Part shown: piece by piece, positions 1 through 32,000 of the stretch
Numbering within the stretch: position 1 is the stretch's first letter
Layout of the letters: every line of letters begins with the position of its first letter
NCBI GenBank assembly: GCA_048886185.1
Contig: JBHLKY010000001.1
Location: 30,001-62,000, forward strand
Source of the DNA: Candidatus Hermodarchaeota archaeon
Lineage (GTDB): Archaea; Asgardarchaeota; Heimdallarchaeia; Hodarchaeales; Hodarchaeaceae
Direction of reading: 5' to 3'
DNA: 32,000 bases
Notes under the pieces: model-generated
What the model was told of the DNA's origin: nothing
Databases searched by the model: none
What the model saw: only the letters and a program-made list of their open reading frames with translations
Program-made: the position numbers and the translations under genes

Positions 1-262
1 CTACCATTTTTGTTCCAAGAGGATTGGCAAAGACCATGATTATTTCTTTCTCTCTGTCAATCTTGAAGTCTAACTTAATGTCGTTGAATATTACAGATTT
101 TAATTCTTCTTGTCCAAAAGATTCCTCGGCAAAAGAATACATCGCTGCTAAAAATCCAGTTTGAAGTGCATGATCAGGATGTAATTTGCAATAATCTCCT
201 CCATAACACTTGGCAAAAAGAGGAATTCCAGAAGTCTGAAGAATAAATACATCATCGGCCAT
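1..262 (-). CDS. Longin/roadblock-like small protein (partial, runs off the left edge)
   Basis: Not in ORF track. Manual translation from ATG at 262: MADDVFILQTSGIPLFAKCYGGDYCKLHPDHALQTGFLAAMYSFAEESFGQEELKSVIFNDIKLDF... The pattern 'IL..SG+PLF / L.+GFL.A+.SFA.E / L..+.F' resembles longin-like domains common in Asgard archaea. AGAGGA lies upstream. Confidence 0.65.
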   Translation of the reverse strand, partial: MADDVFILQTSGIPLFAKCYGGDYCKLHPDHALQTGFLAAMYSFAEESFGQEELKSVIFNDIKLDFKIDREKEIIMVFANPLGTKMV

Positions 263-484
263 TTCATCATTTCCTCTAAGAGAATTTTATGCTGTCATAT
301 CATTTTTTAACGATATTTTTGATGATAACAATCCTTTTCTTTTTAACTTTTTCAATTTTTGCAATCAGAGGAATTAGATAAACCAATTGAAGATATCTTA
401 ATGAAGTTATTGAGATTAAGAACCCACGCCTGATTATGAAGGAATTCTGTTTCTAGATTTCCGTCGCTTACTTCATTTCTCTTC

Positions 485-958
485 TTATTCCCATTTAGAG
501 AGTATGAATGTAGAATCCCATCCTGTTGAACGTTGTTCAATCTTTCCCTTTTGTGATATTAAGCCAAGAACAATTAGATAATTGTTGATTGTTTCTGTAG
601 ATAGATCAGGAACGACTTTTTTTATCTCTGAGGTAGTTTTATGTCCCTTTAAAAGAGCCTGCAGAATCTCTACAGCATTAGATATTAGAGTAAATCTGTA
701 TGGCTTTTCTTCTGAAACATCCCCTCTAGGATTAAGATTCCATTCCTCTCCATCTTTAACAACACGACCAAAAGAATTTAAATAGGTTAGGAACCCTAAT
801 GAATAATAGGTATCGCTTATGCAGAGATCTGTACCTGGAGAAATCTCGTATGGAGATGATTCCTCTTTTAGATATTCCATCTTCTCAATTACCTGTAAAA
901 ATGTCTTAAATGGAAATTTATCAAAAGGTGGATTACTGAAGTGTGCATTTAAAGCCAT
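485..958 (-). CDS. Hypothetical protein, possibly tandem winged-helix domains
   Basis: 157-aa ORF with an AGGAG RBS; the C-terminal half (ILQALLKGHKTTSEIKKVVPDLSTETINNYL..GKI) looks like a wHTH. Confidence 0.55.
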   Translation of the reverse strand: MALNAHFSNPPFDKFPFKTFLQVIEKMEYLKEESSPYEISPGTDLCISDTYYSLGFLTYLNSFGRVVKDGEEWNLNPRGDVSEEKPYRFTLISNAVEILQALLKGHKTTSEIKKVVPDLSTETINNYLIVLGLISQKGKIEQRSTGWDSTFILSKWE

Positions 959-1256
959 TTTAATTCCTCATTGTAAATAAACATTTATTAGGTTGTTTCT
1001 TCTTCTTGTTGTTTCACGAAATTTGATTCTTAATGTTTATTACCTTTTAATTTTCGTAATTTATCTAAATATAGAAAAAATTCTGGTAATTAGGTGAAAA
1101 ATGCACAATTAATACGAATTGGCCTCTTCTTCCTCTAAAACTAAATTTGAAGTAATTTATTATATTATTAAATAACAATAGTTAACTTTTTATTCACGAG
1201 GTATTTAACATCAAATAGGCAATAAAATCTCATAAAATAATTCGTTGTGATTAAAA

Positions 1257-1757
1257 ATGACTGAAAAGATAATTCAAGGTACATCAAAGTTACATATTGG
1301 AGATAAAGCGCCAGATTTCACACTTCCCGCGCAAGATGGGAAAAAAATCAGGTTATCAGACTATCGTGGTAAGAAAAATGTCATGCTTGCCTTTTACCCT
1401 CAAGACTTTACTCCAGTATGTTCACATCAGCTCCCATCCTATAGTAATCAAATAAACAAATTTGATGAGCTGAATACACAAGTTTTAGCAATTGGAGTTG
1501 CCTCCATTCCTGTTCATATTGCTTGGATAGATAGTCTTGGAGGTCTGAACTATCCTCTTCTTGCTGATTGGGTTCCTTACGCTGAAGTTAGTAAAAAATA
1601 TGACGCTTTTATTCCACGTATTGGCTTTGGAAAGCGTGCGATCTTTATTATTGATAAAAAAGGAATTATTCGCTATATTGACATTCCCCACGAACTTAAT
1701 GAAGGACCTCCAGATGAGGAAAAGATTTTCAAGACTCTCAAAGAGCTTCAAGACTGA
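1257..1757 (+). CDS. Peroxiredoxin (AhpC/TSA family), 1-Cys AhpE/BCP-like
   Basis: GDKAPDFTL start, [10 protein letters not shown] peroxidatic motif, [11 protein letters not shown] with the catalytic Arg; only one Cys in the protein. Confidence 0.9.
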
Positions 1758-1776
1758 CCTGATCTAATTCTTAGCA

Positions 1777-3000
1777 TTATCCTGAATTTAGTATGAAGCT
1801 TGCAACTCTTTCTCCAAACTCTTCTCCTTTTTTCAAATCCTTTTCAGAGGGTCCCCCAATAAAATCAAACACATCTAAGATTTCCCATTTTAATTTTCTT
1901 GTTATCTCCTCAAAGTCTCTCTTTGCGCCATCATTCCATCCATAGGAACCGAAGAAAGCTGATTTCTTTTTAATAATCCTTTTACGTAAAGCCATATCAA
2001 GAATATAAGCTATAGGAGGAAAAAGGTTTACCTCATATGTTGGAGAACCGACGATGACTCCTTTGTATCTCCACAAGTAGGGTAATATGAAAGACACATG
2101 TGTTCGACCAGCATCAAAGATTTTGAGTGGAATTCCCGTTTTACCAATTCCTTGAGCAATGGCATTCATCATTTTGTTAGTATTTCCATACATAGAGGCA
2201 TAAACGAGTGTAATCCCTGCATCACAAGCAGTAGGATCATCTGCATATTCTGCCCAGCGTTTATAGAGGTTTACTATTCGTTCTGGATTTTTTCTCCATA
2301 TAAGACCATGACTGGGTGCAATCATTGAGATTGGTAATCCCTCTAACGAATTAATAGCTTTAATAACAAATCTCGAAAATTTAGCAACAATATTAGTATA
2401 ATAGCGTAGTGCCTCCTCTTCATAAAAATTCTGGTCAATTCCTTTATCATCATCGAAAATTTTCCCACTTAGTGCCCCATAACTACCAAAAGCATCACAA
2501 GAAAATAATATCTGGGATTTTTTTTCATAAGTAACCATTGTTTCTGGCCAATGTACGAACGGTGCTTCATAAAAGATTAATTGATGATCTCCTAAGCTAA
2601 TCTCATCTCCATTAGTAACTCCCTTCCATTTAATATTTTCAGTATCTCTTAGCTGATAGAAATCAGCTATCATTTTCCTAGCCTTCTCTGTTCCTACGAA
2701 TATAGCATTAGGAGCTAATTTAGACATTATTTTGATTAATCCAGTATGATCGGGTTCGACATGATTAATGATGATGTAATCGATTCTTGAAGGATCGATT
2801 ACTTCCTCAACTTGTGATAAGTAATCATCTGTTTTAATTCCTTTAACTAAATCTATTAATGCTATTTTTTCCCCTTTGATGAGATAGCTATTATAGGAGA
2901 CTCCAACATCACTGATTGGCCAGATACCCTCAAATAGATCTGTTGTTCGGTCATTAACTCCAATCCAATAAATATTTTGGGTTAGCTCAATTACTGGCAT
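1777..3000 (-). CDS. fprA: Flavodiiron protein (FprA, class A: MBL di-iron domain plus flavodoxin domain)
   Basis: SYNSYLI, HVEPDH, VHWPE, SCDAFG and APSHG di-iron ligand motifs; flavodoxin loop YASMYGNT; FGSYGW. Confidence 0.95.
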   Translation of the reverse strand: MPVIELTQNIYWIGVNDRTTDLFEGIWPISDVGVSYNSYLIKGEKIALIDLVKGIKTDDYLSQVEEVIDPSRIDYIIINHVEPDHTGLIKIMSKLAPNAIFVGTEKARKMIADFYQLRDTENIKWKGVTNGDEISLGDHQLIFYEAPFVHWPETMVTYEKKSQILFSCDAFGSYGALSGKIFDDDKGIDQNFYEEEALRYYTNIVAKFSRFVIKAINSLEGLPISMIAPSHGLIWRKNPERIVNLYKRWAEYADDPTACDAGITLVYASMYGNTNKMMNAIAQGIGKTGIPLKIFDAGRTHVSFILPYLWRYKGVIVGSPTYEVNLFPPIAYILDMALRKRIIKKKSAFFGSYGWNDGAKRDFEEITRKLKWEILDVFDFIGGPSEKDLKKGEEFGERVASFILNSG

Positions 3001-3151
3001 CCGATATTCACACCTTAATTCGTGTATTGTAAAAATTTGATTAAATAATCTATATATTAACCAGATTATAGGTTATCTCTTAATTTCTACAAAATACTTT
3101 GATGAATTATAGAAAAAAGAAGGTTTTAAGCTAATATATTCTTTCAGATAC

Positions 3152-3289
3152 TTAGCCTATTTCTGAAAAATCATCAGTCGATGCTCCACAATCTGGGCAT
3201 GTCCAATCGTCTGGAAGTTCTGTGAAAGGTATACCTTCAACATCTTCGTCGTAAATGTAACCACATATGTCACATTCCCATTTTGCCAT
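3152..3289 (-). CDS. rub: Rubredoxin (45 aa)
   Basis: Not in ORF track. Translates MAKWECDICGYIYDEDVEGIPFTELPDDWTCPDCGASTDDFSEIG*, with two CxxCG motifs, FxxLPDDWxCP and an AGGTGA RBS. Confidence 0.96.
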   Translation of the reverse strand: MAKWECDICGYIYDEDVEGIPFTELPDDWTCPDCGASTDDFSEIG

Positions 3290-3472
3290 TCATTTCACCT
3301 TAATATTCTATTGAAATAATATCTGTCTCAATTTAATCTATTTTGTTATTGTTTTTGAAGACTATAAACTTGTTTTTTAACATATTTTCTAGCTTGAAGT
3401 GAAGACTTTTACTGTAAATTAGTGAATAAAGTCATAAGAAAGGCTTTAATTTTCAGCATAAACAGTCCGCTC

Positions 3473-3787
3473 ATGTCACTAGATTCAATCAAAATTCCTG
3501 GAGAAATTATCTCCGTTGAAGGAACTGGGAAACAACTTAATAAAATCTTCCTTTTCACAATTTCTACTTGTTTATGGTGTAAAAAGGGGAAGAACTGGCT
3601 CAAGGAACACGGATTTCACTATTCTTATCTTGATATAGACAAAATTCCAATTGAAGAAAAAAATACACTTAAAAAAGATATTGAAGAGGTTTTTGGAGTT
3701 AAACCACGATTTCCTTTCCTCATTGTTAATAAGATGCAATGGGATTCTGGTTTCAATCCTAACATATGGGAGGACATGCTAAGATGA
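3473..3787 (+). CDS. Glutaredoxin/NrdH-like redoxin
   Basis: STCLWCKK CxxC motif and RFPFLIV cis-Pro loop; ATG at 3473 preferred over the GTG at 3422. Confidence 0.8.
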   Translation: MSLDSIKIPGEIISVEGTGKQLNKIFLFTISTCLWCKKGKNWLKEHGFHYSYLDIDKIPIEEKNTLKKDIEEVFGVKPRFPFLIVNKMQWDSGFNPNIWEDMLR

Positions 3788-4113
3788 AATCAAAATCATT
3801 TGAAGATGTACAGGAGTACATAATTAGAATTTCAAAACGAAATAATTGGCAGTTAAATTCAGAACAAGATTCACTTAATAATCTAATCCAAGGATTACAG
3901 GTCAATTTTAATCGGTTTGGGTACTATAATTGCCCTTGTCGCGATAGTCAAGAAGATCCTCAACTTGATCGAGATATTATCTGTCCCTGTCGTTATGCAG
4001 AAATGGATATTGCGGAATATGGCTATTGCTATTGCTCTCTTTACTGTAGAAAGGATTTTGAACAGAAACACCCTTTAAAAATGATTCCTGAAAGACGTTC
4101 AACATTTGAATAA
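3784..4113 (+). CDS. Ferredoxin:thioredoxin reductase catalytic (beta) subunit-like protein
   Basis: CPCR, CPCRY and CYCSLY (CPC/CPC/CxC signature); ATGA overlap with the glutaredoxin stop. Confidence 0.9.
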   Translation: MKSKSFEDVQEYIIRISKRNNWQLNSEQDSLNNLIQGLQVNFNRFGYYNCPCRDSQEDPQLDRDIICPCRYAEMDIAEYGYCYCSLYCRKDFEQKHPLKMIPERRSTFE

Positions 4114-4152
4114 AGTTAATAATGAATTTTCATGAAATTCTACAATAATTTT

Positions 4153-5358
4153 TTAATTTTCTACTAGATCATGGAGGATATTTCGTAATTCAGTTTCATG
4201 ATCAGATAAGGATAATTCTTGGGTGAAAATATTTCTGATTAAAGGAATCACTTTTCTAACTCCTAAGATTATTGCAGCTTTCAGTTTATCTGAATCGATA
4301 AATAGTTTAACATATTCCCTTTCATTTGTGTACTTTCTTATATTATAACCTGATTCTTTTTCTTTTCCTGTGTACCCAAAGGAACTCAGAAATATATCTG
4401 TCACCTTAAGAGATGAAGACACCTTTGAACCAGTGTACTCTTTTGATCTTGTATTCAACATGTTACTAGCAGCTATTTGGGCTTGTTGAATGGTAGGAGG
4501 GATAAGTCCGTATATTATTCCATTGTGTTCAGCACAGTCTCCTGCTGCAAAAATATCTTTCTGAGATGTTTCTAGGTAATTATTCACAACTATTCCTCGG
4601 TTTACTTTAAGGATATCTTTCGCAATTGTCACTCTTGGTTTGATACCTGTACAAGTTATCACAAGATCTGCAGGAATTTCTAAGCCATCTTTTGTTACGA
4701 CTTTTGCAACTTTTTTTTTGCCCAATACACTTTGAACTTCTTTTCCTACAAGGATTTTCATACCACGGTATTCTAGGATGTTATGGAGAATTTGACTCCC
4801 TTCCATGTCCAACTGTCTTGGGAGTAAATATGGGAAAAACTCAATAACGGTTACCTTTAAATCTTGTTGAATGGCAGCGTTTGCTATTTCGATTCCTAAT
4901 ACTCCTCCTCCGATTATCACAGCAGTTTTACTACTTTTAAATCGTTCACGTATCTTGAGTGCATCCTTAAGATTTCTTACAGTGTAAAAGTGTTTTAGTT
5001 CTTGGCCTCCAATTGGGGGAGACCAAGAATCTGCACCAGTAGCAATTAACAATCGATCAAAGGGATAAGATGCTTTAGTGGTTAAAATTTCCTGTGTTTT
5101 AGTATCAATTTTTTGTACTTTCTCCTGTAAATGTAAATCAACATCTAATTTCCTATACCAGTCTTGACTATATGTGATAATATCTTCCACCGTCATATTA
5201 TAATTTGCAATAAAAGATGGAATTTTTGGGCGGTTATAGTAACCTGAAAATTCTTCATCAGTAAATTGAGTTATCGTTGATTTACTGGTCTTGCTTTTTG
5301 ATAAAACTTGGACAGCAGTTATGCCAGCTACACCGTTACCAATGATCACATATTTCAT
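4153..5358 (-). CDS. FAD-dependent pyridine nucleotide oxidoreductase, NAD(P)H:rubredoxin oxidoreductase-like
   Basis: IIGNGVAG FAD motif, IIGGGVLGIE NAD(P)H motif, TSQKDIFAAGDCAE; lies in a rubredoxin/SOR/FprA cluster. Confidence 0.85.
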   Translation of the reverse strand: MKYVIIGNGVAGITAVQVLSKSKTSKSTITQFTDEEFSGYYNRPKIPSFIANYNMTVEDIITYSQDWYRKLDVDLHLQEKVQKIDTKTQEILTTKASYPFDRLLIATGADSWSPPIGGQELKHFYTVRNLKDALKIRERFKSSKTAVIIGGGVLGIEIANAAIQQDLKVTVIEFFPYLLPRQLDMEGSQILHNILEYRGMKILVGKEVQSVLGKKKVAKVVTKDGLEIPADLVITCTGIKPRVTIAKDILKVNRGIVVNNYLETSQKDIFAAGDCAEHNGIIYGLIPPTIQQAQIAASNMLNTRSKEYTGSKVSSSLKVTDIFLSSFGYTGKEKESGYNIRKYTNEREYVKLFIDSDKLKAAIILGVRKVIPLIRNIFTQELSLSDHETELRNILHDLVEN

Positions 5359-5470
5359 TTTAATCGCGATTCAATCATAGATAGAATCTTTTAATAAATA
5401 TATAGTTGAAAAAAACCGAACTCGAAAAAAAGAAAAGTGGAAAACTCTAATAATCAATTAAATGTCATTA

Positions 5471-5827
5471 TTAGAGTTTAAGATTCTGTACACTTTGCCA
5501 AAATCCGTGAATATTACAGAAAGAGAATGCAATCAATGTTCCAGGTTTTTCAGTCTTTATAGAGAAGAATCCCTTTGGTTCTGTTTTCCCAGCATCTCCG
5601 TGTGAATTAAATTCGATTTTACCAATTTCCACAGGGAATTTTTCTCCCTCAGGATGGAAAAGTAATTGAATCCACCGAATGTGATGTTCAACTGTGTTAG
5701 GATGTTCGATCTCTTTTCCCACACTTACTTCCACTAACACTGGATCTTTACTTTTTACTTCGATAACAGGAGTATGTTTCTCTTTTTTCCAATCCGCTGA
5801 TTGAAATAATTCATTTAGGTTTACCAT
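5471..5827 (-). CDS. sor: Superoxide reductase (1Fe-SOR, neelaredoxin/class II SORL)
   Basis: EKHTPVI, EHPNTVEHHIRWI and FCNIHG supply the 4His/1Cys centre; AGGTG RBS favours ATG at 5827. Confidence 0.93.
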   Translation of the reverse strand: MVNLNELFQSADWKKEKHTPVIEVKSKDPVLVEVSVGKEIEHPNTVEHHIRWIQLLFHPEGEKFPVEIGKIEFNSHGDAGKTEPKGFFSIKTEKPGTLIAFSFCNIHGFWQSVQNLKL

Positions 5828-5864
5828 ATTATACACCTTTAGTTTTATTTATTTTCAGAAAGAA

Positions 5865-6350
5865 CTATTTTTCATCTCTTACTGTATGTTGGTTAAAAAG
5901 CATGTCATTCTTGAAAGCAGCCTGTCTTTGGACTAACTCACTAGCATTCGCTTCTTCTTCAATCTGTTCAGTAACAAACCACTGGAGTAATTGTCTTGGA
6001 TTGTAGTCTTTCAACTCGTCCGCAAGTTTCACTAGCTCGTGAATCTTTCCAGTGATATACTGTTCATGTGCGTAACCTGTTTCTACAATCTCTTTCACTG
6101 AAGCCCATTCAGATTTCGGTTCAGGAATTGCTGGAATCTTGGCTGTTCCTCCAACGTCAATAATATAATTTATAAACTTGTACGCATGTGATAATTCTTC
6201 GTTATATTGTGTAAAGTACCAACTTGACAATTTGTTAAACGAATTCTCTTTCAACCAAATGCTCATACTTAAGTAGATGTAAGCGGAATTAAGTTCCTCT
6301 CCAATTTGTACATTCAGCGCCTCATTTAATTTTTCACTGATTAAAGCCAT
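5865..6350 (-). CDS. ftnA: Non-heme ferritin
   Basis: LNVQIGEELNSAYIYLSM, EELSHA, HEQYIT and WFVTEQIEEE ferroxidase motifs; GGAGG RBS. Confidence 0.93.
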   Translation of the reverse strand: MALISEKLNEALNVQIGEELNSAYIYLSMSIWLKENSFNKLSSWYFTQYNEELSHAYKFINYIIDVGGTAKIPAIPEPKSEWASVKEIVETGYAHEQYITGKIHELVKLADELKDYNPRQLLQWFVTEQIEEEANASELVQRQAAFKNDMLFNQHTVRDEK

Positions 6351-6400
6351 TCTTTAACCTCCGTTGTATTCAAATATTTAATTTATCGTAGTAACAATTA

Positions 6401-6423
6401 AATTTATAGGTTAAATATAAATT
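6401..6423. promoter_or_regulatory. Inverted repeat AATTTATA-N7-TATAAATT forming two opposed TATA-like boxes between divergent ferritin and ferritin-like genes
   Basis: Perfect 8-bp arms read directly from the sequence; each arm contains an archaeal TTTATA box on opposite strands. AT-rich context lowers significance. Confidence 0.45.
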
Positions 6424-6505
6424 ACATGAGGAATTCGAGCTATAAGATTTAAAAAATGATTTAGAAGAGAAATTTAAGTAACGATTCTCTACAGGAGGTA
6501 ATTTT

Positions 6506-6982
6506 ATGAACGTACAAGAACGAGTTGAATTTTTTAAGAAACAAATCACATTAGAAAAGAAAATTGTTGAGTCCGCAAATGCCTCTGTTAAAGATGTAAC
6601 AAATGCATTGGTTAAAGAACTGATCTTAGGAATTGCGATGGACTCTAACAAACATGCTTCCTTGTTGAATGCACTTATTGCTTTAAACACTGGCTCTACT
6701 CCGTTGATTCCCGAGGAGATTACTGATCAACTCAGAATGAACGTAGAAAAACATATAAAGTTAGAACAGAAAGCTATTGATACATATAAGGAATTATGGG
6801 AGGAATTAATAGATGAGAGAGAGAAAGTTGTCATAAAATCTATTTTGAGCGACGAAATTCGTCATCATCAACTCCTAAAACGGATTCATACAATGATTGT
6901 TGAAAAAGAAGCACTTACTGAACAAGATATCTGGGATTGGACGTGGAAAGACTCCCTTTTCCATGGATCACCTGGGGGATGA
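6506..6982 (+). CDS. Ferritin-like four-helix protein with a W-rich FHGSPGG tail
   Basis: Duplicated motifs E...DSNKH and E...DEIRHH; GGAGG RBS. Confidence 0.75.
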   Translation: MNVQERVEFFKKQITLEKKIVESANASVKDVTNALVKELILGIAMDSNKHASLLNALIALNTGSTPLIPEEITDQLRMNVEKHIKLEQKAIDTYKELWEELIDEREKVVIKSILSDEIRHHQLLKRIHTMIVEKEALTEQDIWDWTWKDSLFHGSPGG

Positions 6983-7048
6983 ATTACCAACTCTATAAGG
7001 TTGGATATCATTAATTCCTGTTAATTTATAAAAAAAAGGTAAGGAAAA

Positions 7049-8221
7049 TTGATCAGTTTTAGTTTAACAGATGATCAGAAGAAGCTCCAGTTGAAAGCTC
7101 GTGAATTTGCTATTAATGAGATTATTCCTGTTTCTAGAAGATATGATCAAACTGGAGAATTCCCACTTGAAGTTCTTCAAAGAGCTTTTGATCAAGGGTT
7201 GATGAATACTATCTTTCCGAAGGAAATCGGAGGTCCAGGATTAGGCATACTTGACACTTGTTTGATTGTTGAGGAAACAGCTGCAGCGGATCCTGGTATC
7301 ACAACAAGTCTTTTTGATAATTGCTTGGGAGCTGAACCTATTTTATTAGGAGGAACAACAGAACAAAAAGAACGTTTTCTTAAACCACTAACTGAGAACT
7401 TAAAATTTATTGCTTTTGCAACTAGTGAACCAGGCATGGGATCTGATGTGGCTGGAATAGCAATGGCTGCTCGGTTAGAAGGTGATGAGATCGTCCTAAA
7501 TGGTCGAAAGATGTGGATCACCAATGGAGGTGTTGCCTCTCTAATGAGTACATTCTGTCGTTTGGAAGGAACTAAGAGGCATAATGGTATCACTGGGGTA
7601 GTGGTTCCTATGAATTTGGAAGGAATAAGAGTTGGGAAACCTATCCCAAAAATGGGTCATAAAGCATCAAATACTGTAATGGTTCGTTTTGAAGAAGTGC
7701 GTGTTCCAAAAGAAAATATTCTTGGTGAACCTGGAAAGGGTTTCCCAATTGCTATGCAAACTTTTGCTCATACTCGTCCTACAATTGGAGCATTCGCATG
7801 TGGGATGGCAAGAGCATGTATGGATTATGCAATTGCCTACGCAAAGCGTCGAGAAGCTTTTGAAAGTAAAATTGCAGATTTTCAAGCTATTCAATTCATG
7901 GTTGCTGACATGAAAATGAACGTAGATGCAGCACGTTTATTAACATGGAAAGCTGCATGGGAAGCGGACCAAGGAAGAGATAATACTATCTCAGCAAGTA
8001 TAGCTAAAGCCTTTGCCACTGATCATGGAATGAAAACAGCATCAGATGCGTTACAGATATTTGGAGGTTATGGTTATACAACAAATTATTTGATTGAAAA
8101 GCTCTTCAGAGATGCCAAGTTATATCAAATATATGAGGGTACTTCTCAAATTCAGAGAATGATTGTCGGTCGCTATTTATTTTCAAAATATAAACCAATT
8201 TTCGACAAGTCTTTTACATAG
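7049..8221 (+). CDS. Acyl-CoA dehydrogenase (short/medium-chain type)
   Basis: ATSEPGMGSDV, NGRKMWITNG, QIFGGYGY and IYEGTSQIQ with the catalytic Glu; TTG start. Confidence 0.95.
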   Translation: MISFSLTDDQKKLQLKAREFAINEIIPVSRRYDQTGEFPLEVLQRAFDQGLMNTIFPKEIGGPGLGILDTCLIVEETAAADPGITTSLFDNCLGAEPILLGGTTEQKERFLKPLTENLKFIAFATSEPGMGSDVAGIAMAARLEGDEIVLNGRKMWITNGGVASLMSTFCRLEGTKRHNGITGVVVPMNLEGIRVGKPIPKMGHKASNTVMVRFEEVRVPKENILGEPGKGFPIAMQTFAHTRPTIGAFACGMARACMDYAIAYAKRREAFESKIADFQAIQFMVADMKMNVDAARLLTWKAAWEADQGRDNTISASIAKAFATDHGMKTASDALQIFGGYGYTTNYLIEKLFRDAKLYQIYEGTSQIQRMIVGRYLFSKYKPIFDKSFT

Positions 8222-8343
8222 ATTCTTTAAAACCTGGTAATTTTTCATAAAAGTTGATATATTGAATAAAAAAGAGAGATGAATATTTTAAAGGGCAGAA
8301 AGATCTTTTTCTAGAATCTGATTTGAAAGGAGAAAAATAAAAG

Positions 8344-8928
8344 ATGAATAAGACGATACAAAACTTAGCAAAAGCGTTAATAGGCGAAAGTCAGGCAAGA
8401 AACCGGTATACATTCTATTCTAAGATTGCCCAAAAAGAAGGTTACCAACAAATCGCTGATATCTTTCTTATCACTGCTGATAATGAAAGAGAACATGCCA
8501 AATGGTTATTAAGGATGATTAATCAGTTGAAAAAGAATATTGACAAAGATCTCGATGAAATAACTGTTGATGGTGTTGTCCCTACAACACTAGGAGATAC
8601 TGAAGAGAATCTTAGGGCTGCAATTGCAGGAGAACATTATGAAAGAGAAACAATGTATCCAGAATTCGCGAAGGTTGCTAAGGAAGAAGGATTCTATGAT
8701 ATTGCCACTAGATTGAAAGCAATAAGCGTGGCTGAAGAACATCATGAGAATAGGTTCACGAAAATACTTACTGAATTAGAAAACAATACGGTTTTCAAGA
8801 AAAAAGGGAAGGTTAATTGGATCTGCAAGAAATGCGGGTATGTTCATGAAGGTGACACTCCTCCTAATGAATGTCCAAGTTGTAGTCATCCTAGTAATTA
8901 CTTCGAACTGATGTGTGAAGAATATTAA
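8344..8928 (+). CDS. rbr: Rubrerythrin
   Basis: GESQARNRY, EREHAK, GEHYE and EEHHE di-iron motifs; C-terminal CKKCGY...CPSC rubredoxin-like site. Confidence 0.96.
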   Translation: MNKTIQNLAKALIGESQARNRYTFYSKIAQKEGYQQIADIFLITADNEREHAKWLLRMINQLKKNIDKDLDEITVDGVVPTTLGDTEENLRAAIAGEHYERETMYPEFAKVAKEEGFYDIATRLKAISVAEEHHENRFTKILTELENNTVFKKKGKVNWICKKCGYVHEGDTPPNECPSCSHPSNYFELMCEEY

Positions 8929-9037
8929 ATTTGAGTCAAGAACAGAGCTAATATCCCTTACCATTCAATACCCATTATTTCTTTTTAATGTGTAGAAACC
9001 TTCTCTTAGAAGAAACTGTGCAGATGGTGGTAATTAA

Positions 9038-10117
9038 ATGGCCTTAATGTTTGAACAATTAAATCCTCATGCTTGTCTTACATATTTAGTAAGAAATGAT
9101 AGTTCAAATGAAATTATTTTAATTGATCCTGTCTTAGATCATGTTAAAGATTACTTAGATGTCTTAAAAAAACAAAAATTAAAATTAACATATGTTATTG
9201 ATACTCATACCCATGCAGATCACATTTCTGGAGCTGCAGCTATTAAAGATCATACTGATTGTCAGTATATTATGCATGAAAAAGCTCCTGCTAAATGTGT
9301 GACTATTCATGTAAACGATGGTGATGAACTAAGTTTTTTAGACATTAAAGTGAAAATCATTCATACACCTGGCCATACGAAAGACTCAATCTGCCTTGTG
9401 TTCTCCGATAGAATTTTCACTGGTGATGTGTTATTTCTGGATGAAGGTGGGGCTGGAAGAGATGATTTACCTGGAGGAGATCCTGCAGAACATTATGATA
9501 GTCTTCAGAAGCTTTTAGAATTACCTGATCATTTGATCGTTTTTCCTGCTCATGAATATCGAGGGAACCAACCATCGAGTCTTGCTCATCAGAAAGAAAG
9601 TAATCCACACTTAAAATCCCGTACACGAGAGAAATTTGTGCAATATTTAGAAGATTTAAAGCTGGGCCCTGCTGATTGGATGAATGATGTTTTAAAATCA
9701 AATTATGCGTGTGCAAGGAATCCTGGAGATGTTTGGATACCAGTTGATTCACCTGCGTGTGAAGTAAAGGGTACTTTAGAAATTGGTGTTAATGAACAGG
9801 TGGTCTCCTCATTAACTGTTCATGAACTGAAGAATAGAATGGATGGAAAACAGGTTCCTTTAATGATAGATGTACGGGAAAAACATGAATTAAATGGTCC
9901 ACTTGGTCATTTACAGGGTATTAAACACATACCTTTAGCTCATTTGATATCAAACCTTGAGAAGTTATCTAGTCTGAAAGATCAAGAAATCATCTTGATT
10001 TGTCGTAGTGGAGCTAGAGCTCATACTGCTGCACAAATAATGCAGAAGAAAGAATTCTCTAAGGTATTTGTTTTGGAAGGCGGAATGAAGGCTTGGAAAA
10101 ATTTGACAGATAATTGA
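9038..10117 (+). CDS. MBL-fold persulfide dioxygenase (ETHE1/PDO-like)-rhodanese fusion
   Basis: THTHADHISG, HTPGHT, FTGD and PAHEY, followed by a rhodanese domain IDVRE...ICRSGARA...LEGGMKAW. Confidence 0.85.
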   Translation: MALMFEQLNPHACLTYLVRNDSSNEIILIDPVLDHVKDYLDVLKKQKLKLTYVIDTHTHADHISGAAAIKDHTDCQYIMHEKAPAKCVTIHVNDGDELSFLDIKVKIIHTPGHTKDSICLVFSDRIFTGDVLFLDEGGAGRDDLPGGDPAEHYDSLQKLLELPDHLIVFPAHEYRGNQPSSLAHQKESNPHLKSRTREKFVQYLEDLKLGPADWMNDVLKSNYACARNPGDVWIPVDSPACEVKGTLEIGVNEQVVSSLTVHELKNRMDGKQVPLMIDVREKHELNGPLGHLQGIKHIPLAHLISNLEKLSSLKDQEIILICRSGARAHTAAQIMQKKEFSKVFVLEGGMKAWKNLTDN

Positions 10118-10141
10118 ATCTTTCCGAAGGGAAATAATTTT

Positions 10142-11101
10142 ATGAATGATCGGAAGAGATACCCTACTGAAGAGGTTGAGCCAGAGAATTTCTTAGATAA
10201 TGATGAAGTAATGAACCTTTTAGAAACTCAAAAAAATTATAAATTTAAACAAGAAGATTACCTGATACTATTAAACTGTGTTCATTGTAACGCTTGTGGA
10301 ACCTCGGAAGAACGATGTCAGCTCAATCATAAATTTTTGGAGGATGGAAATAAAATCGAGGGCCTTGATGAGATGATTGCGAGTTTCGAGAAATTTCGAA
10401 CTCCCTATTCAACTGATAAAATGCGAATCAGAAGACCTGAGGGTATTCCTAGAGAAAGTAATACTCTCTATTATATGGGCTGCTTATCCACTATTCGAGT
10501 TCCAAGATATACTGAAAATTCGTTAATTTACCTTTTAAAGCAAAATATTGACTTTACAATTTTAGACAAAGAGATTTGTTGTGGCTATCCGTTATATGTC
10601 TCTGGTGAATTCAAAGGGTATGAAAGATGTAAAGAAGAGAATATTGAAATATTCAATAATTTTAAGAAAGTCATTTGTGCATGTCCAGCATGTTACTATG
10701 TATTCAAAAACAATTATCAAGAGGAAATGACCGCAGAAATCACATTTGTTGTAGATTATCTTAAACCTGCAGACACAAAAAAATCAGGTAGCATAGCAAT
10801 TCAACATCTCTGTCAACTCATGAATCGGGGGCATCCTGAAGTCACTTCCTTTGTAAATGATATATTACGAGAATCAGGTTACAAGGTACTTGATATTCCG
10901 CACTGGTGTTGTGGAGGGGGTATTGGATATATGCATAGGTTAGATATTATCGAGAAAATCGCGAGGAAACGTATGGGAGATTTCCAAGAAGGGGATTATT
11001 GTACAACATATTGTGTTTCGTGCTGGTGGATTCTCTCTCGTTTTGGACGAAAATATGACATCAAACCTAAACCTAAAGACATTTTTGAGCTATTAATGTG
11101 A
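10142..11101 (+). CDS. (Fe-S)-binding protein with a CxxCxxC motif and two CCG domains (HdrB/HdrD/GlpC-like)
   Basis: CVHCNAC......C; YMGC, ICCGYP, CPAC; HLC, CCGGG, YCVSC. Confidence 0.8.
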   Translation: MNDRKRYPTEEVEPENFLDNDEVMNLLETQKNYKFKQEDYLILLNCVHCNACGTSEERCQLNHKFLEDGNKIEGLDEMIASFEKFRTPYSTDKMRIRRPEGIPRESNTLYYMGCLSTIRVPRYTENSLIYLLKQNIDFTILDKEICCGYPLYVSGEFKGYERCKEENIEIFNNFKKVICACPACYYVFKNNYQEEMTAEITFVVDYLKPADTKKSGSIAIQHLCQLMNRGHPEVTSFVNDILRESGYKVLDIPHWCCGGGIGYMHRLDIIEKIARKRMGDFQEGDYCTTYCVSCWWILSRFGRKYDIKPKPKDIFELLM

Positions 11102-11153
11102 TTTTTAAAGGATTCAATGACGACATGTTTTTTGAAAAGAAATTCTAGTTTCC

Positions 11154-11819
11154 CTAATTACCTTGTTTTATACATAAGAAAAAGCCTAGATCTTTTAAAA
11201 ATTTGAATTCCCTAAGAATCAAAAAATTAGCAGCGATAAGACTTTGAGTGAATATATCCCAAGTAAACCGTGCTTTTTTCGGATGACTTACTTTCAAATA
11301 TCTTTCAAACCAGTTTAAAGATCTGGCACTAATTTCGTTAATTAATAGTAATCCTTTAGGTTTTAAAACCCTATTGATCTCTTTTAACGCATTTGGCCAT
11401 TCCTCGATGTGGTGGAGAACTGTGAACGCAAAGACAGCATCAAATCGATTTGAAGGAAGTTTAGTTTCTTTTACATCTGCTAAAAAAACATTGACGGGGA
11501 TTTGCCTCTTTTTTACTTTAGTAAATGATAATAAGACCATTTTTGGATCTATGTCAAATGCATAATAGATTTTAGGCTTGAAAGTTTTATAAATCTGTTC
11601 TATTCCATATCCAGCTCCGCATCCTACCTCCAAAATATTTTTCCCAGTTAAATCGAAATTACTCGATTTTATAAAAGATTTAAAGACCTTTAATTCAAAG
11701 AAAGACAGCATTAACTTCTTAAAAGGACTGACCATTAATTTTTCTTCTAAATGATTTAGATTTAGTCCTTTATTTCTGACTTTATCAAATTTTTTATTAT
11801 TTTTATCTTCCAAATCCAA
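11154..11819 (-). CDS. Class I SAM-dependent methyltransferase (UbiE/MenG-like fold)
   Basis: ILEVGCGAG, AFDID, FDAVFAFTVLHH, VLKPKG; TTG start after GGAG. Confidence 0.88.
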   Translation of the reverse strand: MDLEDKNNKKFDKVRNKGLNLNHLEEKLMVSPFKKLMLSFFELKVFKSFIKSSNFDLTGKNILEVGCGAGYGIEQIYKTFKPKIYYAFDIDPKMVLLSFTKVKKRQIPVNVFLADVKETKLPSNRFDAVFAFTVLHHIEEWPNALKEINRVLKPKGLLLINEISARSLNWFERYLKVSHPKKARFTWDIFTQSLIAANFLILREFKFLKDLGFFLCIKQGN

Positions 11820-12035
11820 TTCTTATTATTCTCCTGAAAGAGACATTAATTCTAGTCAGATTTAATCTGGATTGAGTTTAATTTAATCCATGATAGAGTG
11901 AAACTTTAAGATTACGAAAAAAGAAGCGAAATTATGTAAAGATTAAATATATTCTAAGATTAATGAATTTTCCTGATGTTATTGGAGTATAGAGACTCTT
12001 TGACTACTAAAGTTAATACTTAATGGTGAAATCAG

Positions 12036-12794
12036 TTGGTTACTAATTTAGAGAATGTTGATGTGAAAAATGAAGTATCGAATAATCAAAAAATAATTGG
12101 CTTTGTCAGGTTAGCTAGACCTCAATTTCTCTTGGCTTATTTAATTGTTGGTACAGGTGGATTGGTCGTCGGAGCTCAACAAGGATTTGATGTTGATTTA
12201 TTTGTCGCTATTTATTCTATTATGGTTGTCCTTATTTCAGCAATTGGTGTTCATTATCGGGATGAAGCAGGGGACTGGGCTGCTGGTTATGATCATGAAT
12301 ATGGTGGAATGGGGGTCATTAGAGAAGGTACAATCAGTGAAAATACCGTTCGACTCTTAGGTCGGATCATTAGTTTTATCACAATAATACTGGGAATAAT
12401 CCAGGCATTTTACCTTTTTTTATCAAAGAACCAACCAATCTTACTTATTATAGGTGTGCCAATTTTTTTTATGATAGTCTTCGTTAATTACTTAACAGAA
12501 GAGATCCCTCTTGGCCACGAGATTATTACAGCAGGTTCTTATTTCGCAACTTTTTATTGGATATACTTAGCTCAAACGTGGAACGTCACAACATCCATGG
12601 TTTTCTTCTCAATTTTCGTTTACCTAATTGTATTCGCTCTCATCCCATATCAAGACATTGGAGATGTGAAAGTAGATACAAAAACTGGCAAAAAAACATT
12701 GACTCGAAAATTAGGAATAGATGGGGTCGGTCAATTATCAATCTTTATAGGATTAATCTCAATTGTATTCTTATATCTCGCATTATTAGCTTAA
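12036..12794 (+). CDS. UbiA-family prenyltransferase (MenA-like)
   Basis: RLARP, Asp-rich motifs HYRDEAGD and QDIGDVKVD..GKKTL, multiple TM helices; GGTGA RBS. Confidence 0.8.
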   Translation: MVTNLENVDVKNEVSNNQKIIGFVRLARPQFLLAYLIVGTGGLVVGAQQGFDVDLFVAIYSIMVVLISAIGVHYRDEAGDWAAGYDHEYGGMGVIREGTISENTVRLLGRIISFITIILGIIQAFYLFLSKNQPILLIIGVPIFFMIVFVNYLTEEIPLGHEIITAGSYFATFYWIYLAQTWNVTTSMVFFSIFVYLIVFALIPYQDIGDVKVDTKTGKKTLTRKLGIDGVGQLSIFIGLISIVFLYLALLA

Positions 12795-12838
12795 AAATGT
12801 CATTAGAATTAGTTTATTCAATATAAGAGGACAAAATT

Positions 12839-13420
12839 ATGATAAAAAATAATACAAAATATGAAATCTGTCGTGTGTGTGGATATGTTCGACCAGTGGG
12901 AAAAGGAGGAAGATGCCCAGCTTGTGGTGTCAGAGACACTGCCTTTGTCCCTTTTCAACATAAAGCCTCCCTTAGAAGGCGTATGTTTCTGAAACTGGAC
13001 GTGCATCCTGTTGCAGTCCACTTTACAATTACTTACACAGCTGTAACAGCTTTCTTCTTCTTTTTCTTATTGTTTAGTGATAATTTACTTGGAGTTCCTA
13101 TCCAAGGTATCTTAGATCTTCAAATCACCTTCCTTCCTTTATTGATTACATCTGGCGGAATAACTGGACTTATCGATGGCAAGGTAAGATTCCGGAAAAT
13201 CAAAACTCCTTTTCTTTTGAGGAAAATTGTACTGGGGTGTACTCTCCTAGTGACTTCTATATTTCTATTACTAATACATATCATTAATCAAAGTGATACT
13301 TCTTTTCTATTAATTGAAGCTTGTTTAATATTACTAACTTTTATTCTTGCAAGTTATCTTGGATGGATTGGTGCAGAATTGATTTGTCCAATTGTTCCAA
13401 TAGGAAAAATTGAATCTTGA
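12839..13420 (+). CDS. Rubredoxin-like domain fused to a DUF2231-like 4-TM membrane domain
   Basis: CRVCGY...CPACG, then HPVAVHF, GGITGLIDG and GWIGAEL with four hydrophobic segments. Confidence 0.75.
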   Translation: MIKNNTKYEICRVCGYVRPVGKGGRCPACGVRDTAFVPFQHKASLRRRMFLKLDVHPVAVHFTITYTAVTAFFFFFLLFSDNLLGVPIQGILDLQITFLPLLITSGGITGLIDGKVRFRKIKTPFLLRKIVLGCTLLVTSIFLLLIHIINQSDTSFLLIEACLILLTFILASYLGWIGAELICPIVPIGKIES

Positions 13421-13459
13421 TATAATAGTTATAGTATGTTATACTGAAAAAAATTTACT

Positions 13460-14701
13460 TTATCTAATTTCCTGAGGGATTTCCCCAGAACGCTTGAGTG
13501 CTTGTTTTAACAATAGTGGACCGAGAATTTCAGCAATTAGCACATTAACTGCTACAATATCTAAAATTAATATTGCTGTTTCTACCATACCAATGGCAAC
13601 AAGTCGAGTATAAGCAAGTGCTGCTAACCCCAGAGCAACACCTGCTTGAGCAAGTAAAGCGAAAGGTATGTTATTTGTCACTTTCGCTGGCATTTTTGCT
13701 ATATAAGCTGCTCCATAAGATCCAACCGTTTTACCAATTGTTCTCATTATAAAATAAAGTAAAATGATTATTAAAATAGGAGTGACTAGTAAGCTCAAAT
13801 CCATCTCATAACCTACCAAGATGAAGAATAAAGCTATTATCGGAACAGATAATCGTTCTACTCCTCTTACGCATTCTTTATTTTCACATCTAGCCATCAT
13901 ACTTAATGTTAAACCGAAAACAATACAGCTTAAAATAACAGAAAGATGTAATAACCCTGCCAATGAAATACAAATTAAAACGGATGGAAAAACAAACTCT
14001 GCAGACTGATAAGCTTCTACTCCTTCAATATGAAAAGGTTTCATTATTAAGGCAAGAATGATTCCTACTAATACAGAACCTCCAATTTCAATAATTAATG
14101 GTATTGAAATCTCAATTAATGATAAGGTTGTTCCAGAATACATTGACTCTGAGAAAGATAGTGCTACACTGAAGAAAATAATTGTTAAAATATCATCAAA
14201 AGCGATAAGAAATAATATGGTTTGGCTTAAAGATCCATGGGATTTATATTCACGAATCACTTCCGCTGTAGATGCAGGAGCAGTAGCCATTGCAATTGTT
14301 CCTAAAATTATTCCAATTAAGAAATCCTGAAGTATTAACCCAATTGCTAGTGAAACAATGATAAAAGTGCCAAGAGTATTTCCAAGTAATATTAGCACTA
14401 AGCCCCATGATGCGTCTCGAAGCTTCCAAGGGTCTAGATGGGCACCGATACTATAGCCAATAAATCCTAAAGCGGCTGTAGTAACAATATAATGAATTAA
14501 TGGACTAGGAGGTGTTGGAAAAGTTACAATTGAGACAGAAGAAGTGAAGAATGTAAGAAATTGCAGAAAAAATCCTCCAAAGATCAATCCAAGTACCTGA
14601 GGAATACCTCGTCTACTAAGAACTTTTGCAACTATCAATGAGAATATAATCACTGTTCCTATCTCAAAAATAAAAATCAAAGCCTCTTCATTTGCTGTCA
14701 T
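13460..14701 (-). CDS. Cation:proton antiporter (CPA2 / Na+/H+ exchanger family)
   Basis: Highly hydrophobic 413 aa; ATAPAST, IAFDDILT, FFILVG, QAGVALGLA, EILGP. Confidence 0.9.
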   Translation of the reverse strand: MTANEEALIFIFEIGTVIIFSLIVAKVLSRRGIPQVLGLIFGGFFLQFLTFFTSSVSIVTFPTPPSPLIHYIVTTAALGFIGYSIGAHLDPWKLRDASWGLVLILLGNTLGTFIIVSLAIGLILQDFLIGIILGTIAMATAPASTAEVIREYKSHGSLSQTILFLIAFDDILTIIFFSVALSFSESMYSGTTLSLIEISIPLIIEIGGSVLVGIILALIMKPFHIEGVEAYQSAEFVFPSVLICISLAGLLHLSVILSCIVFGLTLSMMARCENKECVRGVERLSVPIIALFFILVGYEMDLSLLVTPILIIILLYFIMRTIGKTVGSYGAAYIAKMPAKVTNNIPFALLAQAGVALGLAALAYTRLVAIGMVETAILILDIVAVNVLIAEILGPLLLKQALKRSGEIPQEIR

Positions 14702-14837
14702 GGACTTCTGGAACCTCCTTAGTTGTTATATGGAAATGAATATGTTTTATGAAATTCAAATCATACTGCTATAGTGAGATTTAATGTATCTCAGCATAAT
14801 TCTTAGTCATTTATTGCATTATCTTGAATGAATTCGT

Positions 14838-14885
14838 AATGAGGGATTTCAGAACCCTCATTTCCTCCAAAATAAAAAAATAAAA
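14838..14885 (-). terminator. T-tract plus hairpin downstream of the cox operon
   Basis: Minus-strand T-rich tract (about 14868-14885) just after the cox4 stop, then an 8-bp stem AATGAGGG/CCCTCATT with a 9-nt loop (14838-14862). Confidence 0.5.
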
Positions 14886-14902
14886 TCTTTTTTTAATTCC
14901 TC

Positions 14903-15241
14903 TTAATGGCCTATGTGAAGCAAGGTCCCGATTAGCGGAATAAGTACAACTGGAAGGGCTATCAATAGCGGAACACCGAAAACAACACCATAAATCAATT
15001 TTGATCTAGTTTGATATTTGATTCCCATGAAAAAAGCCGCAACCAGATAAGCCTTTGCCAACGCAAGCACAATCAATCCAATACGAATTAGAAATTGCAA
15101 ATCAGTTTGACCAAGTACGTTTTCACTACTAATGCTGAGAGTAACCTCAAGAATTGTGAAGAATCCAAGCAATAATACAATGTAGTTATATGGGCGTTTC
15201 TCTTCATCAAACTTTTGTACTTCTTCTTGTTTATCTGCCAT
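14903..15241 (-). CDS. Heme-copper oxidase subunit IV (COX4_pro-like)
   Basis: Three TM helices, TILEV and LAKAYLVAAFFM motif; 10 bp downstream of subunit I. Confidence 0.8.
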   Translation of the reverse strand: MADKQEEVQKFDEEKRPYNYIVLLLGFFTILEVTLSISSENVLGQTDLQFLIRIGLIVLALAKAYLVAAFFMGIKYQTRSKLIYGVVFGVPLLIALPVVLIPLIGTLLHIGH

Positions 15242-15251
15242 TAAAAAAACC

Positions 15252-16805
15252 TCAAGATCCTTCTGATATTGTATTCGAATCTTTTTCAGATATCATAAGT
15301 CCGAATGGATCTTCTTTGGCTGGTTCTTTTCGTATAAACAAGCTAAAGAAAATATTAAATAGAAATACAGTAACAGAGAATGCCATTAACAGTGCTCCGA
15401 TAGTAGCAATCATGTGCCAAAACGCGTATAAATCTACAATGAGGAAAGTGGAATAATCAAAATACCGTCGTGGCATACCAAGTAATCCAACGATCATCAT
15501 TGCAAAGAAAGTAACAATAACCCCAATAATCCATGAAAAACAATGAATCCAAGCTAGAGTGCGCTGATACATCTTTCCAGTCATTTCAGGAAAGAAATTA
15601 TAGAAACTGCCTAAGATTGCTGTTACCGCTCCACCAATGATTATAAGATGAAAATGACCTACTACGAAGTATGTATCGTGGACTACAATATCAATTGGAA
15701 TGATGTTAAGCCACACCCCAGTAATTCCACCAATAACAAAGCCTATAATAAAACCTAAGGGGAACACAAGAGGTACCTCAAACTTAATACGACCTCCCCA
15801 CATTGTTAATAACCAGTTGAATGTCTTAATTCCTGAAGGTACAGCAATTATAAAAGTTAAAAAGTTAAAGAAAGCGGTTGTAATAGCATCAGATGAGGCG
15901 CCATATATTGTGTATTGATGATGGCCCCATACAAAGAACCCTAGAACTGTTATCATTATCATAGAAGCAACCATGGATTTGTAACCAAATATTTCATTAC
16001 GAGAGAATTTAGCCACCAATAGGGACATCAATCCAAAGGCAGGGAGTATCATGATATAAACAGCGGGGTGAGAGTAGCTCCAGAACACATGTTGCCACAG
16101 AAAAGCCCCTGCTCCAGATCCGAGAGCTGAATAAAAAGTTGTGCCAAGTATCCTATCAGATAATAGAAAAGTGAGACCTGTGGTAATTAGGGGGATCGCT
16201 AAAAATTGCATGATTGCTGCTAAAAGGATGGACCAACTAAAAAGATCAAGGTCTAGCCACTGAAGTCCTTCCCGTCTCATAGTAGCTATGGTAATGATAA
16301 AGTTTATTGAAGACACAAGAGAGGAAATACCAGCTATTAAGACACCCACAATCCAAGTATTTACACCAATGCCAAATCCTTCTAAAGAAAGAGGTGTGTA
16401 AAGCGTCCACCCGACTGAGGTCTCACCTAAATAAAGTAAGAAACTAGCAGGTAATAACATCCAGAATGCACCATTATTCCACCGGGGCCAGTACATATCC
16501 TTTGCGCCAATGAGTGTTGGTACAAGAAAATTACCAAAACCAACCCCTAGAGGAAAAATAACAAGGAAGATCATTGTTGTTCCATGAGCAGTAAATATAA
16601 TGGAATACATCTCTTCATTAACAATTGTAGGACCAGGAAAAGCGAGCTCTATGCGGATTATAAGGGCCAATAACCCTGATATGACGAAATTTATTAAGGA
16701 AAAGGCAATGTAAAGCTTTCCGATGTCTTTGTGGTTGGTTGTTCCAAAAAATCGTATAATTCTTTTGGTCAAGGAATCTTTGGATACAGCTAAGGTTTCA
16801 GACAT
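15252..16805 (-). CDS. coxA: Heme-copper oxygen reductase subunit I, A2 type
   Basis: NHKDIG (D-channel Asp), TAHG, FWSYSHPAVY (His-Tyr with YS motif), WGHH, SGIK (K-channel Lys), HDTYFVVGHFH, GMPRRY; GGTGA RBS favours start at 16805. Confidence 0.96.
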   Translation of the reverse strand: MSETLAVSKDSLTKRIIRFFGTTNHKDIGKLYIAFSLINFVISGLLALIIRIELAFPGPTIVNEEMYSIIFTAHGTTMIFLVIFPLGVGFGNFLVPTLIGAKDMYWPRWNNGAFWMLLPASFLLYLGETSVGWTLYTPLSLEGFGIGVNTWIVGVLIAGISSLVSSINFIITIATMRREGLQWLDLDLFSWSILLAAIMQFLAIPLITTGLTFLLSDRILGTTFYSALGSGAGAFLWQHVFWSYSHPAVYIMILPAFGLMSLLVAKFSRNEIFGYKSMVASMIMITVLGFFVWGHHQYTIYGASSDAITTAFFNFLTFIIAVPSGIKTFNWLLTMWGGRIKFEVPLVFPLGFIIGFVIGGITGVWLNIIPIDIVVHDTYFVVGHFHLIIIGGAVTAILGSFYNFFPEMTGKMYQRTLAWIHCFSWIIGVIVTFFAMMIVGLLGMPRRYFDYSTFLIVDLYAFWHMIATIGALLMAFSVTVFLFNIFFSLFIRKEPAKEDPFGLMISEKDSNTISEGS

Positions 16806-16816
16806 ATTTTTCACCA

Positions 16817-17464
16817 TCATGTTACTATGATCTTTGCTTTCATTGAATAATGTCCAAAGCCACAATATTCAGCGCAATGAACTTCATATACCCCTGGGTT
16901 AGGAATTTGAACATAAATGATATTATGCCTCCCTGGGATCATATCTAATTTTATGGAGAGTTCATGAACAAAGAAACTGTGAATCACATCAATTGAAGTA
17001 ATATTAAACTTGTAAAGCTTATCAACCTCCAGATATAGCACACCTATTGTACTAGTTCCGTCTTCTCTTACGAATGTAAAATTATATTTGTACGCTATGA
17101 CTAATATTTGCTCATCATAGTCTGGATATTCTGTAAGATAACTTTGAGTAACTGGAAGACTGGATAGGAAAAGAATGCTTACAATTACAGATGCAAAAAT
17201 TATCCAAATAACTTCCACACGTAATTGATTTTGTATCTTTTTTCGAGGGGTTTTAGATGACTCCCTAAACCGAAACACGATATAACCTAATAGAATAAAA
17301 ACAATAACTGCAATTAAAAGAGAAAAAAATAAAACTATAGCCAGGAGATATTGAACTTGCGGTGTATAAACAGCATTTTGAGGAGTAGCAGAAATTTGAA
17401 CAGGATTTGTTAAAATTATTAAAGAAAAGATGGCCAAAAACAAGAATTTTATCAGTTTTTTCAT
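16817..17464 (-). CDS. coxB: Heme-copper oxidase subunit II with a CuA site
   Basis: Leader plus two TM helices; DVIHSF and CAEYCGFGHYSM give the complete CuA ligand set; no fused CxxCH domain. Confidence 0.95.
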   Translation of the reverse strand: MKKLIKFLFLAIFSLIILTNPVQISATPQNAVYTPQVQYLLAIVLFFSLLIAVIVFILLGYIVFRFRESSKTPRKKIQNQLRVEVIWIIFASVIVSILFLSSLPVTQSYLTEYPDYDEQILVIAYKYNFTFVREDGTSTIGVLYLEVDKLYKFNITSIDVIHSFFVHELSIKLDMIPGRHNIIYVQIPNPGVYEVHCAEYCGFGHYSMKAKIIVT

Positions 17465-17483
17465 GATTTTGTACTTCCGTTGT

Positions 17484-18917
17484 TTAAATCAAATACACTA
17501 ACGTAAAGAGAATGATCCAGACTAAATCTACAAAATGCCAATAAATTCCTACAAGTTCAACACCTGTATGGTTTTCTTGAGAAAATCCACCTTGGTATGC
17601 TCTTAAAGTCATGAAGAGTACGAGAAGAACACCGAAAAAGACATGTGCTCCATGAAGACCTGTTTGGATATAAAATGTTGAGCTAAATAGATTGAGATCT
17701 GGAGTGAATCCCTCATGGAATAACGAAAAGTACTCTATTACTTGAATACTTAGAAATATTGATCCAAAAAGGAAAGTGAGGAAAAGAAAGTTACTTAATC
17801 TTTTTTGATTTCCATTTTGTATTCCCTCAACAGCTTTCACTAGGGTGAAACTGCTTACTATTAGAATAAACGTGTTGATGGCCGTTAATGGGACATTTAG
17901 TATAGATCCTGGGACGGGCCAATCTTCACTAGCAATTCGGAAAGCAAAACTTGTCCCAATAACCATTGTGAAAATGATAACTTCTGAAGCCAAAAATAAC
18001 CATATCCAAGATCCTTTTGTTTTAAATAAGTTTTGAGAATATGTTTCTTTGAAAATAAATGATATGAGCAGTATAAAGAACACCCAAAGGAATGCAAATC
18101 CAGCAAAAACTTCTTTTTGAGCAATTAACAATATTCCCCATGCTAATAATCCAGTGCTGATTGCCAGTACTGGTGGCCAAAGAGTTATTTCATGCTCATC
18201 TTGATCTTCAGTTTCAACTTCTAATCTCAAAGGTTTTCTTAAGAATCCACCCATCACAGTTAATATCAGTATTATAACCGAAGCTAATACTATTACTGAG
18301 AATAAATCTCCTGTACCTTGAGGGAGAAGCATGGCTAAGATAGGTACATCAGTGACTAAAGTACCCCCATACACAAGAATAGCTCCCGCGCCTGCAACAA
18401 TTGTGAATATTAAATATCCTATGGCTTGACTAGAAATATATACTAGTTGAAACAGAATGTTTTGGTCATATATCCTTTCATGACGATAGTTTACAAAATA
18501 AATTCTGAATATACCTGCATAGATAAAGAAAGAAGTTCCATAAATTGCGTATATGACTTTAAAAGATAGAATTTCGCTTCGACTTGCTGCATCAATACCA
18601 AGCCATATGGTTTCAAGACTAATATGGGCGAGACCTATATTTCCAGAAGCATCTAAAATACCCGCAGCCATTGCTACGAATAAACTCAATAATCCAGAAG
18701 TTAAACACACAAATGCAACAAACTCAAACTTGTCTGAATAGATTTTTAGAGTCTGTAGATCAACAGAAATTTTACGTTGAGATTCACGAGATAAAGTTCT
18801 TTTTAAGAAATCAGATTTGATGAGCATTGATAAACTAAATGCAATAAGGTTGGTAAGAAGACTAAAAGCAAGAAGAGCTACATGAAAATGAAGGACAATA
18901 GGGTGAAGTTCTGCCAT
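17484..18917 (-). CDS. coxC: Heme-copper oxidase subunit III with an approximately 240-aa N-terminal DUF2231-like membrane extension
   Basis: C-terminal part has WLFLASE, NTFILIVSS, TGLHGAHV and YWHFVDLVW; N-terminal part has HPIVLHF, AAGILDA and GAGAILVY. Confidence 0.88.
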   Translation of the reverse strand: MAELHPIVLHFHVALLAFSLLTNLIAFSLSMLIKSDFLKRTLSRESQRKISVDLQTLKIYSDKFEFVAFVCLTSGLLSLFVAMAAGILDASGNIGLAHISLETIWLGIDAASRSEILSFKVIYAIYGTSFFIYAGIFRIYFVNYRHERIYDQNILFQLVYISSQAIGYLIFTIVAGAGAILVYGGTLVTDVPILAMLLPQGTGDLFSVIVLASVIILILTVMGGFLRKPLRLEVETEDQDEHEITLWPPVLAISTGLLAWGILLIAQKEVFAGFAFLWVFFILLISFIFKETYSQNLFKTKGSWIWLFLASEVIIFTMVIGTSFAFRIASEDWPVPGSILNVPLTAINTFILIVSSFTLVKAVEGIQNGNQKRLSNFLFLTFLFGSIFLSIQVIEYFSLFHEGFTPDLNLFSSTFYIQTGLHGAHVFFGVLLVLFMTLRAYQGGFSQENHTGVELVGIYWHFVDLVWIILFTLVYLI

Positions 18918-18922
18918 TATTC

Positions 18923-19699
18923 TTATTCTCCTTCCAACAACGGTTTATTTTCTGCTTTTTGGTGTCTTCGCCCAAAACTGTCTACAAAAATCATTAATCC
19001 TATAAGACTAAACGAAAGAGAAATTCCAAGAATCATTGGGGAAAGAAAGTCAGCGCGATAAGTGTTAATTCCAGTAAGAAAGAATTCAAATGATCCTCTT
19101 TCAATATGAGATGAAGTAAAATCATCAGATGATCCTAGGGCCCACAACATTTTCACTTTTCCTGAAGTAGGAATAGATTTATCATATTCATCACCTGTTG
19201 TTAACAGCCTCTTGAACTCAAAGGTTGTAATCTCATTTAATTCTGTCCCGTTGAAGTCCACGATATCATTAGTTCCTCCAAGATCCAAATCTGGAGGATG
19301 AGGTCCAAACTGACCAATTGAAAACGTATCCATGGCAAAAACACCAGTACTGTTCACCCACCCGAATATCATATCAGCATCCTGCATAGCAAACGTCGGG
19401 CCTATACCAATTGCCACCCATCCTACAGTTTTGGCACGTATAGCAATATAAATATCACTATCATTTACTTCCCAAAATAAAGAATAGTCCTCTGAAATTT
19501 GATGGGAATAAATATATTCTTCATCTGAAATGACTCCATCTAATTTGTTTTCTTCTCCTTGAGTATGTTTTCCAACTACTCCCATTGTTAAAAAGAAAGC
19601 AGTCAATAATAAAACAAGCATAAAAGGATTTATGGATTTCACTAGGGCGGTTCCAGACCACTTAAGTAGTATTTTAGATGAAGATACTTTCAAACCCAT
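18923..19699 (-). CDS. Membrane-anchored DOMON-domain protein (putative heme b, Met/His)
   Basis: LFW, GWVAIG, AMQDADM, FKRLLTTGD..D, LWALG and SSHIERG; hydrophobic N- and C-terminal segments; 5-bp gap to coxC. Confidence 0.82.
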   Translation of the reverse strand: MGLKVSSSKILLKWSGTALVKSINPFMLVLLLTAFFLTMGVVGKHTQGEENKLDGVISDEEYIYSHQISEDYSLFWEVNDSDIYIAIRAKTVGWVAIGIGPTFAMQDADMIFGWVNSTGVFAMDTFSIGQFGPHPPDLDLGGTNDIVDFNGTELNEITTFEFKRLLTTGDEYDKSIPTSGKVKMLWALGSSDDFTSSHIERGSFEFFLTGINTYRADFLSPMILGISLSFSLIGLMIFVDSFGRRHQKAENKPLLEGE

Positions 19700-19722
19700 T
19701 ATTACTTCCCACAATTGAAATC

Positions 19723-19733
19723 TTAATTATAAA
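19723..19733 (-). promoter_or_regulatory. Archaeal TATA-like box upstream of the DOMON-cox operon
   Basis: Minus strand reads TTTATAATTAA, with the TTTATA hexamer ending 29 nt upstream of the ATG at 19699. Confidence 0.4.
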
Positions 19734-19836
19734 CTGTGTAAAGAGCTTGGCATTTTTAAGTTTCTTCCTACTAAATCAAGATCTACTGATTTTAAATTAT
19801 GTGTTGGAATTTCAGAGATTTATCAGATCAATCACT

Positions 19837-20907
19837 TTAGTAAATTTCTTGACCAGCTTCCTCTATTTTCCCACTAAATAGTTTATAGACAAATGCTGTA
19901 TAGACTAAGACTAGAGGGAGCGCTATTAAGGCAATTACAAGCATTATAAATAATCCAAGAACTGATGCTGAAGTGTTATGGATAGTAAGACTATAACTAG
20001 CGTTTATTGATGAGAATACGAGATTTGGATAAACTGCTACACCTGCTCCAAAGATACTGAGAGCAATTGAAATAGCTGACAAGATAAAAGTGCGAATTGG
20101 GTCAGCATCAGTCCACACATGCCACAAAGTACCAAGTATTGCTAAAAATCCGAGTATTGGAATCATTAAAAGAAGAGGGTTTGCTAAGAAATTGTCAAGA
20201 ATGTGATCATGTAATAAAATACTAATAACCAAGGAACTACTTGAACAAGCAAGGAATGTTATTATTCCTACTTTGGCCCATTGGGTAGTTTTTTTCTGAA
20301 GTCTTCCAGTTGTCCTTACGCGGAGATAGATAGCACCATGAGTAATGATTATTGTTAGAGATAACAGTCCAATTAAGAGGGCATATGGGTTGACCAAAGA
20401 GAGTAATTCGCCAGTAAAGGTTTTATTTCCATCAATAGGGATGCCTTGTACTAAATTTCCAACTACAACACCAAAAGATAATGCAGGAACCAAACTTCCG
20501 ATGACAAATGCAATATCGGTGATTTTATGCCATAGAGATGAATCAAATTCCTCATGGAATTCAATAGATGTTGCGCGCAAGATTAAGCAAAGGACAACCA
20601 AAATCAATGGGAGATAGAATGCGCTAAAAACGGTAGCGTAGACATCAGGAAATGCAGCAAACAGAATTCCTCCAGCAGCTATCAACCAGACCTCATTCCC
20701 ATCCCAAAACGGCGCAATGGTCTGTAAGAGTATTTTCCTGTCATTTCTTGTGATCTTTTCGTCTCTTTCTCGTGTAAAAAAGAACCAAAATCCTACTCCT
20801 AGGTCAAATCCATCTAGGATCACATATATGATTACAATGATTGCTAAGACAATAAACCAAATATCCTGCAGTAAAGATATTTCAATTAGTCCTTGATGAA
20901 GACTCAA
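19837..20907 (-). CDS. cydB: Cytochrome bd quinol oxidase subunit II
   Basis: LDGFDLGVG, PFWDGNEVWL, LRATSIEFH; TTG start overlaps the cydA stop. Confidence 0.95.
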   Translation of the reverse strand: MSLHQGLIEISLLQDIWFIVLAIIVIIYVILDGFDLGVGFWFFFTRERDEKITRNDRKILLQTIAPFWDGNEVWLIAAGGILFAAFPDVYATVFSAFYLPLILVVLCLILRATSIEFHEEFDSSLWHKITDIAFVIGSLVPALSFGVVVGNLVQGIPIDGNKTFTGELLSLVNPYALLIGLLSLTIIITHGAIYLRVRTTGRLQKKTTQWAKVGIITFLACSSSSLVISILLHDHILDNFLANPLLLMIPILGFLAILGTLWHVWTDADPIRTFILSAISIALSIFGAGVAVYPNLVFSSINASYSLTIHNTSASVLGLFIMLVIALIALPLVLVYTAFVYKLFSGKIEEAGQEIY

Positions 20908-22256
20908 TTGTGTACCTCCAGGCCAATTGGTCCTTTTCGAATTATCCGTATCATTATTAGAATCCAGATTACAGTGAGAATGATATATGTCGTTAAAAAG
21001 AGAATCAATGACATTAGAACTTGGTCTGCTGGGACGACAGTTGACACTCCATCAGCGGTTCTCATGACACCTTGCACTATCCACGGTTGGCGGCCTACTT
21101 CTGTGGTTACCCAACCCAGTTCATTAGCCAGTATTGGAAGTGGAAGACAGAGAGTAGCTAATCGAAGATACCATTTTCTGTAAATCCAATTATTGTCAAA
21201 TAATTTCTTTCTCCAGAGAAGTATTACCCCAAAGACGGAGACAAATATGAGAATTCCACCTAAAATCACCATACCATGAAAAGAATAAAAAGTAAGCATG
21301 ATTGGAGGTGTATCAGGGGATAAATCATTTAATCCAATTACTGTGGCATTCGGGTTCCCGAGAAGTATGCTTAGAAGAGGAAAGTCTAAAAGTCCAAAAA
21401 TTGAAGAATCGATTTGGAAGAGAATTCCTGTTTCATCAAGGATAGCAAAAATAATTAGTGGAACACCGCTTTCTGTCTCAAAAATTCCTTCTTGAGCAGC
21501 AAACTTCGCTGGTTGATATTCAGCAACCATGGTTGAGTTCCAGTGGCCAAGGACAATCTGAAACAGAGATAGAATAACGCCAACCATAAGAGCGATCTTT
21601 ATTGAGTCCTGAGCAACTTGAGTATGCCTATTCTTCAACAAATAATATGCGCTCACTCCTATTATGAAAAAAGATCCCGTCAGTAGACAAGCATTGATTG
21701 TATGAAAGAAACGAGGAAATGTTGATGGAGTAATTACAGCTTGCCAAAAATCAGTTAATACTGCTCTGCCTCCTTCTATTGCAAATCCTCTAGGTGTATG
21801 CATCCAAGAACCAGCGCTCAGAATCCAGAATGCAGACATAACTGAACCAATTGCCACCATAAGAGAGGAGAACCACAGCACTTTATCAGAGATTCGCTCA
21901 CTTTTCCATCCCTGAAGCATAATCCCTAGGAAAACTGATTCAAGAAAGAAAGCGAAAAACACTTCTAATGTCAACATACTACCAAACACGCCGCCTACAA
22001 AGCGTGCAAACTCACTCCAATTGGTTCCAAAGCTAAATTCCATTACAATACCCGTAGGGATTCCAATTGCTACTGTAGTAGCCAATAATTTTACCCAGAA
22101 CCATGAAAGATCCTTATAGTAAGTATTTTTAGTTTTCATATATTTAGTCATAAAATAAACTATAAACCATGCTAAACCTATTGTGATCGGGGGGAAAATA
22201 AAGTGATACCCGATAGTCAACCAGAATTGGATTTTTGCAAGCGATAGTGCATCCAT
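20904..22256 (-). CDS. cydA: Cytochrome bd quinol oxidase subunit I (short Q-loop)
   Basis: YHFIFPP (heme b595 His), EFSFGTNW, EVFFAFFLES, RFFH, QPAKFAAQEG, HGM, GWVTTEVGRQPW. Confidence 0.96.
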   Translation of the reverse strand: MDALSLAKIQFWLTIGYHFIFPPITIGLAWFIVYFMTKYMKTKNTYYKDLSWFWVKLLATTVAIGIPTGIVMEFSFGTNWSEFARFVGGVFGSMLTLEVFFAFFLESVFLGIMLQGWKSERISDKVLWFSSLMVAIGSVMSAFWILSAGSWMHTPRGFAIEGGRAVLTDFWQAVITPSTFPRFFHTINACLLTGSFFIIGVSAYYLLKNRHTQVAQDSIKIALMVGVILSLFQIVLGHWNSTMVAEYQPAKFAAQEGIFETESGVPLIIFAILDETGILFQIDSSIFGLLDFPLLSILLGNPNATVIGLNDLSPDTPPIMLTFYSFHGMVILGGILIFVSVFGVILLWRKKLFDNNWIYRKWYLRLATLCLPLPILANELGWVTTEVGRQPWIVQGVMRTADGVSTVVPADQVLMSLILFLTTYIILTVIWILIMIRIIRKGPIGLEVHN

Positions 22257-22448
22257 TCATTAAACCTCGGCCTTTTTTATTTGTAGAAAAAGCTAATGAT
22301 TTCTTTATTCTCGAAAAATCTCCTGAAATCACATATTTCTGAAATCCCTAGCTATAACAATAAAATTATTATCCTCGAATCATACCAAAAGGAAATAAAC
22401 TCTTCTTCGTTAATATATATTATCTAATTTCAAATGAAGGTGACCAAA

Positions 22449-23519
22449 ATGTCCTCTAGTGTTATGACATTATCAGATGTTCGTTCTGAGGCGAAAGAAA
22501 AACTCAAAGGAGTATGTATGGTATATAAAGATTGTGATGGGGATCCTACAAGGTTTTGTCAAGGCCAACACTATGGTAGACCTTTAGGTTTTGGTGGTAT
22601 TGGTAGTGGTGCTTCTTTTCACAATAATTGGTTGGCATTAAGGAAAATAAAATTAAAAATGAAGTTGATAGATCCCCACATTGAACCTGAGACTAGATTC
22701 AATTTTTTTGGTAAAGAATTGACAATGCCAATTATGGGAGCGTCTGTGACCGGGGTTAATTCATTTGGTGGTGAAAAAGTAATAACAGAGAAAGAATTTT
22801 GCAACGCTACAGTTTTCGGCTGTAATGATGCTGGAACTATTGCATGGAGAGGAGATACATATACATACTCAATAGAAAACTCCTACGGCTTAAGTGCCAT
22901 TGCTGAAGGAAATTCTGGAGGAGTAAAGATTGTTAAACCTAGAACTCAATCTGTCATTGTCCAATTTTTTAAAAAAGCTGAAGAATGTAATGTAACTGCG
23001 GTTGGAGTGGACATTGATGGATGTGGTTCATACATGATGACTAAACACAATAAACCAGTATTTAAGAAAACAGCTGATGATATTCATGAATTAGTTGATT
23101 CTACATCTCTCCCAGTAATTATTAAAGGAATAATGTGTGTTGAAGATGCTTTAGAAGCTACGAAAGCTGGTGCTTCTGCTATTGTTGTTTCAAATCATGG
23201 TGGCCGAGTTCTTGATCACACACCTGGAACCGCTGAAGTTCTTCCTGAAATAGCTGAGGCATTGAAAGATAAGCAAGTTATGATTGTTGCTGATGGTGGG
23301 ATAAGAACAGGTAGTGATGTTCTAAAGATGTTGGCTCTTGGTGCTAATGCGGTTTTGATTGGACGAGACATTGTACGAGCAGCTGTGGGTGGTGGAAGCG
23401 AAGGAGTCCGATTGCAGATGGATTATTTACGTGAAACACTAAAAAAAGCGATGAAAATGACTGGATGTTCAACTTTAGAAGAAATATCCCCTGATATCTT
23501 AAGTTGTTATTCTCATTAG
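22449..23519 (+). CDS. FMN-dependent alpha-hydroxy-acid dehydrogenase/oxidase (lactate/glycolate type)
   Basis: IIKGI, VSNHGGRVLD, ADGGIRTGSDVLKMLALGA..VLIGR; AGGTGA RBS before ATG at 22449. Confidence 0.92.
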   Translation: MSSSVMTLSDVRSEAKEKLKGVCMVYKDCDGDPTRFCQGQHYGRPLGFGGIGSGASFHNNWLALRKIKLKMKLIDPHIEPETRFNFFGKELTMPIMGASVTGVNSFGGEKVITEKEFCNATVFGCNDAGTIAWRGDTYTYSIENSYGLSAIAEGNSGGVKIVKPRTQSVIVQFFKKAEECNVTAVGVDIDGCGSYMMTKHNKPVFKKTADDIHELVDSTSLPVIIKGIMCVEDALEATKAGASAIVVSNHGGRVLDHTPGTAEVLPEIAEALKDKQVMIVADGGIRTGSDVLKMLALGANAVLIGRDIVRAAVGGGSEGVRLQMDYLRETLKKAMKMTGCSTLEEISPDILSCYSH

Positions 23520-23537
23520 TCATTCGATAGAGAAGGT

Positions 23538-24062
23538 TCATCTCCTAGATTTTCTCAGTTTTCGTATTAAACCAATGAGGACATTTACTCGTGGCACTTC
23601 AGTCTTATAGTTCTCATATTGAGAGCCAAATTTCATTACTAGACGTTTTTCTTCAAAAATCATTGATAAATATGCCGTTATTAAGGCAATTATTGCTAGG
23701 TTGTATGTTAATGGTGTTTGAATGATTAAACACATTGAAAAAGCTATCACCATACCACCAGTATATTGAGGATGTCGTATTAGCCCATAAATTCCATCAT
23801 TCACTAATTTTGTAGTGTGAATGTATGATTTTCCCTCTGGAACCCCTCCTCGTTTTTTAAGAACAATATTTGGGGAGAATGCTAGTATTAAACCAAATAT
23901 CCAAATAATCCAACCAATGACACCAATAATTTGATTATAAGATGGATTTCGAGAAATAAAACCAGAAAAAAACAACCCAATATATGCAAAACTCATTATT
24001 AAAACATTAAAAATTTCGATTATGTTAAACTCTTTTTTCTGTACCTCCTTGATAGTATTCAA
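23538..24062 (-). CDS. Isoprenylcysteine carboxyl methyltransferase / PEMT-family membrane methyltransferase
   Basis: GIYGLIRHPQY, EEKRL..KFG.QYENYK..VPR. Confidence 0.85.
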   Translation of the reverse strand: MNTIKEVQKKEFNIIEIFNVLIMSFAYIGLFFSGFISRNPSYNQIIGVIGWIIWIFGLILAFSPNIVLKKRGGVPEGKSYIHTTKLVNDGIYGLIRHPQYTGGMVIAFSMCLIIQTPLTYNLAIIALITAYLSMIFEEKRLVMKFGSQYENYKTEVPRVNVLIGLIRKLRKSRR

Positions 24063-24280
24063 TTAGATCACTCTTACGAATATCTACCTAACTTCAACTG
24101 AGAAGTCTATAACATATCGATGTATAAGACGATTTAATTACTTTGTAAAAGAAAAATGTTTTTAATATAATGTTGATAACTTTATGTTGAATATATAGTC
24201 TTATTAACATATTGTTAATTAGAAAAAACTTGCTAATTTCGTCAATAAAAAACCAGAAAAATCTGATGGATAGGAAAAAA

Positions 24281-24694
24281 ATGGAAGAAAAAGTCACAAT
24301 TGTTGTATTTTCAGGAACAGTTGATAGATTGGTTGGGATGTCAATATTGACAAATGCTGCAATAGCGATGGAATACGAAGTGGACATATTCTTGATGTTA
24401 TGGGGTACTTATGCATTCAAGAAGGATATTATCGGTGTTGACGAGACCTTAAGTGAACATCTGGACTTCACTGGTGAGGAATTCAAAGAAGTTCTAAAAA
24501 CTGGAGGCATTTCACCGTGGTACGAAATACTGGAAAAAGCTAAAGAAGCTGGAAAAGTAAGAGTTCATGTTTGTTCTGCAGCCGGGAAAGCTTGGAAAAC
24601 CCTAGTAGAAGACCTGAATTTCGTTGATGACTTTTGTGGGGCAGGTGAAATCATCTTATCCAGTACAGAATCAAAAGCAACCTATTTTATATAA
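24281..24694 (+). CDS. DsrE/DsrF/DrsH-like (DsrE2-type) sulfur-carrier family protein
   Basis: VTIVVFSGTVDR, AAIAM..EVDIFLMLWG..AFKK, HVCSAA. Confidence 0.82.
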   Translation: MEEKVTIVVFSGTVDRLVGMSILTNAAIAMEYEVDIFLMLWGTYAFKKDIIGVDETLSEHLDFTGEEFKEVLKTGGISPWYEILEKAKEAGKVRVHVCSAAGKAWKTLVEDLNFVDDFCGAGEIILSSTESKATYFI

Positions 24695-24719
24695 AGAGAA
24701 AATTAGAAAGGTGATAGTA

Positions 24720-24971
24720 GTGTCAGAAGGTTTAGAAAGTATTATATCCGATAAGGTAGTTGATGCTAGGGCGGAATCTTGTCCTGGTCCTCTACTTGCG
24801 GCCAAAAAGGAAATGACAAAAGTTCCCATGGGTGGAATTCTTGAAGTTTGGTCTTCAGACGCTGGAACGAAAAGAGATCTACCATTGTGGGCTAAAAAGG
24901 TTGGACATGAATATATAGATGATGTAGAAGTAACAGGATACTATAAAGTATTTATCAGAAGAAAAAGATAA
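24720..24971 (+). CDS. tusA: TusA/SirA sulfur carrier protein
   Basis: VDARAESCPGPLL, ILEVWSSD, DLPLWAKKVGHE; AGGTGA RBS before GTG at 24720. Confidence 0.92.
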   Translation: MSEGLESIISDKVVDARAESCPGPLLAAKKEMTKVPMGGILEVWSSDAGTKRDLPLWAKKVGHEYIDDVEVTGYYKVFIRRKR

Positions 24972-25111
24972 TATATACCTTTTTCTACATTTTTATTTTT
25001 TTCCAACTTTAATCTAATAATATCTTAGTCAAATATTAACAATTGCATGTACAGGAATAAATCACCCAAATATAGAGATTATAAAACGAAAGAGAGTTAT
25101 GTGAAAAAAAA

Positions 25112-25513
25112 ATGGAGACTAAGAATGAAGAGGAACCGCAAATCTTAATTTTTACAACAAATCTAATTTCAGATCCTGCAATAGACATGACAGGTTTGCT
25201 TCACAGACATTATCCTTCTTCGACCTCCATCATAAGAATACCATGCTCAAGTATGCTTAGACCTGATTATGTTTTGCTAGCGTTGCAAAATGGTTTTAAT
25301 GGTGTGTTCGTGACAGCAGACGGAGGTGATTGTCCTTATACCGAATATTGTCCAGAAAAAACTGCTAGTAGAATACAAGAGGCTTTTAAATTACTAGAAG
25401 AGCATGAATTGGATCCAAGCAGACTTAAAATGGCAGCAATCTGTTCAGTGTGCGTTGAGCCATTCCTGAAACACATTCACGATTTTTTTGAAAAATTAAG
25501 ACAGATGAATTAG
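25112..25513 (+). CDS. mvhD: MvhD/FlxD-like iron-sulfur subunit with a variant Cys pattern
   Basis: YP....IIRIPCSS, ALQNGFNGV, GDCPY, DPSRL; Cys at residues 45, 74, 80, 111 and 114. Confidence 0.78.
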   Translation: METKNEEEPQILIFTTNLISDPAIDMTGLLHRHYPSSTSIIRIPCSSMLRPDYVLLALQNGFNGVFVTADGGDCPYTEYCPEKTASRIQEAFKLLEEHELDPSRLKMAAICSVCVEPFLKHIHDFFEKLRQMN

Positions 25514-25566
25514 ATTACAGGCTAAAACAAACAGTAAGTTCAGAAAATCAACTAGTTGGTTTATGA

Positions 25567-26877
25567 ATGGCTGATGAAAACGAAGTTTTTGATGTATTAG
25601 TTATTGGTGGAGGAATAGCAGGTATTGAAGCCGCTCTCACGCTAGGTGATACAGGTTATAAAGTGTTGTTGGTTGAAAGATCGCCGAGTGTAGGAGGGAA
25701 AATGGCATTACTTAGTAAAGTATTTCCAACACTGGATTGTGCGAGCTGCATTGCTACTCCGAAAATGGCTAGTGTCTTGTACCATCCTCATGTGACATTA
25801 TTAGCTTATTCCGAAGTTCAAGAAATTAGAAAAGATGGTGAGCTTGACTTCAAAGCGGATATCCTGTTAAAACCAAGATATGTCAATTGGCAAGATTGCA
25901 CGGGTTGCTCTCTATGTGAAATGGTGTGTCCTGTTATTGTAAGTGATGAATATCAATATCACATGAGAGGTAGAAAAGCAGCATATATTGCTTTTGACAT
26001 CGCTGTTCCAAAGAAATCAGTTATTGATATTGACAATTGCATATTATGTGGCGCTTGTGAGAGAGTATGCCCAACAGGTGCTATAAATTTCTTACAGAAA
26101 TCAGAAATTAAAAAAGTAAAAGTAAAATCGATAATATTGGCAACAGGGTACAATTTATTTGATCCATCTTTAAGACCAGAATTTGGTTATGGAAAGAGTA
26201 AAAATATTATAACAGCTATGCAGATGGATCGTCTATTAGCTCCTACGAGACCTTATAACAGTATTTTGAGACCCTCTGATGGAAAAGAACCCTCTAAGAT
26301 TGCTTACTTGTATTGTGTAGGTTCTCGAGACCAAACAGTGGGAAATTCACGATGTTCACAGATTTGTTGTATGTACTCAATTAAGCAATCTCAATTGATA
26401 TTAGGTGCCTTACCTTTAGCAGATGTTTTTTCCTTTTACATCGATATCCGAGCTCAAGGTAAAGGGTTCGAAGAATTTTATCAACAGGCAAAAGCCATGG
26501 GTTCATTTTTCATCAAGGGGAGAATTATCTACGTTGACGAAGCTGAAAACGGTGATATAATCGTAAAATATGAGGATATCGATGATGGTTGTAAAATTAA
26601 AGAAGAGACCTTTGATCTCTTAGTCTTATCTGTAGGAATTTGGCCATCTACTCCTGGTATCGAGAAAGTATTCACGAATAGAAAATTAGAAACTGATATC
26701 TTAGGCTGGATCAAGCAGATTGAATTTAATAATAATCCAGTACAAACAAATATCTCAGGAGTCTTCGCTGCTGGATGTGTAACTGGACCAAAAGATATAC
26801 CTGACACCATAGTTGAAGCAAACGCAGCAGTGTCTCAATGTTTGTATTACATTGAAACAAATAAGGAAAAGAATTAG
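25567..26877 (+). CDS. hdrA: HdrA-like FAD/Fe-S protein 1 (inserted ferredoxin; no N-terminal or C-terminal Fe-S domains)
   Basis: VIGGGIAG, TLDCASC, CTGCSLCEMVCP, CILCGACERVCP, YCVGSRD, CSQICCMYSIK, GVFAAGC. Confidence 0.9.
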   Translation: MADENEVFDVLVIGGGIAGIEAALTLGDTGYKVLLVERSPSVGGKMALLSKVFPTLDCASCIATPKMASVLYHPHVTLLAYSEVQEIRKDGELDFKADILLKPRYVNWQDCTGCSLCEMVCPVIVSDEYQYHMRGRKAAYIAFDIAVPKKSVIDIDNCILCGACERVCPTGAINFLQKSEIKKVKVKSIILATGYNLFDPSLRPEFGYGKSKNIITAMQMDRLLAPTRPYNSILRPSDGKEPSKIAYLYCVGSRDQTVGNSRCSQICCMYSIKQSQLILGALPLADVFSFYIDIRAQGKGFEEFYQQAKAMGSFFIKGRIIYVDEAENGDIIVKYEDIDDGCKIKEETFDLLVLSVGIWPSTPGIEKVFTNRKLETDILGWIKQIEFNNNPVQTNISGVFAAGCVTGPKDIPDTIVEANAAVSQCLYYIETNKEKN

Positions 26878-26891
26878 ATGTGACATCAGTA

Positions 26892-28637
26892 ATGATAAAA
26901 AATAAAAAAAATCGAATTGGTGTATATATATGCTGGTGTGGAGGTAATATTTCAGATATTGTTAATGTGAAAAAGGTTGTAGAAGCTGTAAGAAACAATC
27001 AGGGGGTGTGTGTGGCAAAAGATTTCATGTTTGTTTGTTCTGATGCTGGTCAACAAATGATAGTGGATGATGTGAAAAACCATGAACTAGATGGGGTTGT
27101 TGTTGCGTCATGTTCTCCTAAGTTACATGAAATAACGTTCATGAATGCTGTTACGAGAGCAGGGCTTAATCCATACGAATTTTATCATGTAAATATTAGA
27201 GAAAATGTCTCTTGGGCACATTCAGACGATCCTCAAGGTGCAACTGCCAAAGCAATAAGAGCTGTAAGGGCTGGTATTGAATATGTTAAACAAACAGAAC
27301 CATTATCAAAAATAGAAGTAACAACGGCTAAAAAAGTTTTGATCATTGGTGGTGGTATTGCTGGTATTAGGGCAGCTATTGACCTTGCAGGGATGGGTGT
27401 AGATGTAGTGTTGGTTGAAAAAGAAAACTTAGGAGGTCATGTAGCACATATCTACAAAACATATCCCAATGGCGAAAGAGGGAAAGAAGTTGTCAAAAAA
27501 CTAGTGAAACAGTTGAAAGAATTTATAGGAAAAATTCAAGTATTTACTAATTCAAAAGTATTAGAGGTATCAGGATTTATCGGTAATTTTAATATAAAAA
27601 TAAAGCCTCAAAACTTAGAACCTTTTGAAACAACAGTCGGTACTATTATCGTTGCGACTGGATTCAAGTCGTATGAACCTAAGGAGGGGGAATTTGGCTA
27701 TGGGGAATATGAAAATGTAGTCACTTTACCGAAGTTTTTGAATCTGATTCAAGAACAGGATAATTCAAAAGTTTTGATTTATAATGGAAATGAAATTCAT
27801 ACTATTGGTATCATTTATTGTGTGGGTTCGAGACAGACAAATCCAGGAGACGGTACGGTTGTTAATGAATACTGTTCTAGATACTGTTGTAATGCAATAG
27901 TATATGCTTCCTTAGAAATTCAGAAGAGATACAAAGATATCCATACTTATCACTTCTACAGGGATATTCGAACATATGGAAAAAATGAGACTTATTTTTC
28001 AGAGGTAAGACAAAATGGTGCTATATTTCTCAAGTATGATCCAGTAAACCCATTGGAGATTACTTCATCGAATGGAGTAATGATTGTTACAATTAAGGAT
28101 ATTCTCACTGCTGGGGAAATAATCACAGTCCCTGTGGATCTATTGGTCCTAGTTACAGGAATGGAAGCCAGTGAAAACAAGAAACTGGAAGAAATGATCA
28201 AGATAATGCCTGGCCTTGATAGATTCTATAAAGAATCACATCCTAAATTAAAACCAGTAGACTCTGGAAGATTGGGGATTTTTCTAGCTGGAACATGTCA
28301 AGCTCCAAGGGATATCTCTGAAACTCTTTTAGCGGCGTCAGCTACAGCAGCTAAAGCTGCAAGTATTGTGTTGAAGGGCGAATTGATGCTTGAGCCAGCT
28401 GTAGCAATTGTTGACCCAAGAATTTGCACTTTGAGTAAAAAATGTATTGCAGAGTGCCCTATTGATGCAATAGAAATACTAGAATATGAAAGAAATGGTA
28501 AAAAAGCTTGGGTTAACGAAGCTTTATGCTTAGGATGTGGGATTTGCACAGCAGTCTGCCCTACTGAAGCAATACAGATCAAAACTTTGAAAACAACTCA
28601 AATCAAGGAAATGATAAAGGGAATGTCTTTGCAATAG
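26892..28637 (+). CDS. hdrA: HdrA-like FAD/Fe-S protein 2 (N-terminal domain plus C-terminal ferredoxin)
   Basis: IGVYICWCGGNI, ASCSP..HE..F, IIGGGIAG, YCVGSRQ, CSRYCC, CTLSKKCIAECP, CLGCGICTAVCP; start may be GTG 26880 or ATG 26892. Confidence 0.9.
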   Translation: MIKNKKNRIGVYICWCGGNISDIVNVKKVVEAVRNNQGVCVAKDFMFVCSDAGQQMIVDDVKNHELDGVVVASCSPKLHEITFMNAVTRAGLNPYEFYHVNIRENVSWAHSDDPQGATAKAIRAVRAGIEYVKQTEPLSKIEVTTAKKVLIIGGGIAGIRAAIDLAGMGVDVVLVEKENLGGHVAHIYKTYPNGERGKEVVKKLVKQLKEFIGKIQVFTNSKVLEVSGFIGNFNIKIKPQNLEPFETTVGTIIVATGFKSYEPKEGEFGYGEYENVVTLPKFLNLIQEQDNSKVLIYNGNEIHTIGIIYCVGSRQTNPGDGTVVNEYCSRYCCNAIVYASLEIQKRYKDIHTYHFYRDIRTYGKNETYFSEVRQNGAIFLKYDPVNPLEITSSNGVMIVTIKDILTAGEIITVPVDLLVLVTGMEASENKKLEEMIKIMPGLDRFYKESHPKLKPVDSGRLGIFLAGTCQAPRDISETLLAASATAAKAASIVLKGELMLEPAVAIVDPRICTLSKKCIAECPIDAIEILEYERNGKKAWVNEALCLGCGICTAVCPTEAIQIKTLKTTQIKEMIKGMSLQ

Positions 28638-28658
28638 TAAAATTCAAAGGTAGTATAA

Positions 28659-28967
28659 ATGAGTCAAGAAAAGAAACAAATTATAAAGAAGAAATTAACT
28701 GTCAAGCTTTATAAAGAACAAACTAGTGTTCAAGTAAGTAGCGAACTGAGGGAGAGGTATCGATATCAAAATAGAACCAAAAAAATAGTATTTGATGCTC
28801 TGAAATCTGAACCTAAGACTGTAACAGAGATTACTAGAGAAACTGGAATTCCATCGCATCAAGTTCTTTGGTACCTCGCGACTGGCTTGAGATATAGAAA
28901 TATTGAGGCAGTTGAAAAAACTGATGGAGATTATTGGAAATATGCGTTAATCAAGCAGGAGAAATGA
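28659..28967 (+). CDS. Small winged-helix protein within the hdrA-qmoC-like operon
   Basis: ALKSEPKTVTEITRETGIPSHQVLWYL HTH; ATGA overlap with the next gene. Confidence 0.7.
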   Translation: MSQEKKQIIKKKLTVKLYKEQTSVQVSSELRERYRYQNRTKKIVFDALKSEPKTVTEITRETGIPSHQVLWYLATGLRYRNIEAVEKTDGDYWKYALIKQEK

Positions 28968-30154
28968 GATTGACTCAACACGTTGTTAATTACCAGGTGT
29001 TTACTCAGATAAAAGAGCTGGGAGCTTTTGATGTTACCGCTTGCATGAATTGTGGTTTGTGCACTGTTACATGTCCTCTTTCTGTTACTGGGAACGAATT
29101 TCCCAGGATATTGATAAGGTATGCTGTTTTAGGCTTGGAAGAAAAACTATTATCTCACCCAGAACCTTGGTTATGCTACTACTGTGGAGACTGTTCAACA
29201 ACTTGTCCAAGCCAAGCTCAACCTGGCGAATTTTTGATGGCAACACGTCGGTACCTTACTTCAAGGTATGACTGGACTGGTCTATCTAAGAAATTTTATT
29301 TGTCGAAAAAATGGGAATTTGGAGCTCTCATTGGACTAGCACTTTTAATTCTTGGTGTCTTCGTTGTCGCAACTCTAGCAGGTATAAGTGAAATGAAAAC
29401 TGATGGTGTTTCAATCGATTCTTTCGCTCCAATAGAGTGGATACACCTTGGAGATCTTGTGTTATTAGGCGTCTTATCAACTCTCCTCCTCTCAAATGCT
29501 TTTAGAATGTTTTATTATATTATGTTAAAAGATGATAATGTGAAAGTTCCATTTAAGCTCTATATAACAGAAATAGGGGCGTATTTAAAATTTACGTTTA
29601 GTGTTTTGACTCAATATCGATGGGCCATTTGTGATAGCAAATGGCGATGGATTAAACACCTGATTCTTGTATCAGGATATATTATAATGTTTACTTTGGT
29701 GATTGTTTTCCTTAAAAATCCCTTCGTAGGTTTAGATTGGTTCCCAGCAAAATTGTTACCCTTGATACCAGAGCTTCAGATAGATGATACCACATGGCAT
29801 TGGACATCAGTTCTGGGCTATTATGGAACAGCAGCACTCCTTTTCGTGACACTTGAGTCAATGTGGAGTCGTTATAAGAAAAGCGAGGAAATCCATAAGT
29901 TTTCACATTCATCAGATTGGCTATTCTTAGCCTTGTTGTTCCTTACTGCTGTAACAGGAATCCTACTTCATCTATTCAGGCTTATGAATTTAACCTATCC
30001 CAGTTATTTTATCTATGTGATCCATCTCATGATCGCTGGTCCCATGTTGATAGTGGAAGTTCCATTTGGGAAATGGTCTCATATGCTCTATAGACCTCTA
30101 GCAATTTATTGTGCAACAGTAAAGGAAAAAGCTAGGTTATTAGCTGGGTCTTAA
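28964..30154 (+). CDS. QmoC-like protein: HdrC-type 2x[4Fe-4S] domain plus NarI/HdrE-like heme-b membrane domain
   Basis: CMNCGLCTVTCP and CYYCGDCSTTCP; TM region with His in IKHLIL, LLHLFR, VIHLMI and FGKWSHMLYRP. Confidence 0.85.
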   Translation: MRLTQHVVNYQVFTQIKELGAFDVTACMNCGLCTVTCPLSVTGNEFPRILIRYAVLGLEEKLLSHPEPWLCYYCGDCSTTCPSQAQPGEFLMATRRYLTSRYDWTGLSKKFYLSKKWEFGALIGLALLILGVFVVATLAGISEMKTDGVSIDSFAPIEWIHLGDLVLLGVLSTLLLSNAFRMFYYIMLKDDNVKVPFKLYITEIGAYLKFTFSVLTQYRWAICDSKWRWIKHLILVSGYIIMFTLVIVFLKNPFVGLDWFPAKLLPLIPELQIDDTTWHWTSVLGYYGTAALLFVTLESMWSRYKKSEEIHKFSHSSDWLFLALLFLTAVTGILLHLFRLMNLTYPSYFIYVIHLMIAGPMLIVEVPFGKWSHMLYRPLAIYCATVKEKARLLAGS

Positions 30155-30400
30155 AGTAATTTCAAATTGAATTGATTGTTCTAAATAATGTCTAGGACAA
30201 GCTGATTCAGATGGATTCATGATAGCATCAAGAAGACATTCAATAATTGAACATTCTATTGAAAAAGTGGCGAAAATCATCAATGAACAAGTACAAATAA
30301 CTGGGTACTGCTTCTGAAATACAATATTAACTCAATAATAAAATATATACTTCATTAATTATAAAAAGAAATGAAATTATAATTAATTGGAGAACTGTTA

Positions 30401-31231
30401 ATGGAAAGTTTTAGCTGCAGCTTGAATCATCCAATTTATGATGTCTTATCAAACAAAACTCGATTAGAAATACTTCGGATTATTGCTTGTGAACATAACT
30501 ATGGGAGTCGAATTGCCTCCATTTTAAATGTATCAGCGCCAGCCATCCATAGACATCTGAAGTTCCTCTCACAAACTATGAAAGACCAAGATATGAAGAA
30601 CTTTACTTTCATAAATCCATCCTATAAAACAACTGAAAGTTTTTCAGGTTATAAAGGCGCAGAAGCGACGATCTACGAAATAGGTACAAAAATTTATCTT
30701 TCTTTTGCCCTATATCCCAACTTTACGCATTCACACATTTACCAATCATCAGTATCTGACGATCTACAAGAGTCAAACATCAATCCTGTACCTAATAACT
30801 CAACTCCACCTAAAAACAAACCTTTTACAAGTGATAAAGAGAATAAAGAAATGGAAAAAGAAGACATATCATATAGCAAGTCTCTTAATAAGTTTTCAGA
30901 ACTTTACAAACAAATCCAAGTTAAAAATCAGCATATTAGAGACTTAGAAGAGAAAATCATAGAAGAGTTTGAAGAAAAGAATAAGATAATGAAAGAAATT
31001 GATAAAGTCATTCTTGAACATAGTTCTTTAAATTTTGATGAACGAGTAAGTCTCCGTGCCTTAGCTTGTCAAGGTTCTCGTTGCCTTCCTAATCTTCCAG
31101 AATTGCTTAAAAAAGATGTAGAAATCGTTAAAAAAGTTTTAAGAAATATCAAAAGTAAAGGTTGGTTTGATTTAACAGGGGAGGAAATTGATTTCGAAAA
31201 TTTATCCGATATTCAATCTAAATCTTTTTAA
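30401..31231 (+). CDS. ArsR-family HTH regulator with a low-complexity linker and coiled coil
   Basis: LSNKTRLEIL...IASILNVSAPAIHRHL; GGAG RBS. Confidence 0.75.
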   Translation: MESFSCSLNHPIYDVLSNKTRLEILRIIACEHNYGSRIASILNVSAPAIHRHLKFLSQTMKDQDMKNFTFINPSYKTTESFSGYKGAEATIYEIGTKIYLSFALYPNFTHSHIYQSSVSDDLQESNINPVPNNSTPPKNKPFTSDKENKEMEKEDISYSKSLNKFSELYKQIQVKNQHIRDLEEKIIEEFEEKNKIMKEIDKVILEHSSLNFDERVSLRALACQGSRCLPNLPELLKKDVEIVKKVLRNIKSKGWFDLTGEEIDFENLSDIQSKSF

Positions 31232-31834
31232 GAAGGGTGTCATAATAATTTCAGATCAATCCAGAGTAAAATAAATTCATTCACTCTGCAAATTTCAAAG
31301 AAAAAGTATTTTTTTGGATTATAGCGCTGAAATAGAAACAGAAATTACCTTTTTAAATAATAAATCGAAGAGACTTAAGTGGAGCCGTGAGTATTGGTCT
31401 TTCATTGCCCCACTAACCTTAGAGACAAACCAGCTTAATCTGGAAGCGAAAATGACACCTTTTAGAAAGCCAATTCCTATGATGAGATAGATGTAAATTT
31501 GGTTGTGATGACAAATTTCTCTGCAGGAACGCCAGTGACTCTGACTAGAATTCAAAATCTTTCAATAGATACTAGGGCTGATATTAGGAAAGATATCCTA
31601 ACTGTGGCTGTTGGTTGTACGATGCTTGGATTCAAAGAACGTAACTTTACCATAGCAATGACTTAAGAAACTAAACCTCGAATTTCATATCAGAAAAAAT
31701 GAATCTTAAAGATTATAGACCTAATCAGAGATTTAAGATAGGCTTAAGCTATATTAGACAATAATTAAAATATCACTCCAAATTATCAGAGTTTGATACC
31801 TATGAAGTGAAATCTAAAGTGGTGGTTAGAAAGG

Positions 31835-32000
31835 ATGGATGAATTTAGAATTGAAGTTGATAGTTTAGGTAAAGTAAAAGTTCCAAGAGAGAGATATTGG
31901 GGGGCACAAACTCAACGTTGTCTTGAAAATTTTCCTTTTAGTTCCTTAGGGAAAATTCAGTTTTCCAGTGAATTCATTCGAGCTTTGGGCGTTATTAAAA
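31835..32000 (+). CDS. fumC: Class II fumarate hydratase (5' part only)
   Basis: Not in ORF track. Translates [34 protein letters not shown]...FIRALGVIK, the typical FumC N-terminus. Confidence 0.88.

Follow-up and report, generated by a model that had tools for sequence, protein, structure and literature searches.

Hodarchaeales are more closely related to eukaryotes than any other known archaea, and there is debate over whether they respire oxygen and, if so, how. Several described systems come close to the oxidase operon that we report from one of these archaea. SoxABCD of Sulfolobus is a CuA-bearing quinol oxidase with a hard-wired membrane subunit for electron input and no soluble carrier. 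In the caa3-type A2 oxidases (Thermus, PDB 2YEV), the electron donor is likewise built in, as subunit II carries a fused haem c domain. CYBDOM proteins wire an outer-face, haem-b DOMON domain to a membrane domain, and in cellobiose dehydrogenase (CDH), a secreted fungal system, a DOMON-fold haem b with Met/His ligands gives one electron to the copper of LPMO.

Operons of the same type as ours are known from Hodarchaeales and Kariarchaeaceae through Appler et al. (bioRxiv 10.1101/2024.07.04.601786), who present them as Complex IV operons, mention DOMON neighbours, and propose a scheme in which electrons arrive via QcrABC and cytochrome c. They do not mention that subunit III has a DUF2231-like extension, that DOMON is paired with subunit III, or that this genus lacks complex III. 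A 2025 preprint (bioRxiv 10.1101/2025.11.07.685452) reports that recombinant Hodarchaeales cyoABCD, orthologous to the oxidase considered here, shows ubiquinol-oxidase activity but none with cytochrome c. Activity was assayed in crude membranes of E. coli, with no DOMON expressed alongside, and persisted in the catalytic mutant. This enzyme is called a "typical" E. coli-like quinol oxidase despite its conserved CuA ligands, and neither DOMON nor the subunit III extension is mentioned. A first-pass annotation of our DNA knew of no description of the arrangement. Given the DOMON neighbours in the 2024 preprint and the Hodarchaeales enzyme assayed in 2025, that statement is outdated, and the arrangement is not wholly new.

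The window that we analysed is a stretch of 32,000 nucleotides (C1:30001-62000) from a genome that is 96% complete (G000), and feature positions are counted within it. On the minus strand, ORF calls and Pfam matches define five genes in the order DOMON, DUF2231-like::CoxIII, CoxII, A2-type CoxI and CoxIV. Gaps calculated from the gene coordinates are 5, 19, 11 and 10 bp, in agreement with the tightly packed operon that had been annotated. The first gene (18923..19699) encodes a DOMON protein of 258 amino acids (Pfam DOMON, E = 7e-27). The next ORF (17484-18917) begins with 245 residues that alignment and profile scores assign to a DUF2231-family membrane domain (18183..18917), and continues as a canonical seven-helix CoxIII (17484..18182; alignment and Pfam COX3, E = 1.7e-23, the match spanning residues 305-476). 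It is followed by CoxII (16817..17464; Pfam COX2 and COX2_TM), CoxI (15252..16805; COX1/PF00115, E = 1.2e-134 over the full profile), and the prokaryotic subunit IV, CoxIV (14903..15241; COX4_pro, E = 1.7e-7). The signals annotated at either end can both be read at the locus. A TATA-like box, TTTATAAT (19726..19733, minus strand), presumably functional, lies ~30 nucleotides 5' of the DOMON ATG (19699), inside the 137-bp gap that follows cydB. Just past the CoxIV stop, an oligo-T run, TTTTATTTTTTTATTTT (14869..14885, minus strand), resembles an archaeal terminator and may act as one.

Directly upstream of the operon are cydA and cydB (19837..22256, minus strand), which encode a cytochrome bd quinol oxidase; the same cyd-then-DOMON/cox order is found in a related genome (G067), and a decayed version in another (G056). 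Two plus-strand genes lie on the other side. One encodes a UbiA-family prenyltransferase (12036..12794) that scores under the Pfam cut-off and is a candidate haem O synthase. The other (12839..13420) encodes a conserved 193-amino-acid protein whose N-terminal part is a CxxC...CxxC ribbon and whose four membrane helices contain HPVAVHF. This protein is 42-54% identical to the products of L031:516-1097 and L010:14151-14741, which makes three divergent Asgard loci in which it adjoins an oxidase cluster; UbiA genes also stand beside the cox clusters of L010 and L031. Its match to Pfam DUF2231 reaches only E = 0.88, and hhalign matches the motif alone; we regard it as genomic context rather than as a part of the enzyme.

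The operon encodes an intact A2-type haem-copper oxygen reductase. CoxI, the only COX1 protein in the genome, carries TAHG, HPAVY, GHH and HDTYFVVGHFH, which include the haem and CuB histidines of the A family, and also WSYSHPAVY (YSHPAVY), NHKDIG and SGIK, which include the A2 signature. In assigning these motifs, we take YSHPxV in helix VI (as opposed to GHPEV), a D-channel Asp and a K-channel Lys to be the relevant features. CoxII has a complete set of CuA ligands (H162, C197, E199, C201, H205 and M208, in H...CxExCGxxHxxM), whereas subunit II of bo3-type enzymes is without them. Its CuA region aligns with Thermus and Rhodobacter subunit II, the best solved match being Thermus PDB 2YEV, and Tyr127 occupies the place of the electron-entry Trp of R. 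sphaeroides. The subunit I motif is common to the caa3-type A2 oxidases, but CxxCH is absent from all five operon proteins, and here a putative haem-b DOMON at subunit III is the candidate donor, in place of a haem c domain on subunit II. A full CuA site in a CoxII that lacks CxxCH is what the first-pass annotation had read.

The intact CuA site implies that a one-electron donor acts at the outer face. This implication disfavours a rather unlikely alternative, in which the core four subunits form a self-sufficient quinol oxidase and the DOMON/DUF2231-like pair is an accessory that provides an optional second input, regulation, or outer-face protection from reactive oxygen species. Residues of a bo3-type quinol site also appear to be absent from subunit I. 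The activities reported for cyoABCD in the absence of DOMON (10.1101/2025.11.07.685452) favour self-sufficiency, but the assay carried E. coli background activity.

The usual donors are absent among the families searched. Profile searches of the genome found no Rieske protein (PF00355), no cytochrome b (PF00033), no PF00127 or other cupredoxin, and no class I cytochrome c (PF00034, PF13442). Cytochrome b is missing throughout the genus (0 of 22 genomes), unlike in SoxABCD, where SoxC is a cytochrome b homologue; the cytochrome b and Rieske components of a SoxABCD-type or bc-linked supercomplex are therefore not found. NrfD (PF03916), looked for as a sign of alternative complex III, is absent from this genome and occurs within the genus only in G061 and G062. 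The first-pass claim that there is no c-type cytochrome holds for the window, where no ORF of at least 60 amino acids contains CxxCH, but not for the genome. The contig that carries the operon also encodes, at a distance of ~28-40 kb, a complete CcmABCEF set and a hexahaem cytochrome c, and contig C54 carries a second hexahaem cytochrome c and a second CcmF-like gene. Because of these genes, the cytochrome-c independence that had been proposed is unproven.

CuA could thus be reduced by a multihaem c-type cytochrome, of which one is encoded ~28 kb off on the same contig along with the Ccm proteins, or by an unrecognised soluble carrier, leaving DOMON irrelevant to the main path. However, Ccm is present in 18 of the 22 genomes of the genus with or without CoxI, none of the quinol-oxidising partners sought (cytochrome b, Rieske, NrfD) was found, and the genome search recovered no class I cytochrome c. 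We consider such a donor very improbable, and prefer DOMON as the donor.

The DOMON protein matches PF03351 with 94.5 bits, compared with a cut-off of 32.7. At its N-terminus is a hydrophobic segment (signal or anchor), followed by an extracytoplasmic beta-sandwich at residues ~55-213 and a C-terminal membrane helix at ~217-243, in which GLLIFVDSFGR is kept among aligned cox-linked orthologues. An AF2 model has pLDDT >90 across the domain, and its Foldseek matches are the DBH DOMON, the cytochrome b domains of PDH and CDH, and EBDH gamma (E = 1.6e-6 to 1e-4 for DBH DOMON and the PDH and CDH domains). Among 24 aligned homologues, M105, H134 and H198 are invariant. By sequence position only, M105 lies at ~31% and H198 at ~90% of domain length, similar to the relative positions of M65 and H163, which we take to be the haem ligands of CDH. 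We infer that DOMON is a putative haem b carrier, using the Met/His pair known from related DOMON cytochromes. The likeness to CDH is one of fold, with no relation at the sequence level. The third invariant residue, the histidine H134, lies within GPHPPD.

Pairing of DOMON with a membrane b-type cytochrome, as in CYBDOM proteins, had been invoked for this operon, and close relatives bear it out: in five of them (35-46% identity), DOMON is fused to cytochrome b561 (PF03188). In our protein, DOMON is the sole Pfam domain, with no b561 in the same polypeptide. The membrane partner here is DUF2231-like, lacks the four-His, two-haem pattern, and has conserved residues only at its outer face.

This DUF2231-like domain has five helices and an N-out topology, with 11 Lys and Arg residues in inside loops versus 1 outside. 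H5, H10, G86, A90, K120 and G178 are invariant and D89 nearly so; H5, H10, D89 and K120 are at the outer face. The alignment reveals no recognisable cofactor or quinol-site signature, the only two invariant histidines both being in helix 1, and a fold search returned generic four-helix-bundle matches only. The DUF2231 (PF09990) label is weak for the protein itself (15.7 bits, E = 0.016, gathering cut-off 26.4 bits), but stands at the family level, where 11 of 24 members match (E up to 0.05) and an orthologous fusion (P0077) scores 31.3 bits. The domain therefore appears to be a divergent DUF2231 branch.

The conserved outer-face His/His/Asp could bind metal, related operons have SCO1 and UbiA as flanking genes, and eukaryotic DOMON-b561 proteins include metal reductases. 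These observations would suit a maturation device, either an outer-face cupric/ferric reductase or a system that hands over metal or haem for CuA and CuB assembly with SCO1. However, covalent fusion to a structural subunit makes the domain permanent, in one copy per enzyme, a feature not typical of assembly factors, and the pair also exists without cox genes. A maturation role is distinctly unlikely, in our judgement.

DOMON and the DUF2231-like domain are a conserved gene pair and a lineage-typical add-on. Retention of DOMON beside cox genes in relatives was a test set for the original proposal, and DOMON is immediately upstream of DUF2231-like::CoxIII in the 11 loci checked, this one included. 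In another family (G033:C57), the arrangement is split, with DOMON and a stand-alone DUF2231-like gene followed by CoxII and CoxI. Across 83 genomes of the class, 16 of the 25 matches to a membrane-domain profile lie within ~6 kb of a DOMON match, in four families. Some pairs occur apart from cox genes, and the module is thus not oxidase-specific. In L016 and L017, from another family of the class, the pair is beside 900-amino-acid DOMON surface proteins with several domains and at a distance from cox, as might be expected of an independent outward conduit between quinol and an extracellular acceptor that is merely co-regulated with oxidases. In the Hodarchaeales lineage, however, the membrane partner is fused to CoxIII and hence tied to the oxidase, and we find a separate conduit quite improbable. 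DOMON paralogues and bacterial relatives have oxidative-stress genes as neighbours (superoxide reductase, rubrerythrin, SOD, MsrP-like), which lends something to an accessory, protective function for the pair; the subunit III fusion and tight operon coupling, in contrast, favour a fixed part of the enzyme.

Structure prediction supports binding of DOMON to the DUF2231-like::CoxIII fusion protein. The predicted complex has an ipSAE of 0.70, whereas the best of three controls scored 0.00; of solved complexes, 58 of 80 reach this mark, against 2 of 110 mismatched pairs, a calibration that holds only roughly for our runs, which used our own alignments and included haem. Contacts agreed between runs by at least 77%, and partner pLDDT was at least 68. 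Modelling thus upholds the proposed physical association of DOMON with the oxidase, but not through the DOMON head. The interface, which is the confidently modelled part, is between the DOMON C-terminal membrane helix and helices of the DUF2231-like/CoxIII protein, and the head is left unplaced. We know of no solved A-type oxidase in which subunits II and III contact each other, and the haem-to-CuA distance may therefore be too long.

Overall, we give roughly even chances to an oxidase in which DOMON haem b feeds CuA and replaces cytochrome c. DOMON would be anchored in the membrane at the outer face, its putative haem b held by the Met/His pair, and docking of its C-terminal helix on the fusion protein would make it a fifth, fixed subunit. 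One-electron donation from this haem to CuA would take over the role of cytochrome c, a step for and against which the case is about balanced. The failure of the recombinant Hodarchaeales enzyme to oxidize cytochrome c agrees with this reading, and the ubiquinol-oxidase activity reported for it in the absence of DOMON counts against it. The quinol pool would be the ultimate electron source, possibly oxidized at an outer-face site where the DUF2231-family domain on the subunit III N-terminus presents its conserved His/His/Asp/Lys. Oxidation of quinol by this domain is speculative and fairly unlikely. For the path from quinol through the DUF2231-like domain and DOMON to CuA that was originally suggested, the gene pairing, absent donors and modelled association speak in favour, and the missing cofactor or quinol signature in the DUF2231-like domain speaks against.

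More broadly, and only tentatively, DUF2231 could be an unrecognised membrane module for electron exchange between the quinone pool and a one-electron redox domain docked peripherally on its conserved His/His/Asp/Lys face. In Hodarchaeales, fused to subunit III and paired with a haem-b DOMON, it might complete a quinol:O2 oxidoreductase that is self-contained, retaining CuA while dispensing with complex III and cytochrome c. The published route through complex III and cytochrome c contrasts with a genus in which none of 22 genomes has cytochrome b and a genome that lacks the usual donor families searched. Electron entry through a DOMON subunit that a DUF2231-like domain ties to subunit III is a concrete, testable proposal and, if correct, would give a first function to DUF2231, a widespread domain of unknown function.

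The window (C1:30001-62000) carries seven consecutive minus-strand genes: cydA (20904-22256), cydB (19837-20907), a DOMON protein gene (18923-19699), a gene for a 477-residue fusion of a DUF2231-like membrane domain to CoxIII (17484-18917; COX3 at residues 305-476), CoxII (16817-17464), CoxI (15252-16805) and CoxIV (14903-15241). The five genes from DOMON to CoxIV are separated by 5, 19, 11 and 10 bp, with TTTATAAT ~30 nt 5' of the DOMON ATG and a T-rich run of 17 nt 3' of the CoxIV stop. CoxII has a complete CuA ligand set, CxxCH is absent from all five proteins, and CoxI, the sole COX1 of the genome (4.84 Mb, 75 contigs, 96% complete), contains the A2-type signature YSHPAVY. These gaps, flanking signals and motif checks bear out the five-gene cox/DOMON operon described in the first-pass annotation. 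Close homologues of the window proteins are named Hodarchaeales, Heimdallarchaeota or Promethearchaeota. The window DNA occurs in sediment and estuary metagenome runs, and no RNA runs are listed for the stretch.

Around CuA, the aromatic motifs of CoxII (residues 125-131 and 162-166) are without any Trp: YKYNFTF takes the place of R. sphaeroides YQWYWGY, in which the electron-entry Trp lies, and HSFF that of Thermus HSFW. The Trp-less motifs are kept in a same-family orthologous locus, L010, whereas L015, from a different family, has YQFGWDF. Here and in L010, the cluster is flanked by genes for a UbiE-type methyltransferase (window 11154-11819, minus strand) and a UbiA-family prenyltransferase (window 12036-12794, plus strand). 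Haem A synthase (PF02628) had no match in the genome, which is little informative because a Sulfolobus control also gave none. Three divergent Asgard loci (window 12839-13420, plus strand; L031:516-1097; L010:14151-14741) encode, next to the oxidase cluster, a protein of 193 to 196 residues (42-54% identity) that combines an N-terminal CxxC...CxxC ribbon with four membrane helices (HPVxxHF, GLxDxK, KIxLG, GWxG). Its conserved polar motifs would be cytoplasmic, beside the ribbon, and thus on the side opposite to those of the subunit III extension; homology to the extension or to DUF2231 was not established, as hhalign matched an 18-residue HPxxxHF motif only (probability 5.9%). The window also has, within 7049-11101, a rubrerythrin, persulfide dioxygenase-rhodanese and CCG protein run without a DOMON paralogue gene; in a relative (L030, CP070695.1), the gene of a 245-residue DOMON paralogue separates the same run from an acyl-CoA dehydrogenase gene.

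Residues 1-245 of the fusion protein form a separate domain, modelled with five helices, four of them in a bundle (AF2, pLDDT 89). The Pfam DUF2231 match of this extension is weak (E 0.016), one orthologous fusion exceeds the Pfam cut-off and 11 of 24 relatives match DUF2231, so the extension is, judged by sequence, a divergent branch of that family. The fusion is kept in 27 protein clusters, whose source names, where given, are Hodarchaeales or Kariarchaeaceae; an exhaustive search gave 19 representative clusters in total, including stand-alone forms of ~190-260 residues. H5, H10, G86, A90, K120 and G178 are invariant in fused and free forms, and D89 is nearly so. Loops on one side of the extension hold 11 Lys and Arg residues and those on the other hold 1, which, together with the need for the CoxIII N-terminus in the cytoplasm, argues for an N-out topology that would put H5, H10, D89 and K120 at the outer face.

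Searches with the extension gave no Foldseek match in the PDB at E up to 0.001 and no named match in the ESM Atlas. VIA-align returned generic four-helix bundles only, among them CoxIII bundles, cytochrome b6 and designed haem binders, with Z up to 10.8, below the meaningful level for helical bundles. An origin by duplication of CoxIII helices was rejected (hhalign probability 0.2%). No functional literature on DUF2231 was found, only one unrelated database paper. Directly upstream of a stand-alone homologue, P0078, lies a gene for a 239-residue protein (L012:6268-6987) with a weak Reeler match (E 0.027) and no DOMON profile match. In animal ferric reductases, Reeler domains are found alongside DOMON and cytochrome b561.

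The DOMON protein is predicted with confidence to be a beta-sandwich. Its fold matches the DOMON domain of dopamine beta-hydroxylase, the cytochrome b domains of pyranose and cellobiose dehydrogenases and the haem-b gamma subunit of ethylbenzene dehydrogenase; a sequence search against solved structures gave no match. M105, H134 and H198 are invariant among 24 homologues, and several homologues (35-46% identity) carry a fused cytochrome b561. The sequence of the C-terminal membrane helix is conserved among cox-linked orthologues. Two bacterial loci with DOMON relatives (L028:1418-3316, named Chloroflexi; L029:6001-7612) have the order DOMON, 80-residue ORF, Oxidored_molyb (MsrP-like) gene, followed in L028 by a short Ni_hydr_CYTB gene; the surrounding genes in L029 encode SOD, desulfoferrodoxin and rubrerythrin.

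In the eleven loci that could be checked by coordinates or gene tables, the gene immediately upstream of the fusion encodes DOMON. The order is kept in L015 (G033:C57), a locus from another family in the class, where DOMON and the DUF2231-like domain are encoded separately and precede CoxII and CoxI. Also ahead of CoxII and CoxI, this split form has a gene for a 533-residue protein without a Pfam match (L015:1504-3105), with the stand-alone DUF2231-like gene on one side and an O-methyltransferase gene on the other. Across 83 genomes of the class, the membrane-domain profile has 25 matches, of which 16, in four families, are within ~6 kb of a DOMON match; by our estimate one or two per hundred would pair so by chance, with the caveat that the genomes are related and so not independent of one another. 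Some pairs lie at a distance from cox genes, alongside 900-residue DOMON surface proteins (L016, L017), so this conserved pairing is older and wider than its link to the oxidase. Alternatively, the pair may serve as an independent outward electron conduit, or as a copper or haem maturation device. A closed relative genome (G056, CP070760.1; locus L009) retains DOMON and DUF2231-like::CoxIII as intact ORFs while CoxI and CoxIV are absent. The locus is interpreted as a decaying operon, and an independent role for the pair there was rejected: cydA is in two widely separated pieces, CoxII ends immediately ahead of its first CuA His and no CoxI is present.

Complex prediction with DOMON as partner of the whole fusion protein, haem included, gave an ipSAE of 0.70 (runs 0.71, 0.69 and 0.70), against 0.00 for the best of three controls. 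Of 80 solved complexes, 58 score at least that high, as do 2 of 110 mismatched pairs; this benchmark is approximate here because our own alignments and a ligand were used. The runs share at least 77% of contacts, with partner pLDDT of at least 68. Confident contacts join DOMON residues 213-247, the C-terminal helix, to extension helices 3 and 5 and to the second helix of the CoxIII part; they concern the membrane helix, and the DOMON head is left unplaced. This model supports DOMON being a fixed subunit of the oxidase, held by its C-terminal helix, and is silent on the distance from DOMON to CuA.

The usual donors to CuA were sought in the genome. Rieske protein, PF00127 cupredoxin, cytochrome b, NrfD and PF00034 or PF13442 cytochrome c gave no match, and CoxII itself is the sole Cupredoxin_1 match. 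Cytochrome b is found in 0 of 22 genomes of the genus and 5 of 83 of the class. The first-pass annotation noted no c-type cytochrome in the window, which is correct for the window but does not hold for the genome: CcmB-A-C-E-F and a hexahaem cytochrome c are encoded at C1:7434-16678 (L024), and a second hexahaem cytochrome, weakly matching cytochrome c552, with a second CcmF-like gene at C54:415-6487 (L025). A multihaem cytochrome c is an unlikely alternative donor. Ccm occurs in 18 of the 22 genus genomes, several of them without CoxI, and so does not track the oxidase. In both sets, a 720-740-residue GlcNAc-2-epimerase/GH76-like protein is encoded between cytochrome and CcmF. Two other genomes of the genus (G061:C16:24017-27604; G062:C5:222107-225703) have an NrfD-family gene within 2-3 kb of a gene for a 575-residue protein with two DOMON domains, on the same contig as Ccm genes in G061. 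Their CoxI genes (52% identity to that of the window) are each interrupted by a single in-frame stop codon (TAA in G061, TAG in G062).

That DOMON neighbours the oxidase genes is already published; as far as the literature was searched, the fusion of the DUF2231-like domain, its conserved pairing with DOMON and the docking prediction are new. Appler et al. (bioRxiv 10.1101/2024.07.04.601786) mention the DOMON neighbours, yet route electrons via QcrABC and cytochrome c and leave the subunit III extension unmentioned. Hodarchaeales cyoABCD expressed in E. coli without DOMON had no cytochrome c oxidase activity; ubiquinol-oxidase activity was measured in solubilised membranes, and some activity persisted in a catalytic mutant (bioRxiv 10.1101/2025.11.07.685452). 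These results agree with the enzyme not being a cytochrome c oxidase. They are also mild evidence against DOMON being indispensable. A less likely alternative to the main reading is that the enzyme takes electrons from quinol directly and DOMON is an accessory.

The cytochrome-c-independent electron input proposed in the first-pass annotation is thus partly supported, by the conserved pairing, the predicted docking and the failure to find the usual donors, but the genome does have c-type cytochromes. Most likely, DOMON would be the fifth subunit of an A2-type oxidase, anchored to the DUF2231-like::CoxIII protein, and its outer-face haem b would reduce CuA, from which electrons would take the usual path through the low-spin haem to the binuclear centre. 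In solved A-type oxidases subunits II and III are not known to be in contact, which bears against transfer from DOMON to CuA, and the short linker between DOMON head and membrane helix is a further caveat on this step. The cytochrome bd quinol oxidase encoded next door implies a quinol pool, and quinol might be oxidised at the outer-face His/His/Asp/Lys cluster of the extension, which would lie directly below the DOMON head; alignment and fold searches, however, revealed neither a cofactor signature in the extension nor a resemblance of its fold to any known quinol site. The operon may thus encode a haem-copper oxidase with a built-in donor module other than cytochrome c.

Follow-up and report, generated by a model that had tools for sequence, protein, structure and literature searches.

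To our knowledge, the electron donor of every CuA oxidase characterised so far is a cytochrome c, a cupredoxin or a HiPIP. DOMON-type haem b domains are known from other enzymes. The cytochrome domains of fungal cellobiose dehydrogenase (CDH) and pyranose dehydrogenase (PDH) are extracytoplasmic one-electron shuttles to a copper enzyme (LPMO), and EbdC and NxrC, the haem-b gamma subunits of periplasmic molybdoenzymes, are the electron entry or exit modules of respiratory enzymes outside the membrane. The eukaryotic CYBDOM proteins (Arabidopsis CRR/HYP1, animal SDR2) combine an outward DOMON domain with a helical membrane redox partner, and they are ferric reductases (PMC10784552).

A DOMON gene beside an Asgard oxidase was already noted in a 2024 preprint (Appler et al., bioRxiv 10.1101/2024.07.04.601786). 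Its passage on the Complex IV of Hodarchaeales/Kariarchaeaceae gives one sentence to the same operon type, lists SCO1 and CoxD-like neighbours alongside DOMON and draws cytochrome c as the carrier; ligands, topology, partner domain and donor absence are not analysed in that passage. Besides this preprint, our literature search found no paper linking DOMON with Asgard archaea.

The window, which means the whole 32,000-nucleotide stretch analysed here (G000:C1:30001-62000), belongs to an assembly of 4.84 Mb in 75 contigs that is 96% complete. In it a DOMON gene opens the operon of a CuA oxidase, and its ligands, fold and linkage, together with the absence of other recognisable donors, make its product the best candidate for the electron donor of this oxidase, with the transfer itself being predicted.

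The DOMON gene and its predicted product

The minus strand of the window carries, in this order, cydA, cydB, the DOMON ORF, CoxIII, CoxII, CoxI and CoxIV (Table 1). The gap after the DOMON ORF is 5 bp and that after CoxIII is 19 bp; an alternative TTG start of the DOMON ORF lies at 19714. The cydAB pair directly 5' of DOMON on the same strand was also found in one relative (G056) and was absent from this place in the other relatives checked. On the plus strand, 2 kb from the oxidase operon, the ORF at 12036-12794 matched the UbiA prenyltransferase family with 29.1 bits, short of the Pfam cut-off of 34.2, and it may encode a haem O synthase. The plus-strand ORF at 12839-13420 encodes a protein of 193 aa that has a CxxC...CxxC site at its N-terminus, followed by HPVAVHF and a GWIGAEL-type membrane domain; no Pfam match was obtained for it at E 0.01.

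Table 1 Features of the oxidase operon and its surroundings (positions are those of the window)
Feature	Position	Strand	Remarks
cydA	20904-22256	-	bd-type quinol oxidase; upstream of DOMON gene
cydB	19837-20907	-	bd-type quinol oxidase; 137-bp gap before DOMON ORF
TATA-like box TTTATAAT	19726..19733	-	read from sequence; ~30 nt 5' of ATG, inside the 137-bp gap
DOMON protein gene	18923..19699	-	258-aa ORF from ATG; first in oxidase operon
N-terminal hydrophobic segment, residues ~24-44	19568..19630	-	from hydropathy; preceded by four Lys
DOMON beta-sandwich domain, residues 50-215	19055..19552	-	net charge -19; three N-x-S/T sequons
Met105 codon	19385..19387	-	AMQDAD motif (19373-19390); candidate axial haem ligand
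His134 codon	19298..19300	-	GPHPPD motif (19289-19306); nearly invariant
His198 codon	19106..19108	-	SSHIER(G) motif (19097-19114); candidate axial haem ligand; starts C-terminal strand 198-207
C-terminal transmembrane helix, residues ~221-241 (...LIFVDSFGRR)	18977..19039	-	from hydropathy; basic tail after
CoxIII, 477 aa including N-terminal extension	17484-18917	-	one ORF
DUF2231-like membrane domain (EXT), residues 1-240 of CoxIII	18198..18917	-	from profile and model
Canonical subunit III part of the 477-aa ORF	17484..18197	-	PF00510, E 1.7e-23
Subunit II (CoxII)	16817..17464	-	complete CuA site; no CxxCH
Subunit I (CoxI)	15252..16865	-	PF00115, E 1.4e-134
Subunit IV (CoxIV)	14903..15241	-	PF03626, E 1.7e-7

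The preliminary description had called the gene product a DOMON protein that retains a Met/His pair of haem ligands, and both statements held up. The Pfam DOMON model (PF03351) matched residues 70-189 over profile positions 3-124 of 124 with 94.5 bits (cut-off 32.7, E 7e-27), and the motifs AMQDAD, GPHPPD and SSHIERG are at the places that had been quoted. The model of the CDH cytochrome domain (PF16010) gave a weak match of 18.5 bits, under its cut-off of 27 (E 0.0018), and EB_dh did not appear among the matches listed up to E 10. Homologues of the protein carry the names Hodarchaeales, Hodarchaeota or Heimdallarchaeota. An alignment of 24 homologues with identity down to 33%, which includes bacterial lipoproteins and cytochrome b561 fusions, had Met105 and His198 invariant and His134 nearly so, and all three residues were invariant in eight further bacterial sequences. 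Both candidate ligands were kept in 8/8 oxidase-linked copies from loci fetched from related genomes, and one or both were missing in several unlinked paralogues (L047, L048, L057 and the paralogue of the same genome at C17:106343, whose neighbourhood was uninformative), so retention of the ligands is informative rather than universal.

The AlphaFold2 model of the protein had a pLDDT of 82.6 overall and above 90 over residues 50-210. The top structural match was the haem-free DBH DOMON domain (4ZEL_B, Z 14.8), followed by the haem-b subunit EbdC (2IVF_C, Z 14.0), the cytochrome b domain of PDH (6JT6, Z 13.6), the CDH cytochrome domains (Z 13.0-13.3; 1D7B_A 13.2), NxrC (7B04_C, Z 13.2) and, with Z 9-10, CBM9 modules; rmsd against 4ZEL_B and 1D7B_A was 2.6-2.8. 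Sequence searches of the PDB with the DOMON profile and with the domain alone returned nothing relevant. The spacing between Met105 and His198 is 93 residues, and that between Met89 and His180 of Arabidopsis CRR, which its authors superimposed on CDH 1D7B, is 91 (PMC10784552). In the alignment with 1D7B, residues 57-211 of the model pair with residues 8-176 of the chain (model 211 = chain 176), so His198 would face His163 of 1D7B if the last 13 residues are ungapped, which is alignment arithmetic and not a residue-level superposition. Because of this spacing, the fold matches (1D7B, 6JT6, 2IVF_C) and the arithmetic anchored at the end of 1D7B, we equate Met105 and His198 with the known ligands. 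The protein has no cysteine, hence no CxxCH haem-attachment motif, which means that any haem would be non-covalent. PF03188 (cytochrome b561) was unmatched in the protein and there is a single C-terminal helix, so it is not a CYBDOM fusion. Sequence and model thus support the assignment of the 258-aa protein as a haem-b-type DOMON in which both ligands are present and haem binding is predicted.

Hydrophobic segments at both termini had also been described, and both were found; the claim that they anchor the protein at both ends was supported for the C-terminal one only. The C-terminal helix (219-250) was modelled with a pLDDT of 83-93, and its sequence is conserved among oxidase-linked orthologues. 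The N-terminal segment varies between homologues and is shorter in the orthologues; small residues follow it, its pLDDT is low, and bacterial homologues have a lipobox at its position. The segment is probably a cleavable Sec signal peptide, and possibly a signal anchor, so a type-I membrane protein with a single C-terminal anchor is at least as likely as double anchoring. The four lysines before the N-terminal segment and the basic C-terminal tail fit an N-in/C-in arrangement with the domain outside. Two sequons (N116-S-T and N150-G-T) are conserved among archaeal orthologues, and bacterial orthologues do not conserve them. From these basic ends, the archaeal sequons and the bacterial lipobox, the DOMON domain is predicted to lie outside the membrane, on the same side as the CuA domain.

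Gene linkage and the DUF2231-like partner domain

Across the 83 genomes of the class that were compared, DOMON relatives and COX1 were each confined to families f1, f2, f5 and f6, and f3, f4 and f7 had neither. The order DOMON, EXT::CoxIII (477-485 aa), CoxII, CoxI, CoxIV was found in five genomes (G000, G048, G049, G053 and G054), all with the 5-bp gap after DOMON. It is partly kept in G056 and G063, which makes seven genomes in all, and in G064 and G067 it breaks at contig ends. Canonical operons (G061, G062, families f2 and f6) are arranged CoxII-CoxI-CoxIII-CoxIV, with a CoxIII of 282-316 aa and no adjoining DOMON. These genome comparisons cover few and closely related MAGs. In the single contig of G056 (L038, G056:C1:592000-610000), cydAB, DOMON, EXT::CoxIII and CoxII are followed by neither CoxI nor CoxIV, and COX1 was not found anywhere in this genome, which is 70% complete; this may represent operon decay or rearrangement.

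In two sister families, DOMON and EXT also occur together away from the fused form. In G033 (f5), DOMON is directly followed by a stand-alone EXT, two ORFs and then CoxII-CoxI-CoxIII, with the DOMON-EXT pair 3 kb from cox, and in G069 (f2) DOMON and the stand-alone EXT directly after it form a pair away from cox. DOMON paralogues were also present in genomes without COX1, such as G058. Such paralogues and the pair in G069 indicate that the module is not intrinsically an oxidase part.

EXT precedes the canonical CoxIII start EHEITLWP. Its model is a four-helix bundle with a fifth helix (pLDDT 72). Glu3, His5, His10, Asp89, Ser91, Lys120, Arg138, Tyr140, Asp190 and Asp204 are invariant in 19 EXT orthologues and His12 is nearly invariant; across the wider EXT family the invariant residues are His5, His10, Phe11, Gly86, Ala90, Lys120 and Gly178. 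Helix counting from the CoxIII topology and the positive-inside rule would put the conserved polar cluster at the outer face. The DUF2231 model (PF09990) matched 5/19 orthologues, with a best E of 1.4e-5, and a stand-alone EXT relative matched it with 23.6 bits (E 6e-5) over profile positions 3-135 of 139. By these profile matches EXT is probably a divergent DUF2231 domain; the EXT::CoxIII of the window itself scores 14.6 bits (E 0.036), below the gathering score of 26.4. The literature on DUF2231 is close to nonexistent.

The EXT family is rare: a set of 1.8 billion proteins contained 21 representative clusters of it. Fold searches with EXT gave generic four-helix bundles only (Z at most 11.8) and no Foldseek match below E 0.18, and a search of the ESM Atlas gave no informative result. 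In four other Asgard MAGs, the stand-alone EXT genes had no DOMON or cox gene within 8 kb and uninformative neighbours. The 193-aa protein with the HPVAVHF motif was considered as an EXT homologue and rejected, since hhalign against the EXT profile aligned the 16-residue HP..HF motif only, with a probability of 1.3%.

The conserved DOMON-EXT gene pair and the fusion of EXT to CoxIII are good evidence for a joint function of DOMON and EXT, which in this genus is exerted on the oxidase. The DUF2231-like domain fused to CoxIII is the obligatory partner of the DOMON protein, and it was missing from the preliminary description.

Electron carriers and the role of the DOMON protein

The CuA ligand set of CoxII is complete (His162, Cys197, Glu199, Cys201, His205 and Met208). 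Pfam model searches of the same genome (96% complete) returned no match to Cytochrom_C (PF00034), Cytochrome_CBB3 (PF13442), Rieske (PF00355), Copper-bind (PF00127) or Cytochrome_B (PF00033), and the sole Cupredoxin_1 match was CoxII itself. All of these carrier, Rieske and cytochrome b searches gave matches in control genomes; the absence of carriers is an absence from Pfam models, which a divergent carrier could escape. Within the order, matches to cupredoxins or class-I cytochromes c were obtained in 3/4 canonical-operon genomes (G062, G069 and G070) and in 0/9 DOMON-operon genomes, a difference that is no more than suggestive in view of the few and closely related MAGs. We came across no bc-type complex in the genus. 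We had considered small Rieske proteins as complex III markers of the canonical-operon genomes that would be absent from the DOMON-operon genomes, and rejected this: the 116-aa protein of G062 (L079:6252-6602) is a Rieske ferredoxin within a SUF Fe-S assembly operon, the 332-aa protein of G048 (L080:1487-2485) is a VanA-like oxygenase, and all examined Rieske matches in the order are non-respiratory.

QWYW is the classical cytochrome-c donor-entry motif of CoxII, and the strand matching it, compared between the window (16817-17464) and L058-L073, has Tyr-x-Phe (AYKYNFTF) in 7/7 DOMON operons vs Phe-x-Trp in 9/9 canonical Asgard operons. Electrostatic complementarity between DOMON and the soluble domain of CoxII was looked for and not found, because both are acidic (-19 and -5), which is a point against the donor role.

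The preliminary description had also pointed out that a b-type carrier needs no c-type maturation system. This is true of any b cytochrome and sets no constraint here, since the genome encodes CcmA, B, C, E and F (C1:7400-12500) and two hexahaem cytochromes. One of these, of 548 aa with c7/MtrC-like Pfam matches, adjoins the Ccm cluster on the same contig, 30 kb from the DOMON operon; it has an N-terminal hydrophobic segment, many N-x-S/T sequons, a C-terminal helix and a basic tail. The second hexahaem ORF is accompanied by a second CcmF-like gene on C54 (C54:415-5200). A missing c-maturation system is therefore not the reason for a b-type carrier. The Ccm and hexahaem region (G000:C1:7400-16700) lies about 13-22 kb before the window.

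Relatives of the DOMON protein outside the archaeal oxidase operons have other redox partners. Bacterial homologues at 40-46% identity, which share the Met/His/GPHPPD signature, had an Oxidored_molyb (sulfite-oxidase family) gene directly downstream in 31/80 metagenomic loci (L090-L169, e.g. L091:4843-5841 and L160:4474-6570). Some of the lipoprotein-type homologues are part of a fusion with a PQQ dehydrogenase, an arrangement also seen in the fungal enzyme 6JT6. Genes for ferritin-like proteins, SOD, DJ-1/PfpI and Cu-ATPase recur near these bacterial loci, and no cox or EXT genes were found in them; the loci have the look of a periplasmic module for redox or oxidative-stress functions that has yet to be studied. 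Fusions to cytochrome b561 (P0014, P0017, P0020 and P0025) or DUF4079 occur in other relatives. A quick maximum-likelihood tree covering 39 domains placed the oxidase-linked DOMONs in one clade (SH-aLRT 96), nested among copies associated with b561, DUF4079 or EXT and separate from the paralogues. The associations with Mo, PQQ and b561 partners indicate that the clade has repeatedly served as redox partner of extracytoplasmic or membrane oxidoreductases.

On balance we favour, by a modest degree of belief, a DOMON haem b that is the immediate donor to CuA and is held by the C-terminal helix beside EXT::CoxIII. In the mechanism that we propose, the exported b-type cytochrome would sit at the outer membrane face on this helix and bind one non-covalent haem through Met105 and His198. 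Together with EXT, which in this genus is fused to the N-terminus of CoxIII, it would form an electron-input module, and its haem would pass single electrons to the CuA of CoxII, so that its role would equal that of the membrane-anchored cytochrome c or cupredoxin elsewhere. If this is true, a DOMON-type b cytochrome feeding CuA would be a new donor class with an unprecedented role, and it would fill a gap in the proposed aerobic chain of Hodarchaeales, for which Complex IV is annotated and no complex III or carrier was found in the genus. Arguments on how the archaeal ancestor of eukaryotes used oxygen draw on this chain.

Quinol could supply the electrons, through its oxidation at a conserved His/Lys/Asp site on the predicted outer face of EXT. 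Only tentatively do we suggest the full version, in which DOMON and EXT would turn the A-type, CuA-bearing oxidase into a self-contained quinol:O2 oxidoreductase with a path from quinol at His5/His10/Lys120/Asp89 through haem b to CuA. The b haems of CDH, AIR12 and EbdC have potentials of about +100 to +250 mV, and a value in this range would fit between menaquinol and CuA. If true, such an oxidase would replace complex III and the mobile carrier, in the closest archaeal relatives of eukaryotes, and we know of no organism in which a CuA oxidase with DOMON-based quinol input has been described as a respiratory design.

It is unlikely that the DOMON protein is instead an accessory or assembly factor, for haem or copper delivery or for protection of the outer face, outside the catalytic electron path. 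Oxidase operons often carry assembly genes, the passage of the preprint (2024.07.04.601786) places SCO1 and CoxD-like neighbours with DOMON, and the bacterial homologues lie among oxidative-stress genes (ferritin-like, SOD, DJ-1, Cu-ATPase), but a conserved Met/His pair marks the electron-transfer DOMONs, attachment to redox enzymes recurs within the same clade, and no other donor was detectable in this genome by the searches above.

We also think it quite unlikely that DOMON and EXT form an outward CYBDOM-like reductase for Fe(III) or another external substrate that is merely co-transcribed with the oxidase or docked on it. This would suit the DOMON-EXT pair away from cox in G069, the b561- and DUF4079-DOMON fusions that are the nearest neighbours in the tree, and the ferric reductase activity of CYBDOM proteins. 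However, all genus members with the DOMON operon have EXT covalently joined to CoxIII, the invariant polar residues of EXT are at the predicted outer face only, with no second His pair for transmembrane transfer, and the oxidase would remain without a donor.

A still smaller chance, in our judgement, attaches to the surface-anchored hexahaem c cytochromes being the real CuA donors, with the DOMON protein at most an intermediate or part of another process. The two ORFs adjoin Ccm genes, one of them on the contig of the oxidase, and they share the N- and C-terminal hydrophobic architecture of the DOMON protein. Against this, they are not in the oxidase operon, and their Pfam matches are to c7/MtrC-like cytochromes, which are known for low-potential extracellular transfer. 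Finally, it is highly improbable that the DOMON domain carries no haem and binds a sugar or other ligand like CBM9 or the DBH DOMON: the latter is its top structural match, but haem-binding domains reach scores equal to that of DBH and clearly above those of CBM9, and both ligands are invariant here though ligand-less paralogues occur in the same lineage.

Comparison with known systems

If the DOMON protein is the donor to CuA, it resembles the cytochrome domains of the fungal dehydrogenases. The cytochrome domains of CDH and PDH (1D7B, 4QI3 and 6JT6) have the same beta-sandwich (Z 13.0-13.6, rmsd 2.7-2.9 over 146-154 residues) and a Met/His pair at similar spacing, and the proposed acceptor CuA would take the place of the copper enzyme that they serve. 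The domain layout of PDH recurs in a bacterial PQQ-DOMON fusion from the clade of the Asgard DOMON. In contrast to CDH and PDH, to which its identity is 12-15%, the Asgard DOMON is a separate membrane-tethered polypeptide without fusion to a dehydrogenase, and its proposed acceptor is a respiratory oxidase.

The CYBDOM proteins resemble the Asgard module in the DOMON domain, which in the Asgard protein is outward by prediction, the Met/His pair and the helical membrane partner, and prokaryotic b561-DOMON fusions are 35-46% identical to the Asgard DOMON. The partner differs, because it is a DUF2231-like bundle on another polypeptide rather than b561 and lacks the two His pairs, and the proposed electron flow is into the oxidase and not out to Fe(III). 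A prokaryotic module of DOMON and membrane partner can be set beside the eukaryotic CYBDOM architecture.

EbdC (2IVF_C) and NxrC (7B04_C) have a related fold (Z 14.0 and 13.2), and the place where they act, as modules through which a respiratory enzyme takes up or releases electrons outside the membrane, is like that proposed for the Asgard DOMON. Their haem ligation is Met/Lys, and unlike the Asgard DOMON they are soluble subunits of Mo enzymes. The membrane-anchored cytochromes c and cupredoxins (such as Bacillus c550/c551 and the archaeal halocyanin and sulfocyanin) have the same job as the one proposed here, at the outer face beside CuA, but they are unrelated in fold and cofactor, and the Asgard DOMON has no CxxCH, no Cys and no copper site.
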